A stretch of 64,000 nucleotides of DNA from Candidatus Omnitrophota bacterium (GCA_041661605.1 JBAZUE010000001.1:670928-734927), one strand, 5' to 3'; shown: positions 1 to 64,000, numbered from the stretch's first letter. Notes: generated from the sequence alone by a model not told the origin. Translations and numbers: made by a program.

Positions 1-738
1 CTTCAGGATACGATTGTTAATATGCTGTATAGGCAAATCGATATATTTACATACCTGTTCATTCGCCCTGACTAATTCCAGCAATTCATCGCTTACTCGC
101 TCAGGATTTAGATATAAAAGACGGATCCAGCCGATATCAGGCGCATTACGGATTATTTTTTTTAAAAGCCCGGCTAATTGGCTCTTGCCGCATAAATCCA
201 GCCCATAGCCGGTAATATCCTGTCCGATGATATTAAGCTCGGATATCTTTTCCCGGTTAAAACGTTTTACCTTCCGGATTATCGAGCTCTCATCCAGGCT
301 GTTAAGCTTGCCTTTAATCTTAGGGATGATACAATAGCTGCAGTTATTTACACAGCCTTCGCATATTTTCAAATAAGCGTAGTGTTTCGGTGTTAAAGCA
401 AACCTTTTTGTTTCATGGTTGAGTCCAAGGGCCCCCACGAAGGCGTCTATCTCCGGCAGCTCTTTATTTAAATCTTTGTAACGCTGGGCAAGGCAGCCAT
501 AAACAATTATTTTCTTAAGTTTCCCCTTCTTTTTAAGCTCTATCAAATCCAGGATAGCATCAACCGATTCACGCCTTGCCTCTTCAATAAAAGCGCAGGT
601 ATTCACCAAAACCACTTCGGCTTCCGCGATATCATCAACTATAGAATAACCCTTGGAATTAAGCCGGCCAAGCAAGCTTTCGGAATCCACCAGGTTCCTC
701 GGACAGCCTAAACTCAATACCCCCAACTTCTGTTTCAT
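1..738 (-). CDS. rimO: Radical-SAM methylthiotransferase, RimO-like (N-terminal 246 codons; 3' end lies beyond the window start)
   Basis: Not in the ORF track because it runs off the edge. My translation from ATG at 738: MKQKLGVLSLGCPRNLVDSESLLGRLNSKGYSIVDDIAEAEVVLVNTCAF..., later CEGCVNNCSYC (CxxxCxxC radical-SAM triad). ATGA overlap with the stop of the upstream gene (735-737). The RimO vs MiaB choice rests only on N-terminal resemblance. Confidence 0.8.
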   Translation of the reverse strand, partial: MKQKLGVLSLGCPRNLVDSESLLGRLNSKGYSIVDDIAEAEVVLVNTCAFIEEARRESVDAILDLIELKKKGKLKKIIVYGCLAQRYKDLNKELPEIDAFVGALGLNHETKRFALTPKHYAYLKICEGCVNNCSYCIIPKIKGKLNSLDESSIIRKVKRFNREKISELNIIGQDITGYGLDLCGKSQLAGLLKKIIRNAPDIGWIRLLYLNPERVSDELLELVRANEQVCKYIDLPIQHINNRILK

Positions 739-1568
739 CGGGAGATTTTTAACCCCTCTTTGCTAATAATGATATTCTTTAAAGACTGTCCGCGCCGCCC
801 AAGTTTGGTAAAACGCTGATCATTAACCTGCAATTCTATTGCCCCGGCATCTCCGAGAGACAATTCGATTCTTTCTTTAGCCTGCCAGGTTTCGGATCTG
901 CCGCGGCCAAGCACCCCATGAAAAACAACTTTGCCGTCTATCTTTGCCGAAACCCAGGATTTATCACGGGCAAATATCCCAAATATAAAACCCTGAGTAA
1001 AATCTTTCTGAACCTTATCCTGCTTAGGGATGTTTTTTACCGAAGATTTATTTATTGTTTCTTTGGGCAGGAGTTCACGGGTAATTTTAGTCTTTTGAAC
1101 AGGCATAGAAATCCTGGCTTTTGCCGGGGCATTCCTGTGCCAGGAAGAAACCAGCTTAACCAGTTTACCCGCTAAGAATATAGAAACAACCACGATTACC
1201 GCAAATAAAATTATTTTCTTAAATCCCTCCGAAGGCCTGATCGCGCTAAGCTTAACCGCAACCTCTTTAACCAAAGCAGGTTTTTTCTCAACACGCTCTC
1301 CTATATCCCTGCCAACTGCGGCATTTAATACCGGCTTATGGGGCTGGATAGTTTCACCCAAATACTCTTTAAGATCAAGCCCAAGGTAATTACAGTAAAT
1401 CTTAATAAAACCCTTAAGATAAATCGGGTTTAAATTAGAAATGCTATCGCCTTCAATCGCACGCAAGACATTAATATGGATTTTAGTCTTTTTTTGGATA
1501 TCCTCCAGGCTCAAGCCCCTTTCCTGGCGGATTTTCTTTAACCGGGAACCGGCTGTTTCAATGTTCAT
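735..1568 (-). CDS. rodZ: RodZ-like cytoskeleton/shape protein (HTH + TM + DUF4115-like C-terminus)
   Basis: N-terminal XRE-type HTH (LKKIRQERGLSLEDIQKKTKIHINVLRAIE), one central TM (IILFAVIVVVSIFLAG), beta-rich C-terminal domain; 4-nt overlaps with both neighbours. Confidence 0.7.
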   Translation of the reverse strand: MNIETAGSRLKKIRQERGLSLEDIQKKTKIHINVLRAIEGDSISNLNPIYLKGFIKIYCNYLGLDLKEYLGETIQPHKPVLNAAVGRDIGERVEKKPALVKEVAVKLSAIRPSEGFKKIILFAVIVVVSIFLAGKLVKLVSSWHRNAPAKARISMPVQKTKITRELLPKETINKSSVKNIPKQDKVQKDFTQGFIFGIFARDKSWVSAKIDGKVVFHGVLGRGRSETWQAKERIELSLGDAGAIELQVNDQRFTKLGRRGQSLKNIIISKEGLKISR

Positions 1569-3736
1569 GTTTTACCACCTGTCAAATCTCTAAGCCATGC
1601 CTCACGATCAACTAAGATCCTGCGCGGCTTACTACCCTCATACGGACCGACTAAACCTTCTAACTCCATAATATCTATAATACGCGCGGCGCGCGTATAG
1701 CCTAAACGCATGCGTCTTTGTAATATGGAAACCGAAGCCTGGTTACTTTCCATTATTACGCGCACCGCCTCATCATAAAGCTCATCTTTATCCCCGCCTC
1801 CGGCTAAATTGTTTTTTTGCTGCTCCTTAAGTATATGATCATTATAAGCCGGCTCGCCCTGCGCCTTAATGAAGCCCACCACCCTTTCGATCTCCTCATC
1901 TTTAACCAGGGCTCCCTGGATACGGATAAGATCTTCTTTACCGGGTTGCAGGAATAACATATCCCCTTTACCCAATAAAGTCTCCGCTCCATTCATATCC
2001 AAAACTGTGCGAGAATCAACTTTAGAAGCAACCTTAAAAGATATACGCGCCGGTAAATTTGCTTTAATTACTCCGGTGATTACATCAACGCTCGGCCGCT
2101 GCGTAGCTAAAATCAAATGTATCCCTACTGCGCGCGACAGCTGCGCCAGGCGGGTAATCGCGTTTTCAATCTGATCACGCGCCACTGTCATTAAATCAGC
2201 GAATTCATCTACAATAACTATGATATAAGGGATTTTCTCCTGCTTCTCATTGTAGGCCTCAATATTCCTGGCTCCTGCCTTAGCCAAAAGCTGATAACGC
2301 TCCTCCATTTCTCCTACTACCCAATTAAGAGCGATCGCCGCTTTCTTGGCATCGGTGACCACCGGGCATAAAAGATGCGGCAGCCCGTTAAAAGGCATAA
2401 GCTCAACCATTTTCGGATCAATCATTAAAAACTTCAATTCATTCGGTGAGCCCCTGAAAAGCAAAGATAAAATACAGGTATTTACGCATACGGTTTTTCC
2501 TGAACCGGTGGTGCCGGCAATTAAAAGATGCGGCATATCATCCAAATCTCCAAACACGCTTCTTCCGGTAATATCCTTGCCTAAAGCCAAAGCTAAAGAA
2601 GATTTTTGCTTGTGATATTCAGCTGAAACAAGCAGATCTTTGATGCATACTAAAGCACTGTGTAAATTAGGCACCTCAACCCCAACCCGGCCTTTTCCAG
2701 GAATAGGAGCGATGATCCTGACTGACTGGGCTTTAATTGCCAGGGCTATATCATCGCTTAAAGCCTCAATACGGTTAATCTTGACTCCCGGCGCAGGTTC
2801 AAGTTCATAACGCGTAATTACCGGACCGCGGATAATATCCGTAACCTTGGCCATAATCCCAAAATCTGACAACGTATCCTCAAGAATCCTGGCGCTGGCC
2901 TCAAGGTCTTCCTTCATTTGCCTGGTATCCGGGGCCGGGGCCTCTTCCAGCAAATCCACGGAAGGCAAATGATAGTCACCAATCTTTAATTCCTTTGCCT
3001 TAACCTTTACTTCCTCGCCTTGCTGAGGAGATTTAATTTGTATCTTCGGCCTGGTTGCTTCAGGCATAAAAATCTTGGGCTTTGAAGCCGCGGGCAGCTG
3101 CTCTTCTTTCTTAAACGGAAGTTTATTTTTATTCAAGAAACCCTGTTTAACCTTAACCAGCGTCGCTTTTTGCCTGTTGGATAAATTGAACAGTCCAGAA
3201 AAAAATGATTTTGATTTCTCAAGCGTATTCAGAAAAAGGGAGGAAATGAGAATTTCAGTAACCAACGCCAGAGAAAGGATAATGAAGGTAATAAAAATAA
3301 TGAATCCGCCTAAGCGGCTGAAATATGAGGTTACAAAATTAGAGGTAAGCGCGCCTAAGAAACCTGCCGTATGGAACCTTAAGAGATCATTATTTAAGTT
3401 AAACATACCGATAAGGGAGCTTAAAGAAACAAGCAATATGAACATCCCCATAATGCGCGGTATACTCAAGTAAGGCTTATCCTGACGGAAGTATGTTATC
3501 CCGAGCGTAATAACTAAAAACGGAATAATAAAGCTTGAGATATTACCGAAGAGGAAAACAAGAAAAGCGCCTAAATAGGCGCCGAAGACTCCCAACAAGT
3601 TTTTAGGGGGGAAATTAGGATGCGAGGTAAAAAAAACAAGGTCAGCGCGGTCAAAGCGGATGAGGCTGGCCAAAACCATCAGCCCAACCGCTACTAAAAT
3701 AACGCCTTTGACCTCATTTAATCTTCTTTCTCTCAC
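1565..3736 (-). CDS. ftsK: DNA translocase FtsK/SpoIIIE
   Basis: N-terminal multi-TM region, linker, motor domain with Walker A GTTGSGKT and Walker B IVIVDEFADL, C-terminal gamma wHTH (ASVSILQRRMRLGYTRAARIID). Confidence 0.95.
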   Translation of the reverse strand: MRERRLNEVKGVILVAVGLMVLASLIRFDRADLVFFTSHPNFPPKNLLGVFGAYLGAFLVFLFGNISSFIIPFLVITLGITYFRQDKPYLSIPRIMGMFILLVSLSSLIGMFNLNNDLLRFHTAGFLGALTSNFVTSYFSRLGGFIIFITFIILSLALVTEILISSLFLNTLEKSKSFFSGLFNLSNRQKATLVKVKQGFLNKNKLPFKKEEQLPAASKPKIFMPEATRPKIQIKSPQQGEEVKVKAKELKIGDYHLPSVDLLEEAPAPDTRQMKEDLEASARILEDTLSDFGIMAKVTDIIRGPVITRYELEPAPGVKINRIEALSDDIALAIKAQSVRIIAPIPGKGRVGVEVPNLHSALVCIKDLLVSAEYHKQKSSLALALGKDITGRSVFGDLDDMPHLLIAGTTGSGKTVCVNTCILSLLFRGSPNELKFLMIDPKMVELMPFNGLPHLLCPVVTDAKKAAIALNWVVGEMEERYQLLAKAGARNIEAYNEKQEKIPYIIVIVDEFADLMTVARDQIENAITRLAQLSRAVGIHLILATQRPSVDVITGVIKANLPARISFKVASKVDSRTVLDMNGAETLLGKGDMLFLQPGKEDLIRIQGALVKDEEIERVVGFIKAQGEPAYNDHILKEQQKNNLAGGGDKDELYDEAVRVIMESNQASVSILQRRMRLGYTRAARIIDIMELEGLVGPYEGSKPRRILVDREAWLRDLTGGKT

Positions 3737-3743
3737 TTCTAGA

Positions 3744-5825
3744 TTAACTGCTTTGTTCAGCCTGCTTTTTGCTTAAATTAATCCGGCCCAGCTCATCTAC
3801 TCCGATAACCTTGACCTTAAATTCATCGCCGACCTTGACCGCGTCCTCAACCTTCTTCACAAAAGTGCTGGACAATTCAGAAACATGCACCAGCCCTTCT
3901 TTACGCGGGGCTATTTCTACAAAAACTCCAAACGGCATAATGCGTTTTACCTTGCCGAAATAAATCTTGCCTACTTCCACATCATCAGTAATTGCCCTGA
4001 TCATTTTAATGGCGGCATCGGATTTACCCGCGTCGGTTGAACCGACCAAAACTGTACCGTCATCTTTTATATCAATACTGGCGCCTGTAGAGGCAATTAT
4101 AGCCTTGATGTTTTTGCCTCCCGGACCGATAAGTTCGCCGATTTTCTCGGTATTAATCTTTAAAACATCAATACGCGGGGCAAAACTGGAAAGCTCTTCT
4201 CTTGGGCTGTTTAACGCGGAGCTCATTTTATCCAGAATAAAGAATCTGGCCTCTTTGGACTGCGCCAGGCAATCCTTAAGCAGGTCTAAGCTGATCCCGT
4301 CAATTTTAAGATCCAGTTGCACGGCAGTAACTCCCTGCCTGGTCCCTGCGACTTTAAAATCCATATCGCCAAAATGATCCTCTAACCCGGCGATATCCGT
4401 CAAGATTGTCGCTTTATTGCCTTCTTTAACTAAACCTAAGGCAACTCCGCCTACGGCTTCTTTAATCGGTACTCCGGCATCCATTAAAGACAGGGTAGCA
4501 GCACACACAGAAGCCATGCTGCTTGAACCGTTGGATTCCAAAATCTCGGAAACTACTCTTATAGTATAAGGGAACTTTTCTTTTGACGGCATTACCGCAA
4601 GCAATGCCTTTTCCGCTAAAGCTCCATGGCCAATCTCACGCCTGCCGGGACTGCGCACAGGCCTTGTTTCTCCAACACTGAAAGAAGGAAAATTATAATG
4701 CAACATGAAAGATTTCTTTTTCTCGCCCTCCAACGACTCAATCAACTGCTCATCTTCACCTGTGCCTAAAGTAGTCACAGCTAAACTCTGAGTCTGGCCG
4801 CGGGTAAAAAGGCTTGAGCCATGTGTACGCGGAAGAACCGAAACCTCGCAGCTGATCGGACGGATCTCTTTAAAGGAACGGCCGTCAATGCGGATGTTTT
4901 CTTTAGAGATCATCTTACGCACCTGCTTTTTCTCTACTTCATGCAAACCGGTATGGATATCTTCCGCCAGGAAACCTTCAGCAGTTAATTGTAATTCCAA
5001 CTCCTTAGTCAAGAGAGCAACCTCTTCTTCGCGCTCTTCCTTTTTGCTTAATTTATATACTTTGGCTAATTTTTCCTGAGAAAGCGATTCAATTTTCTGC
5101 ATTAGAGCCGGATCAATTAATTTAAGCTCAACCTTTGCCTTCTCCGCGCCATAAAGCCGGCAGAATTCCTCCTGCATGCTGATTATAGGCTTTAAGCTCT
5201 CCACTCCGAATTTTACCGCCTCAAGATACACCTCCTCGGAAACCTCTTTAGCTTTTGATTCAAGCATGACTACGCCTTTGCTATTACCGGCTAAGACTAC
5301 CTCTAAATCTGAATCCGCAAGTTCCGCGAAAGTAGGATTTAAAACAAATTCATTATTTATCCTGGCTACCCGGCAACTGGCTAAAGGCCCATTAAAAGGA
5401 ATATCTGAAATTGATAAAGCCGCGCTTGCCCCGATCAAAGCCAGGACATTCGGATCATTCTCCCCGTCGCTTGAGAGAACAATCGCCATAACCTGAACTT
5501 CATTTAAGAATCCTTCGGGAAATAACGGCCGGATTGGACGGTCAATAAGACGGGATCCTAAAATTTCATTTTCTGAAGGCCTGCCTTCACGTTTAAAAAA
5601 TCCTCCGGGGATGCGGCCTGCGGCATAGGTTTTCTCCTGGTACTCTACAGTTAAAGGGAAGAAGTCCTGGCCTTCTCTTATTTCTCTGGACATACAGGCA
5701 GTGACCAAAATCACGGTTGCCCCGTAAGTAACAGTAACTGAACCATTAGCCTGCTTAGCGATCCTGCCGGTTTCCAGGATAAGATCATTTTTGCCAAATT
5801 TAATTTTCAAGCTTTTATTTTGCAT
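3744..5825 (-). CDS. pnp: Polyribonucleotide nucleotidyltransferase (PNPase)
   Basis: 693 aa; two RNase PH domains, KH (GPGGKNIKAI) and S1 (GKVKRIMPFGVFVEI) domains; follows rpsO as in the classical rpsO-pnp pair. Confidence 0.97.
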   Translation of the reverse strand: MQNKSLKIKFGKNDLILETGRIAKQANGSVTVTYGATVILVTACMSREIREGQDFFPLTVEYQEKTYAAGRIPGGFFKREGRPSENEILGSRLIDRPIRPLFPEGFLNEVQVMAIVLSSDGENDPNVLALIGASAALSISDIPFNGPLASCRVARINNEFVLNPTFAELADSDLEVVLAGNSKGVVMLESKAKEVSEEVYLEAVKFGVESLKPIISMQEEFCRLYGAEKAKVELKLIDPALMQKIESLSQEKLAKVYKLSKKEEREEEVALLTKELELQLTAEGFLAEDIHTGLHEVEKKQVRKMISKENIRIDGRSFKEIRPISCEVSVLPRTHGSSLFTRGQTQSLAVTTLGTGEDEQLIESLEGEKKKSFMLHYNFPSFSVGETRPVRSPGRREIGHGALAEKALLAVMPSKEKFPYTIRVVSEILESNGSSSMASVCAATLSLMDAGVPIKEAVGGVALGLVKEGNKATILTDIAGLEDHFGDMDFKVAGTRQGVTAVQLDLKIDGISLDLLKDCLAQSKEARFFILDKMSSALNSPREELSSFAPRIDVLKINTEKIGELIGPGGKNIKAIIASTGASIDIKDDGTVLVGSTDAGKSDAAIKMIRAITDDVEVGKIYFGKVKRIMPFGVFVEIAPRKEGLVHVSELSSTFVKKVEDAVKVGDEFKVKVIGVDELGRINLSKKQAEQSS

Positions 5826-5868
5826 TATTTTAGCTCTTTCTTTATTTAATAGGTGAAATGTTGGGGTC

Positions 5869-6138
5869 TTACTTTCTCAAGTGAAGTTTTCCCAAGACCT
5901 CTTCGTATTTCTTCAAATCCTTGTCCTTGAGATATTTGAGCAGGCTGCGGCGCCTGCCAACCAACAAGAGCAGGCCACGGCGAGAATGCAGATCCTTTTT
6001 ATGTGTTTTAAAATGATCGCCCAGACTATTGATTCTTTCCGTTAGAATGGCAATCTGAACTTCAGCAGAACCAGTATCCCTGGCATGCACCTTAAAATCA
6101 TTAATCAATTTTGCTTTCTTTTCCTTTACCAAAACCAA
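5869..6138 (-). CDS. rpsO: 30S ribosomal protein S15
   Basis: 89 aa, [46 protein letters not shown] signature. Confidence 0.97.
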
Positions 6139-6212
6139 TTTTCTTCCCTCTCTTTCTAATTCTTGATATTATATTATAAGTAACTCAGCAAGTCAATAAA
6201 TTTAATAAAAAG

Positions 6213-6338
6213 CTATTTTCTATTCAACAACTCAATTATCTTATCCAGCTTCTGGAGGACTGAGACGCTGAAATATACCAGCCAAATCGTCAAGGCCAAT
6301 GAAATCAACCCGCTCACGAAACCTGCACCGTAACCCAT
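6213..6338 (-). CDS. Small hydrophobic protein, 41 aa (not in ORF track)
   Basis: My translation: MGYGAGFVSGLISLALTIWLVYFSVSVLQKLDKIIELLNRK*, preceded by AAAAGGAGAattgtATG; one TM helix; fills an otherwise empty 260-nt gap. Confidence 0.5.
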   Translation of the reverse strand: MGYGAGFVSGLISLALTIWLVYFSVSVLQKLDKIIELLNRK

Positions 6339-6401
6339 ACAATTCTCCTTTTAGATATCTCAATAACTTAAGTATTTATTTATTCTATCACAAGAAAATA
6401 G

Positions 6402-6842
6402 TTATGCAATCTCAATTTCGCGGATTTTTCTACGCGTAGATTTCTTTACCGAATGCCGGCGCTTCCCCTCAAGGATCCTTAATTTAACACCCTTGGGTTT
6501 CTTGCGGCTCTGGCGCATAGCCTTTGCCTTAAAAGACTGTTTTTGCAAAAGGTCATGCTTAATCCTGTTTTCAATTTTACTTAAAAGAATATGTCTGGCC
6601 AGATTCCGGTTGAGCAATTGAGAACGCTGGCGCTGGCATTTTACCTCCAAGCCCGTAGGCAAATGTTTCAAATATACGCAGGTAGCAGTCTTATTAACAT
6701 TCTGGCCTCCGGGCCCGCTTGAACGGATAAAACTTTCCACAATGTCTTCCTCGCGCACCCTCAAAGCAAGCATCTTTTTCTCTAAGGCTGTCATATCTTT
6801 AGTATCAATTGCCATAGGACCACCCTCACTTTTCGCCTTCAT
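6402..6842 (-). CDS. arfB: ArfB-like GGQ-domain peptidyl-tRNA hydrolase (alternative ribosome rescue factor)
   Basis: 146 aa; class-I release-factor GGQ motif (SSGPGGQNVNKTATCV) plus a lysine/arginine-rich C-terminal tail, with no codon-recognition domain. Confidence 0.7.
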   Translation of the reverse strand: MKAKSEGGPMAIDTKDMTALEKKMLALRVREEDIVESFIRSSGPGGQNVNKTATCVYLKHLPTGLEVKCQRQRSQLLNRNLARHILLSKIENRIKHDLLQKQSFKAKAMRQSRKKPKGVKLRILEGKRRHSVKKSTRRKIREIEIA

Positions 6843-6866
6843 ATCCTTGCTGTTAGCAAACAGGCA

Positions 6867-7544
6867 TCAACCGGCTATCTCAGCATCAATCTTCTTGATT
6901 AAAACATCCAGCTCTTTAATCAAAGGCATAGGAAGCATTTTCAAAACCTCCGCTTCCTGTTTCAACATACGCAACTGGCCTAATATTCTTCTGGCAAGAG
7001 CCAGCTTCCTTTTCTCCTGCGCCTCCTCCGGATCCAGTTCCTGGCGCTGCCTGATAATTACACCAAGGTTCTTCTTTAGCTCCTGAGCGTCCCTGCCCTT
7101 TTCAAAAATCTCTTTTTTAAGGTTCTTGTAATCATCCTCATCCAATACTTTTTTATTCTTTGCCTGGCGCAGTATATCCACTGACTCATAACTGGGAATA
7201 TTGGCGGCCTGGCTTTCTTGCGCATAATCGCTTTTTAAATACTGAGGCTCTTCTTTTTCCAGGAAATAATACGACTTAAGCAGTTTCATTGCTGTCTGTT
7301 TACGTATGCCTATCTCGCGGCTGACATAGATGTCAAAATTGACGTACCCCCACTCTTTATACATCTTGTCTTTCCAGACTGAATAAAGAGAGCGGCCCAG
7401 CTCAATCCAGGAACTCTTAAAGTTCTTGGCGCTTTCTAAAATATGGTAGCGCAAAGATCCGCTATCCAGATTTTCCATTTTTTCTTCGATGTTCCTCAAT
7501 GATTTTGTTTTTTGCTCATCCATAATTTTACGGCTACTTTCCAA
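6867..7544 (-). CDS. Hypothetical protein (225 aa), charged/coiled-coil C-terminal half
   Basis: Long ORF in the operon context, 11-nt overlap with the upstream gene; no motif I recognise. Confidence 0.55.
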   Translation of the reverse strand: MESSRKIMDEQKTKSLRNIEEKMENLDSGSLRYHILESAKNFKSSWIELGRSLYSVWKDKMYKEWGYVNFDIYVSREIGIRKQTAMKLLKSYYFLEKEEPQYLKSDYAQESQAANIPSYESVDILRQAKNKKVLDEDDYKNLKKEIFEKGRDAQELKKNLGVIIRQRQELDPEEAQEKRKLALARRILGQLRMLKQEAEVLKMLPMPLIKELDVLIKKIDAEIAG

Positions 7545-8631
7545 ATATCTCTTTCAGCTCTTTACTATAACCCTTGAACTTTTCTATAACATTACTTACT
7601 TTATCGGCTATTTGCTGGGGAGACTGGCTGCTAAGATTCTTCATTGCCGCTTTTAAAATTATTTTTTGTAATTTATCCCGGCTTAAAGCCGGATTATCCA
7701 GTTTAGTTTCAATATTAAACACTAAATGCAGCTTGCCATCGGTATCGGTAAACAGGTCCAGGGCATTCTTTGCCAAATCCAGATCCAACTGCTGTTCCTC
7801 GGTTTTTTCATAAACAAGATTGGAGAGATTAAAATCCGTAACAATATTCAAAGCATTATTCCTGGCCTTAAAGGTTGAATCAAGGTTAAGTTTTGCCGAC
7901 AGGAGTTTTTTGTTTGAAATAAAATTTCCGTAGTAAGGGGAAAAATTAGTTACATCCAGGTCCTTAACAGCTAATTTGGCATCCATATCTTTAGCCAGAT
8001 AGTCAAACCATCCGGAGAATATAATTCCGCCAAGACCCTGGCCCGCGGGGCTTGAAAGCTGACAGCTTAAATTAAAATCCGTAGCCAGCGATGTCAAAGG
8101 GAGAGAAACCTTGGCAATGCTTATGTTCAACTTATCGACAATAACCTGAAATCCCGCAGCGCTTACTTTTCTATCCGTAAAAACTATTTTTCCATCCACA
8201 ACCTTAAGGCTGGTAGGATAAACTTCCGGCGGCTTGCCTTCCTGGCTTAAGGCCGGCAGGTTTAATTCTCCATCAGCTGACTGTTCGAGGTTAATCACCG
8301 GCTCGGTAATGGTTAAACCGTGGATAACTACCTTGCCGAATAACAAAGCGATTAAATTCGGCGAAAAGGATATTTTCTTTATATTCGCCAGGCTTCCAAT
8401 CTCCAGCTTCTCAAGGGTAATGGTAAAAGGCATGCTTAAACTTATTTTACCAAGGCTGGTCTTAACTTTTAGATTCTGCCGTATCTGGTCTTCAACAATC
8501 TTGGGCGCATAAACTGCGAATAGAACACTGGCAACAAGAAAAATAGCCACTAATATTACAATAATTATAAATAAAACTTTAAATATTTTATGCATATACG
8601 CCTCCCCTTGCAAATTCGCAAGTTTATTCAC
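7534..8631 (-). CDS. Membrane-anchored AsmA/DUF748-like envelope protein (tentative)
   Basis: N-terminal TM (VLFIIIVILVAIFLVASVLFAVY) then a long beta-rich region resembling AsmA-family N-termini. The true start may be the internal MHKIF (aa 13). Confidence 0.5.
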   Translation of the reverse strand: MNKLANLQGEAYMHKIFKVLFIIIVILVAIFLVASVLFAVYAPKIVEDQIRQNLKVKTSLGKISLSMPFTITLEKLEIGSLANIKKISFSPNLIALLFGKVVIHGLTITEPVINLEQSADGELNLPALSQEGKPPEVYPTSLKVVDGKIVFTDRKVSAAGFQVIVDKLNISIAKVSLPLTSLATDFNLSCQLSSPAGQGLGGIIFSGWFDYLAKDMDAKLAVKDLDVTNFSPYYGNFISNKKLLSAKLNLDSTFKARNNALNIVTDFNLSNLVYEKTEEQQLDLDLAKNALDLFTDTDGKLHLVFNIETKLDNPALSRDKLQKIILKAAMKNLSSQSPQQIADKVSNVIEKFKGYSKELKEIFGK

Positions 8632-9397
8632 TTGAACCTGTCTTTACCTCTTCCGCGTTAAGATTAAGGTTAAGAAATTCCTCATTTGTTGGCAGGCTTA
8701 AATAAAAATCCGCGGTCTCGTCAATTTCAATTTTTAAGTTGGAGGCCTGAAAATCCAATAAATGCCCGCCGCTTAATCTATCCTGGCTGATAAAATGCAG
8801 GTGATAACCTCCGACACTAAAATTTTTGGAATATTCCGGAGAGCGGAAACCCACCACGGTACCTTTTATATTATGGAATTCGAAGACTTTTTGCTCTTTA
8901 ACCGCCTGATCAAGTCCTGGATACGGCTTAGCCTGTTTAGGGACGCTTCTGGTTTTTATATATTTGAACATCCCGCTGATCTTCACGGCATAAAAAATAT
9001 TCTTTGAAGACAATAATTTATCCAAATACCCGCCTAGGTCCGCATAACTTAATTCATGATCAACAGTGAATGTTTTATCGGTATTAAAAAAGGTCATCTG
9101 CGCAAAGGGAATTCCGGCTGCCTCATTTACCGGATGAACCCGGCCGTCAACTTTAACCTGATAAAACAAGCCATCCAGGACAACCATCTCCCCCTCCAGG
9201 CCCTGAAAAGTACCTAATCCAAAATCCCCGTGCCGCTTAAGCGCGCGAAGCGTTTCCTGGCCGTCATAATCGCCGGCAGAAAGCGCCTGGATAGTCGATG
9301 CCTGATAAAGAACCTCCCTGTCCGGAAGATGGCTGCATCCAAGCAGGGTAAAAACAAAAACTATCAAAAATAACAAGTACGGTTTATTTACTAACAT
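8624..9397 (-). CDS. Alpha-acetolactate decarboxylase family protein with lipoprotein signal
   Basis: YQASTIQALSAGDYDG..FGLGTFQGLEGEMVVLDGLFYQV and GGYHLHFIS motifs typical of AlsD/BudA; N-terminus LFLIVFVFTLLGC resembles a lipobox. Confidence 0.8.
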   Translation of the reverse strand: MLVNKPYLLFLIVFVFTLLGCSHLPDREVLYQASTIQALSAGDYDGQETLRALKRHGDFGLGTFQGLEGEMVVLDGLFYQVKVDGRVHPVNEAAGIPFAQMTFFNTDKTFTVDHELSYADLGGYLDKLLSSKNIFYAVKISGMFKYIKTRSVPKQAKPYPGLDQAVKEQKVFEFHNIKGTVVGFRSPEYSKNFSVGGYHLHFISQDRLSGGHLLDFQASNLKIEIDETADFYLSLPTNEEFLNLNLNAEEVKTGSSE

Positions 9398-10121
9398 AGT
9401 TTATAGAAGAGGCACTTTCAATTTTGCTTCGCACAGTATCCCTGAGCAGGGCGAAATCTCCTGGGCCAAACCCATCAGTTTCTATAGCCGGCAGCACAAT
9501 AAGCTTAACCGAAACTTTAGCCTTAAAAATCCAGCTGCCTTTAGGAATCGCATCGCGCGTGCCGATTAAACAAATGGGCAGGATTGGCTTCTTCTCTTTA
9601 ATCGCCAGTTTAAAAGCCCCGTTTTGAAATTCATTCATCTTATCAGTTGCGCTGCGCGTGCCCTCCGGGAAGAATAATACGGACATATCTTTTTGCAGCC
9701 ACTGGCTTGCCTGATGATAAATCTCTTTTATACTCGAAAAATCACCACGCAATAGCCTGATATGCTTGATCAACCCAAGGCACCAGCCGATAAAAGGGAC
9801 TTTAAACAAACTTGCCTTGGCCACCCACTTAAACTGCATTTTAGTCTGGTAAAGCACCGCGATATCAGCCATACTCTGATGGTTAGAGATAATTACATAA
9901 GTCCTATTATGGTCTATATTCTCAAGCCCGCTCGTCTTTACACTCCAATAAGGATTTAAAGCAATTACCGCATCCGACCACCAAAAACACTGCGCGTGGG
10001 TGATTTTTTTCTTCTTATCGAAAGGAAAAAGCAGGATATTTAAGACAAAAACCACAAAAAAGAGCAGGATTGTCAATAACCCGCTGCCTAACCAGATTCC
10101 TATAGAAATAATCGCCTTCAT
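9384..10121 (-). CDS. plsC: 1-acyl-sn-glycerol-3-phosphate acyltransferase
   Basis: N-terminal TM, HX4D motif (NHQSMADI), FPEGTRS motif. Confidence 0.85.
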   Translation of the reverse strand: MKAIISIGIWLGSGLLTILLFFVVFVLNILLFPFDKKKKITHAQCFWWSDAVIALNPYWSVKTSGLENIDHNRTYVIISNHQSMADIAVLYQTKMQFKWVAKASLFKVPFIGWCLGLIKHIRLLRGDFSSIKEIYHQASQWLQKDMSVLFFPEGTRSATDKMNEFQNGAFKLAIKEKKPILPICLIGTRDAIPKGSWIFKAKVSVKLIVLPAIETDGFGPGDFALLRDTVRSKIESASSINYVSK

Positions 10122-10132
10122 ATTCTTAATTG

Positions 10133-10161
10133 ACTATAGCCCAAATAACGGGGGTTGTCAA
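10133..10161 (-). promoter_or_regulatory. Sigma70-like promoter for plsC (TTGACA-17-TATAGT), nearly leaderless
   Basis: Minus strand reads TTGACA (10161-10156), a 17-nt spacer, TATAGT (10138-10133). The ATG at 10121 is only 11 nt past the -10 and has no SD. Confidence 0.4.
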
Positions 10162-10200
10162 CAACTCAAGTCTCCGGAAGATAATGAAGGCTTGAGTGGA

Positions 10201-13113
10201 TTAGCGGATTACTGCAAACGGGCAGATTTGATTATAAGCGCAGTAAGTGCAGGCCTTGTATTCAGGTTTAGCCGGATAGCTCTGCTGGCGGATACCAGCG
10301 GAAACCACCAATATGTCTTCTTTTACATCATCTAAATCATCTTCCGTAATTTCATACCTGCCGATGATCCCTGATTCCAAAAAGTACAGCTCTACCGCAA
10401 TCGGCAAAGCCTCGAATATATGCTGATAAGCCAAGGCATAAAGCGCAAGCTGCTTACTTTCCTTAACCCGCTTATCCGCATCCTTCTGGGTTTTAATCGC
10501 CGATGTCTTAAAATCCATGATTACCGCACCATCCTCCTCCATATCTATACGGTCAAACCTGCCGGTAATCTTGTTATCCCCGATTACAAAAGAAAAATCT
10601 TTTTCAATAAATTTCGGGGTTGACTTACGCTTCTCTTCATCTTTATAAAATCTGCTTAAAGCCTCCCTGCCGATACGGAAACGCTCCTCCTGATGATTGG
10701 CATCAAGAAACCCCTGAGGATCAAAATTAGTTTCGAAACAATCCAAAAGCTCATCCATAGTAACTTTGTTTCCGTTAAGTTTACGCAACAGATACTGGCT
10801 GACTGCCTCATGCATTGCCCGGCCGTAGATAACCGTATGATGCTCCATAATCGGCACGCGCAGTATATTTACATACTTGTATTTTAAAGGGCAGGTCAGG
10901 TAATCATCGATGTGGTAATAACTTAAACTGATCAGCTTATCCGGCGGGATCTTCCCAGCAGCTGTTTTAGGTAATTCTTGAGCCGGGGCAAAACGCCTTA
11001 TACTTTCAATGGCGGCGGATTTCTTCTTTCCAGTATCTCCCCCGGGCTGTTTACCCAAAGCCTCAAGCACAAACTGGCTTACCTTGCGCAGCCGTTTGCC
11101 TCCGTAATCTTCGGCGCTGCTCAAGTATAGTTCTTCTTTGGCGCGCGTCATCCCCACATAAAAAAGCCTGCGCTCCTCCTGAACATGGAAATCTCCTGTA
11201 GGAAGGACCTCTTTAATTAAAGTATCCGGTAATTCAATCTGCTGGGAGCGTCTGGGAAGCGGAAATTTCCCCTGCACCAGGCTGACTAGAAATACTACCC
11301 GAAACTCCAGCCCCTTAGCCTTATGGATAGTTAAGATATTCACCGCATCCTGGTCTAAATCCGCCTCAACTGTCGGAGGGTCATCTCCTGACTCGATGAG
11401 CAAATTAAGATGCCTGATAAAGCTGATCACCCTGTCCTCTTTAGCCACCAGCTCAAAATCGCGCACCTGGTTAAAAAACTTAGCGATATTCTGGATTTTA
11501 GTTTCTTTTTCCAGGCTGGGGTTATGCGTCAGGTATTTAAGATAACCTGTATCGGTAAGAAAGCTATAAAGCAGCCTGCCGGTTGTTTCGTCGCGGGAAA
11601 CCTGTAAAAATTTCTCAATATCCGAAAGTACTTGTTTTATCTTCTCCTTGGTCTCTTCCTGTATCTGGCTTAACTCCGCAGTCTTTTCCAGGTTATTAAA
11701 TACCGTATAAAGCGTCAGGTTCCTGCGTCTGCTTAAATGATTGCACAATGTCAAGTCTGCGAGGTTAACTTTATAAACCTCAGAGCTAACCAGATAATAC
11801 AAACTTAAAGAATCCGAAGGATTGGCAATTACGCGCAGGAAATTAATACACAACTTGACCTCTTCCCTGCCATATAACCCCTGATTGCCGCTGAATTGCC
11901 AGGGAATATTCTGCATATTTAACGATTGGATAAAGCCCTGGGCATCGGAATTAGAGCGCACGAGAATAGCAAAATCCCTATATTTAAACTTACCTAAACT
12001 TACTTTTCCTTGTATAATCTTACTTACATTATCAGTTTCAGTTGAGTGCGTATCAAAGTGTAGATGCGCAGGCTTCGGGCCTTCTTTAATCAAACCGATA
12101 AGGTGTTTATCGATTTTTGCCTTTACTTCAAAACGCTCCGGATTATTATACTGGATTAACTGATAAGAGCTATCCAGGATAGGTTGAGTGGAGCGGTAGT
12201 TCTGAATCAGCGTGATCTTCTCTGCTTTAGGATACTCCTGGATAAAATTCAGCACATTGCTATAGGCAGCCCCGCGCCATCGATAAATGCACTGATCATC
12301 GTCGGCGACAACAGTGATATTTCTTACCGCCCCTGACAAAAGCTTTACAATCTGAAACTGCGCGAAGTTTGTATCCTGAAATTCATCCACCAGGATATAT
12401 TTAAATTGTTTTTGATAATTTTGCAGGATCAAAGGATGCTCCCGCAGCAACTGCAGGCTTAAATAAAATTGATTGCCAAAATCAATCAATCCTTCTTTAG
12501 CCAAAAGCTCCTGGTATTTAAGATACGCCCCTGCGACCTCCATCTGCTGTACTGCCAATTCTTCGTTAGCGCTATCCTGCGGGCCGGCCTTAACCCTGGT
12601 CATAAAATCCTGGGCGTATTGAAAATATTCTTTTGCTGAAATATCCTCGTCTTTTGCCCGGCTGAAAAATGAAATCAAGGCTTCGATAAAACGCGTGGGT
12701 TCAGACAAGGGACGGTAATAATTAAGCGTAAATTCAAAAAGATGTTCACGGAAAAACACCGCAGCCTCTGACTGGGCAAGCACTTTAAAATCCGGGTTTA
12801 ACCCGGCAACCAGGGCATTCTCACGCAAGAGCCGGTCTCCAAAGGCATGAAAAGTAGAAATCCAAATATCCGTATAACCGTAAGGCATCAGGATATCTAC
12901 CCTTTCCTGCATCTCCTTGGCTGCCTTATCCGTAAAGGTAAGCGCTAAAATTTCATCGGTCTTAGCCAGGCCCTGATTTATAAGCCAGCCGATACGCTGG
13001 GTAATTACGCGGGTCTTTCCTGTGCCCGCTCCGGCAATAATTAAAAGCGGGCCTTCGCCGTGCGTAACCGCCTGTACCTGCTGCTTATTTAAACCCTCTA
13101 GAACTTTATCCAT
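10201..13113 (-). CDS. UvrD/PcrA-type SF1 helicase fused to a C-terminal PD-(D/E)XK Cas4/AddB-like Fe-S nuclease
   Basis: Walker A IIAGAGTGKT, motif II DEFQDT. C-terminal ~230 aa carries a lone Cys (DDYLTCPLKYKY), a nuclease core (GRFDRID ... MDFKTS) and CTYCAYNQIC (Cx2Cx5C). Confidence 0.85.
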   Translation of the reverse strand: MDKVLEGLNKQQVQAVTHGEGPLLIIAGAGTGKTRVITQRIGWLINQGLAKTDEILALTFTDKAAKEMQERVDILMPYGYTDIWISTFHAFGDRLLRENALVAGLNPDFKVLAQSEAAVFFREHLFEFTLNYYRPLSEPTRFIEALISFFSRAKDEDISAKEYFQYAQDFMTRVKAGPQDSANEELAVQQMEVAGAYLKYQELLAKEGLIDFGNQFYLSLQLLREHPLILQNYQKQFKYILVDEFQDTNFAQFQIVKLLSGAVRNITVVADDDQCIYRWRGAAYSNVLNFIQEYPKAEKITLIQNYRSTQPILDSSYQLIQYNNPERFEVKAKIDKHLIGLIKEGPKPAHLHFDTHSTETDNVSKIIQGKVSLGKFKYRDFAILVRSNSDAQGFIQSLNMQNIPWQFSGNQGLYGREEVKLCINFLRVIANPSDSLSLYYLVSSEVYKVNLADLTLCNHLSRRRNLTLYTVFNNLEKTAELSQIQEETKEKIKQVLSDIEKFLQVSRDETTGRLLYSFLTDTGYLKYLTHNPSLEKETKIQNIAKFFNQVRDFELVAKEDRVISFIRHLNLLIESGDDPPTVEADLDQDAVNILTIHKAKGLEFRVVFLVSLVQGKFPLPRRSQQIELPDTLIKEVLPTGDFHVQEERRLFYVGMTRAKEELYLSSAEDYGGKRLRKVSQFVLEALGKQPGGDTGKKKSAAIESIRRFAPAQELPKTAAGKIPPDKLISLSYYHIDDYLTCPLKYKYVNILRVPIMEHHTVIYGRAMHEAVSQYLLRKLNGNKVTMDELLDCFETNFDPQGFLDANHQEERFRIGREALSRFYKDEEKRKSTPKFIEKDFSFVIGDNKITGRFDRIDMEEDGAVIMDFKTSAIKTQKDADKRVKESKQLALYALAYQHIFEALPIAVELYFLESGIIGRYEITEDDLDDVKEDILVVSAGIRQQSYPAKPEYKACTYCAYNQICPFAVIR

Positions 13114-13119
13114 AATGAT

Positions 13120-14160
13120 TTAATCTCTATTAATAACGCTGATCATTTCACAGAGCCTGCCATAATCACGCATATTGAAATTCATTGCCAGACGGGGCAA
13201 TTTTAGAAACTCCCCTTCCTGGATCTCTTTAACCGCAGGAGGAGAAACCCGGATTTGGCCGCTAGTCAAAATATCTTTAAATTTTTTGTTGATAAGTTTT
13301 AAGGTCTTTTCGGAAATCTCCCTGTTTAACCTTAATACAGCTAAACCCGGAACATATCTAATTGAGTGGTACACTCTATAAAAATCTTCTACATACTTAA
13401 CTGCCGCATCGACAGATTTTATAATACGAAACAGGCTGAGGTCTTCTTTTTTGATAAACCCCTTCCTGACTAGCTGGCTCTTTACAAAATGCATCCAGGT
13501 AGCCCAATATGTCGAGCCCTTCGGTTCCATTAAAACTATCGGGCGGGGCCGGGATTTACCGGTTTGCACCAAAGTGATCATTTCAAACCCTTCATCAAGA
13601 GTGCCGAAACCGCCGGGAAAAACAGCGGTTGCGTCAGTCTCTTTTACAAAAACCAATTTCCTGGTAAAGAAATATTTAAAGTTGATCAGCTTTTCTTTTT
13701 CATCAATATACGGGTTTGGTTTCTGCTCAAAAGGAAGCCGGATGTTTAAGGCAAAATCCTTTCCGATTCCTGCGCCTTTATTGCCCGCCTCCATCACCCC
13801 CGGGCCGCCACCGGTAACAATCATATAACCTTTTTCAGTAAGTTTACGGGATAATTCTTCAGCCATCCTATATTCAGTTGAATTGATCTTTGACCTGGCC
13901 GAACCAAAGATTATTACTTTTTTGACCGTTCTGTAAGGAGAAAAAATCTTAAAAGAATAACGCAATTCCTTAAGCGCGTTATTTACCAGTTTTAGGTCCC
14001 CTCTATCACTAGACTCCCTGCCTAACTTAACAGTAGTCGTCAGTATCTGGCGTAATAAGTTTTCAACCTCAGCAGAGCCTGACCTCTTAACAAGTTCACT
14101 TATCAAGCTGTCTATTGCCTGATCCCCAATTTCATAATCTTTTGAAATCTTTCCTGTCAT
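13120..14160 (-). CDS. LOG-family (TIGR00730-type) nucleotide N-glycosidase with N- and C-terminal extensions
   Basis: IIFGSARS, VTGGGPGVMEA and PGGFGTLDE motifs. Confidence 0.8.
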   Translation of the reverse strand: MTGKISKDYEIGDQAIDSLISELVKRSGSAEVENLLRQILTTTVKLGRESSDRGDLKLVNNALKELRYSFKIFSPYRTVKKVIIFGSARSKINSTEYRMAEELSRKLTEKGYMIVTGGGPGVMEAGNKGAGIGKDFALNIRLPFEQKPNPYIDEKEKLINFKYFFTRKLVFVKETDATAVFPGGFGTLDEGFEMITLVQTGKSRPRPIVLMEPKGSTYWATWMHFVKSQLVRKGFIKKEDLSLFRIIKSVDAAVKYVEDFYRVYHSIRYVPGLAVLRLNREISEKTLKLINKKFKDILTSGQIRVSPPAVKEIQEGEFLKLPRLAMNFNMRDYGRLCEMISVINRD

Positions 14161-14507
14161 TTGAGAAATCCCAGTTTGCGCAATTCCTGATCTGCCTGCT
14201 TTCGAAAATCACCCTGCAATTCAATAGCATAATCTTTAACTGATCCGCCAGTACCAAAACGCTGTTTTAATTTCTTAGCCAGATCCAGAAGGGCGGCTTC
14301 ACTTAAAGCTAAACCGGTAATAATTGTCATTCCTTTACCTTTGGAGCCCTTCTCATAACGCAGGCGCGCTGCGCCATCGGTTTTAGGAACAGACGCCTTT
14401 TTCATCTCCCGGCATATGCAGCTGCCAATCACCTGAGCGCACCCCGGGCAAATCGCCCCCTGCGAAGTAGAATAAATCAAATTGGAATTTAAATCGATGC
14501 TTTTCAT
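14157..14507 (-). CDS. yciH: Translation initiation factor SUI1/YciH family
   Basis: 116 aa; N-terminal CxxC..C zinc knuckle and a SUI1 core (GKGMTIITGL...GTGGSVKDYAIELQGD); 4-nt overlap with the LOG gene. Confidence 0.85.
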   Translation of the reverse strand: MKSIDLNSNLIYSTSQGAICPGCAQVIGSCICREMKKASVPKTDGAARLRYEKGSKGKGMTIITGLALSEAALLDLAKKLKQRFGTGGSVKDYAIELQGDFRKQADQELRKLGFLK

Positions 14508-14525
14508 GACAATTTTATTTTACCG

Positions 14526-15377
14526 CTAAGAACCAAATCTAGAGCTGCGAGACATAAGGTACTCATTGCTGATATTACGGCTCGTATCTAACAATATTAT
14601 TAATTTTATTTTTCCATCCCGGACTACCGGATAATAAGCCTTGATCGTATTACTTGTTACTACAATAAATGACTCCTGGTTTTTGAGCATTCTATTGAAT
14701 TTCTTCCTATCTTCTTCGCAAGGGGCGAATACTCTTCTCAGGGCTTTAGATATATTTGTCTCATCCTTATTATCATAGTCCCAGGGATTTATCTCATAAA
14801 AAACCTGGCCCTGCTCTCCTGGCCTGGGTATCAAAAGGGATAGGCTCCTGTACTCTTCCGAAGAAAGCAGTATTTCATCTCTAAGAAAATACAGTTTATT
14901 AACCTTATCATCGTTTTGCACCAAATCAACCAGCTTAGAGACTAAAACTGACTGGGCCATATTCTTAAGCTGGCTTTCTACTCCCTTGACTTTATTCTTA
15001 GCCACGTTTCTTTCAACCATTCCCTGGCATACGACAACCAACAATATTATTGCTACAGAAGTAAAAATCAGGTTTTTAAAATTATTTTTGTCTTTTTTGA
15101 TTACTGATTCATCGGCGGGCTCTTTTTCATTAACCAAGCTGCTTATAGATTTAGAAATTATAGACAAGGTTAAAACTATATGCAGCGCGCAAAGCGCAGC
15201 AAGCGAGCCTAAGCTTATACCGAACACCGTGAAAAAAGCGCTGGCTATTTTTGAGTTGAAAAAAGACCAGTTAAGAATATTTGCCGTAATAATAATTGCA
15301 AAACACATAAAATCAAACCATACTAAGAAAAGTATCAACTTTAAAGCTAAGTCCTGCATTTTCTTCAGGTTATTCAT
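14526..15377 (-). CDS. Hypothetical membrane protein (3-4 TM N-terminal half, soluble C-terminal domain)
   Basis: Hydrophobic segments LILFLVWFDFMCFAIIITANIL, FFTVFGISLGSLAALCALHIVLTLSII, LIFTSVAIILLVVVCQGMV; lies 12 nt downstream of the kinase-like gene. Confidence 0.55.
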   Translation of the reverse strand: MNNLKKMQDLALKLILFLVWFDFMCFAIIITANILNWSFFNSKIASAFFTVFGISLGSLAALCALHIVLTLSIISKSISSLVNEKEPADESVIKKDKNNFKNLIFTSVAIILLVVVCQGMVERNVAKNKVKGVESQLKNMAQSVLVSKLVDLVQNDDKVNKLYFLRDEILLSSEEYRSLSLLIPRPGEQGQVFYEINPWDYDNKDETNISKALRRVFAPCEEDRKKFNRMLKNQESFIVVTSNTIKAYYPVVRDGKIKLIILLDTSRNISNEYLMSRSSRFGS

Positions 15378-15389
15378 CTAATCCTCCTT

Positions 15390-17810
15390 TTACGCTATCC
15401 TGCCGGAAGCCTTTTTCAAATCATTGATAAAACCGGCGGGGATTTTATACCCTAATTCTTCTGCCTTATGCACATCTTCCCAGCTTTTATTGTAGTTCTT
15501 TTTCAAGAAAAAAGCAGCCCCCCGGCTGCAATAAGCTTTTGAATATTCAGGGTTAATTTCTATGGCTTTATTGTAATCAGAAATAGCTAAATCAAGGTCG
15601 CCTTTATCATAATAGACACTCCCCCGGTTGCAAAGGGCTTTGTAATACACGGGATTAATTGCTATGGCCTTGCTGAAATCATAAATAGCTAATTCAAGCT
15701 TGCCTCTAACATGATAAGCAATACCCCGGCTGTTGTAGGCTACAGCGTCTTTAAGATTATTTTCTATAGCCTTGCTGTAATCGGAAATAGCCTGCACAAG
15801 ATCATCTTTATCGTAATAGGCATTCCCCCGGTTATAATAAGCTTTGGAATATGCGGGGTTGATTTCTATGGCTTTGTTGTAATCAGCGATAGCCTGAACA
15901 AGTTTACCATTTTTACGATAGGCAATCCCCCGGCTGCTGTATGCTTCAGCATCTTTAGGGTTGATTTCTATGGCTTTATTGTAATCAGAGATAGCCAGCT
16001 CAAGCTCGCCTTTATCATAGCGGACACTTCCCCGGTTATAATAAGCCCTGGAATATACCGGGTTAATTGCTATTGCTTTACTGTAATCAAGAATGGCTTG
16101 TTCAAAACCACTCTTTTTATGATAGGTAATTCCCCGGCTGTTATAAACCTCAGCATCTTTAGGGTTGATTTCTATGGCTTTATTGTAATCAGAGATAGCT
16201 AAATCAAAATCACCTTTTTTGTGATAGGCAATCCCCCTGCTGCTGTATGCTTCAGCATCTTTAGGGTTGATTTCAATGGCTTTGTTGTAATCAGCGATAG
16301 CTAAATCAAGCTTAACTTTTTTATAATAGGCAATCCCCCGGTTACAATAGACCTTAGAATACACAGGGTTGATTTCTATGGCTTTGCTGTAATCAAATAT
16401 AGCTAAATCAAGATCGCCTTTTTTAAAATAAGCAGTCCCCCGGCTATTATAGGTTTCGACATCATTAGGGTTAATTTCTATGGCTTTGCTGTAATCAGAA
16501 ATGGCTTGTTCAAGACTGCCTTTTTCGTAATAGGCATTCCCGCGGTTATAATAAAGACCGGGATACGCAGGATTCATTGCTATGATTTTGTTATAATCAG
16601 AGATAGCCTGCACAAGATTGCCCTTACCATGATAGAAAACCCCCCGTTTGTAATAGGCCTTGGGGTATACGGGGTTGATTTCTATGGCTTTACCGTAATC
16701 AGAGACAGCCTGTTCAAAATTACCTTTATCATAATAGGCATTCCCTCGGTTATAATAGGCATCGGAATATGCAGGATTAATAGCTATGGCTTTATCATAA
16801 CAGGCAAGGCCGCCTTCGCGCCTGCCAAGATAATATAAAGAAACACCATTATTCAGGGTTTCCAAAGCCTCTAATTTTTTGCCTTCCGGTGGAGTTATCT
16901 TCTCCCCGGTTTCCTTTAAAAGCAAATTTTCTAAATCCCCCCTCATTGTTGCAAAATCTGCATATCTTTTACCGGGGTCTTTTTCCAGGCATTTCATAAT
17001 AATATTAAAAAGGGGAGAATCAAAACCAGGGACAGCTTGCTCTTTATGCGATTTCTCATACTCCAATGGATCTTTTCCGCCAAAAGGCAATCTTCCTGCT
17101 TTTACCATTTGATAAAGAACAACGCCAAAAGAATAAATATCGCTTATCTGATTCATTTTGCCGTCAAATTGTTCAGGAGCCATATAAGGAAGCGTCCCGC
17201 TGGTTATGCCATTTTTGCCTTTAAAAATACTGAAATCTGAATCTTCTTTTTCCGGAAGATATTCGTTAAAATCAACCTCTTGCGATAATTTTGTGAACCC
17301 AAAATCGGTTATCTTTAAGGTTTTATCCGGAGTAATCAAGATATTGGCCGGTTTTATATTCCCGTGGGCTTCAATCCCTTTTGCATAAGCATATTCCATG
17401 CCGTAACAAAACTCTATTGAATATTTAAGGATTTCGGATAAAGTTAAACTACCCAGATAATGGCTTAACGTATTTATCCCATTTTCATCCGGCGCGATAT
17501 AATCAATAACAACAAAGGGATAGTTTTCTATCCGCATGACTAAATAGGCGCTGACAATATAGGGATATTTGCCTAATCCTATCCAGGCAAGCGCTTTTTT
17601 CTCAAAGCAGGATTGGCTTTGCGGGGAAACCAGATATTTTCTTTGAAGAGTCTTCAATACTTGAGGAACCCGGGTTATATTATCATAACAGACGCAGGCA
17701 AGGCCCACTCCGGTCTCCAGGACATGATATACCTCATAGCGGCCGTATATAGAATCTTTAGCTTTTATCTTAGTAACTAAATTTGGCGCGATATTTTCTT
17801 CCGGGCTCAT
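15390..17810 (-). CDS. Ser/Thr protein kinase-like domain (degenerate catalytic loop) fused to ~14 TPR repeats
   Basis: Hanks-type landmarks: VLK lysine, DFG (ITDFGFTK), APE (YMAPEQ). The catalytic loop reads HGNIKPAN (aa 149-156; cac ggg aat confirmed at 17366-17358) instead of HRDxKxxN. The C-terminal 480 aa consist of 34-aa TPRs. Confidence 0.85.
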   Translation of the reverse strand: MSPEENIAPNLVTKIKAKDSIYGRYEVYHVLETGVGLACVCYDNITRVPQVLKTLQRKYLVSPQSQSCFEKKALAWIGLGKYPYIVSAYLVMRIENYPFVVIDYIAPDENGINTLSHYLGSLTLSEILKYSIEFCYGMEYAYAKGIEAHGNIKPANILITPDKTLKITDFGFTKLSQEVDFNEYLPEKEDSDFSIFKGKNGITSGTLPYMAPEQFDGKMNQISDIYSFGVVLYQMVKAGRLPFGGKDPLEYEKSHKEQAVPGFDSPLFNIIMKCLEKDPGKRYADFATMRGDLENLLLKETGEKITPPEGKKLEALETLNNGVSLYYLGRREGGLACYDKAIAINPAYSDAYYNRGNAYYDKGNFEQAVSDYGKAIEINPVYPKAYYKRGVFYHGKGNLVQAISDYNKIIAMNPAYPGLYYNRGNAYYEKGSLEQAISDYSKAIEINPNDVETYNSRGTAYFKKGDLDLAIFDYSKAIEINPVYSKVYCNRGIAYYKKVKLDLAIADYNKAIEINPKDAEAYSSRGIAYHKKGDFDLAISDYNKAIEINPKDAEVYNSRGITYHKKSGFEQAILDYSKAIAINPVYSRAYYNRGSVRYDKGELELAISDYNKAIEINPKDAEAYSSRGIAYRKNGKLVQAIADYNKAIEINPAYSKAYYNRGNAYYDKDDLVQAISDYSKAIENNLKDAVAYNSRGIAYHVRGKLELAIYDFSKAIAINPVYYKALCNRGSVYYDKGDLDLAISDYNKAIEINPEYSKAYCSRGAAFFLKKNYNKSWEDVHKAEELGYKIPAGFINDLKKASGRIA
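15426..16859 (-). repeat. Coding tandem repeat: ~14 x 102-nt TPR units
   Basis: 13 recurrences of the K-A-I-E/A-I-N-P junction. DNA blocks are near-identical, e.g. cagcatctttagggttgatttctatggctttattgtaatcagagatagc at ~15946 and ~16151. Confidence 0.9.
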
Positions 17811-17828
17811 CTTATCTGCCTAAGTTGA

Positions 17829-17987
17829 CTATCCTTGTTTTAACAGTACAATGCCGCTTATCACAGAGAATATTATAGTTACATAATTATAAATCTGCCA
17901 GTAAGTGGCATCATCTACAACCATGCCCACAATCGTGTAAACCGCAAAAACCAGCAACAACAGCCCGATTAATTTGCTTTTTTTCAT
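17829..17987 (-). CDS. Small membrane protein, 52 aa (not in ORF track)
   Basis: My translation: MKKSKLIGLLLLVFAVYTIVGMVVDDATYWQIYNYVTIIFSVISGIVLLKQG*, preceded by AAAAGGAGGcagtcATG; two hydrophobic helices. Confidence 0.55.
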   Translation of the reverse strand: MKKSKLIGLLLLVFAVYTIVGMVVDDATYWQIYNYVTIIFSVISGIVLLKQG

Positions 17988-18017
17988 GACTGCCTCCTTT
18001 TATTACAAAATCTTAAT

Positions 18018-18416
18018 TTACAGCTTCCCAAGATAATTAGAAAAATTCTCTTTCATCATCTTATAAATTTTTTCTCTGTCTAAATCACGAATCCGCAAAA
18101 ATCTTATACCATAAACTTGTTTACCGTCAACTTCTTTATGCCAGGCCGCTGAAACCTCTATATCAAAAAAGTATTTCTCATTAAAATAGAGTTCCATCCG
18201 CACATTATCCCCGGGGATTTCTTCTGCCAAACACAAGGAAAACCCTCTCATATTTAAGTCTCGAATTTCACAAGCTATGTAATCTTTAGAATCCTGCCAT
18301 TTTATCTTAGCCGGAGAAGCAATCTTCCACCTCGGCAACGTTCTTCTTTCAACAAAGGCAGGCTTAAGCTTTTGAGGCAATACTTTCTTCTTCCGGGAAA
18401 AATTAAATAACCCCAT
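18018..18416 (-). CDS. PilZ domain protein (putative c-di-GMP receptor)
   Basis: RxxxR (RRTLPR) followed by a D-x-N/S-x-x-G-like motif (DLNMRGFS) at PilZ spacing. Confidence 0.7.
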   Translation of the reverse strand: MGLFNFSRKKKVLPQKLKPAFVERRTLPRWKIASPAKIKWQDSKDYIACEIRDLNMRGFSLCLAEEIPGDNVRMELYFNEKYFFDIEVSAAWHKEVDGKQVYGIRFLRIRDLDREKIYKMMKENFSNYLGKL

Positions 18417-18449
18417 ATCTCTTACCCTCCTTAATCATAATGTAAACCT

Positions 18450-18532
18450 GGCGGGTCCTGTCTGCTAATCCACCTCGCCCGTGCTCGTTTTCCTGCGCGC
18501 GGGCAAGGGCTTCGTCTTAGCAGTCACCCGCC
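18450..18532. other. 83-nt GC-rich three-helix imperfect hairpin (candidate ncRNA or REP-like element)
   Basis: GGCGGGT/ACCCGCC, CTGCTAA/TTAGCAG, CCTCGCCCG/CGGGCAAGG nested pairings; located in the divergent PilZ/rpmB intergenic region; strand unresolved. Confidence 0.4.
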
Positions 18533-18621
18533 AAAAATAACAAATTATACTTAGGGCTACCTGTTCTAACCTCTTTTGCGCAATTCTATCAAATACAATT
18601 AATTCCAGCCTATATTCTATC

Positions 18622-18671
18622 TTGACAATCCCGTAATTTCAAGTATACTTATTTATCCCGCTTTGCGGGAT
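18622..18671 (+). promoter_or_regulatory. Sigma70-like promoter of rpmB (TTGACA-16-TATACT) plus a 5'-proximal hairpin
   Basis: TTGACA 18622-18627, TATACT 18644-18649; ATCCCG/CGGGAT hairpin at 18655-18671 near the predicted TSS. Confidence 0.45.
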
Positions 18672-18726
18672 TTCGCTAAATAAATAAAAACTTTTTGTGC
18701 TCAAAACTTAAAGAAGGGGTAATTAA

Positions 18727-18978
18727 ATGCTTAAAAAATGTGTAATCTGCAAGAAAGGCGCACTTAACGGAAAGGTATTATCCAGAAAAGGCCAGTACAA
18801 AGCTAAAGGCGGAACCGGTTCAAAGATCGCCCGCTGGTCCAAACGCAAATTTCTTCCCAATCTTCAAAAAATGCGCATACTGGTTAATGGTGTAGCCAAA
18901 AGTGTCTTTATCTGCGCCAAATGCATCAAAAAGGGCGATTTCAAAAAAGCCGTCCCAAGAGCAAAACCCACTATTTAA
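18727..18978 (+). CDS. rpmB: 50S ribosomal protein L28
   Basis: 83 aa; CxxC ... KRKFLPNLQ ... CAKC pattern of zinc-type L28; one of only two plus-strand genes. Confidence 0.9.
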   Translation: MLKKCVICKKGALNGKVLSRKGQYKAKGGTGSKIARWSKRKFLPNLQKMRILVNGVAKSVFICAKCIKKGDFKKAVPRAKPTI

Positions 18979-20659
18979 AGAATATATCTTTAGCCTCAAG
19001 GATCAAGGATTCATCCTGCCGCCAGCTGTCTATTTTGGGTGTATAAACCAGGTCAAATGACTCAGCCTGCATAAGGCTGTTCAACAAGCCGGCCATACCA
19101 AAACCAATAACCTGATAAGTGGTTGCGCAGTCAGCTACCCAGAATTTAAGCGTCTCCCGGCCTAAGCTCTGCACCTGGCCTTTTAATTTAAGCCCGCGCG
19201 TATAAAATAGGGGCTCCGGGTTTGCCATGCCAAACGGCTCTAAAGACTCAAGCTCCCTGACCATTGTTTCATTTAAATCACTTAAAATTAACTCCGCGTC
19301 AATATCTATACTGGGAAGTAAATCATTAAAATCCAGCCGGTCATTGGCCAGTTTATTAATGCTCTTCCTGAATTCATCAATATTATCTTTAGTAATTAAC
19401 AATCCGGCGGCATGGGCATGACCACCAAAACTATCCAAAAGCTCTTTACAATCAACCAAAGCGTCAAAAAGATGAAAATTCTTAATTGAACGCGCCGACC
19501 CCTTGCATAAATCTTCACTCAATGAAATAACAATTGCCGGCCGGTAAAATCTGTCGGCAAGCTTTGAAGCGACAATCCCTAATACACCCTGATGCCAATC
19601 ATCTTTGGCAATTACAATTACCTTTTGCTCTTTAAAATTCATCTCCCGGTTGATCATCTCCTCTGCTTCTTCCAAGATCTTTGCTTCCACCTTCTGGCGC
19701 TGCCGGTTAAATTGATCAAGTTCTTTAGCTAAGCCTTGAGCCTCCTGGCTGCTCTGGCTCATCAGCAGCTTTAAAGATAATTCAGCGCTGCTCATCCGTC
19801 CAGAGGCGTTTAAACGCGGGGCGATAATAAAACTTATATAAGTAGAATTAAATTTCTTGTTTTTGATCCCCGCGTTGTCAATTATGGCGCGCAGGCCTTC
19901 TCTTTTAGTATCCTGCAGCCGCAATAACCCTTCTTTTGCGATGATGCGGTTCTCTCCGTTTAAAGGGACACTGTCAGCAACAGTGCCTAAAGTAACCAGG
20001 TCCAGGTCTTCGCTAAGCAAAGAACCGCTTATTGCCTGGCAAAATTTATAAGCTACGCCCACTCCGGCTAAATCCCTGAAAGGATAACCTGAATTTTTAA
20101 GTTTCGGATTAATCAGGCTTGAGGCCGCGGGCAAACCTACACCCTGCGGCTCATGATGGTCAGTGACAATCACATCAATATTTGCCTGCCTTAGACCCTC
20201 TACCTCTTTATGATTCGCTGTCCCGCAGTCAGCAGTAACCATAAGTTTTACGTTATTCTCTTTGGCAAAAACGATTATCTCTTTATTTAAACCATAACCT
20301 TCGGTAATCCGATGCGGGATATGATGCAGGACATCCAGCCCCAATGAAACAAGCGTATTCTTGACTAAAACCGTGCTGGTTATGCCATCCACATCATAAT
20401 CCCCAAAAACCATAACCCTCTCTTTATTCTCCTGAGCCTTCTTAACCAAGGCAGATGCCTTAGGCATATCGGAAAATAATTGCGGACTGAATAAATCCTT
20501 CATACCTGCCTTAAGGAATTTCTCCGCCTCGGAAACAGATTTTACTTTACGGTTAATTAAAACCTGGGCCAGGATTTTAGAGATGCCTAATTCTTTGGAT
20601 ATTTGATTTTGCAGATGGATGTGCGGGGTGGCTAATCTTAATATTTTATGAGAGGACAT
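18971..20659 (-). CDS. recJ: Single-stranded-DNA-specific exonuclease RecJ
   Basis: DHH family motifs: GDYDVDGITS, VTDHH, GGHAHAAG; 562 aa. Confidence 0.95.
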   Translation of the reverse strand: MSSHKILRLATPHIHLQNQISKELGISKILAQVLINRKVKSVSEAEKFLKAGMKDLFSPQLFSDMPKASALVKKAQENKERVMVFGDYDVDGITSTVLVKNTLVSLGLDVLHHIPHRITEGYGLNKEIIVFAKENNVKLMVTADCGTANHKEVEGLRQANIDVIVTDHHEPQGVGLPAASSLINPKLKNSGYPFRDLAGVGVAYKFCQAISGSLLSEDLDLVTLGTVADSVPLNGENRIIAKEGLLRLQDTKREGLRAIIDNAGIKNKKFNSTYISFIIAPRLNASGRMSSAELSLKLLMSQSSQEAQGLAKELDQFNRQRQKVEAKILEEAEEMINREMNFKEQKVIVIAKDDWHQGVLGIVASKLADRFYRPAIVISLSEDLCKGSARSIKNFHLFDALVDCKELLDSFGGHAHAAGLLITKDNIDEFRKSINKLANDRLDFNDLLPSIDIDAELILSDLNETMVRELESLEPFGMANPEPLFYTRGLKLKGQVQSLGRETLKFWVADCATTYQVIGFGMAGLLNSLMQAESFDLVYTPKIDSWRQDESLILEAKDIFFK

Positions 20660-20679
20660 ATATTTTCATTATCCTACGC

Positions 20680-22317
20680 TCACATACTTTCCGGTTGGCT
20701 TACACCTAATAGTTCTAATCCGCAGGATAAAACAATCTTTACCCCTTTAATCAAGGCAAGCCTTGCGCTGGTAAGCGCATCAGCCTGGCCTAAAACGCGG
20801 TGTAAATCATAAAATTTATGGAAGGTTTCAGATAACTCCTGCAGGTAAACTGTAACCATATAAGGATCGCAGGTAACTAAACATATATTAAGAACCGCCT
20901 TAAACTCTAAGCACTTCTTAATAAGGTTCAGCTCCTCCTTCTCTTTGAGCACAGAAAGGTCCAGATTACCATTGCTTTGAGTAGTAACGCTCCGTAATAT
21001 GCTGCAAATACGCGCGTGCGCGTACTGCACGTAATATACGGGATTTTCCGAACTTTGTTTCTTAGCCACTTCAAGATCAAAATCCAGATGACTGGATGTA
21101 CGGCGCATTAAAAAGAAAAATCTGGAGGCATCTGAGCCTACTTCATCCAGAACCTCGCGCAAAGTGATGTACTGGCCGCGCCGGGTGGACATTTGAACAG
21201 GCTGGCCGTTGCGAAAAATAGTTGCCAACTGAACAATAATTACAGATAAGTCCTCCGAAGAATGACCAAATGACTGAATTGAGGCCTTAATACGGTTAAT
21301 GTAACCGTGATGGTCCGGGCCCCAAAGGTTAATCAGCCAGCTAAAACCACGGTTAAATTTATCCTCGTGATATGCGATATCCGGAGCCAGGTATGTCTGG
21401 CTGCCGTCGCTTTTAATAATTACCCTGTCTTTATCATCACCAAAAGCAGTTGATTTAAACCAGAGCGCGCCATCCTGCTCAAACAAAAATCCCTTTTCCT
21501 TTAATTGGCTAAAGGCCTGCTCGATTTTGCCGCTTTTAGCCAGTTCCTTCTGCGAATACCAGCAATCAAAATTCACCCCGAAATCAAAAAGCTCCTGCTT
21601 TATAATCTTCAGGATATAATCTCCCGCGAAATCTCCCAGGGCTGCATCTGCGATCTTTTGCTTATCCGCTTCTTTGGCGATATCATATATATAATCACCC
21701 TGGTAATAATTCTCGGGGAATTCTTCTTTTTTGCCTGTTAATTCCTCACGGCGCAGCTGTACCGATTTACCCAAAATGTTAATCTGATTACCCTCATCAT
21801 TAAGATAATACTCACGCTGTATATTGAAATTAAGAAATCCTAGAATATTTGCCAGGCAATCCCCTACCGCCGCCTGGCGTGCATGGGCAACCGATAAAGA
21901 ACCGGTAGGATTAGCGCTGACAAACTCAATCAAAACCTTCCGCCCCTCTCCTAAATCCTGCCTTAAGGCATCTTTACCTTGAGTGATAATCTTATCTAAC
22001 TGATTGTAAAAATAATCCGCGTTAAGATAAAAATTTACGAAACCGGCGCCTTCGACTTTTACCTGGCTGATTAATTCTTTTAACCCGGATTCCGGGATCT
22101 CTTTTTGGATTGATTCAACCAATGCCGCGGCAATCTGGCGGGGAGGATTCTTGAGGGCCTTGCTTAATTTTAAAGCGATATTGGTGGTGAAATCTCCGAA
22201 ACGGCTGTCAGTGGGAAGGTCCAAAATAACCTCCTCCTGAGCAAGCTTGTCTAATTCGCCTGCCCGCAATGCGCTGATAACCAGGGCTGTCAGTTCCTCT
22301 TGAATATTCTTCTGCAT
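20680..22317 (-). CDS. argS: Arginine--tRNA ligase
   Basis: 545 aa; N-terminal add-1 domain, class I HIGH-like SANPTGSLSVAHAR, C-terminal DALR anticodon-binding domain. Confidence 0.95.
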   Translation of the reverse strand: MQKNIQEELTALVISALRAGELDKLAQEEVILDLPTDSRFGDFTTNIALKLSKALKNPPRQIAAALVESIQKEIPESGLKELISQVKVEGAGFVNFYLNADYFYNQLDKIITQGKDALRQDLGEGRKVLIEFVSANPTGSLSVAHARQAAVGDCLANILGFLNFNIQREYYLNDEGNQINILGKSVQLRREELTGKKEEFPENYYQGDYIYDIAKEADKQKIADAALGDFAGDYILKIIKQELFDFGVNFDCWYSQKELAKSGKIEQAFSQLKEKGFLFEQDGALWFKSTAFGDDKDRVIIKSDGSQTYLAPDIAYHEDKFNRGFSWLINLWGPDHHGYINRIKASIQSFGHSSEDLSVIIVQLATIFRNGQPVQMSTRRGQYITLREVLDEVGSDASRFFFLMRRTSSHLDFDLEVAKKQSSENPVYYVQYAHARICSILRSVTTQSNGNLDLSVLKEKEELNLIKKCLEFKAVLNICLVTCDPYMVTVYLQELSETFHKFYDLHRVLGQADALTSARLALIKGVKIVLSCGLELLGVSQPESM

Positions 22318-22372
22318 TTTAGTTTTTAGAAAAGAAGGTTACAAAATCGGAGGCCAAACCATGATTTACTAA

Positions 22373-22711
22373 TCACCTTGAGGCAGAAACACGGACTTTC
22401 TTAGCGTCAGACCAAAGGCTCTCTAAAGAATAAAACTCTCTCATAGGTTTATAAAAAGAGTGGGCGATTACCGAAACATAATCCAAAGCTATCCAACCGC
22501 TTTCGTCGCCGCGAGGAACCTTTGAGAGAGATTTTATCCCGTTCTTTTCCAAATCATCCCGAATCGCCTGGGCAATCGCAACGGTCTGCCTTAAAGAATT
22601 ACCGCTGGCGATAACAAAATAATCGCAGAAACCGGCTATTTTTGAAACATCAAGAATAACGACATTCTCGGCTTTTATGGATTTAGCAGCCCGGGCAATA
22701 GCTTGAGCCAA
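22373..22711 (-). CDS. rsfS: Ribosome silencing factor RsfS (iojap)
   Basis: DYFVIASGNSLRQTVAIAQAI ... WIALDYVSVIAHSF; TTG start as listed in the ORF track. Confidence 0.9.
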   Translation of the reverse strand: MAQAIARAAKSIKAENVVILDVSKIAGFCDYFVIASGNSLRQTVAIAQAIRDDLEKNGIKSLSKVPRGDESGWIALDYVSVIAHSFYKPMREFYSLESLWSDAKKVRVSASR

Positions 22712-22754
22712 CTGTTTTGATTCTATTTTAATACTCCTATTCCAAAGTAGTTGC

Positions 22755-22904
22755 TTATTTTTTGCCTAAGATCTTATACATTCCGGTCCCGCACTCAGGG
22801 CATTTACCTTTCATTGCCGGGCGGCCGTTCTTCATGGTTACCTTTTGCTCATCTTTCATATCTTTTTTACCTTTACATTTAACGCAATATCCAGTTTCAG
22901 CCAT
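22755..22904 (-). CDS. Small zinc-ribbon protein, DUF5679-like, 49 aa (not in ORF track)
   Basis: My translation: MAETGYCVKCKGKKDMKDEQKVTMKNGRPAMKGKCPECGTGMYKILGKK*, preceded by GGAGGaacaaATG; CxxC...CxxC. Confidence 0.7.
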   Translation of the reverse strand: MAETGYCVKCKGKKDMKDEQKVTMKNGRPAMKGKCPECGTGMYKILGKK

Positions 22905-22991
22905 TTGTTCCTCCTATTTTTATACAACATGCTGTTTAACTATAGGTTAATATTATCACAGCTAAATTTTTATGTCAAACGATTCTTAATC

Positions 22992-24017
22992 TTACTTCGG
23001 AGCTTTCCTGCCGTTATGATGCTTCTCTTCAATCTCACCGACAATCTCTTCCAGTAGATCCTCTAAGGTAACCAGCCCCAGGGTCTTCTTGTCTTTATCC
23101 GTGACAATAGCGATCTGCATCTTCTCTGTCTGGAACCTTTTCAAAAGTTCGTTAACCCGCATTGACCCCGGTACATAATAAGCATCATGCAGCAGATCCT
23201 GCAGCAGGAATAACCCTTTTTCTCTTAATATATAAAGAAGATCACTGGCATAAACTATGCCTACAATATTATCCAATGAACCGCTATATACCGGAAGCCT
23301 GGCATGCCCTTCTTCTACAAACAAATTAAGCAGGTCTTCGGAATTAGTATTAATACTAACGGCGACGATCTTATCTTTTGAAACCATAACATCGCTAAGT
23401 TTGGTGTCCCCGAATTCAAATATACGGTGCAGCATCTTACGCTCTTCTTCGCTTAAGACCCCTTCCTCTTTACCCATTTCAATCATCGTACGCAGCTCTT
23501 CCTCGGTAATTAAAGGAGAGCGCTTAGACGGCCCCACCCCAAAAATCCTGAGAATGAAGTTGCTGATACCGATAAAGAAAACAATCAACGGGTTGAGGAT
23601 CACAATTACTGTTTCCATCAGCGGCGCGGCAGCAAGCGCCACTTTCTCCGAGTGTTTTGATGAAAGGATTTTCGGAGTTACCTCGCAGAAAATAAGCAAT
23701 ATTAAAGTAGTGGTAAACGTAGATATAACTACACCCCAACGGTATCCATAAAGCTGCACAAATATACCGGTAACTATTGAGGAAATGGCGATATTAACTA
23801 TATTATTGCCGATAAGGATGGCAGCGATTACTTTATCCAGCTTAGTTACCAGCCGCTGGACGCTCTGAGCGCGCTTAATCCCTTTTTGCAGCATATGGCG
23901 TAAGCGGATCTTGCTCAAACCTATGATTGAAGTCTCCGAAGCTGAGAAGAAAAAAGAAAGCCCGGCCAAAATGACTATAATTAATATGATCCCCGGAGAA
24001 ATACCCAGCTGTTCCAT
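22992..24017 (-). CDS. CNNM/DUF21 transmembrane domain + CBS-pair protein (HlyC/CorC family)
   Basis: 4-TM DUF21 N-terminus and a tandem CBS region. The ORF appears to end after the CBS pair, with no obvious CorC_HlyC C-domain. Confidence 0.8.
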   Translation of the reverse strand: MEQLGISPGIILIIVILAGLSFFFSASETSIIGLSKIRLRHMLQKGIKRAQSVQRLVTKLDKVIAAILIGNNIVNIAISSIVTGIFVQLYGYRWGVVISTFTTTLILLIFCEVTPKILSSKHSEKVALAAAPLMETVIVILNPLIVFFIGISNFILRIFGVGPSKRSPLITEEELRTMIEMGKEEGVLSEEERKMLHRIFEFGDTKLSDVMVSKDKIVAVSINTNSEDLLNLFVEEGHARLPVYSGSLDNIVGIVYASDLLYILREKGLFLLQDLLHDAYYVPGSMRVNELLKRFQTEKMQIAIVTDKDKKTLGLVTLEDLLEEIVGEIEEKHHNGRKAPK

Positions 24018-24019
24018 AA

Positions 24020-25288
24020 TTATCCTAAATTAAGTTTTGAATAAATCCTCTTCTTTGCTTTTTCTAACGGCCCGATCAGGGACAGGTTTATCTTCTCGCG
24101 CTTAAATATCTGTTGAGCGACATTTCTTATATCTTCAATATTTACTTTATTTATTTCTTTAATAACCTCTTCTAATGTATATACTTTATCCAGGCAAGCC
24201 ATACTCTCACCCATCCAAAGCATATACTCCATTGTATCTTCTAAAGCCAGCATGAGCTGGCCCAGATAAAACTCTTTTGCCCGCTTAAATTCATCAGTAG
24301 TCACCGGCTTATTCTTTATCACCTCTAACTCTTTAAAGATTAACTCCAGGCAAGGGACAACTTTGTAGTTATCTATGCCGGCGTGGACTAAAAAGGCCCC
24401 CGTATCATGATAGCGTTTTAACCCTGTGCCTATCTCATAAGCCAGGCCTCTTTTCTCCCTTACCTCATTAAATAGCCGGCTGGACATATTTGCACCCAGG
24501 ATTATATGCAGCAATGACTGGGCGTGCCTTAGGGGATGATCGCGTTTTAAACCATGGAACCCTAACGCCATATGGGTCTGCTCGGTGGCCTTATGGAAAA
24601 TCTTGAGCTGCTGCTTGTCCTGGGCTTCCGTAGCAGCCGTAAATGTATTTAGGCCACTGGGGGTTTTCCCCGCGAAAATAGCAGAAACTTTTTTTACCAA
24701 TAAATCGTGATCTATTAATCCTGCGGCGCTGATTACGATATTAGCCGGGGTATAATGCGCCTTTTGAAAAGAGCTTAAGTTATCACGGGTGATATTTCCT
24801 ACTGATTCGACTGTCCCTATTACCGGCTCGCCAATCGCCTGATGCGGCCAAAGCAGTTCATCCAGAAGCTCATAAACATAGCTTTGCGGGAGATCCCTAT
24901 ACATCTTTAACTCTTCCAAAATGACTGCCTTTTCTTTCTTTACGTCCTCCTGCTTCAGGCATGGAGCAGATACCATGTCGGATAAAATATCCAGGGCCTT
25001 GGCCTGATAGCGGCTGGGTATCTTAACCAAATAACAGGTAAGCTCTTCGGAGGTAAAGCCGTTTAAGGCGCCTCCAACCCCTTCGATCGATTCTTTAATT
25101 AAACGGCAAGAATATTTTTTGCTTCCCTTAAAAAGCAAGTGCTCCAGAAAATGCGAGATACCTTTACAAACAGGCGCTTCATAGCGGCCGCCGATATTAA
25201 TCCAGATGCCCAAAGAAAGGCTTCCTACACCGCTTAAACGCTTGGTAATTATCCTTAAACCGTTAGCTAGTTTAGTTTTTTTAAACAT
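24020..25288 (-). CDS. M16 family zinc peptidase (insulinase-like)
   Basis: Inverted zinc motif HxxEH (GISHFLEHLLFKGS); 422 aa. Confidence 0.85.
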   Translation of the reverse strand: MFKKTKLANGLRIITKRLSGVGSLSLGIWINIGGRYEAPVCKGISHFLEHLLFKGSKKYSCRLIKESIEGVGGALNGFTSEELTCYLVKIPSRYQAKALDILSDMVSAPCLKQEDVKKEKAVILEELKMYRDLPQSYVYELLDELLWPHQAIGEPVIGTVESVGNITRDNLSSFQKAHYTPANIVISAAGLIDHDLLVKKVSAIFAGKTPSGLNTFTAATEAQDKQQLKIFHKATEQTHMALGFHGLKRDHPLRHAQSLLHIILGANMSSRLFNEVREKRGLAYEIGTGLKRYHDTGAFLVHAGIDNYKVVPCLELIFKELEVIKNKPVTTDEFKRAKEFYLGQLMLALEDTMEYMLWMGESMACLDKVYTLEEVIKEINKVNIEDIRNVAQQIFKREKINLSLIGPLEKAKKRIYSKLNLG

Positions 25289-26066
25289 GGAGACTTTCTA
25301 CAAAATTACCTACCCTTTTTATCAAATCCCCGCGGGTAATATTTTCCCGTATCTTATTTACGATAGCGCTGCCGACAATCCCCCCGTCACAAATCTCCTG
25401 TACCTGCCTTAGTTGGCTTGCGTCAGAAATACCAAATCCCGCGCAGACCGGAATACGTGCTGCTTTCTTAATCTTGGCAAGATTTGATTTCAAATCCGCT
25501 GCCAGGCTCATGCGCGCTCCGGTAACCCCGGTTAAAGAAACATAGTAGATAAAACCCCTGGCTATCCTGGCTATTGACTTGATTCGGCTATCTGAACTGG
25601 TCGGCGCAAGAAAACAAATATTAGCCAGGCCTTTTTTATTAGCATAAATGATAAAATCCTTGGCTTCTTCGGGGGGCAAATCCGGGATAATCACGCCGTC
25701 AACTCCGGCAGCTACAGCTTTATCCACAAAACTTTTATCACCAAGACGGAATATAGGATTATAATAGCTCATAAGACAAATTGGCAAATCTGTGGCCTTG
25801 CGCAAAGATTTTACTAAAGCCAGGATCTTGATTAAATTTGTTTTCTTTTTAAGAGAATACATGGAGGCCTCCTGGATCACCGGTCCATCAGCCAAAGGAT
25901 CAGAAAAAGGCACCCCCAATTCAATTATATCAACCCCTCTTTTCTCAAGCTCTAAAACAAGCCTGCCGGTCATTGTTAAATTTGGGTAGCCGGCGGTAAT
26001 AAAAGCGATAAAAGCCTTTTTTTCTTTTTTCTTAAGCTCTGCAAATTTTTTATCAATACGATTCAT
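25281..26066 (-). CDS. trpA: Tryptophan synthase alpha chain
   Basis: Start moved to ATG 26066 ([28 protein letters not shown]...) with an AAGGA SD. The ORF-track start (26114) would overlap trpB by 62 nt. Confidence 0.9.
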
Positions 26067-27231
26067 GTAAATCCTTATCCCCTCTGCCTGACAAGCAAAC
26101 GACAACCACTGCATCCTTCTTTATTTTTTTCCCCGCTTTCTTTAAATAAGCAATGGCATGGGCGGATTCCAGCGCCGGGATAATCCCCTCAATTTCGGAT
26201 AATAATTTAAACCCCTCCAGAGCTTCTTTATCACTGACCGCCACGTAACTGGCCCTCTTAATCTCTTTATAATAAGCGTGCTCCGGGCCAACCCCGGGAT
26301 AATCCAGCCCGGCGGCCACGGAATGCGCATTCTTAATCTGACCGAATTTATCCTGCAGGACATCAGATTTGCAGCCATGCAATACTCCGGGAACCCCGGC
26401 CACAAGGCTTGCGGAATGTTTTCCTGAAGACAGTCCTAATCCGGCCGCTTCCACGCCAATCATTTTCACAGATTTATCTTTAAAAAAAGGATAAAACAAA
26501 CCCATGGCATTGCTGCCTCCTCCGACACAAGCCACAAGATAATCCGGCAATTTATTTTCTTTCTTCAAAATCTGCTGCCTTGCCTCTTTGCCGATTACCG
26601 ACTGGAAATCTCGCACCATGGCAGGATATGGATGCGGTCCGGCAACCGTACCGATAATGTAGTAGGTATTGCGCACATTAGTTACCCAATCGCGCAGGGC
26701 CTCGGTCATGGCGTCCTTTAAAGTCCTGGTTCCGCTCTTTACAGGGACCACCCGTGCGCCCAATAATTTCATCCGCAGGACATTCAACGCCTGACGCTGG
26801 ATATCCTCCTCCCCCATATATATATCGCATTCTAAATCGAATAATGCCGCAACCGTTGCGGTAGCCACTCCATGCTGGCCGGCGCCTGTCTCGGCGATCA
26901 CCCTTTTCTTGCCCATTTTTCTGGCAAGAATAGCCTGCCCCAAAGTATTATTTATCTTATGTGCACCGGTATGCAAAAGGTCCTCTCTTTTCAGATAAAC
27001 CTTTTTTATTCCAATATACTTGCTCAAATTTTTAGCCAGATATAACGGAGTTGGCCTGCCGGCGTATTCACTAAGATAAGAGGAAAATTCCTCACGGAAT
27101 CTTTTATCTTTTTTAACCGCAAGATATTCTTTTTCCAATTCATCCAGGGCATAGATCAGCGTTTCCGGAACGAACCTGCCTCCAAAAATGCCAAAATGCC
27201 CTGTTTTATCCGGTAAAATCTTTTGTGTCAT
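26053..27231 (-). CDS. trpB: Tryptophan synthase beta chain
   Basis: PLP-lysine motif [17 protein letters not shown]. Confidence 0.97.
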
Positions 27232-27581
27232 GGGTAAATCCTTTGGTAATCCTGCAGCGAACCTCCAATAATACTTTCCCAGAAGGAACGAATTCCTTCC
27301 CCTAAATCCTTAAGCATCATCTGTGCGTCCTGCGCGTTTAACGGCAGGTAAAAATGCGGCAGGTTCACTCCCACAAAAGGAATCCCCAGCATCGCATTCC
27401 TTAAAAACCCAAAAACCAGATAAAGAAATAAGCTGCCTAAAGCAAACAATATAAAAAAAGTAATCAGGCAGCCAAAAAGGCAATTTAATCTTTTATTCTT
27501 TTTATTCAGGAATTCACCGCAATGCTTGCATTTTATTGCATCATCCTGAATCTCTTCCCGGCAAAATGGGCATTTTTTCAT
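27228..27581 (-). CDS. Zinc-ribbon membrane protein embedded in the trp operon
   Basis: [24 protein letters not shown] (CxxC-x11-CxxC) followed by two TM helices; 4-nt overlaps with trpF and trpB. Confidence 0.6.
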
Positions 27582-28195
27582 AATCTAGAACACTTTTTTA
27601 TAAACTCTTTTATCTTCCGGTGGTCCTTTTTACCCGGCTTTGACTCCAATGCGCTTGAAACATCCACCCAATCAGGTTTTAACAATTTAATTGCCTTACC
27701 TACATTGCCAGCAGTTAAGCCGCCGGAAAGAAAAACCGGAGCCTTTATTCTATCCAGTTTTCTTAGTAAATTCCAGTTAAACTTTTTTCCTGTGCCGCCA
27801 GGCTTGCCTTTTAAATAAGTATCAAAAAGGCAGGCGCAGCCTTTATATTCCGATATTCCGGCTAAATCCAGTTTGTCCTTAACAGGAAAAGCTTTAATAA
27901 TTTTATATCCTTTGAATTTACGGCAGTAGGCGGCAGGCTCCCGGCCATGAAACTGCAGTGTATCTAAGCCACAAAGCCTGGCGATCTTCTTTACCGTCCT
28001 GATATCCTCATCCACAAAAACACCTACGCGGCTGATCTTCTTGGGTAAAATACGCGAAATATTTCTGGCGCAAATAGGGCTGATATAACGGGGGCTTTTT
28101 TTATAAAAAACAAAACCTATTGCGCTGGCTCCGCTGAATAAAGACACCAAAGCATCTTCTAAATTAGTTATCCCGCAAATCTTCACCTTAACCAT
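27578..28195 (-). CDS. trpF: Phosphoribosylanthranilate isomerase
   Basis: MVKVKICGITN..., 205 aa, operon context. Confidence 0.9.
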   Translation of the reverse strand: MVKVKICGITNLEDALVSLFSGASAIGFVFYKKSPRYISPICARNISRILPKKISRVGVFVDEDIRTVKKIARLCGLDTLQFHGREPAAYCRKFKGYKIIKAFPVKDKLDLAGISEYKGCACLFDTYLKGKPGGTGKKFNWNLLRKLDRIKAPVFLSGGLTAGNVGKAIKLLKPDWVDVSSALESKPGKKDHRKIKEFIKKCSRL

Positions 28196-28197
28196 AT

Positions 28198-28986
28198 CTA
28201 CCAGCCCATTACCTCTTCTACTTTTTTCTTAATATCTTCAGCTTCCATAAAAGCAGTGCCGATCAGCACGCTGCTTGCCCCCAGTATCTTTAGAAATAAA
28301 ACATCCTGATAATTCTTGATCCCGCTCTCTACAACCACGACTTTATCCCGGGGGATCAAGGTAAATAATTTTTCCGTAGTCTTGAAATCAACCTCCAGAG
28401 TGCGCAGGTTGCGGTTATTTATCCCGATTATAGGAGGTTTCAAGTTAAGAACTTTTTTAAGCTCTTTTTCATCATGCACTTCCACTAAATAATCCATACC
28501 CAAACTATCAGCCAGCTGCATTAACTCCACCAGTTTATCTTTAGTTAATAAATCCGCGATCAATAAAACCGCATCCGCACCTAAATAACGCGATTCATAT
28601 ACCTGATAAGCTTCTAAAATAAAATCTTTTCTTAAAACCGGCCCGGAAATTATATTTTTTACTTCATTTATATAAAGCGGGCTTCCTCCAAAAAAATCCT
28701 CCTCAGTTAAAACAGAGACTGCCTGAACTCCTGCATCCTGATAGCTTTGGGCAATATCATGCAGGTTAAAATTCTGGCGGATCAGGCCCTTAGAAGGTGA
28801 AGATTGTTTAATTTCGGCGATAAGAGAAATTTGGCGCGGCTTGCTGATTGCCTCTTTAAATGGACGGCAAGGCGGCAGGCCGGTTAGTTTTGCCTTCAAA
28901 TCATCTTCGCAAAGCTGCTGTTTAGATAAAACAACTCTTTCTTTTTTCTTTGCCACAATTTCTTTTAAAGTATCAACTTTAGCCAT
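28198..28986 (-). CDS. trpC: Indole-3-glycerol phosphate synthase
   Basis: LIAEIKQSSPSKG, RKDFI, INNRNL motifs. Confidence 0.92.
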   Translation of the reverse strand: MAKVDTLKEIVAKKKERVVLSKQQLCEDDLKAKLTGLPPCRPFKEAISKPRQISLIAEIKQSSPSKGLIRQNFNLHDIAQSYQDAGVQAVSVLTEEDFFGGSPLYINEVKNIISGPVLRKDFILEAYQVYESRYLGADAVLLIADLLTKDKLVELMQLADSLGMDYLVEVHDEKELKKVLNLKPPIIGINNRNLRTLEVDFKTTEKLFTLIPRDKVVVVESGIKNYQDVLFLKILGASSVLIGTAFMEAEDIKKKVEEVMGW

Positions 28987-28987
28987 C

Positions 28988-29995
28988 TTAGCCTGAATAC
29001 TCCTTTAATAATTCCAGTTTTCTTAATGCCGCTTTTGAATCGATCGATTTTTCAGCCAATTTTATTCCTTCGCCGATACTCTCAGTTTTATCAGCGGCAT
29101 AAATAGCGCAGCCGGCATTTAATAAAACAATATCCCGGGCCCTGCCCGCTTTACCGCTTAATACATCCTGGGCAATTTTAACATTCTCCCCGATCGAACC
29201 TCCGGCTAAATCATCAGGTTTAGCCATGGCCAAGCCAAAATCTTGCGGGTTTATTTCATAATCTCTTAATACCCCGTTATTGGCCTCGGAAACAAAACTT
29301 TTGTCGGTAGTAGTTACTTCATCCAAACCGTCTGCTCCATGCACCACCAAGACATGCTTAGATCCCAAATTATATAAAACCTGCGCCAGCGGCCTGGTCC
29401 ATTCCTTTGAATACACTCCGATTAACTGGTTAGTCGCACGCGCCGGGTTAATCAGCGGGCCCAAGATATTGAACATGGTTTTTCCGGCAATCTGTTTTCT
29501 CGCCGGCATAACGTTTTTCATTGCCGGATGAAGGTTCGGAGCGAACAAAAAAGCGATGCCTATCTCTTCAAGGCACTTCTTGATCTTAGCCTTATCCATA
29601 TTGATATTTACGCCCAGAGCCTCCAAAATGTCGGCGCTGCCGCATTTACTGGATACCGAACGATTACCGTGTTTGGCCACGGTAATTCCGGCTCCGCTGG
29701 CAACCAAAGCGGTAATTGTCGAAATATTAAAGGTGCCCTTTTTGTCCCCTCCGGTCCCGCAAGTATCCAGTATTTTCTCGGTATCTATGATAATCGGCTC
29801 GACATATTTAAGCATTTCTTTTACCGCCGCAGTCAACTCTTCGACTGTCTCGCCTTTTTCATTTAAAGAAGCCAGGAAATTAATGATATCGGCGGTTTCC
29901 GTCGACCCACTCAGGATATCCCGCATTACCTGCTGCATCTGCGCGGCAGTCAAATCTTTTTTATTAACCAGTTGTTTAACCAGATCCCTGATCAT
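28988..29995 (-). CDS. trpD: Anthranilate phosphoribosyltransferase
   Basis: DTCGTGGDKKGTFNIST, KHGNRSVSS motifs. Confidence 0.95.
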   Translation of the reverse strand: MIRDLVKQLVNKKDLTAAQMQQVMRDILSGSTETADIINFLASLNEKGETVEELTAAVKEMLKYVEPIIIDTEKILDTCGTGGDKKGTFNISTITALVASGAGITVAKHGNRSVSSKCGSADILEALGVNINMDKAKIKKCLEEIGIAFLFAPNLHPAMKNVMPARKQIAGKTMFNILGPLINPARATNQLIGVYSKEWTRPLAQVLYNLGSKHVLVVHGADGLDEVTTTDKSFVSEANNGVLRDYEINPQDFGLAMAKPDDLAGGSIGENVKIAQDVLSGKAGRARDIVLLNAGCAIYAADKTESIGEGIKLAEKSIDSKAALRKLELLKEYSG

Positions 29996-30558
29996 TTTAA
30001 CTTAATAAAGTTATCCAATATCTGCTTTCCGCTTTTAGTAAGTATAGATTCCGGATGAAACTGCACACCCCAGACAGGATATGCTTTATGCTTTAGCCCC
30101 ATAATCTCATCTTCAGATGTAGACGCGGTTATCTCAAGGCAGGCAGGCAGGCTTTTCTTTTCAACCAATAAAGAATGGTATCGCGTAGCTATAAAAGGAT
30201 TGGTTATCCCCTTAAAGATATCTTTCTTATTATGGTATATTTTGGAGGTCTTGCCGTGCATAAGCTTTTTGGCTCCCACTATCTTAGCTCCATAAACGAA
30301 CCCTATTGCCTGATGACCAAGACAAACTCCCAGGATGGGGATCTTGCCGCTGAATTCACGGATAACATCGCAGGAGATACCCGCATCTTCCGGCCTGCCC
30401 GGGCCGGGCGATATAACTATCTTTGCAGGGTTAAGTTTTTTAATATCCTCAATACTTAATGCGTCATTGCGGTAAACTTTGACTACCTGGCCCAGTTCCC
30501 CTAAATACTGCACCAGGTTGTAAGTAAAGGAATCATAATTATCAATCATTAGAATCAT
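29992..30558 (-). CDS. trpG: Anthranilate synthase component II / aminodeoxychorismate synthase glutamine amidotransferase
   Basis: Class I GATase: GVCLGHQ nucleophile elbow, FHPES; 188 aa; 4-nt overlap with the murA stop. Confidence 0.9.
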   Translation of the reverse strand: MILMIDNYDSFTYNLVQYLGELGQVVKVYRNDALSIEDIKKLNPAKIVISPGPGRPEDAGISCDVIREFSGKIPILGVCLGHQAIGFVYGAKIVGAKKLMHGKTSKIYHNKKDIFKGITNPFIATRYHSLLVEKKSLPACLEITASTSEDEIMGLKHKAYPVWGVQFHPESILTKSGKQILDNFIKLK

Positions 30559-31817
30559 TCTTTTTCTCTCCAGACTTTTGCCCCCAGGCTAACCAGTTTC
30601 TGCTCGATGTTTTCATATCCGCGCTCTAAGTGATAAATCCTGGAGATTGATGTTTTTCCGCGCGCAGCCAATCCCGCCAGAACCAGGCAGGCAGAGGCAC
30701 GCAGGTCAGATGCCATAACCGGAGCCCCGGATAAACTCTTTATGCCCTCAACAATAGCATGCGGCCCCTCTCTTTGGATATGCGCGCCCATACGGTTAAG
30801 CTCCGAGACATGCATAAACCTGTCGGGGTAGATCTTTTCGGTAATTACGCTTATTCCCGGCGTAATTGACATTAAACTCATCATCTGCGCCTGCATATCG
30901 GTAGGAAAACCCGGGTAAGGAAGAGTGGTTATATTTACAGATTTTAATCTCCTGTTGCCTTTAACATGCAAAACCCCATCGACATGCAGAAGATTCGCCC
31001 CCGCCTCATTCAATTTATCGATCAAAGATCCCAGATGCTGATACTGCACATTTTTAATTAATAAATCCCCTCCGGTGACCAAGGAAGCCAGGATTAAAGT
31101 ACCGGCTTCAATACGGTCGGGAATTATAGAATGCGTAGCTCCATGCAAATGTTTTACCCCTTCTATTTCAATAACCGGAGTACCATGCCCCTTAATCCTT
31201 GCGCCCATTTTAATCAGGAATTCCGCTAAATCCGATACCTCCGGTTCACAAGCCGCCGACTCAATTATGGTCTTGCCTTTGGCCAAAACCGCAGCCATCA
31301 TCACATTATCAGTAGCTAAAACTGACGAACCATATACGCCGCCTAAATAAACATATGCGCCTTTTAACTTGGTTGTCTTAGCGATTACATATCCGGAATC
31401 AATACTTATATCAGCCCCTAAAGCCTTAATACCTTTAAGATGCAAATCTACGGGGCGTACGCCGATAACACAGCCTCCCGGAAGCGAAACCTTGGCTTTC
31501 TTGAGTTTTCCTAAAAGCGGACCCAAAACACAAAATGAAGCACGCATAGTAGAAACCAGTTTATATTCGGCGATATAACTTGCGGCCTTACCGGCGCAAA
31601 CACTGACTTTGCCTTTATCAAACTCGGCGCACTTTCCTAACGCGCGCAAGATCTTCAACATACTATTGGTATCGCGCAGGTTCGGCACACCTTTAATTAC
31701 GCACGGCTCATCAGTAAGCAGGGTTGCGGCCAAAATTGGCAGCACCGCATTTTTTGCTCCTGAAACAGTAACTTCCCCTTTTAGCTTAACCCCTCCTTCA
31801 ATAACAAGTTTATCCAT
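30555..31817 (-). CDS. murA: UDP-N-acetylglucosamine 1-carboxyvinyltransferase
   Basis: 420 aa; MDKLVIEGGVKLKGEVTVSGAKNAVLPILAA; active-site loop LPGGCVIGVRPVDLHL. Confidence 0.97.
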   Translation of the reverse strand: MDKLVIEGGVKLKGEVTVSGAKNAVLPILAATLLTDEPCVIKGVPNLRDTNSMLKILRALGKCAEFDKGKVSVCAGKAASYIAEYKLVSTMRASFCVLGPLLGKLKKAKVSLPGGCVIGVRPVDLHLKGIKALGADISIDSGYVIAKTTKLKGAYVYLGGVYGSSVLATDNVMMAAVLAKGKTIIESAACEPEVSDLAEFLIKMGARIKGHGTPVIEIEGVKHLHGATHSIIPDRIEAGTLILASLVTGGDLLIKNVQYQHLGSLIDKLNEAGANLLHVDGVLHVKGNRRLKSVNITTLPYPGFPTDMQAQMMSLMSITPGISVITEKIYPDRFMHVSELNRMGAHIQREGPHAIVEGIKSLSGAPVMASDLRASACLVLAGLAARGKTSISRIYHLERGYENIEQKLVSLGAKVWREKE

Positions 31818-31824
31818 CTTTAAG

Positions 31825-32607
31825 CTACCTCTTCTTAGCCATAACTACACGTTCAATATTATTATAATCTTTAATCAGGGTCAACTGATCAAAGCCTTCT
31901 TTCTCAAGCATCCCTTTAACAAAATAAGCCTGATTAATCCCTACCTCAAGGATTAAGCAGCCTTTATCCTTTAAATAATCTGCCGCCTGTGAAATTATGC
32001 GGCGGTAAAAATCTAAACCATCGGCGCCTGCCTTTAACGCTAAGGGCGGTTCAAAAGAGATCTCTTTGGCCAAAGCACTGAATTCTCCAGTTGATATATA
32101 AGGAGGATTGCTGGTAATTAAATCAAATTTATCATTTTTAAATTTTAGCGCATCGAAAAGATCACTCTGTACGAATTTAATTTCTACGTTATTTAAAGCA
32201 GCATTCTCTCCGGCTAATTGCAAAGCCACACTTGATATATCGCTGGCCCAAACATCTGCATACTTGAGGCTTTTAGCTATTGAAACAGCAATGCAGCCTG
32301 TACCTGTGCCAAGATCCAAAATCTTCGGCGATATGATATTCATTTGCCGTAATTGGCTTAAAGCATGCTCAACCAAAATCTCTGTCTCCGGCCGGGGGAT
32401 CAATGCGCGGTTATCCACCTTAAACTTCAATCCCATAAATTCGGTTTCACCCAGGATATACTGCACAGGCTCGCCAAGGATCCTGCGTTTTAGTATTGAA
32501 GAAAGTAACGCGGATTTATCGCCGCTTAAGTTCATATCCTTGTTCAAATACAGGGACAAGCGGTTACAATCTAAAACATGAGTTAAAACTAATTCAGCCT
32601 CGTTCAC
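31825..32607 (-). CDS. prmC: Release factor glutamine N5-methyltransferase
   Basis: [13 protein letters not shown] motif and NPPY; follows prfA with a 14-nt overlap. Confidence 0.9.
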
Positions 32608-33658
32608 TCTTTTTTTCTTCTTCCGCTTTTAACAGGGCCTCTGTCAGTTCATCCATCTGGCCCTCTAAGATTGCCTCTAGTTGATGCGAAGTAAAATTAA
32701 TCCTGTGGTCTGTAACCCGGCGGTCAGGAAAATTATAAGTGCGGATCTTCTCGCTGCGGTCACCGGTACCGATTTGAATCTTTCTTGCGCTGGATAATCT
32801 CTTTGCCTCTGCTTCAATTTTGGACTCTAAAATGCGCGCGCGTAAAACCCTCATTGCCTTAGCCTTATTCTTTATTTGCGAACGTTCATCCTGACAGGCA
32901 ACCACCGTGCCAGTAGGGGTGTGAGTAATCCTTACCGCTGAATCGGTTTTCTGCATATGTTGTCCACCCGGGCCGCTTGAGCGATAGGTATCTATTCTTA
33001 AATCTTTAGGCTCAATCACCAGGTCAACCTCTTCCGGCTCAACCAGGACCGCAACCGTAGCGGTAGAAGTATGAATACGGCCCTGCGCCTCGGTAGTAGG
33101 AACACGCTGCACGCGATGCACTCCGCTTTCAAATTTCAGGCAGCGAAAAGCATCTTTGCCTTTTACGCTGAAAGTGATCTCTTTGATCCCGCCGGCTTCA
33201 TTAGTGCTGGCAAACATGGGTTCAAGCGTCCATCCTTTATTATCCGCGTATTTAGAATACATGCGGTAGAGATCCGCCGCAAAAAGCCCTGCCTCATCCC
33301 CTCCCGTGCCCTGCCTGATTTCAACTATACAGGCGCGCCCGGCATCCCTATCCTCTCCGGCAAGGATTTTCTTCAACTTAAGTTCTATATCCGCTTTCCT
33401 GGTATCAAGATCTTTAATTTCCTGATGTACCAGCTCGTGATAATCCTCGTCGTGCTTCTGAAGCAATACCTCTTCAAGCTCTTGAGCTTCTTTTAGCAAA
33501 CTTCTGAATTCTCGGTATAAAACTACCGCCGGTTTTATATCAGAAAGCTCTTTAGCCAGTTTATTATACAACTTGCGGTCAGCAATCAACTCATGGCTGG
33601 CTAAAAGCTGCTCAAGCTCCTGATAGCGGGCTTCTAATTTTTCCAGTTGTTCGCTCAT
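32594..33658 (-). CDS. prfA: Peptide chain release factor 1
   Basis: [17 protein letters not shown] (PxT tripeptide region), [11 protein letters not shown] (GGQ). Confidence 0.95.
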
Positions 33659-33692
33659 GGGTTAAATCCTTATAACAAAATACTTATAACAA

Positions 33693-33771
33693 TATCCTCG
33701 CTCGCACCTGCTCGCGAGGATAAGTTCGGCCAAACGACTTAGCTTCGCTTTTCGCTCGCTAAGTCGTGGCC
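33693..33771 (-). repeat. Two-hairpin module downstream of rpmE (copy 1; terminator-like)
   Basis: Hairpin B 33728-33771 (GGCCA-AA-CGACTTAGC/GCTAAGTCG-TGGCC) ends 4 nt from the rpmE stop. Hairpin A 33693-33722 (tatcctcgctcgcacctgctcgcgaggata) is followed on the minus strand by UUGUUAUAAG. Confidence 0.7.
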
Positions 33772-33775
33772 TCAC

Positions 33776-33976
33776 TTATTTCTTGCCGTACTTCTTCATA
33801 AACTTATCCACGCGGCCGGCGGAATCCACTAACTTTTGCTTTCCGGTAAAGAATGGATGACACTTTGAACAGATTTCAACGCGAATACTCGGTTTAGTTG
33901 AACGCGTATGCACTGTCTCACCGCAGGCGCAGACAATCGTGCTGTCTTTGTAATTAGGATGTATCTTCTCTTTCAT
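33776..33976 (-). CDS. rpmE: 50S ribosomal protein L31
   Basis: 66 aa, MKEKIHPNY..., C-x-C...[12 protein letters not shown] zinc form. Confidence 0.95.
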
Positions 33977-34022
33977 TTTATTACCCCCTTCATTAATTAG
34001 TTTGTAATAACCTTATTATCAA

Positions 34023-34102
34023 TATCCTCGCTCGCACCTGCTCGCAAGGATAACCTCGGGCAAATAAGTTACGTCGCTCTTTGAGCTCCGTAACTTATGC
34101 CC
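34023..34102 (-). repeat. Two-hairpin module downstream of rho (copy 2; terminator-like)
   Basis: Hairpin B 34058-34102 (GGGCA-AA-TAAGTTACG/CGTAACTTA-TGCCC) ends 4 nt from the rho stop. Hairpin A 34023-34052 is 29/30 identical to copy 1 and is followed by UUGAUAAUAAG. Confidence 0.7.
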
Positions 34103-34106
34103 TCGC

Positions 34107-35366
34107 TTATTTTTGGTTCATGCTGTTTAAGAATTCTTCATTATTCTTGGTCTTGCTTAATTTCTCTATCAACAACTCCATGGCCTCCACATTGTTTAAT
34201 TCATTCAACACTTTTCGTAAGATCCATGTCTTCTGTAATACATCCGGTTTGACTAAAAGCTCTTCATGGCGGGTATTGGAGCGCTTAATGTCAATTGCCG
34301 GGTAAATCCTGCGCTGGAACAAGTTGCGGTCCAGCTGAGTTTCCATATTGCCTGTCCCCTTGAACTCTTCAAAGATAACTTCATCCATACGGCTGCCGGT
34401 ATCAACCAGTGCAGTAGCAATAATAGTTAAGCTGCCTCCTTCATCTACTGCGCGCGCTGCCCCAAAAAACCTTTTAGGTTTCTGCAGGGCGTTGGAATCA
34501 ATACCTCCTGAGAGGACTTTGCCGCTATGCGGGACCACAGAGTTATAAGCACGCGCCAGGCGGGTAATGCTATCCAACAGGATAACCACATCGCGTTTAT
34601 GCTCAACCAGCCGCTTAGCCTTTTCCAGGACAATCTCGGCAACCTGCACGTGGCGTTCAGGCGGCTCATCAAAAGTAGAAGAAATTACCTCACCTTTGAC
34701 ATTACGCTGCATATCCGTAACTTCCTCCGGCCTCTCATCAATCAAAAGTACGATCAAGACCACATCCGGATTATTGCTGGTAATGGCATTGGCAATCTTC
34801 TGCAATAAAACGGTTTTACCGCTGTATGGCTGGGCAACAATCAAGCCTCTTTGGCCTTTTCCGATAGGAGTAAGCAGGCCCATAATACGCATGGATATTT
34901 CATCCGGCTTGGTCTCCATGTTAAACGGCTGGCGCGGATAAACCGGAGTAAGGTTATCAAAAAGAACTTTTTCCTTAACCTCTTCGGGATTTTCAAAGTT
35001 AACCGCCTCCACCTTAAGTAAAGCAAAATATTTCTCCCCTTCTTTAGGAGGCCGGATCTGGCCGCTTACCGTATCCCCTGTACGCAGTTCAAATTTCCTA
35101 ATCTGCGATGGAGAAATATAAATATCATCCGGACAGGGCAGATAATTATAATTCGGGCTTCTTAAAAAACCAAAACCTTCGGAAAGTATCTCCAGCACAC
35201 CCTCGCCGAACATCAGGCCTTCTTTTTCTGCCTGGGCCTGGAGTATCTTGAAAATCAGGTCCTGTTTTTTTAAACCGCTGGTGCCGTTTGCATTTAAATC
35301 TTTAGCCAGTTTATTCAACTCGCCAATCTTCATCTCTTTAAGGTTCTTAATATCTAACTTTTCCAC
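34107..35366 (-). CDS. rho: Transcription termination factor Rho
   Basis: 419 aa; N-terminal Rho_N and CSD-like RNA-binding domains, ATPase core ([28 protein letters not shown]). Confidence 0.97.
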
Positions 35367-35378
35367 AAAATCCTCCTT

Positions 35379-36005
35379 TTAGCTTCTTCCAGAAATACCC
35401 TTGCGAGCGAGGGTCCTCCTTATCTCGGAAACCTGTTTCCGAGTTTTACTGATTTGACCGCTATTATCTATTATAAAATCCGCTAGGCGCAGCTTTGCGC
35501 TTTGCGAAATCTGGTATTTTATTCTCCGGGAAATTTCATCTTTGCTTAAAGCCAGCCTTTTTTGACTGCGTAAAATCTGCTGCTGCCTCCTGGCCGTAAC
35601 CACCACCAGCTTATCAACCATCTTTCTTAACCCCGCCTCAATAATCAAAGCCGCATCCAGGATTATAATTTTCTTTCTTGAATCCTTGATGCGCCGCCTG
35701 ATTTCGGGGATAAGTGCCCGATGGACAATACTGTTGAGCCTGGCTAAGGCGGCTTTATCAGCGAAAACAATTTCTGCTAACTTAGCACGGTCAATACGTT
35801 TGTTATATTTGAGAACGCCGCGGCCAAAAGAAGCGACAATTTTATTATATACAGCACTACCAATACTAAAGGTCTCGTGCGCCAGCCTGTCCGCATCAAT
35901 AATCTGGCAATCATTTGTTTTAAACATCCTGGCTACGGTGCTTTTTCCGGATCCCATGCTGCCGGTAATCCCTAAAACTAATTTAGTTTTCTTTTGCTTG
36001 AGCAT
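35379..36005 (-). CDS. coaE: Dephospho-CoA kinase
   Basis: P-loop LGITGSMGSGKST. The last ~12 codons read through a hairpin (35397-35414), so the exact 3' end is uncertain. Confidence 0.88.
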   Translation of the reverse strand: MLKQKKTKLVLGITGSMGSGKSTVARMFKTNDCQIIDADRLAHETFSIGSAVYNKIVASFGRGVLKYNKRIDRAKLAEIVFADKAALARLNSIVHRALIPEIRRRIKDSRKKIIILDAALIIEAGLRKMVDKLVVVTARRQQQILRSQKRLALSKDEISRRIKYQISQSAKLRLADFIIDNSGQISKTRKQVSEIRRTLARKGISGRS

Positions 36006-37371
36006 ATAGCTGGATATATTTCTTAGCGGAAGCCTCCCAGGAAAAATTACATTTCATGGCATTACTCATCAGGCGCGCCCACTTCTTCTTGTCTTTAAAA
36101 ACAAGTATGGCTTTCTTAACAACCTTAATGAACTCTTCTCTGGTGTGGCCGGTAAAAACAAAACCATTATTCTTATCTATGGTATCGGCAAGGCCTCCAG
36201 TCTTAAAAACCAGGGGAACCGTGCCATAGCGTAAACTGATCAACTGCCCAAGGCCGCATGGTTCATACTTTGAAAGCATGAGAAAAATATCGCTGCCGGC
36301 ATAAATCTTATGCGCCAGAGGGTCATCGAACTTTATATTTAAAGAGATTGTTTCCGGATATTTCTTCTGCGCCGATTTCAGGATCTGATGGTATTTTAAA
36401 TCTCCCGTCCCTAAAATAACCAGCTGCGCTCCCATTTTGTTTATCTCATCTATGCCCTGGGCAAGGATATCAAAACCCTTCGCTTCCACCAGGCGCGAAA
36501 CGATACCCAAAACAGGGATATCTTTGTTTACCGGCAGCCCGCATATTGCCTGAAGTTTTTCTTTGTTAAAACTTTTATTCTCCATGTTTTGTATGGAGAA
36601 ATTCTGCGCGATAAACTTATCCATGCCTGGATCCCAAAGGTAATAATCCAATCCATTGATGATGCCGCTTAAAACACTCCTGCGCTGTTTTAACAGGCCG
36701 TCTAAGCCGAAACCAAGTTCCTCTGTCTGGATCTCCCTGGCATAAGTGGGGCTGACCGTGTTAATAAAATCAGAAAAAACTATTCCGCCTTTTAACAGGC
36801 TGACTTGATTATAAAATTCAAGGCCGGAGACATCAAAAAGGCTCTTATCCAAACCCAGCTTTACAAATTCCTCTTTCGGAAACAATCCCTGATAACCAAG
36901 ATTATGTATAGTCAGAATACATTTCATTCTGCTGTAAAATTTATCATTAGAATATGAATTTTTCAGGTAAACAGCCGCAAGGCTGGCCTGCCAGTCGTGC
37001 AAATGCAGAATATCGGCAGTAAAATTGATTTCTTTTAACAAATCCAGCGCCCGGCGGCAGAAGAAAGCAAACCTCTCCAGGTTATCCTTATAATCTGCCT
37101 CCTTATTCCCGTACAGGCCGTCACGGTTAAAATATAAATCATTCTCTATAAAATAAACTTTTATATTCGCCCCTATAGCCGCCGATACTATATCTTTGGA
37201 AATTCTCATGAGCCTGAATTTACTATCCGTTACGCATTTGTATCTGGGCATAATGATAATTACCTCCTGCCCGTGATCCTCTAAAGCTAACGGTAAAGCG
37301 CCCACCACATCGGCAAGACCGCCGGTTTTAGCAAAAGGCACTACCTCAGAAGCAAACATCGCTATCTTCAT
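35983..37371 (-). CDS. glgA: Glycogen synthase (ADP-glucose type)
   Basis: MKIAMFASEVVPFAKTGGLADVVGALP (KTGGL motif). ATG at 37371 with a GGGAGG SD; overlaps the polA stop. The ORF track begins one TTG codon earlier. Confidence 0.9.
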   Translation of the reverse strand: MKIAMFASEVVPFAKTGGLADVVGALPLALEDHGQEVIIIMPRYKCVTDSKFRLMRISKDIVSAAIGANIKVYFIENDLYFNRDGLYGNKEADYKDNLERFAFFCRRALDLLKEINFTADILHLHDWQASLAAVYLKNSYSNDKFYSRMKCILTIHNLGYQGLFPKEEFVKLGLDKSLFDVSGLEFYNQVSLLKGGIVFSDFINTVSPTYAREIQTEELGFGLDGLLKQRRSVLSGIINGLDYYLWDPGMDKFIAQNFSIQNMENKSFNKEKLQAICGLPVNKDIPVLGIVSRLVEAKGFDILAQGIDEINKMGAQLVILGTGDLKYHQILKSAQKKYPETISLNIKFDDPLAHKIYAGSDIFLMLSKYEPCGLGQLISLRYGTVPLVFKTGGLADTIDKNNGFVFTGHTREEFIKVVKKAILVFKDKKKWARLMSNAMKCNFSWEASAKKYIQLYAQAKEN

Positions 37372-39932
37372 CAAATAGCCTCCCTGTCTTCCGGCCAGGC
37401 AAGCATATCCAGCCAGTTCTTTCCCCTTTTCATATCTATTTTTACCGGTACATCAAGTTTCTTGACCTGTTCCATTTCTTTTTTCACCAACCCGCCTAAA
37501 ACCTTCAGTTCCGCATTCGGTAAATCAAAAACCAACTCATCGTGAATTTGCAGGATCATTTTGCTTTCCAGGGAGTTGTCTTTAATCTGCTGGGATATCT
37601 TAACCATCGCCAGTTTAATCAAATCACTGGCAGTGCCCTGGATAGGGGTATTTACCGCCTGCCGCTCGGCAAACTGCCGGATACCCATGTTTTTGCTGTT
37701 GATCTCGGGGAGATATCTTCTCCTGCCCATAAGCGTCGTGACAAACCCGTCAGTCCTTGCCTTATTAATTTGCGCATCAATAAAATCTCTTACCTTTGGA
37801 TAACGTAGAAAATAAGCATCAATAAAATCCTGGGCCTGGTTAATCGGAATTGCCAAATCCTTGCTTAAACCATACGCGCTCTGTCCATAGACTATGCCAA
37901 AATTCACTCTTTTAGCCACCTCGCGCATATTGTCAACAACCTCTGCCTCACTAACATTATAGATCAATGAAGCAGTCAGCCTGTGTACATCCTGGTTCCC
38001 ATGAAATGCCTCAATTAAAGTTTTATCTCCGCAAAGATGCGCCAACACTCTCAGTTCTATCTGCGAATAATCACAAGATAACAGACAGTGATCTTTGCCT
38101 GAAGCGATAATTGCCTGGCGTATCTTACTGCCAATATCTGTTTTAATCGGAATATTCTGCAAATTAGGGTTACTTGAACTAAGCCTTCCCGTCTCGGTAC
38201 CTGTTTGATTAAAAGAAGTATGAACCCTTGCCGTTTCAGGGTCTACCAGCTTAGGCAAGGCGTCAACATAAGTATTTTTTAATTTAGTCAACTGCCGGTA
38301 CTCCAATAACAGCGCCGGTAGCGCATGCTTTTCGCTCAGCCGTCTGAGCACCTCCTCATCGGTAGAGGGACCGGTTTTTGTTTTCTTGATTACCGGAAGC
38401 TTAAGCTTCTCAAATAAAACCTGGCCCAGTTGTTTCGGAGAATTGATATTAAATTGCGTTCCGCTTACTTCATAAATATCCGCGATTAATTTTATCAACC
38501 TCTTTTCAATGTCGCGCGAAAGTTCTTTAAGTAATTTTAAATCCAGTTTTATCCCTTCCTGCTCCATTTGCGCCAGGACGCTGACTAAGGGCATCTCAAG
38601 CTCCACAAACAACTGCAATAAACCCTTTTCTTCTAAAGCCTTCTTAAGTACTGTTTTTAATTTTTCCAACAGGACCAAAGCGTTTTTTGCCTCCAGGCTC
38701 TCCTGACGGATAAACTCTCCAAGGTTTTCTAATGCTAAATCGACAAGCGCGTAGCTTGAGCGCGAAGGATTCAACAAATAAGCGGCGATCATAACATCAA
38801 AATCCAGGCCGTTCAAAATCAAACCTTCCCTAAAAAGAGAAACTTTCATTTTCTTGAGGTCATAGCCTGTCTTTTTTATCCGGCCGTTGCTTATTGCCGC
38901 AGCCAACTCTCCTTCTGATTGCTTAGCGCTGAATATTTTATCTCCGATAGCAAAGAATAAATCTTCGGCTTTATCTCCATACAGCGCAAGCTCAACGGTA
39001 TTCTTTAGTAAATCTTTTAGTTCCGCCGGGCTAGAATTATGTAAATTAACCTCTGAAATATCATCTTGCATATCAGGAAGCTCTCTAAGCAGGCTCTTAA
39101 ACTCCAGCCTTTTAAAAATCCTGCCCAGCTCCTTATAATCCGGTTCCTCAAGTTTAGCCTTCTTCAAATCCAGTTCCATGCCGACGTGCTCATTCAGGTT
39201 TATCAGTTCCCTGTTCAGCTTTATGCGCTCAAGGTGCTCCAATATCGCTCCCCTAATTTTCTCAGGCTGGACCTTTGCGGCATTCTTAAGCAGTTTATCC
39301 AAAGAACCAAATTCAAGGATTAATTTTCCCGCAGTCTTCTCGCCTATTCCGGGAACCCCCGGGATATTATCTGCGTCATCTCCCATAAGCGCGATGACGT
39401 CCGCCGTCATCTTCGGGCTGACCCCGAAAAACTCTTTAACTTTTTCAGTATCATAAAGCACTCCATTATCTTTATAGGGGTTAAATACCGAGATACGACT
39501 ATTGACTAACTGCAGGATGTCTTTATCACTGCTTACGATTGTAACGCGCATCTTCTTGACCGCAGCCTTTCTGGCAAGTTCGGCAATAACATCATCCGCT
39601 TCAAAACCTTTTTTTTCAAAAATAGGGATTCCATAAGCGCTGATAACCTCTTTAATTATAGGTATCTGGCTGCTTAGGCCGTCAGGCATCGCCGGCCTGT
39701 GCATTTTGTACTGCGGGAACTTCTCCAGGCGGAAGGTATCCCGTGAAACATCGAAACAACAGATTAGATAGTCCGGTTTCTGCTCTTTTAAAATCTTATT
39801 AAGGATATTTAAGAATCCGTAAACCGCGTTGGTAGGCTGTCCGGAAGCAGTAGCCAATCCGCTTAAGGCATAAAAAGCCCGGTAACAGAAAGCGGTCGCA
39901 TCAACCAAAAATAAACTCTTATCAGCCATCAA
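37371..39932 (-). CDS. polA: DNA polymerase I (5' nuclease + vestigial 3'-5' exo + polymerase)
   Basis: 853 aa; 5'-3' exo N-terminus, pol motifs A (LLSCDYSQIELRVLAH), B (RQFAERQAVNTPIQGTASD) and C (QIHDE). The Exo I DxE motif is absent and the Exo III region is Taq-like (AAYLLNPS). Confidence 0.97.
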   Translation of the reverse strand: MMADKSLFLVDATAFCYRAFYALSGLATASGQPTNAVYGFLNILNKILKEQKPDYLICCFDVSRDTFRLEKFPQYKMHRPAMPDGLSSQIPIIKEVISAYGIPIFEKKGFEADDVIAELARKAAVKKMRVTIVSSDKDILQLVNSRISVFNPYKDNGVLYDTEKVKEFFGVSPKMTADVIALMGDDADNIPGVPGIGEKTAGKLILEFGSLDKLLKNAAKVQPEKIRGAILEHLERIKLNRELINLNEHVGMELDLKKAKLEEPDYKELGRIFKRLEFKSLLRELPDMQDDISEVNLHNSSPAELKDLLKNTVELALYGDKAEDLFFAIGDKIFSAKQSEGELAAAISNGRIKKTGYDLKKMKVSLFREGLILNGLDFDVMIAAYLLNPSRSSYALVDLALENLGEFIRQESLEAKNALVLLEKLKTVLKKALEEKGLLQLFVELEMPLVSVLAQMEQEGIKLDLKLLKELSRDIEKRLIKLIADIYEVSGTQFNINSPKQLGQVLFEKLKLPVIKKTKTGPSTDEEVLRRLSEKHALPALLLEYRQLTKLKNTYVDALPKLVDPETARVHTSFNQTGTETGRLSSSNPNLQNIPIKTDIGSKIRQAIIASGKDHCLLSCDYSQIELRVLAHLCGDKTLIEAFHGNQDVHRLTASLIYNVSEAEVVDNMREVAKRVNFGIVYGQSAYGLSKDLAIPINQAQDFIDAYFLRYPKVRDFIDAQINKARTDGFVTTLMGRRRYLPEINSKNMGIRQFAERQAVNTPIQGTASDLIKLAMVKISQQIKDNSLESKMILQIHDELVFDLPNAELKVLGGLVKKEMEQVKKLDVPVKIDMKRGKNWLDMLAWPEDREAI

Positions 39933-39984
39933 TTAAGTATAAAAGGAATTCAATATAGGGAAAGGTTTCTTGCAGTACGCGATC

Positions 39985-41277
39985 CTAGCGTGACAAAGCT
40001 CTTAACTCTGCCTTTTCAATAAATGCTTCAATATCCGGGTTGTCCTGGTCAAAAACCTGGGCGTCTAAAGCTTCCTTGATTGCCGCAGCCAAATCTCCTT
40101 TGTCAAAATTCTGCCTGGCTTTAGTAAAATGGTCCTGGGCAAGCGCTTTATCATCATTAGCAAGTGAAGATCTGTAGTCTGAGACATCTTTCATCAAGCC
40201 TAACACTTCTGCTTCCTGAGTATCGGTAACCGGGCTGCTGGATAAAACCGCCCGAATATCCCTAACCCGGTTAGCAGCCTTCAATTTCCAGGGGTCATCG
40301 TCGGCGCCTAACTCTGCGCGCTTTGACCAATAAAACTCCGCTTTCTCCAGGTTGCGCTGTTTTTCATATAAAAGCGCTATGTTAACATAAGCGCTTAACA
40401 ATGTAGGATCAAGCTTGAGCGACTTCAAATAACTATCTTCTGCCCGCTCAGGAAAACCAGCTCCTTCGTAAATAACCCCTAAATCATTATACGCAATAGG
40501 ACTTCCCGGTTCCAAATCTATTCTTTCAATAAACTCCTTTATCTCCGGGTTATTCTGGTCTAAAAACTGGGCATCCAATGCTTCTTTGAGGGCCGCAGTC
40601 AATTTCATTTTTTTATAGTATTGATTTGCTTTACGCAAATGATAGCGGGCTTGTTTCTGATCAACTTTATTGAAAGCGGACTTGTATACTGAGACATCTT
40701 TGATCAAACCTAAAACATCATCTTCTAAAGCATCGGCAACCGGCCTGTTTGATAAGACAGCGCGGATATCTTTAAACCGGTTAGCTGCCTTCTGGGTCCA
40801 GGGATCGTCAAAAGAACCTAACTCCGCCCTTTTAGCCCAATAAAATGCAGCTCTTTCCAAATCCCGCTGCTCTTCATACAAAAGAGCTATATTAGTATAA
40901 GCGCTTAAATAACCGGGGTCAACCTTGATTGCCTTGAAATAGCTGTCTTTTGCCCGGTCAGGATAACCGGCTGCTTCGTAAATAACCCCTAGATCATTAT
41001 ATGCGACCGCATACCCGGGGTCTACAGCAATAGCCTTCTGATACAAACTCATTGCCTCAGGCAAATTACCCATGCGCTGCTTTGCCAGTCCTTCTTCGCG
41101 ATACTGTCTGGCTTGAGCCGACAAATCCCCCACACCTTCTCTACTTGAAGTATTATTCTGTTCTTCTTGGGCAAAAATCAACCCATTAAAACAAAAAATA
41201 GATAATGTGATGATTGAAATAAATACGAATTTTGGCAGGAGGCGAATGTTCATTTTTATTGCATTAATTATATACAC
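39985..41277 (-). CDS. Secreted/membrane-anchored TPR protein with an internal 170-aa duplication
   Basis: N-terminal hydrophobic signal/anchor (FVFISIITLSIFCFNGLIFA); TPR-like AYNDLGVIYEAAG... units. Confidence 0.7.
   Translation of the reverse strand: MYIINAIKMNIRLLPKFVFISIITLSIFCFNGLIFAQEEQNNTSSREGVGDLSAQARQYREEGLAKQRMGNLPEAMSLYQKAIAVDPGYAVAYNDLGVIYEAAGYPDRAKDSYFKAIKVDPGYLSAYTNIALLYEEQRDLERAAFYWAKRAELGSFDDPWTQKAANRFKDIRAVLSNRPVADALEDDVLGLIKDVSVYKSAFNKVDQKQARYHLRKANQYYKKMKLTAALKEALDAQFLDQNNPEIKEFIERIDLEPGSPIAYNDLGVIYEGAGFPERAEDSYLKSLKLDPTLLSAYVNIALLYEKQRNLEKAEFYWSKRAELGADDDPWKLKAANRVRDIRAVLSSSPVTDTQEAEVLGLMKDVSDYRSSLANDDKALAQDHFTKARQNFDKGDLAAAIKEALDAQVFDQDNPDIEAFIEKAELRALSR
39988..41007 (-). 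repeat. Coding tandem duplication, 2 x 510 nt
   Basis: aa 91-260 and aa 261-430 align collinearly (AYNDLGVIYE.AG.P.RA.DSY...ALLYE.QR.LE.A.FYW.KRAELG..DDPW...AANR..DIRAVLS...). Confidence 0.85.
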
Positions 41278-41307
41278 TTAATAAGGTTACGTCAAGAAAT
41301 ATCTGTT

Positions 41308-43875
41308 TCAAATAATCGGCTCCATACTTAGCGCCGGATGCCCCGCCTTATTTAAAAACACCAGGAGCTCTTCAGAACTGATTGCGGCTGTTTCATCGGC
41401 AATTTTATCCAATAAATCCGCCTGGCCAATCTCTTCAGCCCTCTTTCTTAACTTATCCGCCAATACTTCTTTCAACTCCCTGGGCATCCAAACCACTCTT
41501 TTTAACCCGCCTTCGGCTGAAATAAATTTTTTGCTTGTTATATATAATTTACCCACGCCTAGAAAACCGGGAGTCTGCACTCCCCCTCCGACAGATCCGG
41601 CTAAAGTAGTAAAACTCATCCCGGAAGGAGTAAGCCCGGAATAATCACGGTGCACGATCATCACCCCGTTTGCCTCAGGGACAATCGCCACAATACATTC
41701 AAAACATCCACAGGATGACTGCGGCCCATCCATCAGGGAATACATGCTTACCGCATCAATAGTCTTGTTTGATTTTTGCTGCACGAATTGATTAACATTA
41801 TCCCATTGCCCAAGCCTGGCATCCAGGAGATTCCCCTTTTCAACCGGCTGGTTAGGCCCGGTTGGAGTAATCTCAAAAGATGCCTTTGCATCAAGCCAAG
41901 AATATGCCCCGCATAAACCTAAGCGCTCAGGTGTAACGATACAAACATGGTTTGGGGCAAAAGACTGGCATAATAAACAGGAGTAAAATGTATCCACGCT
42001 TTCGTCGGTCATCCCGGCCAGCCGTTCATCGCGTTCATTAAATACTTTTTGCGCACCTGTAATCAAATTCTCCACATCAGCCTGATTAGTATAAATCCTG
42101 ACCTGCACCTTATCTACTATAGCGCTATACTCCTGATGGAGCATTGCATGCAAAATAACCCCCAGATGCTTAAGCCTGAAACCTTTGGTAAAGGCATCTT
42201 TAGAGATACGGATCCAAACCATATCGCGCTGGCCCATATGCATCAACCCCATGGCATAATTTACAAAACGATGGATCTGACGTTCCAGGATCGGTTCAAA
42301 ATCCTTCTGCATTTTACGGCCAAAAACATCAACGACAATCCCCAGGGGTAATGATTTTGAGCCCGGAGGTAATTGATCAATATCAGGTCCGCTTAATTCT
42401 ACTTTACCGTCTTCAACGCCTGTCTCATCTTTAATGCTTAAAAATTCGATAGCCGTACTTGCCTTACCTCCAAATTCAACCGATAATTGTTCCCTGCGCA
42501 CACGCTCGCCTTCAAATGCCGCGGCATACGGCACAGGCACAGCTACTTCAGACACCTTTACTTTTATCCCGCGGGTCAATATACATTTAGATGGAAGTTT
42601 TTGATAATCTTTTTCCGTCACCAAAGCCTCAAACAAAGTGGTATCAATTTTAGGTAACTGCGGAACATCTAAATCGGTAATTATAGGCAGCCCAAAAGCC
42701 AGAACCCCTAAACCGGTAGCCACTAAAACTTCGTCAACATGGCTAAGCAAAAGGACAAATGCCGGCACACGGTTACGTATATAATCCGCAACCTCCTCCC
42801 ATTGCCCGGGTTTATTGCCTCCATAAATAAGAGGGGCACGCGCCGCGAAGTTCACCGCATAGATCGCGGACAGATAGTCTTCTCCCAACTCAACAATGTA
42901 ATTCTCAAGGCCAAGTTCAACACCTTTGTTCTCGAGTTGCTGCTTAAAAGTAACGCCATTAAGATTTCCCGCAAGCAAACTGACAATACTCCTGGATTGG
43001 AAATTACGGATTAAATCCACGGCTGATTGCTCATCTTTGGCCGGCCCAAGAATTACGGCAATTCCGGAGATCCTGCCATCAACTAATTGCAGGCCCAGGG
43101 ACCTAAGGACTTTGTCCGGGATAAAACCTATTCCGCCTTTAGGGTGTTCGTGATTTAACACCGCTAAAGCCGCTAAAATCTCTTCACAAATTAAAGTGGC
43201 TACTCCTTTGTTTAAAACTCCGCCTAAACTGTTGATAATCAGGCCTCCGGATGTTGGCTGATTTTTAGCCAGGGCTTCGGCCTGGGAAAAAGCAAGTAAA
43301 CAATCTCCCAGAGTTTTAACTTCAATATTCAATAAAGCATTAATCAGGGGCAGATAATAATTTGTCTCAGGAAATCCAATTTTTTCGCTTTGGCCTTTTT
43401 GGCTGACCGCCTTATCCAGGGCCTGACGGGTAATACCTAAGACCGCCTCCGTCCCTTTAGTCCCAAGCTGCAAAAGTAAATCCGCCATGTTTTCTCCCTT
43501 ATTCGAATCCTGCACTTTATCAGTAATCGTTTTATCCAAAAATAAAACTAAACAGACCCCGATGGCTTTTCCGTTCTTAAATTTAACCGCCTCCGCCCTG
43601 CCTTCTCCTACAATCTCCTGGATCGGGCTGTCTATTATTTCAATATCTGCAGGCAGCTGTTTTGGATTTTGGGGTTTATCTGGACTTACAAGTTTAACCC
43701 CGACCTTATATTTCTCATGGATTAACTCGGCTAGCTTAAAGGCTGAATTAACCGGACCTTCAATGCAGACAGTATCATTAATATGATACTCGTCGAGTTT
43801 TTTAAAATCATCCTCGGAACTCAGTAAAACTACCCCTTTTTTCCTGGCTCCGGGTATCTGCGGTAAGTTTGACAT
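41308..43875 (-). CDS. acsB: Acetyl-CoA synthase catalytic subunit (AcsB/CdhC-type, A-cluster) with a 129-codon in-frame N-terminal extension
   Basis: FYSCLLCQSFAPNHVCIVTPERLGLCGAYSWLDAKAS and SSCGCFECIVAIVPE A-cluster motifs; collinear with my recollection of the Moorella AcsB sequence (~729 aa). An alternative start ATG at 43488 (AAGGGAGAaaacATG) would give 726 aa. Confidence 0.9.
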   Translation of the reverse strand: MSNLPQIPGARKKGVVLLSSEDDFKKLDEYHINDTVCIEGPVNSAFKLAELIHEKYKVGVKLVSPDKPQNPKQLPADIEIIDSPIQEIVGEGRAEAVKFKNGKAIGVCLVLFLDKTITDKVQDSNKGENMADLLLQLGTKGTEAVLGITRQALDKAVSQKGQSEKIGFPETNYYLPLINALLNIEVKTLGDCLLAFSQAEALAKNQPTSGGLIINSLGGVLNKGVATLICEEILAALAVLNHEHPKGGIGFIPDKVLRSLGLQLVDGRISGIAVILGPAKDEQSAVDLIRNFQSRSIVSLLAGNLNGVTFKQQLENKGVELGLENYIVELGEDYLSAIYAVNFAARAPLIYGGNKPGQWEEVADYIRNRVPAFVLLLSHVDEVLVATGLGVLAFGLPIITDLDVPQLPKIDTTLFEALVTEKDYQKLPSKCILTRGIKVKVSEVAVPVPYAAAFEGERVRREQLSVEFGGKASTAIEFLSIKDETGVEDGKVELSGPDIDQLPPGSKSLPLGIVVDVFGRKMQKDFEPILERQIHRFVNYAMGLMHMGQRDMVWIRISKDAFTKGFRLKHLGVILHAMLHQEYSAIVDKVQVRIYTNQADVENLITGAQKVFNERDERLAGMTDESVDTFYSCLLCQSFAPNHVCIVTPERLGLCGAYSWLDAKASFEITPTGPNQPVEKGNLLDARLGQWDNVNQFVQQKSNKTIDAVSMYSLMDGPQSSCGCFECIVAIVPEANGVMIVHRDYSGLTPSGMSFTTLAGSVGGGVQTPGFLGVGKLYITSKKFISAEGGLKRVVWMPRELKEVLADKLRKRAEEIGQADLLDKIADETAAISSEELLVFLNKAGHPALSMEPII

Positions 43876-43894
43876 GTTTATGCGGCGAATTTTC

Positions 43895-44764
43895 TTATAA
43901 ACCAGAGGCCTCTAAAACTTGAGGCACAATCTTATTCCAGCCGATAGGCATAATATGAATGCCCCGGCACATCGGTCTCAATTTTTTAATCAGCCGGCTG
44001 GCAATCTCAACTGAAGCAGCCGCTTTATCCTTAGCTTCTTCCATTTCTTTGATCAATTCATCCGGCACAAATACCCCGGCTACATGCTTATTCATATAAC
44101 GGGCCATACTCGCTGATTTTAACAAAACAATTCCTGCCATAACCGGCACTTTTAGATGCTTTGTCTTGGCGATGAAATTCTCAAATAACCCGATGTCATA
44201 TACCGCTTGAGTCTGAAAGAATTCAGCCCCGGCGGTAATTTTTTTTTCCATCTTCATAATCTGAGGCCCTAAAGGGTCAGCCCCCGGATTAACCACTGCG
44301 CCAAGGCAGAATTTCGGCGCAGGTCCATCCAGTTTATTCTGCTTCATATCGTGCCCAGACTCCAATCTTCTGGCTACCTGCAATAATTGCACTGAATCCA
44401 AATCGAAAACAGGCTTAGCTTCAGGATGGTCTCCCAGGATTGGATGGTCTCCGGTCAGAATTGAAACATTCTGAATTCCCAGCGCAGCCGCGGATAATAA
44501 ATCTGATTGCAGGGCCAGGCGGTTACGGTCACGGCAGGTCAACTGATAAATCGGCTCAAAACCTTTTTGTTTAAGCAGATAGCTTACGACAAGAGAACCC
44601 AGACGCATTACCGAACTCTGCAGGTCCGTCACATTTACCGCGTCAATATTGGCGCGCAGGTACTCTGCCTCCTGAAGCAATTGCTCTGTATGGATACCTT
44701 TAGCCGGGCCGACCTCTGAAGTAATAAGAAATTTTCCCGCCTGTATTTTTTCTTTAAATGTCAT
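43895..44764 (-). CDS. metF: Methylenetetrahydrofolate reductase (MetF, short type)
   Basis: 289 aa; MTHFR TIM-barrel pattern (SEVGPAKG, YQLTCRDRNR, LTGDHP). Confidence 0.85.
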   Translation of the reverse strand: MTFKEKIQAGKFLITSEVGPAKGIHTEQLLQEAEYLRANIDAVNVTDLQSSVMRLGSLVVSYLLKQKGFEPIYQLTCRDRNRLALQSDLLSAAALGIQNVSILTGDHPILGDHPEAKPVFDLDSVQLLQVARRLESGHDMKQNKLDGPAPKFCLGAVVNPGADPLGPQIMKMEKKITAGAEFFQTQAVYDIGLFENFIAKTKHLKVPVMAGIVLLKSASMARYMNKHVAGVFVPDELIKEMEEAKDKAAASVEIASRLIKKLRPMCRGIHIMPIGWNKIVPQVLEASGL

Positions 44765-44789
44765 TATATTTTTACCCAGGGATATAGAT

Positions 44790-45632
44790 CTATTGCTGCG
44801 CCTTAGCCGCCTCGACTAGATTACGCATTAGCATTGTTACGGTCAACGGCCCCACCCCTCCGGGAACAGGAGTGATATATGCGGCGCGTTTTTGGGCTGG
44901 TTCAAACTCCACATCGCCTACGATTTTATCGTCAACTCTGTTGATGCCGACATCAACAACAATTGAGCCTTCTTTGATCCAATCTCCCTTAATTAAACCG
45001 GCCTTACCGACAGCTACGATAAGGACTTCGGCCCTTCTTACATGCTCCTCAAGCTTTCCGGCCTTGCTGGTGCCGATATGGCAGATGGTTACCGTGGCAA
45101 ATTTATCTAATAACAAAAGCGCAAGCGGCTTACCTACAATCTCGCTGTGGCCGACAACTACTGCTTCCTTCCCATATAAGTCTACACCGGTAGAATTCAA
45201 TAGCTCCATTACGGAGCTGGCCGTGCAGGAAACAACCCTGGGCCTGCTGAAAAACAGCTTGCCTGTGTTCTCCGGATGAACGCCCTCGACATCTTTAATC
45301 GGCAGGATAACCTCACTTATTTTCCTGTAATCTATATGCCGGGGAAGAGGCATTTGCACAATAATCCCGTTCACAGATTTATCTGCATTAAGTTTGAGAA
45401 TAAAATCTATCAAAGCCTTCTCGGTAATTTCCTGGTCCAGTTGAAACAGTTTATAAACTATGCCCAGGCCTTCAGCGGCTTTAACCTGAGATTTCACATA
45501 AGTAGTCGCGCCGGCATTATCTCCTACCAAAATACTTGCCAAAACCGGTTCCTGCTTTAAGTTTAACACCTGGTTTTTTATCTCCTGCTTGATCTTTTCA
45601 GCTACAGGCTTACCCTCTAATAACCTTGCCAA
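44790..45632 (-). CDS. folD: Bifunctional methylene-THF dehydrogenase / methenyl-THF cyclohydrolase
   Basis: ILVGDNAGATTYVKSQVKAAE, GIIVQMPLP, VVVGHSEIVGKPLALLL, TPVPGGVGPLTV motifs. Confidence 0.95.
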   Translation of the reverse strand: MARLLEGKPVAEKIKQEIKNQVLNLKQEPVLASILVGDNAGATTYVKSQVKAAEGLGIVYKLFQLDQEITEKALIDFILKLNADKSVNGIIVQMPLPRHIDYRKISEVILPIKDVEGVHPENTGKLFFSRPRVVSCTASSVMELLNSTGVDLYGKEAVVVGHSEIVGKPLALLLLDKFATVTICHIGTSKAGKLEEHVRRAEVLIVAVGKAGLIKGDWIKEGSIVVDVGINRVDDKIVGDVEFEPAQKRAAYITPVPGGVGPLTVTMLMRNLVEAAKAQQ

Positions 45633-46173
45633 CGCCAGCCTCCGTATTTTTACGAATCCTCTGGATAATCTTGTTTTTCTGGTTTAACTCTTTCTTTATG
45701 CCCTGAGCCAATTTTTTCTGGCCCAGATTCTTTAAATTAATCTCTACATTAAAGGAAGCCGCGACAAAAGCCGATTCAAAGAAAACTGCCGCTACCGCGA
45801 CATCACTGATCAAATTAACATTGCTTTTTTTTATCAACGGCGGGCATAATTTAGCTGCCTCGCAACAGAGCCTTGCCAACATCAACGGCACATCCAAAGC
45901 CTTACGGATATCCCTGCTTTGGTAAGCAACTACATCCAGATCCACCAGATCCAGAAAATCTTTTCTTAATTTCTCGGATTTTATCAGAATTTTATTTAAC
46001 TCTGCTTCAAATGCGGCATATTTAGGTTTTCCCAGGGTAAAATGAACCACCATGCTGATTAAACTGGCTCCCATAGCCGCATTCAAGGCCGCAGCAGAAC
46101 CTCCGCCGGGAGCGGCAAGCTTAGCGGAAAGGTCATCCAAATATTTAATTAAGCTTTGCTTTTTATATTCCAT
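45610..46173 (-). CDS. fchA: Cyclodeaminase/cyclohydrolase family protein (FchA / FTCD_C-like)
   Basis: LAAPGGGSAAALNAAMGASLISMV motif; position upstream of folD-metF as in acetogen methyl-branch clusters. Confidence 0.8.
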   Translation of the reverse strand: MEYKKQSLIKYLDDLSAKLAAPGGGSAAALNAAMGASLISMVVHFTLGKPKYAAFEAELNKILIKSEKLRKDFLDLVDLDVVAYQSRDIRKALDVPLMLARLCCEAAKLCPPLIKKSNVNLISDVAVAAVFFESAFVAASFNVEINLKNLGQKKLAQGIKKELNQKNKIIQRIRKNTEAGVGKVIRG

Positions 46174-46177
46174 AGTT

Positions 46178-46588
46178 TTAAATGCTGAAGTTAGGATTTA
46201 ATTCAAAAGCATTCTCGATCAATTCAATCCTGGGTAAATCTTTTGTATATAAAAGCGAAACCACGTCAAAACGCGCCGGCCGCTCTAAAAAATTATTTTC
46301 TTTCAAATAGCAAATTGCTGCTTTGGAAATCTGCCTTTGTTTTGCCGAAGAAACAGCTTCTTCCGGTTCCCCAAATAAACTTGAATGCCTTGCCTTTACT
46401 TCCACAAAACAAATAACGCCTTTATTTTCCGCGATTATATCTATTTCCCCAAGCTTGGTTTTATAATTACGCATGATGAGCTTATATCCCAAGCCTTGCA
46501 GGAATTTTGCTGCCGCGTTTTCAGCTTGTTTACCAAATTCTAAATTCTTTCCAGGCACTTTAGAAAACTCTTTCGGTGTATTGGGCAA
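46178..46588 (-). CDS. yraN: YraN family endonuclease (UPF0102)
   Basis: GKQAENAAAKFLQGLGYKLIMRNYKTKLGEIDIIA...FVEVK pattern; the listed start overlaps rnhB by 49 nt. Confidence 0.8.
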   Translation of the reverse strand: MPNTPKEFSKVPGKNLEFGKQAENAAAKFLQGLGYKLIMRNYKTKLGEIDIIAENKGVICFVEVKARHSSLFGEPEEAVSSAKQRQISKAAICYLKENNFLERPARFDVVSLLYTKDLPRIELIENAFELNPNFSI

Positions 46589-47154
46589 GGGCCTATCCTT
46601 TTTAGAATCATGCGGTGCTCGGCCGTAGGGTAGCCTTTATGTTTATCAAAATTATACCGGGGGTAAATCTTATGAAACTTTTCCATAAGGGCATCTCTAT
46701 GCACCTTAGCAAGTATGGAAGAAGCGGCAATACTTAAAGATTTGGCGTCTCCTTTGACGATACTCTGATAAGGAAGGCTTAACTTTAGCCGCATATTGCC
46801 ATCGATAATTATGAATACGCGCTTTAACTCCAAGGAGCTTAATTGCTCTAGCAGCCCGGAGATTGCCTTTTGCATGGCTAAAATTGTAGCTTGCAGGATA
46901 TTTATGCGATCGATCTGTTTATGATTTACCGCTGCAATAGCATACAGAGATTTATTCTTTATTTCAAAGAACGCGCATCTTCTTTTTGCGGGGCTTAATT
47001 TCTTTGAATCATCAATACGGTTACAGAAATTATAACCCTTTAACAACACTGCCGCAGCTACTACCGGACCGGCTAACGGCCCCCTGCCTGCCTCATCTAC
47101 GCCGATAATTAAATCGTAACCTTTATTTCTCAGCTTTCTTTCGTAGCGCAGCAC
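46540..47154 (-). CDS. rnhB: Ribonuclease HII
   Basis: IIGVDEAGRGPLAGPVV, DSKKLS, ASILAKV motifs. Confidence 0.92.
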   Translation of the reverse strand: MLRYERKLRNKGYDLIIGVDEAGRGPLAGPVVAAAVLLKGYNFCNRIDDSKKLSPAKRRCAFFEIKNKSLYAIAAVNHKQIDRINILQATILAMQKAISGLLEQLSSLELKRVFIIIDGNMRLKLSLPYQSIVKGDAKSLSIAASSILAKVHRDALMEKFHKIYPRYNFDKHKGYPTAEHRMILKRIGPCPIHRKSFLKCLERI

Positions 47155-47510
47155 TAATTTGCTTTTTCTTCTTTGCTCTCTATCTTAGTGGCATGCTTGC
47201 CGATCTTTTTTCTTAAATAATAAAGTTTGGCCCTTCTTACCTTTCCCGAACGGATAACCTCAATACGTTCAATGCTCGGAGAATATAAAGGGAATACGCG
47301 CTCAATCCCTTCCCCAAAGGAAACTTTTCTTACCGTAAAATTAAGCTTTATCCCTGAACCGTTTTTGGAAATCACCACTCCCTCGAATGGATGCAGGCGG
47401 AATTTATCCACCCCTTCGGGGATCTTGGTAAGAACCTTCACCGTGTCTCCAACATTAAACTGCGGCACTTCTTTCTTCGTAAAACCTGCTTCAATTGTCT
47501 TAATATCCAT
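47154..47510 (-). CDS. rplS: 50S ribosomal protein L19
   Basis: 118 aa; FNVGDTVKV...[10 protein letters not shown]...[36 protein letters not shown]. Confidence 0.95.
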
Positions 47511-47532
47511 TACTACTGCCTCCTTTAAATGA

Positions 47533-47605
47533 ACACTTGACTTACGAATACGCAGTATGAGTAAGTCAATGTGTGAATTTATTCCGCCGAATAAGTGAGG
47601 CGGAA
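47533..47605 (-). other. Two hairpins between trmD and rplS (terminator/processing/leader candidates)
   Basis: ATTCCGCC/GGCGGAAT (47580-47605) and CACTTGACTTAC/GTAAGTCAA(t)GTG (47533-47572); no U-tract on the minus strand; followed by the AAAGGAGG SD of rplS. Confidence 0.4.
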
Positions 47606-47613
47606 TCTTAACC

Positions 47614-49881
<2,268 letters not shown>

Positions 49882-49921
49882 TTTACCCTCCCAATCTAAT
49901 CTTATGCGGATCCTGTCGAGG

Positions 49922-50000
49922 CTTGTCTCTCGCAGCACCGCTTGCCTGCCGTCAGGCAGGCTTGCTCGCCCCAAGCGTGGCTCGCTGCGCTAAGAAGACA
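49922..50000. repeat. GC-rich imperfect palindromic element, copy a (79 nt)
   Basis: Termini CTTGTCTCTCGCAGC ... GCTGCGCTAAGAAGACA pair with each other; internal GCCTGCC-GTCA-GGCAGGC hairpin; left end matches the element at 50437 (CTTGTnTCTCGCAG). Confidence 0.6.
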
Positions 50001-50053
50001 CCCCGTTAGATTCTACCTTTCTTGGCGTCTATTATAATGGAAAGGAGAACAAA

Positions 50054-50404
50054 ATGAAAGAGCTAATACCCGAAGAATTAATAGGGCACAAGATATTCCT
50101 GCTAAGAAACCAAAAGGTTATGCTAAGCATCCACCTTGCAAAGCTTTACGGTGTTCAAGTAAAAGTCTTAATGCAGGCGGTAAAACGCAATAGCGAAAGA
50201 TTTCCTGAGGATTTTATGTTCCAGCTAACTCCAGGAGAAGCCCAATCTTCAAGGTCACAATTTGTGACCTTGAACAATAAGGATTTTAAACAAAGAAAGG
50301 TTTCTAAGCATGACGAAAATATCCGGAATATTTTTGAAGCCATACACCAACTTATGGCCCCGCCCGAAAAACTCAAACGCAGAATAGGATTTCATACGGA
50401 TTAA
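50054..50404 (+). CDS. ORF6N-domain protein (KilA-N-related, MGE-associated), apparently internally deleted
   Basis: N-terminus IFLLRNQKVMLSIHLAKLYGVQVKVLMQAVKRNSERFPEDFMFQL and C-terminus IFEAIHQLMAPPEKLKRRIGF match the family as I recall it. The usual ~60-70 aa between ...SQFVT and the C-terminal helix seem to be missing. Strong SD (GGAAAGGAG). Confidence 0.7.
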   Translation: MKELIPEELIGHKIFLLRNQKVMLSIHLAKLYGVQVKVLMQAVKRNSERFPEDFMFQLTPGEAQSSRSQFVTLNNKDFKQRKVSKHDENIRNIFEAIHQLMAPPEKLKRRIGFHTD

Positions 50405-50436
50405 CAACCAGCCAACTTGATATAATTACAAGCGTC

Positions 50437-50584
50437 TGTCTTGTCTTGTTTCTCGCAGGGACGCTCGTTTGCCCCGGCGTGGCAAACTTCGCTCGGGTTT
50501 CGCCTCGCTCTACCTACTTCGTATATAGCCGGGTATCCTTGCCCGCTCGGCCTGCAAACGCCCTGCTTAGAAACAAGCCAAGCC
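50437..50584. repeat. GC-rich imperfect palindromic element, copy b (148 nt), between convergent ORF6N and HNH genes
   Basis: GTCTTGTCTTGTTTCTCGCAGGG ... CCCTGCTTAGAAACAAGCCAAGCC (~20-bp closing stem); internal GTTTGCC-x7-GGCAAAC hairpin; shares end motifs with 49922-50000. Confidence 0.6.
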
Positions 50585-50615
50585 AGCCTCTATATGGGAA
50601 TTACACGTCCATTTA

Positions 50616-51674
50616 TTACAGTTCTAAAATCTTCTTACCCATAATAGGGAGATTTACTATCTCTTCAATAATCTTTTTTGTGTTCTCTTCTGAAAACTCC
50701 TCAAAACTTCTGTCTAAATAGTTAAATATAAGCCCATAATCTTTTTTAAAGTTTTTTTCTGTATCATTACTAAGCTTTATAATATGACCGCCTATAGGCA
50801 TACCCATTGCAAAAAGACCAAGAACTTTTTTATTAAACTCAAATGTTAGCATCCAAATACTACCAAGTTTGCCATTTAAGAAATCTGCAGATGGTTTGTC
50901 ACCTTTCCAAAGTAGGTGACCAGGTTCACCCTTACCATATCTTATAAAGTTTCGGATATCATCAAATATTGGAAGAAACCAGAAATTTGGTTCTTGAATT
51001 TTGTAAAATAATAAATTTAGCATAGTTTTAGAAATCGATCTCTCTATTGCACGCCAATTAATGTTTATTACTATTTTAGCGGCTTTACCTTTTGCCGTTT
51101 CGTCAAATAGCTCCCACACCACGCTATTAGATTCAGCCCATTCCCTTAAACCTTTTTCAAATAACCGCCATCCATGAATACTTATAGCTTTCGAATCGCA
51201 CCAAAAATAAAGTTTTTTTATCTTATTTTTATCAATTTCTTCATTCTTGAGCAAATCTTCAATATCTCCTTTAAAATTTTCATTATTATCTTTTATATAA
51301 TCACATCTGATTTCGGATCCATCATCAAAAATAAAAATAAACTGTGGATACCAAAATGTATCCTTATTAACTAAATACTCTTGAATTTGAGGATATCCAT
51401 CCTTTACGGTTAATAAAACCGGCTGACCATGTCCATTTTTTCCGAAAATTGGGACATCTCTTCTGCCTTTCATTGAAACCCACGACCTCAAGAAAGAAAA
51501 AGGACTATCTTTACCTTTAAAAACGCTCGTTTCAAATTCTTCACTAAAAGCATTATTGCAGCTAGAACAAACTGCATTTTTCAATACAATACTCCCCCCC
51601 AGTGCTTTTGGGATAACGTGTTCATCAGAAAAATTATTTGTGATCTTCTTACAGTAAATACATACTTTATTCAT
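50616..51674 (-). CDS. HNH endonuclease-domain protein (N-terminal HNH finger + ~300-aa uncharacterised C-terminal region)
   Basis: CIYC-x8-DEHVIPKALGG-x8-CSSCN at aa 5-40; the rest has no motif I recognise; AT-rich codon usage; AAGGA SD. Confidence 0.6.
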   Translation of the reverse strand: MNKVCIYCKKITNNFSDEHVIPKALGGSIVLKNAVCSSCNNAFSEEFETSVFKGKDSPFSFLRSWVSMKGRRDVPIFGKNGHGQPVLLTVKDGYPQIQEYLVNKDTFWYPQFIFIFDDGSEIRCDYIKDNNENFKGDIEDLLKNEEIDKNKIKKLYFWCDSKAISIHGWRLFEKGLREWAESNSVVWELFDETAKGKAAKIVININWRAIERSISKTMLNLLFYKIQEPNFWFLPIFDDIRNFIRYGKGEPGHLLWKGDKPSADFLNGKLGSIWMLTFEFNKKVLGLFAMGMPIGGHIIKLSNDTEKNFKKDYGLIFNYLDRSFEEFSEENTKKIIEEIVNLPIMGKKILEL

Positions 51675-51764
51675 ATCAAATCCTTACCTGCCGAATAAAC
51701 ATAGTTGTGGGCGTTTCCTATTAACTCCTATTTCTCAACACTTCCAAACAACATCTGCAAATCG

Positions 51765-52442
51765 TTAATTTCTATAATTTTCTAAGAACTTTACTTTAAT
51801 TTCACCGTAAGGTTCACCTTTTATCTTAAATTCCAATTTGTTTCTATTCTCTTGTAAAAAACCAAGTAATTCTTTTTGTGCCTCATCATAATTTCGAACA
51901 AAATATTCAATAAAATCATCTACGATGCCATAAGAGCCAACTTTAATAGTCCTGATTCCTGTATATTGCGTCTCTGGCTCTACTCGAAATTCTTTCTTAC
52001 TATCTTTAGCGGTAATTATAAGTATTGGTTTTGATACCTCGCCTTCGCCTCTATTTTTATTACGTAATATAAAATGGAGCTCAAATTCAACTGAACGCTG
52101 ATAAATATTTACTTCAGTATTTTTCTTCCTTTCTTGCTGAACCCAACAACCGAACCACTTTCCGAAGTATAAAGTAGTACCATCCAAAGTATATTTAGGT
52201 GGAGAAACAAAGAAGGTATAGATAATCCCCCAAATTAACAATGCGCTTGCTACAGCTACGCTAATTTTCGTAAGCATAATATTTGTTTCATGCCTTTCGA
52301 AATCGGTTATTTTCTTAATTAGTTGCGATTCTCCCTCTACAATATCTGGTGAGCTAAGACCCTCTTTATAAGCATAATTCCTAAGCTTATTAAGTTTCTG
52401 TTTCCAATCTTGAATTTGTAGAATTTCTTTTAATTTACCCAT
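51765..52442 (-). CDS. Hypothetical single-pass membrane protein (225 aa)
   Basis: One TM (ISVAVASALLIWGIIYTFFV, aa ~59-78); no recognisable motif; first gene of the AT-rich cassette. Confidence 0.5.
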   Translation of the reverse strand: MGKLKEILQIQDWKQKLNKLRNYAYKEGLSSPDIVEGESQLIKKITDFERHETNIMLTKISVAVASALLIWGIIYTFFVSPPKYTLDGTTLYFGKWFGCWVQQERKKNTEVNIYQRSVEFELHFILRNKNRGEGEVSKPILIITAKDSKKEFRVEPETQYTGIRTIKVGSYGIVDDFIEYFVRNYDEAQKELLGFLQENRNKLEFKIKGEPYGEIKVKFLENYRN

Positions 52443-52477
52443 AAAACCTTAGGATCGTTCCAAGCTATAATTTGATG

Positions 52478-52506
52478 ACATTAATAAATTAATCCATAGA
52501 TGGCAA
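52478..52506 (-). promoter_or_regulatory. Sigma70-like promoter of the TM/HNH cassette (TTGCCA-17-TAATGT)
   Basis: Minus strand: TTGCCA (52506-52501), 17-nt spacer, TAATGT (52483-52478), ~35 nt upstream of the ATG at 52442. The background is AT-rich, so a chance match is possible. Confidence 0.35.
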
Positions 52507-52531
52507 TCTTAGCTATAGATATTTTGCTTGA

Positions 52532-52681
52532 GGGATATTGGGGAGCGTGCATTAGAAAATTTTCGGTAGATGTGCGCAAGGATTTACGACGAACGAAGGA
52601 CCTCTCGAAAGCATGCGTAATCCGGGAGTGAGTCGTAAACCGTAGCGCACGGCGAAAATTTTCGCACGCGAACAATATCCC
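52532..52681. other. 150-nt rod-like element of five nested helices (candidate structured ncRNA, or foldback/MITE-like or operator DNA)
   Basis: Pairings 52532-40/52673-81, 52545-50/52664-69, 52555-65/52653-63, 52572-77/52645-50, 52580-90/52632-41; alternative pairing 52580-88 with 52616-23. Confidence 0.5.
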
Positions 52682-52709
52682 GAGAACAAAATATATATCA
52701 CAATTAGAG

Positions 52710-52741
52710 ATTGCTTCGTCCGCCTAAGGCGGACTCGCAAT
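52710..52741 (-). terminator. Hairpin immediately downstream of queA (terminator-like, no clear U-tract)
   Basis: ATTGC..GTCCGCC-TAA-GGCGGAC..GCAAT, 10 nt after the queA stop. Confidence 0.4.
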
Positions 52742-52751
52742 GACTATAACC

Positions 52752-53744
52752 CTAAATAATTAACATTGCGTCGCCGTAACTGTAAAACCTGTATTTCTTT
52801 TCCACCGCTTCCTGATACGCCTGCTTCATCAACTTCTCCCCGCCGAAAGCGCAGACCAGCATAAAAAGCGTGGTCATCGGCAAGTGAAAATTAGTCAACA
52901 GGCAATCGGCTAATTTAAATTTATAACCCGGATATATAAATAAATCCGTATTGCCCTCTTTACGGCCCTCGGCATATGTTTCCAGCGTCCTTAAGGCAGT
53001 TGTGCCGACAGCAATAATCCTGCCTTTATCGGCTTTAGCCTGTTTAAGCTTGGTGATAGTTTCATCCGGTACCGAAAAATACTCCGGCTCCATCTTATGC
53101 TCAAGGATATTTTCACATCTTACCGGCCGGAATGTTCCTAAGCCAACATGCAAAGTTATATAAGCCAGCTGGATTCCTTTAGCAGGCAGATCCACAAGCA
53201 TTCTTTCCGTAAAATGCAGCCCGGCAGTCGGTGAAGCAAGAGCGCCTTCATTCTTTGCGTAAACCGTCTGGTAATAAACCTTATCTGAATCAATAGGCTC
53301 ACGTTTTATATAAGGCGGCAAAGGCACAACACCGTAATCGTAAATTATATCCGCGTCTGGCTGCTTAAAACTAATCTGGCCCCTGGCACTTAAATGCCCG
53401 GAAATTTTTCCTCCGGCGAAAATAATCTTCTCGCCGACTTTCGTGCGGCTTGGCTGAACCAGGCAGGAAAATGTTGAGCCGTTTATGCGCCGGGTAAGCA
53501 GAATCTCAACCTTGCCTCCGGTTGTTTTATTCCCCATTAAACGGCAATGCAAAACTTTGGTATCGTTAAGGACTAATAAATCTTTTTCCCTAAAAAAACC
53601 ACCCATGTCTTTAAATACGCCATGAGTAATCTTGCAGGCTTGCCTGTCTACAATCAAGAGCCTGGCCTCTTCTCTATTTTCCAGAGGATGCTGAGCGATT
53701 AGCTCTTTAGGAAGCGGATAATCAAATTCAGAAAGTTTAAGCAT
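52752..53744 (-). CDS. queA: S-adenosylmethionine:tRNA ribosyltransferase-isomerase
   Basis: MLKLSEFDYPLPKELIAQHP..., SPTAGLHFT, VGTT..RTLE motifs. Confidence 0.95.
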   Translation of the reverse strand: MLKLSEFDYPLPKELIAQHPLENREEARLLIVDRQACKITHGVFKDMGGFFREKDLLVLNDTKVLHCRLMGNKTTGGKVEILLTRRINGSTFSCLVQPSRTKVGEKIIFAGGKISGHLSARGQISFKQPDADIIYDYGVVPLPPYIKREPIDSDKVYYQTVYAKNEGALASPTAGLHFTERMLVDLPAKGIQLAYITLHVGLGTFRPVRCENILEHKMEPEYFSVPDETITKLKQAKADKGRIIAVGTTALRTLETYAEGRKEGNTDLFIYPGYKFKLADCLLTNFHLPMTTLFMLVCAFGGEKLMKQAYQEAVEKKYRFYSYGDAMLII

Positions 53745-53762
53745 TATTGATATAGGGGGGCT

Positions 53763-54941
53763 TTAGTTTAGATAACCGATTATCTGGTCAGTTAAATCGT
53801 CGATTGAAAAAAACACTATTCCGTCGGGAGCCAAGTCAGTAACCATGCGGTATTGATTGAAGAACAGGTCAGGGTTGTTTTTCATCAAGAATAAACCTAT
53901 GCCTATATATACTTTCCCCTTACCGCGATGCCCGAGGCTGGATTTAACTATCTCTTTTGCAAACTGGTTATCTTTAGTGTAAGACATCAGCACAACATAA
54001 TCGACAATACCTTCCTCAAGCCAGGCTGACCAGTCCTGGAAGGCATTTGTATATGCGCGTTCGGCTAGCGGAATAACCGCGCAGGAAACTGCCAAATCCG
54101 GGGACTTAACCTTAACCAGACTTGAGATTTTACGTACCAAATCCGTAACCTGCTGACGTTTCCAATTATCCCAGGCCAGATACTCCTCTTCATTATTCAA
54201 AGTGTCCAGGGGGTTAAGGCCGGTCTTGTCTTTAAAACGTTCCACATTTCTCGGGCCATAGCCGTAAGTCAACCCAAAATTCTTAAATCTTGAACCGGGG
54301 ACAAACGGAACGGGTGACGGATAACGGATATAATCTAAATGCACTCCGTTGATTAACGGATAGCGGTTGATAATTTCATTGATAATCGTTAGGATATATT
54401 CTTCTATCCTGGGATCTCCGGGTTCCAAGAATACCTGGTCTTCCCTTAAATAATATTTGTCTAACTCCGTATTAGATTCAGTTTTAGACCTCCTTTGGTA
54501 CTGATCCAGGGTCAGGATAGAACTGCCGAATTTCTTCAGGATATCCGCATTCTCATTCTTGCCTAAACTCAAAACATTTACCCAGGCAAAAACCTTAATA
54601 TTATTCTCCTGCGCCTCCCTAAGCAATAAATCTAATGTATCCATACCTGCCGCTTTAACCATAGCATCATATTTGGTCCTATCGCAACTCTTAGAGTCAT
54701 AATAGGCATTGCCCGACTGGAAGAATTGCAGATAAATCTCATTTATCTTTGCCTTTTTGCACTGGGCAATCAGGTTGCTTACCCCTTCTTTGCTATAAAG
54801 CACTTTCTTACCTGAAAACACAGAAATCCAAATCCCCCTTGCCGAAATCTCTTTAGCCGGAATTTCTTTATCCTGGGCAGAAACCATGCCCAAACTAAAC
54901 ATATAGCATGCCAAGAATAAAACTAATATTTTATTTTTCAT
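53763..54941 (-). CDS. Glycosyl-hydrolase-like 10 (GHL10/DUF187, YngK-like) secreted protein
   Basis: Signal peptide (ILVLFLACYMFSLGMVSAQD), ARGIWISV... TIM-barrel-like pattern, GVHLDYIRYP motif. Confidence 0.65.
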   Translation of the reverse strand: MKNKILVLFLACYMFSLGMVSAQDKEIPAKEISARGIWISVFSGKKVLYSKEGVSNLIAQCKKAKINEIYLQFFQSGNAYYDSKSCDRTKYDAMVKAAGMDTLDLLLREAQENNIKVFAWVNVLSLGKNENADILKKFGSSILTLDQYQRRSKTESNTELDKYYLREDQVFLEPGDPRIEEYILTIINEIINRYPLINGVHLDYIRYPSPVPFVPGSRFKNFGLTYGYGPRNVERFKDKTGLNPLDTLNNEEEYLAWDNWKRQQVTDLVRKISSLVKVKSPDLAVSCAVIPLAERAYTNAFQDWSAWLEEGIVDYVVLMSYTKDNQFAKEIVKSSLGHRGKGKVYIGIGLFLMKNNPDLFFNQYRMVTDLAPDGIVFFSIDDLTDQIIGYLN

Positions 54942-55483
54942 TTTTTTATCCTTACATGCCTTTCGAGCTCAGAATAACTGCACCCGCAATATTTCTGGCA
55001 ATAAATCCCTTTACCTTTAGCTTCTTCATGAGCCTGCCTGAACCCAACCCGGAAATCTTCATAATAAAAATCTATTCCGTTTTCTTTAGCTGCCTGGCTG
55101 CCTATTTGTTTAAGCAACCCCTGATCCTGATATGGACTGACCAGCAAAGTTGAGGTAAATGCCTCAAAACCATTTTCTTTGGCATAGAGAGAAGTCTTCT
55201 GCAGGCGCAATCCCCAACAATTTACACAGCGGCCCGGTGCCTGCAAGTTAGCAGCGATTGCCTGAGAGAATTCAAACGGTAGATACTCAGGATAATCTAC
55301 CTCAAACTTCAAATCTCCGCTTAAAGCCATAACTGCCTCTTTGCGCCTGTCAAATTCTGCAGCAGGGTGAATGTTAGGGTTATAGTAAAATCCTTTTACC
55401 TTAAAACCTTGATCATTCAACCTTTTTAAAGGATAAATCAAGCATGGAGCGCAGCAGATATGCAGTAGGATCTTCATTCCCAA
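54938..55483 (-). CDS. queH: Epoxyqueuosine reductase QueH (DUF208)
   Basis: LLHICCAPC N-terminal cysteine motif, YYNPNIHP, C-terminal CxxC-like cysteines (YCQKYCGCSYSE). Confidence 0.8.
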   Translation of the reverse strand: MGMKILLHICCAPCLIYPLKRLNDQGFKVKGFYYNPNIHPAAEFDRRKEAVMALSGDLKFEVDYPEYLPFEFSQAIAANLQAPGRCVNCWGLRLQKTSLYAKENGFEAFTSTLLVSPYQDQGLLKQIGSQAAKENGIDFYYEDFRVGFRQAHEEAKGKGIYCQKYCGCSYSELERHVRIKK

Positions 55484-55489
55484 GAAGAA

Positions 55490-56542
55490 CTAAAAAATTT
55501 CTTGTTGATGCTCTTTGTTAAACTTTAACCCGAAATGTTCAAATGCCTTTTTTGTGGCCAGCCTGCCGCGGGAAGTACGTTTTAAATATCCCGCTTTTAA
55601 AAGATACGGCTCAACTGTATCGGCGATAGTATCTACTTCTTCATTTAAACTGGCTGCCAGGGACTCAACTCCCACCGGACCTCCATCAAACGAATCAAGG
55701 ATCAATTTCAGGACTTTCCGGTCCAAATCATCAAAACCTGCCTGGTCTATGCCAAGATCATCAAGGATCTTAGAAGCTGCGGGCTGGTCCACCTGTTTAA
55801 TTTTAAGCACCTGCGCATAATCGCGTACCCGGCGTAAAAGACGGTTAGCGATACGCGGGGTTCCCCTGGCGCGCCGGGCAATCTCAAGGCAGGCATCTTC
55901 TTCAATCTGGATTGCCAATAAGGCACTTGAGTTTTTTATAATCCTGGCCAATTCCTCTATTTTATAGAAATCAAGGCTGTAAAATATACCAAACCTTCCC
56001 CTAAGCGGAGCTGCCAGAAGGCCTGTACGGGTAGTGGCGCCGATTAAGGTAAAAGGCTTAAGGTTGAACTTAATAGTTTTAGCATAAGGGCCTTTATCAA
56101 TCACAAAATCGATCTGAAAGTTTTCCATTGCCGGATATAAAAACTCTTCAACTACCTTGGACAACCGGTGTATCTCATCGATAAAAAGGATATCCCCGGC
56201 TTCCAGGTTAGTCAAGATTCCAATCAAGTCTCCGGCGCGCTCAATAGCCGGCCCGCTGGTAGCGGTAATCTTAGCGCCCATTTCATGCGAAATAATATGT
56301 GATAAAGAAGTCTTGCCCAGCCCCGGCGGACCGCTCAAAAGCACATGCTCTAACGGCTCATCCCTCTGCTTGGCTGCCTGTATCGCTATTTTTAAGTTAT
56401 CCACTATATCTTTATGACCGACAAATTCAGAAAACTTCTTCGGCCTCAAAGATATGTTTAAAACCACATCCTCTTCGGATTCCTTAATATCAGCGACAAT
56501 CGGATTAGCCTTAAGCAGGGTCTGCCTGGTCTTTTCGCTCAT
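55490..56542 (-). CDS. ruvB: Holliday junction branch migration helicase RuvB
   Basis: LRPKKFSEFVGH, GPPGLGKTSL, FIDEIHRL, TTR.G.L..PLR.RFG. Confidence 0.97.
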   Translation of the reverse strand: MSEKTRQTLLKANPIVADIKESEEDVVLNISLRPKKFSEFVGHKDIVDNLKIAIQAAKQRDEPLEHVLLSGPPGLGKTSLSHIISHEMGAKITATSGPAIERAGDLIGILTNLEAGDILFIDEIHRLSKVVEEFLYPAMENFQIDFVIDKGPYAKTIKFNLKPFTLIGATTRTGLLAAPLRGRFGIFYSLDFYKIEELARIIKNSSALLAIQIEEDACLEIARRARGTPRIANRLLRRVRDYAQVLKIKQVDQPAASKILDDLGIDQAGFDDLDRKVLKLILDSFDGGPVGVESLAASLNEEVDTIADTVEPYLLKAGYLKRTSRGRLATKKAFEHFGLKFNKEHQQEIF

Positions 56543-57278
56543 AGGGTATGATATTTTCCTTATTCCTCGATATAATTATATCTTCAAATGCCGCGTCCTG
56601 GCGGGCAACGATCTCTTTCATTTTTGTCAATTCTAAGATTGCCAGGAAGGTCACAATTATTTCCAGCTTATCTTTTGATTTAGCGAATAGCGATGAAAGC
56701 TTGATCTCTGTTTCAACAAGCAGAAGATGCAGGATATCATGCACCTTCTGCTCAACGGTAAACTGGTCTTTGATTACTTCATAGAAAACCTCTTTGGGAA
56801 TATCTTTTAAGGCCTGGGAAAAAGCATTGATTAAATCAAAAATACTGGCCTCAAAATATTTACTATCTTCTTTAGCAGACGGCTGGTAATCCAGGGGCTC
56901 CTCTGCCTTTTGGCGTTTAAAGACATCCTGCTGACTTAACTCCCTTTCCCTGAGATTTTCTGCGATTTGCTTAAATTTCTCATACTCCAGCAGCCTTTTT
57001 ACCAGTTCGGCACGCGGATCTTCCTGCTCTTCTTCGTCCGGCGTCTCGCTTGCCGGAAGCAGCATCTTGGATTTTATTTGCATAAGAGTAGCCGCCATCA
57101 CCAGAAAATCTCCTACAATATCCAAATCCAAAAGCTGCATGAAATTAATATATTCCAGGTATTGCTGGGTAACTTTTGCAATAGGGATATCGTAAATATT
57201 GAGATGATCCTTCTTCACTAGATATAACAGCAGATCCAGCGGACCCTCAAACATATCTAAACGTATTTTATAATTCAT
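56511..57278 (-). CDS. scpA: Segregation and condensation protein A
   Basis: FEGPLDLLLYLVKKDHLNIYDIPIAKVTQQYLEY; C-terminal FLAILEL.K. Confidence 0.85.
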   Translation of the reverse strand: MNYKIRLDMFEGPLDLLLYLVKKDHLNIYDIPIAKVTQQYLEYINFMQLLDLDIVGDFLVMAATLMQIKSKMLLPASETPDEEEQEDPRAELVKRLLEYEKFKQIAENLRERELSQQDVFKRQKAEEPLDYQPSAKEDSKYFEASIFDLINAFSQALKDIPKEVFYEVIKDQFTVEQKVHDILHLLLVETEIKLSSLFAKSKDKLEIIVTFLAILELTKMKEIVARQDAAFEDIIISRNKENIIPYERKDQADPA

Positions 57279-57279
57279 A

Positions 57280-58260
57280 TTATATTTTTAACAAGCCTTT
57301 TACTTCGGCAATAGTCTTTTTGGCAAAAGCTGATGCCTTCAGCATGCCTGAAGACATGATATCCTGGATATATTTCTTGTCTTTCAGCAACGCATGCCTT
57401 TTCTCCTGAATCGGGGCCAATAAAACAATTATTTTCTCTGCCAGTTCTTTTTTACAGGCGGTGCAACCGATCAAGGATTCAGAGCAGCGATGCACTGCTT
57501 CTTGTTTGCTCTCCGGAAAAAATATAGCGTAATAACTAAAGACATTGCATTTATGCGGATGGCCGGGATCGCTTAAACGTATGCGCTGCGGATCGGTAAA
57601 CATGTTCTGTACTTTTTTGCGGATGGCTTCAGGTTCTTCCGATAGCCCGATATAATTATTATAACTCTTGCTCATTTTACGTCCGTCTAAACCTAAAAGA
57701 CGGGTAGTTTCAGTAAGCAGGGCTTTTGGTTCGGGGAAACAACTTGTTTTATAAATATGGTTAAATTTGCGGCTGATCTGGCGGGTTAATTCCAAATGCG
57801 GCAGCTGGTCCTCTCCTACCGGCACAGCATCAGCCTTATAAAGCAAAATATCGGCAGCCTGTAATACCGGATAACCCAGGAAGGCATAGGTACTTAAATC
57901 CCGATTAGTAACTTCGCGTAACTGCTCTTTATAGGTAGGACAACGCTCCAGCAGCCCAAGCGGAGTGATTAAGGAAAGAATAAAATAAAGCTCCAGGTGT
58001 TCCGGCACCTGCGACTGGAGGAAAATTGTGGCCTTCTCAGGATCTATACCGCAGGAAAGCCAATCAATAACATTATCCAGTATGTTTTCCTTAAGATGCT
58101 CCGGATTTTCATACTCCGACATAAGCGCATGCCAATCCGCAACCATAAAGAAACAGTCATATTCACTTTGCAGTTTTGTCCAGTTGGCTAAGGCGCCAAC
58201 CAAATGCCCCAAGTGCAACTTTCCCGTCGGCCGCATACCGCTTAATATTCTCTTCTTCAT
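57280..58260 (-). CDS. trpS: Tryptophan--tRNA ligase
   Basis: GMRPTGKLHLGHLVG (HIGH), GRKMSKS (KMSKS). Confidence 0.95.
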   Translation of the reverse strand: MKKRILSGMRPTGKLHLGHLVGALANWTKLQSEYDCFFMVADWHALMSEYENPEHLKENILDNVIDWLSCGIDPEKATIFLQSQVPEHLELYFILSLITPLGLLERCPTYKEQLREVTNRDLSTYAFLGYPVLQAADILLYKADAVPVGEDQLPHLELTRQISRKFNHIYKTSCFPEPKALLTETTRLLGLDGRKMSKSYNNYIGLSEEPEAIRKKVQNMFTDPQRIRLSDPGHPHKCNVFSYYAIFFPESKQEAVHRCSESLIGCTACKKELAEKIIVLLAPIQEKRHALLKDKKYIQDIMSSGMLKASAFAKKTIAEVKGLLKI

Positions 58261-60455
58261 AGAGTCCTGGCAATCTTTTCTATATCATAAGCCTCGATAA
58301 TATCCCCCTCCATCAACTGATCAAATCCGCTGATAGCAATACCGCACTCAAACCCTTCGGAGACATCACGCACATCATCCTTAAAGCGCTTCAGGCTTGA
58401 CAGCTTGCCTTCAAAAGCAGCCTGTCCGTTGCGCATCACCGTAACCAGGCTGTTGCGGGTAATTTTACCTTTAGTTATTATGCATCCGGCGATCAATCCG
58501 GAACGGGAAAGTTTGAACATCTTCTTAACATCAGCCCTGCCTAAGAATACTCTTTTCAATCTAGGATCGAGCATACCTTCTACCGCGGCTTTTATATCAT
58601 TAGCCAACTCATAAATTATATTGTATATCTTTACTTCAATACCTTCTTTGGCAATCAACTCTTTGGCCAATTCATCAGCACTGACATTAAAACCTACGAT
58701 CAAGGCATCGGAAGCCATCGCCAAAATTACATCTGAGTTGTTAATATTGCCTACTCCGGTATGAATCACATCAATCTTTATTTCAGAGACATTTAACTTA
58801 TCCAAAGTATCCTTAATCGCTTCCAGCGAACCCTGGACATCGGACTTAATAATCAACTTTAACTCTTTGATCTTTCCTTCGGCAATTTTAGCGTGCAGGT
58901 CTTCCAGGCTTACTCTTTTTACGATTTTTACCTGTTGCTGCTTCTCTTTTTCCATTCGCACCTGAACTAAATCTTTTGCCTGCTTTTCATCTTCAATCGC
59001 AAAAAACTGCTCGCCTACCTGCGGAATTCCGCTTATCCCCAGCACCTCTACCGGAGAAGCAGGCCCGATAGCAGTCACTGACTGGCCCAGGTCATTAAGC
59101 ATCGCCCGGATCTTCCCATAGAAATTGCCCACAATAATATTCTGGTTAAGGCGCAGAGTCCCGTTTTGCACAAGAAGCGTAGCTACTGGGCCCCTGCCTT
59201 TAGCCATCTTTGCCTCTACAACCACTCCGTTTGCCAGGCGGTCAGGGTTTGCTTTTAATTCCATTATCTCCGCCTGCAGCAGGATCATCTCCAGTAAATT
59301 GTCTATTCCCAAACCGGTCTTAGCGGAAACAGGCACGGTAATAGTTTTACCGCCCCAATCTTCAGCGGTTAGCCCGGCTTGTGATAATTGCTTTTTAACC
59401 ATATCGACATCTGCCTGCGGCTTATCTATTTTATTTATGGCGACAATAATGGTTACTCCGGCAGCGCGCGCGTGGTCAATTGCCTCCTGGGTCTGCGGCA
59501 TAATCCCGTCATCGGCGGCAACTACCAAAACCACGATGTCGGTAATCCGTGCGCCCCTGGCGCGCATAGCGGTGAATGCTTCATGGCCAGGCGTATCCAG
59601 AAAAGTAATCTCGCCCCCCGGAAGGCTGACACGATAAGCACCGATATGCTGAGTAATCCCTCCGTGCTCCCCCTCTGCAACCTTGGTTTTACGTATGGCA
59701 TCAAGAAGAGAAGTTTTACCGTGATCAACATGTCCCATAAAGGTAACTATCGGCGAGCGCTTCTTAAGCTGGTCAGGCCTGTCTTTTTCTTTATGTTCCT
59801 GCAGGGCTATTTCTTCGGCGTTAAGGGCTTTTTTAATCGCACAATTGTACTTTAAGCACAGCTTGTTTACAGACTCCTCATCCAGGGGTTGGTTAATCCC
59901 AACCATTACCCCCATGCTCATAAAATGTTTTATGAGAACGCTTGATTTCTCCTGTAATTTTACCGCCAAATCTTTAAGCGTAATCGGAAGCTCGATCTCA
60001 ATCTCTTTACTCGGGGCAGCTTCAACCTTAATCTCAGGGAGAGGTTCAGGTTTTATCTCATGAACCGGAACTGCTACAGGTTTAATTTCAGGCTTCTGCG
60101 CTGCACCCGATTCTATTGGATGAATCGGTACGCGCCTCTGCGCAGCATCCGATTCTATTGGATGAATCGGTACGCGCTTCTGCGCTATAGCCGATTCTAT
60201 CTTAATTTCAACTTTTGGCTCATGTTTTACCGCAGGCTTAATTACCGGGAGGGCTTCTTCCTTCTTCTTTTTTAAGGCAACCTTAGGTTTAAGCGGCTTA
60301 GCTGCAGCCTTAGGCTTCAAAGCATGCGAAGCATGCGCAGCATGCGCCTTGGGCATGACCTTTTTGATCTTTGCCTCAACTTTCTTATGCGCTGCACCCT
60401 TAGGTTTAGCTATTTTCTTTACTGCTGTTTTTTCTTTCTTTACCTTAAGCATCAT
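58257..60455 (-). CDS. infB: Translation initiation factor IF-2
   Basis: Lys/Ala/Pro-rich N-terminus, G-domain (GHVDHGKTSLLD, DTPGHEAF, NKID), C-terminal domains. Confidence 0.97.
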   Translation of the reverse strand: MMLKVKKEKTAVKKIAKPKGAAHKKVEAKIKKVMPKAHAAHASHALKPKAAAKPLKPKVALKKKKEEALPVIKPAVKHEPKVEIKIESAIAQKRVPIHPIESDAAQRRVPIHPIESGAAQKPEIKPVAVPVHEIKPEPLPEIKVEAAPSKEIEIELPITLKDLAVKLQEKSSVLIKHFMSMGVMVGINQPLDEESVNKLCLKYNCAIKKALNAEEIALQEHKEKDRPDQLKKRSPIVTFMGHVDHGKTSLLDAIRKTKVAEGEHGGITQHIGAYRVSLPGGEITFLDTPGHEAFTAMRARGARITDIVVLVVAADDGIMPQTQEAIDHARAAGVTIIVAINKIDKPQADVDMVKKQLSQAGLTAEDWGGKTITVPVSAKTGLGIDNLLEMILLQAEIMELKANPDRLANGVVVEAKMAKGRGPVATLLVQNGTLRLNQNIIVGNFYGKIRAMLNDLGQSVTAIGPASPVEVLGISGIPQVGEQFFAIEDEKQAKDLVQVRMEKEKQQQVKIVKRVSLEDLHAKIAEGKIKELKLIIKSDVQGSLEAIKDTLDKLNVSEIKIDVIHTGVGNINNSDVILAMASDALIVGFNVSADELAKELIAKEGIEVKIYNIIYELANDIKAAVEGMLDPRLKRVFLGRADVKKMFKLSRSGLIAGCIITKGKITRNSLVTVMRNGQAAFEGKLSSLKRFKDDVRDVSEGFECGIAISGFDQLMEGDIIEAYDIEKIARTL
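60107..60204 (-). repeat. Coding tandem repeat, 42-nt unit x ~2.3, in the IF-2 N-terminal region
   Basis: ccgattctattggatgaatcggtacgcgc(c/t)tctgcgc... at 60107 and 60149, with a partial copy at 60191; encodes AQ(K/R)RVPIHPIES(D/G)A. Confidence 0.9.
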
Positions 60456-60466
60456 CTCTCTCCCCC

Positions 60467-60508
60467 AACTGCCTGTCTACCGACAGGTAACCTGCAGGCA
60501 GTTTTTTT
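60467..60508. terminator. Hairpin between nusA and infB; T7 run is on the plus (antisense) side only
   Basis: AACTGCCTG ... CAGGCAGTT followed by TTTTTTT on the plus strand; inner alternative CCTGTC-TACC-GACAGG; on the minus strand it directly precedes the infB SD (GGGGGAGAGAG). Confidence 0.35.
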
Positions 60509-60518
60509 ATATTAAAAA

Positions 60519-61790
60519 TTAAGCTAATTTCTTTGCTTCTGCAAATATCTTTTGAGCTTTCTTTTCTCCAATACCTTTAATCTTTACCAACCCTTCTTCT
60601 TTAATCTTTATAATATCATCAATGCTATGAACCCCTGCTTCTTTTAAGCTTTCAATAGTCTTTTCTCCAACTCCTGAAAGGTCTTCTAAAGAAGTACCTT
60701 CCTTTTTAGAAACTTTCTTGGTTTCTTTCTTGGCTTCTTTTTTAGCCGCTTTCCTGGCTTTCTTTACCTTAACCTCCTCTTGAGGAGCTTCTTTTGTTTC
60801 TGGTTGAGCAACCTTAGCTTCTGCTTTTCCTCCCAGCGCCTCGGCGGCAATCATGCTCTTGGTCCGGATATCCAACTCCCAGCCTACAAGCCTGGAAGCC
60901 AGGCGCACATTTTGGCCATGTTTGCCAATACTCAAAGAAAGCTGATCGTCATCCACGATAACTTCAGCCTTCATCTTTTCCCTGTCTAATTTTATCTCGG
61001 AAACCTTAGCCGGAGAAAGTGCAGCCTTGATATATTCACGCACATCATCATTAAAACGCACTATATCAATCTTCTCTCCTTGCAGCTCATTGACAATATT
61101 TCTTACGCGGTTTCCGCGCATACCTACACAGGCGCCTACTGAATCGACCTTGTCATTCTTTGAAGAAACCGAAATCTTGGTGCGCTCGCCTGCCTGGCGG
61201 GATATAGCTTTTATTTCAACGATCCCTTCATAAATCTCAGGGACCTCTAATTCAAATAATTCTTTAACCAAATTAGGATGCGCACGCGATAAAATAATCT
61301 GGGGCCCCTTGACGTCTTTTTTTACCTCAACAACATAAGCGCGGATGCGTTGGCCCTGCTTAAACTCTTCCTTGGGAGACTGTTCACGTTTAAGTAAAAT
61401 ACCTTCGGCTTTACCCAAAAGGTCGACAATCACATTGCCCTTCTCAAAACGATAGACAGTGCCGCTGACAATCTCTCCTACGCGGCTCTGGAACTCGCCA
61501 AAAACAACATCCTTCTCCGCCTCGCGCATCTTCTGGATAATAACCTGGCGGGCAGTGGAAGCGGCAATACGCCCAAAATCAATATTGGTTACCTTTTCAT
61601 TATTACGAAAAGCACGGATCTCACCCGTTACGCGGTCAATCTCAACCTTAAACTCCTCATCCGGTTTTAGATCAATCACTCTCTTGGCAGCGCTAAGCAT
61701 AGCGCTTTCCACTGCTTCAAGCATAATTTCTTTCTTAATCCCTTTTTCACGTTCAATCTGTTCAATAATTGCCAAAAGTTCATGACTCAT
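60519..61790 (-). CDS. nusA: Transcription termination/antitermination factor NusA
   Basis: N-terminal domain, S1, two KH domains, Lys-rich linker and a C-terminal HhH (acidic repeat-like) domain. Confidence 0.95.
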   Translation of the reverse strand: MSHELLAIIEQIEREKGIKKEIMLEAVESAMLSAAKRVIDLKPDEEFKVEIDRVTGEIRAFRNNEKVTNIDFGRIAASTARQVIIQKMREAEKDVVFGEFQSRVGEIVSGTVYRFEKGNVIVDLLGKAEGILLKREQSPKEEFKQGQRIRAYVVEVKKDVKGPQIILSRAHPNLVKELFELEVPEIYEGIVEIKAISRQAGERTKISVSSKNDKVDSVGACVGMRGNRVRNIVNELQGEKIDIVRFNDDVREYIKAALSPAKVSEIKLDREKMKAEVIVDDDQLSLSIGKHGQNVRLASRLVGWELDIRTKSMIAAEALGGKAEAKVAQPETKEAPQEEVKVKKARKAAKKEAKKETKKVSKKEGTSLEDLSGVGEKTIESLKEAGVHSIDDIIKIKEEGLVKIKGIGEKKAQKIFAEAKKLA

Positions 61791-61800
61791 TTTAATTCTC

Positions 61801-62271
61801 CTAAATTACCAGTTTTGCTTTGTTTATTTTAATTAAGGGGATCTCCAAAACCTCCCCCTCCCCGGTTCGCCCTACAAATACAGTTGTTTCATTGACCTTG
61901 CTGATTAGGCCATTCCACTCACATTTACCGCTTACTAAATCATTGAGGAAAAACACCGCCTCTTTATTCAGGCAACGCATAAAATCTTCTTTTGTCTTTA
62001 ACGGCCTGTCAAGTCCGGGAGAAGAAACTTCTAAGCTATATTGTCCGGATAATATATTCTTTTCATCAAGCTCCTGGCGGACCAGACGGTTCAGCAAAGC
62101 ACACTCCCCTAAACTGATCCCCCCTTCAGGCCTGTCAACAAGCAGGCCTAAGAATAATCCTGGACCATCCTGCCTGAAAATAATATCCACCAAGACAAAA
62201 CCTTGCGCAGCAAATAACTCCTTGATTAAGGCACCTATCTCCTGTTTCAATGTCTCTCGATCCATAAGCAC
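61801..62271 (-). CDS. rimP: Ribosome maturation factor RimP
   Basis: 156 aa; YSLEVSSPGLDRPL motif; classical rimP-nusA-infB order. Confidence 0.85.
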   Translation of the reverse strand: MLMDRETLKQEIGALIKELFAAQGFVLVDIIFRQDGPGLFLGLLVDRPEGGISLGECALLNRLVRQELDEKNILSGQYSLEVSSPGLDRPLKTKEDFMRCLNKEAVFFLNDLVSGKCEWNGLISKVNETTVFVGRTGEGEVLEIPLIKINKAKLVI

Positions 62272-62284
62272 CTGCGCAATCCTT

Positions 62285-63547
62285 TTACCGGACAGTTGAT
62301 ACGCTGGTTAAACTCTTTATTTTCTCCAACGCCTGTTCTTTTGGGCAGATTATCTTTTCTTTACTGGCGCGCAACTTTATTTCAACAACATTATCTTTAA
62401 CCGCGTTGCGGCCGATAATCACCTGTAAAGGTATCCCCAAAAGATCCGCATCCTTGAATTTAATTCCCGCCCGTTCGTCCCGGTCATCCAAAAGCGTTTC
62501 TTTACCCGCATCAGTAACCTGCCGATAAATATCCTTGGCTGAATTCATAATCGCCGCATCCGTTACATCTAGGGGGAGAATAATCACTTCAAAAGGCGCT
62601 ACTTCAGCCGGCCAGATAATCCCTTCACTGTCATTATTCTGCTCAATTACCGCCGAAACCAGCCGGGATACGCCAATACCATAACAACCCATGATTATTG
62701 GCTTAAGCTTGCCGCTGGCGTCAGAGAAGTTAGCCTGCATTGCCTGGCTATATTTTGTCCCTAACTTAAAAATATGTCCGACCTCAATACAGTTAAGCTT
62801 ATCCATTTTAGTTTTGCACTTCGGACACTCCTGGCTTTGCTCTTCCTTAAAAGCCCTGGCCGCAGAACAATTTGGGCATGATAGAACAATATCTTCACCG
62901 TCCTGACTGGGAACCATAAACTCATGCGAGACCTTGCCTCCCATAACTCCCGAATCCGCCTCAGTAATCAGGATTCTTAAACCCAGGCGCGAAAATATAT
63001 TCTTATAAGCGCCAAACATCGCCTGATAGTTTTTATCCAGGCCTGCCTCATCCTGATCAAAACTATAAGCATCTTTCATAATGAACTCGCAGCAGCGGAT
63101 CAATCCGAAACGCGGCCGGATCTCATCGCGGAATTTAGTCTGGATCTGGTATAAAACCAAAGGAAGCTGCCTGTAACTTGAGACCTGGCTCTTCACTAAG
63201 TCCGTAATCGCCTCTTCGTGTGTCGGACCAAGGCAGATACTTCTGCCCCGGCGGTCCTTAAAACCAAACATCACCTGGCCTAAATCTTTATCCCGGCCGG
63301 TTTTCTGCCAAAGTTCAAGCGGCTGTAAAGCCGGAAGTAATAGTTCATTTGCGCCGCAGGCATTCATCTCCTCCCGGATAATCTCCTGGATATTCTCCAG
63401 GACTTTTAGCCCCAAAGGAAGATAAGAATACACCCCGGCCATAAGCATACGCACAAGGCCTGCGCGCAGCAGCAATTTATGGCTGATTGATTCTGCCTCC
63501 TGCGGATTCTCTTTTAATGTCGGAATAAAACTCTTGCTCCAAAACAT
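62285..63547 (-). CDS. proS: Proline--tRNA ligase, short bacterial-type lacking the INS editing domain
   Basis: Class II motifs (HKLLLRAG, FRDEIRPRFGLIRCCEF, GCYGIGVSRL) and a C-terminal anticodon-binding domain. The INS position is occupied by a ~30-aa CPNC...CPKC segment. Confidence 0.9.
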   Translation of the reverse strand: MFWSKSFIPTLKENPQEAESISHKLLLRAGLVRMLMAGVYSYLPLGLKVLENIQEIIREEMNACGANELLLPALQPLELWQKTGRDKDLGQVMFGFKDRRGRSICLGPTHEEAITDLVKSQVSSYRQLPLVLYQIQTKFRDEIRPRFGLIRCCEFIMKDAYSFDQDEAGLDKNYQAMFGAYKNIFSRLGLRILITEADSGVMGGKVSHEFMVPSQDGEDIVLSCPNCSAARAFKEEQSQECPKCKTKMDKLNCIEVGHIFKLGTKYSQAMQANFSDASGKLKPIIMGCYGIGVSRLVSAVIEQNNDSEGIIWPAEVAPFEVIILPLDVTDAAIMNSAKDIYRQVTDAGKETLLDDRDERAGIKFKDADLLGIPLQVIIGRNAVKDNVVEIKLRASKEKIICPKEQALEKIKSLTSVSTVR

Positions 63548-63548
63548 G

Positions 63549-64000
63549 TCAATCCTTATTAAAGATTTCTTTTGGTAAAATTACTCCTCTTTTGGCAAAA
63601 AGCGGATAAAATGCCGGATGGGTACCGGTAGCCCTGAAACGTCCGTTCACCTTGCCATGTTCAACAACATCATTTATTTCGTAATAAAAAATATCCTCCA
63701 GACTAACCAAGCCGTCTTTGAGCCCGTTTACCTGGGTAATCCGGGTTATCTTACGCGAACCATCAGCAAGCTGATCCTGTTGAATAATTAAATGTAAAGA
63801 TGCGGAAATCTGCCGGTGAATCGCCTCTAAAGATATAGGGATGCCTGACATCAAGATCATTGTTTCTAAACGGTATATAACCTCTTGAGGAGAGTTCGCG
63901 TGGATTACTGAAAGGGCTCCGCTGTGTCCGGAGCACATCGCCTGAAGCATATCCAAAGCCTCGACACTTCTAATTTCCCCCAAGATAATCCTTTGCGGCC
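63549..64000 (-). CDS. CpaF/TadA-type type II/IV secretion ATPase, C-terminal part (5' end beyond the window)
   Basis: The frame stays open to the window edge: ..PQRIILGEIRSVEALDMLQAMCSGHSGALSVIHANS.. (Asp-box/His-box region). Confidence 0.8.
   Translation of the reverse strand, partial: PQRIILGEIRSVEALDMLQAMCSGHSGALSVIHANSPQEVIYRLETMILMSGIPISLEAIHRQISASLHLIIQQDQLADGSRKITRITQVNGLKDGLVSLEDIFYYEINDVVEHGKVNGRFRATGTHPAFYPLFAKRGVILPKEIFNKD

Follow-up and report, generated by a model that had tools for sequence, protein, structure and literature searches.

ERIC sequences (IRU) of Enterobacteria are imperfect palindromes of about 127 bp that lie in transcribed intergenic regions. The window analyzed in the current study, i.e., the whole stretch of 64,000 nucleotides from a Candidatus Omnitrophota bacterium, contains a long foldback between queA and a TM/HNH gene cassette, and in kind this rod joins the known palindromic intergenic repeats. 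Like ERIC, the whole rod is an imperfect palindrome that forms one long hairpin, is intergenic and probably co-transcribed, is conserved in sequence across species, and occurs in longer versions, the additional sequence being inserted at constant internal positions (behind GCACAC and in the apical part). Unlike ERIC, it has an unrelated sequence and belongs to another phylum, and it shows a strong sense bias, abutment on stop codons, and a partner element, fam2.

With MITEs, e.g., Correia elements, bcr1, and RUP, the rod shares a small size, terminal inverted repeats, many dispersed copies, the existence of subfamilies and of nested or truncated copies, a greater likeness of copies within a genome than between genomes, and pairs that can flank genes as composite elements do. 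In contrast to MITEs, no parent insertion sequence was found, many rod positions are common to different species, and the copies are about 84% rather than nearly 100% identical. A foldback or MITE-like DNA repeat, recognizable by many dispersed near-identical copies with target-site duplications, had been the fallback reading of the first-pass annotation, and it came closest to the truth: many dispersed copies exist, but target-site duplications were not seen around them.

Hairpins are also formed by REP/REPIN-RAYT systems, in which short REP units of 20 to 40 nt make up inverted doublets that flank a RAYT gene, and by PATE, which derive from IS200/IS605 and have subterminal hairpins on one strand, a fixed 5' target of 4 to 5 nt, no duplication, and TnpA in the same genome (e.g., ISDra2). 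Rods are likewise hairpin forming, extragenic, long-lived at orthologous sites, and free of target-site duplications; their Watson-Crick hairpins are consistent with recognition of single-stranded DNA, their orientation bias could follow replication, and a TTGAT pentanucleotide marks their 5' flank. This TTGAT-like flank and the lack of duplication are compatible with a PATE-type element, but TnpA was not found in the flanks. The rod differs from REP/REPIN in being a single long imperfect palindrome without a repeated short REP unit or a GTAG-type motif, and from both REP/REPIN and PATE in its length of about 175 nt with conserved internal loops and in having no Y1/HUH transposase in its flanks.

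Integron attC sites and chromosomal VCR-type repeats resemble the rods in that they are imperfect palindromes in which the bulges are conserved and the apex varies, and in that they lie in fixed orientation right after or overlapping a stop codon, beside variable, promoter-poor accessory genes. Unlike attC sites, rods are solitary or occur in inverted rather than direct pairs, form no arrays, have no IntI nearby, and follow housekeeping genes with the cargo after, not before, the rod. The attC core (RYYYAAC/GTTRRRY) was absent from the rods upon inspection of both strands and of the alignments, and the ORF list of the window shows no integrase near the rod. Finally, the MIRU-type repeats of mycobacteria and the intercistronic RNase III hairpins of phage T7 are comparable as families of similar hairpins that punctuate polycistronic units, oriented between codirectional genes and touching stop and start codons. 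However, MIRUs are tandem direct repeats that encode small ORFs, and T7 RNase III sites are much shorter and phage borne.

The queA locus and its variable cargo bay

The features of the locus are given below, read along the minus strand.

52752..53744, minus strand: queA (Pfam Queuosine_synth, E 5.6e-124; the order queA-rod also occurs in loci L035 and L038)
52714..52740, minus strand: short GC hairpin (GTCCGCC-TTAG-GGCGGAC) that separates the rod from the queA stop codon
52515..52698, minus strand: rod, a copy of the dispersed Omnitrophota foldback repeat (folds, extended inverted repeat, covariance model R1)
50595..52500, minus strand: low-GC cargo (0.32) between rod and fam2 (ORFs, GC content, homology break)
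51765-52442, minus strand: TM protein, 225 aa (ORF)
50616-51674, minus strand: HNH_5 protein (Pfam HNH_5)
50421..50605, minus strand: fam2, a second conserved foldback and separate repeat family (BLAST, nhmmer, fold)
48285..50404, no single strand: far side of the variable bay (ORFs, Pfam, comparison with L035)
50054-50404, plus strand: truncated ORF6N gene, 116 aa
49405-49974, minus strand: flavodoxin-like gene
48285-49397, minus strand: tgt

All five helices described in the first-pass annotation were recovered in place, with a core of 52532-52681, and the pairing of the outer helix reaches beyond this core to 52515-52698. The outer helices, GATATTTTGC...GCAAAATATC, represent terminal inverted repeats, and the palindrome runs through the whole length. 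The fold is real on both strands, with z values of about -7: none of 200 dinucleotide shuffles was as good as the natural sequence on the plus strand (-63.5 kcal/mol, z -6.7) or on the minus strand (-58.5 kcal/mol, z -7.65), and in a GC-corrected scan of the 64 kb in 180-nt windows the rod was the top structured outlier on the plus strand. Its GC content of 0.50 exceeds that of the surrounding islet (0.32), as had been noticed before, and that of the 64-kb window (0.43). The window rod was aligned with 41 and, separately, with 25 other copies. Covariance model R1 scored it with 183.6 bits on the minus strand (52519-52693) and with 56.2 bits on the plus strand, and this asymmetry gives the rod a defined orientation in which the minus strand corresponds to the queA sense.

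The impression that the rod represents no known RNA family was borne out by Rfam scans, which revealed no family at gathering score across the 64 kb, SNORD45 alone at E <= 10 within 52300-52900 (E 7.5, chance level), and no match for the rods of 18 related loci; 6S RNA, the HEARO/IscB omega RNA, and riboswitches are among the families thus covered. Neither sigma-70-like promoters nor intrinsic terminators were called at 52380-52800, and hand-picked -35/-10 candidates inside the rod were discarded for their poor -10 boxes. The test for Rho-independent terminators (GC-rich hairpin plus U tract) was negative in this interval, including the short GC hairpin at 52714..52740, and the 3' flank of the rod family is A rich on both strands (GCAAAATAT). 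The GC hairpin itself is missing in L035 and L038, where the rod directly adjoins the queA stop codon. No second rod copy was found within the 64-kb window; a weak match at 1283-1310 lies inside coding sequence and was rejected as a chance hit.

BLAST homology to L035 and L038 spans queA, which is 88% identical between L035 and the window, as well as the rod, and it ends at window positions 52500 and 52519. Homology with L035 returns at 50594-50432 (95% identity) and then runs through tgt, which in L035 follows directly after fam2. The genes behind queA and the rod are those for the TM and HNH_5 proteins in the window, a 456-aa ORF in L035, and a gene for a DUF2971 protein in L038. Since the relatives keep queA and the rod while the genes behind them differ, the rod belongs to the 3' end of queA, and the TM and HNH genes are cargo. 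It is thus firmly shown that the rod is tied to queA and not, as previously proposed, to the TM/HNH cassette, and that a variable cargo bay extends between the rod and the second conserved foldback, fam2. A general co-localization of rods with TM homologues was not observed either: five of six TM loci elsewhere are without a rod upstream, with L003 as the exception.

The TM protein has seven homologues alone in 5.8 billion clusters and no PADLOC match. Its partners vary, i.e., HNH_5 in the window, HNH plus DUF3800 in L005, SIR2_2 in L006, and a 1,346-aa DUF8371 protein in L003, and TM plus partner looks like a small modular defense-type pair. On the far side of the bay, the ORF6N/KilA-N-type gene (50054-50404) matches the PADLOC candidate system PDC-S05 and seems truncated in view of the 176 aa of a homologue, which in L057 is itself rod-fam2 cargo.

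A dispersed, orientation-locked repeat family

The search for further copies, envisaged in the first-pass annotation, was rewarding. In L003, a locus with a TM homologue, a longer GC-rich foldback was found whose two arms both align with the rod, and do so in a single orientation only. A 20-base pattern drawn from the 3' arm common to the window rod and the L003 foldback gave 51 matches in 50 loci of a species-representative genome collection (about one expected by chance), with up to six rod loci in a single MAG under this strict pattern, and an independent pattern from the 5' half was present in at least 120 metagenome stretches. Altogether, nhmmer detected 167 rod copies in 1.05 Mb of loci. 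Covariance model R1, built from 26 copies, scored 110 to 190 bits on one strand and 15 to 57 bits on the other. Both patterns had zero matches among 2.9 million viral contigs, BLAST of the rod against phage and plasmid records gave no match, and no Omnitrophota repeat of this kind was found in Rfam 15 or in the full-text literature searched. It is firmly shown that the rod belongs to a dispersed, structured, and orientation-locked intergenic repeat family, which is confined to Omnitrophota-type genomes as far as sampled.

With respect to taxonomy, 39 of the 50 loci are labeled Omnitrophota or Omnitrophica, one is labeled "bacterium," and the remaining 10 derive from TPA MAGs labeled "uncultured Planctomycetales" (L009, L019, L026, L033, L038, L039, L040, L043, L052, and L056). 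The gene order of L019, L033, L038, and L039 is common to Omnitrophota loci, and L038 is about 81% identical to the window at the DNA level; the Planctomycetales names of these rod-bearing MAGs are probably wrong.

The rods are intergenic copies with a preferred strand. The upstream gene lies on the same strand as the rod in 36 versus 7 cases of the genome set and in 39 versus 17 cases of the metagenome set, and the same is true for the downstream gene (36 versus 6 and 41 versus 11, respectively); in codirectional gaps of all loci, 70 rods are sense and 12 antisense (85% sense). Since 88% of the genes at rod loci are codirectional, the orientation bias could follow replication instead of transcription. 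An apparent depletion of rods from convergent gaps rested on a generic 70:15:15 background and was dismissed, as the rods follow the real 88% codirectional arrangement. The rod begins with TTGATATTTTG (including TAA and TAG variants), is preceded by the conserved TTGAT, and often supplies or adjoins the stop codon of the upstream gene: its 5' end lies at -14 to +11 nt from the upstream stop in 20 of 35 cases and, in a separate count, at -13 to +2 nt in 17 of 39 cases. The TGaTATATA formerly taken for an extended -10 box of a minus-strand promoter overlies this conserved 5' terminus, and no promoter was called there.

A tRNA-rod-tRNA-tRNA cluster with the rod on the tRNA strand is present in five species (L014, L015, L018, L051, and L053), and in L045 (1291-2418) the rod stands on the RNA-gene strand at the end of a 23S-5S-tRNA-rod series. 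Where a rod shares its strand with a surrounding tRNA cluster or a preceding rRNA operon, it is very probably transcribed, and the gene order thus makes co-transcription of rods with their neighbors likely, at least at tRNA and rRNA loci. A putative P4 element of RNase P RNA behind the rod in the five tRNA-bearing loci turned out to be tRNA in the Rfam scan.

Rods usually measure 165 to 215 nt (about 175 nt), with variants of 270 to 330 nt. Conservation across species is almost complete in the two arms, in several bulges, and in the internal loops, the apical part is variable, with a TTACG motif in 66 of 118 copies, and extra small hairpins are inserted at a fixed site after GCACAC. In the alignment of 26 sequences (A2), 91.6% of the stem cells are paired and 18 pairs show double changes; none of 500 shuffles scored as high, and slid controls reached 35 to 52% pairing. 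The covariation check proposed earlier was extended to 60 independent metagenome copies that had no role in the model, and these were 92.2% paired, with double changes in 29 of 47 pairs (373 cells) and up to four pair types per stem position. The alignment of these copies was fitted to the model and is thus biased toward the structure, yet the controls lie far below these figures. Compensatory changes maintain the long imperfect palindrome.

With one ambiguous position set aside, the stem cells comprise 2,511 Watson-Crick, 28 G-U, and 42 A-C combinations, and an attempt to assign the strand from the last two counts was indecisive. The strand antisense to the genes is the better folder in 42 of 46 copies; on the sense strand, the mismatches are of the pyrimidine-pyrimidine type, which accounts for this difference. 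The rarity of G-U pairs and the better antisense folding speak against a simple RNA-level selection.

Possible mobility and the partner foldback fam2

Rod positions after the genes for an amidohydrolase, an SPFH protein, CysS, QueA, and TopA are common to several species. At the amidohydrolase locus, rod identity is 0.74 to 0.94, compared with 0.48 to 0.65 for third codon positions and about 0.6 for the flanks. At the same time, rods at unrelated loci of one genome can be 96 to 98% identical, identity is higher within a genome than between genomes (0.883 versus 0.839, P = 9e-12), and the nearest relative of 19 of 36 copies is a paralog from the same genome. This within-genome similarity speaks for recent spread or gene conversion. 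Some copies are truncated, nested, or inverted. Consistent target-site duplications were found neither at 76 junction pairs nor around the cargo; in old copies, such duplications may have vanished. The TATAG that flanks the cargo on either side, in the window as well as in L035, is no duplication, since it reflects the usual flank motifs of rod and fam2 and is also present in the tandem of L136, and an "empty site" in L141 proved to be an ORF-calling artifact, with the ORF spanning the rod. Among 1,044 flank ORFs (about 1 Mb), there was no recurring transposase-like family, ten representative ORF clusters resembled housekeeping genes when inspected by eye, and integrase, transposase, or HUH genes were not found in the rod flanks.

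Where two rods lie close together, they are always in inverted arrangement ("-> cargo <-"), with one or two small genes or, in L013, nothing in between; the pairs are listed below.

L003, 1496-1768 (plus) and 6885-7217 (minus): inverted rod pair
L010, 1060-1235 and 1952-2139: inverted rod pair
L022, 1956-2146 and 2627-2818: inverted rod pair
L025, 121-318 and 1348-1523: inverted rod pair
L065, 5554-5729 and 6930-7119: inverted rod pair
L013, 5210-5404 and 5514-5702: inverted rod pair with nothing in between

In MAG nzgw297, the right-hand inverted rods form a subtype of their own (0.96 identity). Fragments of a second rod were observed right behind a complete rod in L042 (1548-1600) and alone in L012 (3015-3067). 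The near-identical loci L042 and L047 differ in that their gene order breaks exactly at the rod, and rods coincide with rearrangement points.

The partner element fam2 is about 165 nt long with a GC content of 58%. The window copy is 95% identical to that of L035 (3925-4092, with the BLAST alignment covering 3926-4089), compared with 79 to 83% for the flanking genes, and further copies are present in L136 (7692-7856) and at about 45 other places. It is not a diverged rod, as R1 gives 7.5 bits (E 0.8), and it has no Rfam match; its predicted multistem fold shows compensatory changes in 25 of 35 pairs. In the fetched loci, nhmmer revealed 49 fam2 hits, 38 of which follow a codirectional rod. In about 20 of these 38 cases, the gap of 3 to 61 nt makes rod and fam2 a tandem, and in about 18 it amounts to 0.4 to 2.1 kb and is filled with ORFs of low GC content (0.29 to 0.36), the domains of which include TIR_2, DUF2971, DUF3800, ORF6N, and HNH_5. 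In 18 of 29 cases, 11 to 50 nt separate the 3' end of fam2 from the start codon that comes next. Rod-fam2 spacers and cargo junctions are neither conserved nor precise. At the TopA locus, an uninterrupted TopA-rod-fam2-XerC module is present in L136, and a gene for a XerC-type recombinase stands behind rod-fam2 in both L136 and L046; it reads as housekeeping XerC and not as an integron integrase.

Competing explanations and use of the repeats

We consider it moderately probable that the rod, the family member next to queA, is a dispersed foldback repeat of the MITE/REPIN/ERIC kind that is co-transcribed with queA and has a role of the following sort. The repeat would spread or be homogenized via a hairpin DNA intermediate or gene conversion, which would explain the strict Watson-Crick pairing as well as the within-genome similarity. 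Transcribed together with the upstream gene, the rod could provide the message with a stable, cis-acting RNA hairpin at its 3' end, e.g., as a barrier, processing site, or insulator, and the stretch behind it might consequently be a tolerated or safe landing place for foreign genes, without any specific regulation of the HNH cassette by the rod. Against this explanation speak the missing target-site duplications and precise junctions, the lack of a recurring transposase family in about 1 Mb of flanks, the rarity of G-U pairs, the better folding of the antisense strand, and an orientation bias that could follow replication; in addition, many rod positions are conserved between species, which would not normally be expected of MITEs that are still active.

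A cassette-type mobile system, with ends or recombination sites formed by the rod on one side and by fam2 or another, inverted rod on the other, appears rather unlikely. The rod would then be the left end, the HNH and TM genes captured cargo, and the cargo-less rod-fam2 tandems empty or MITE-like derivatives mobilized in trans. Such a system would fit the position of the low-GC cargo exactly between rod and fam2 at about 18 loci, the different cargo genes of related genomes at one locus, the invariable inversion of close rod pairs, and the separate subtype of right-hand rods in nzgw297; strict Watson-Crick pairing would suit the recognition of a folded DNA strand, and the absence of duplications together with the TTGAT flank resembles IS200/IS605-type insertion. 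The imprecise spacers and junctions, the lack of integrase, transposase, and HUH genes in the flanks, the persistence of rods at the same housekeeping positions across many species, TM homologues without rods, and the absence of attC core motifs upon inspection argue against it, as do the 127 of 167 rods without a detected downstream fam2, although many of the contigs are short. Distinctly improbable is the more far-reaching proposal that rod and fam2 constitute a phylum-wide "docking module" after housekeeping genes that captures and exchanges small defense genes via a putative recombinase, which would recognize the folded DNA (or RNA); if true, this would amount to a cassette system similar to integrons, the structured sites of which would be its own and unrelated. 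It is also unlikely that the rod is a dedicated, nonmobile structured RNA with a specific conserved function at fixed loci in every genome, such as a protein-bound intercistronic processing or stability signal or a small RNA from polycistronic or tRNA precursors. Unpaired nucleotides and bulges that are invariant across species, the strand asymmetry of the covariance model, the positions kept after the SPFH, amidohydrolase, CysS, queA, and TopA genes, in tRNA clusters, and at an rRNA operon, a conservation far above that of neutral sites, and the sense orientation with stop-codon abutment would all suit such an RNA, but G-U pairs are not enriched, single-sided changes are rare, the antisense strand is the better folder, Rfam has no match, copies at unrelated loci of one genome are homogenized (up to 98% identity), and some copies are truncated, nested, or inverted.

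The reading put forward in the first-pass annotation, namely, control of the TM/HNH cassette by paired operators or by a cis-regulatory RNA with switch-like behavior, is essentially excluded. The rod does lie 72 nt upstream of the TM start codon, CGTAATCC is present at 52616-23 in the apical region and allows the alternative 8-bp pairing in the window copy, and a longer second copy precedes the cassette with the TM homologue in L003. The alternative helix indeed forms once the 5' arm of helix 5 is prevented from pairing, but this costs 10 kcal/mol; across 116 copies, the mean cost of 9.2 kcal/mol is no lower than with shuffled apical sequence (9.0 kcal/mol), and on the other strand the natural apical sequence is worse than the shuffled one. 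A short competing apical pairing is thus possible, but nothing points to a designed switch. As for the operators, the palindrome GAAAATTTTC was found in each helix-3 arm of the window rod, but it is lost in one third to one half of the copies, in which helix 3 is GAAATTTTTC/GAAAAATTTC; helix-3 pair 44/155 is AU in 19 and UA in 7 sequences of A2, and pair 42/294 is AU in 34 and UA in 25 metagenome copies. This variant breaks the palindrome within the arms and keeps the pairing between them, and within-arm palindromes are therefore not the conserved feature. Moreover, in relatives the same rod precedes unrelated genes, elsewhere its copies adjoin dozens of further unrelated genes, five of six TM-homologue loci are without a rod, and the AT-rich region upstream of the cassette lies downstream of the rod.

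For the preferred dispersed foldback repeat, the unusual traits are its deep conservation, strict orientation, abutment on stop codons, strict Watson-Crick pairing, partner element, and cargo bay. Owing to this combination, metatranscriptomes and complete genomes that already exist can be used to ask whether the repeat functions as RNA or is a replicator at the DNA level. The Omnitrophota are uncultivated, and no conserved noncoding element of theirs was found in Rfam and the full-text literature searched. Rod and fam2 are compact markers for the annotation of intergenic regions in Omnitrophota MAGs; they account for GC-rich "ORFs" and assembly breakpoints and mark the lodging places of accessory or defense-like genes (TIR, HNH, DUF2971, and DUF3800).

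Several genomes contain a short GC hairpin, CCTGCCTGCCGGCAGGCAGG, at times in the fixed variable site of the rod. This hairpin may be a third small repeat; it was observed in L003 (about 1695-1720), in L008 (55-80), and within the rods of L028 and L037. A related GC-rich sequence precedes the flavodoxin gene of the window (compare 49950-49990). The 189-aa flavodoxin-like ORF (49405-49974, minus strand) begins at a TTG in GC-rich, probably noncoding sequence, and a downstream ATG, resulting in a protein of about 159 aa, is more likely the true start.
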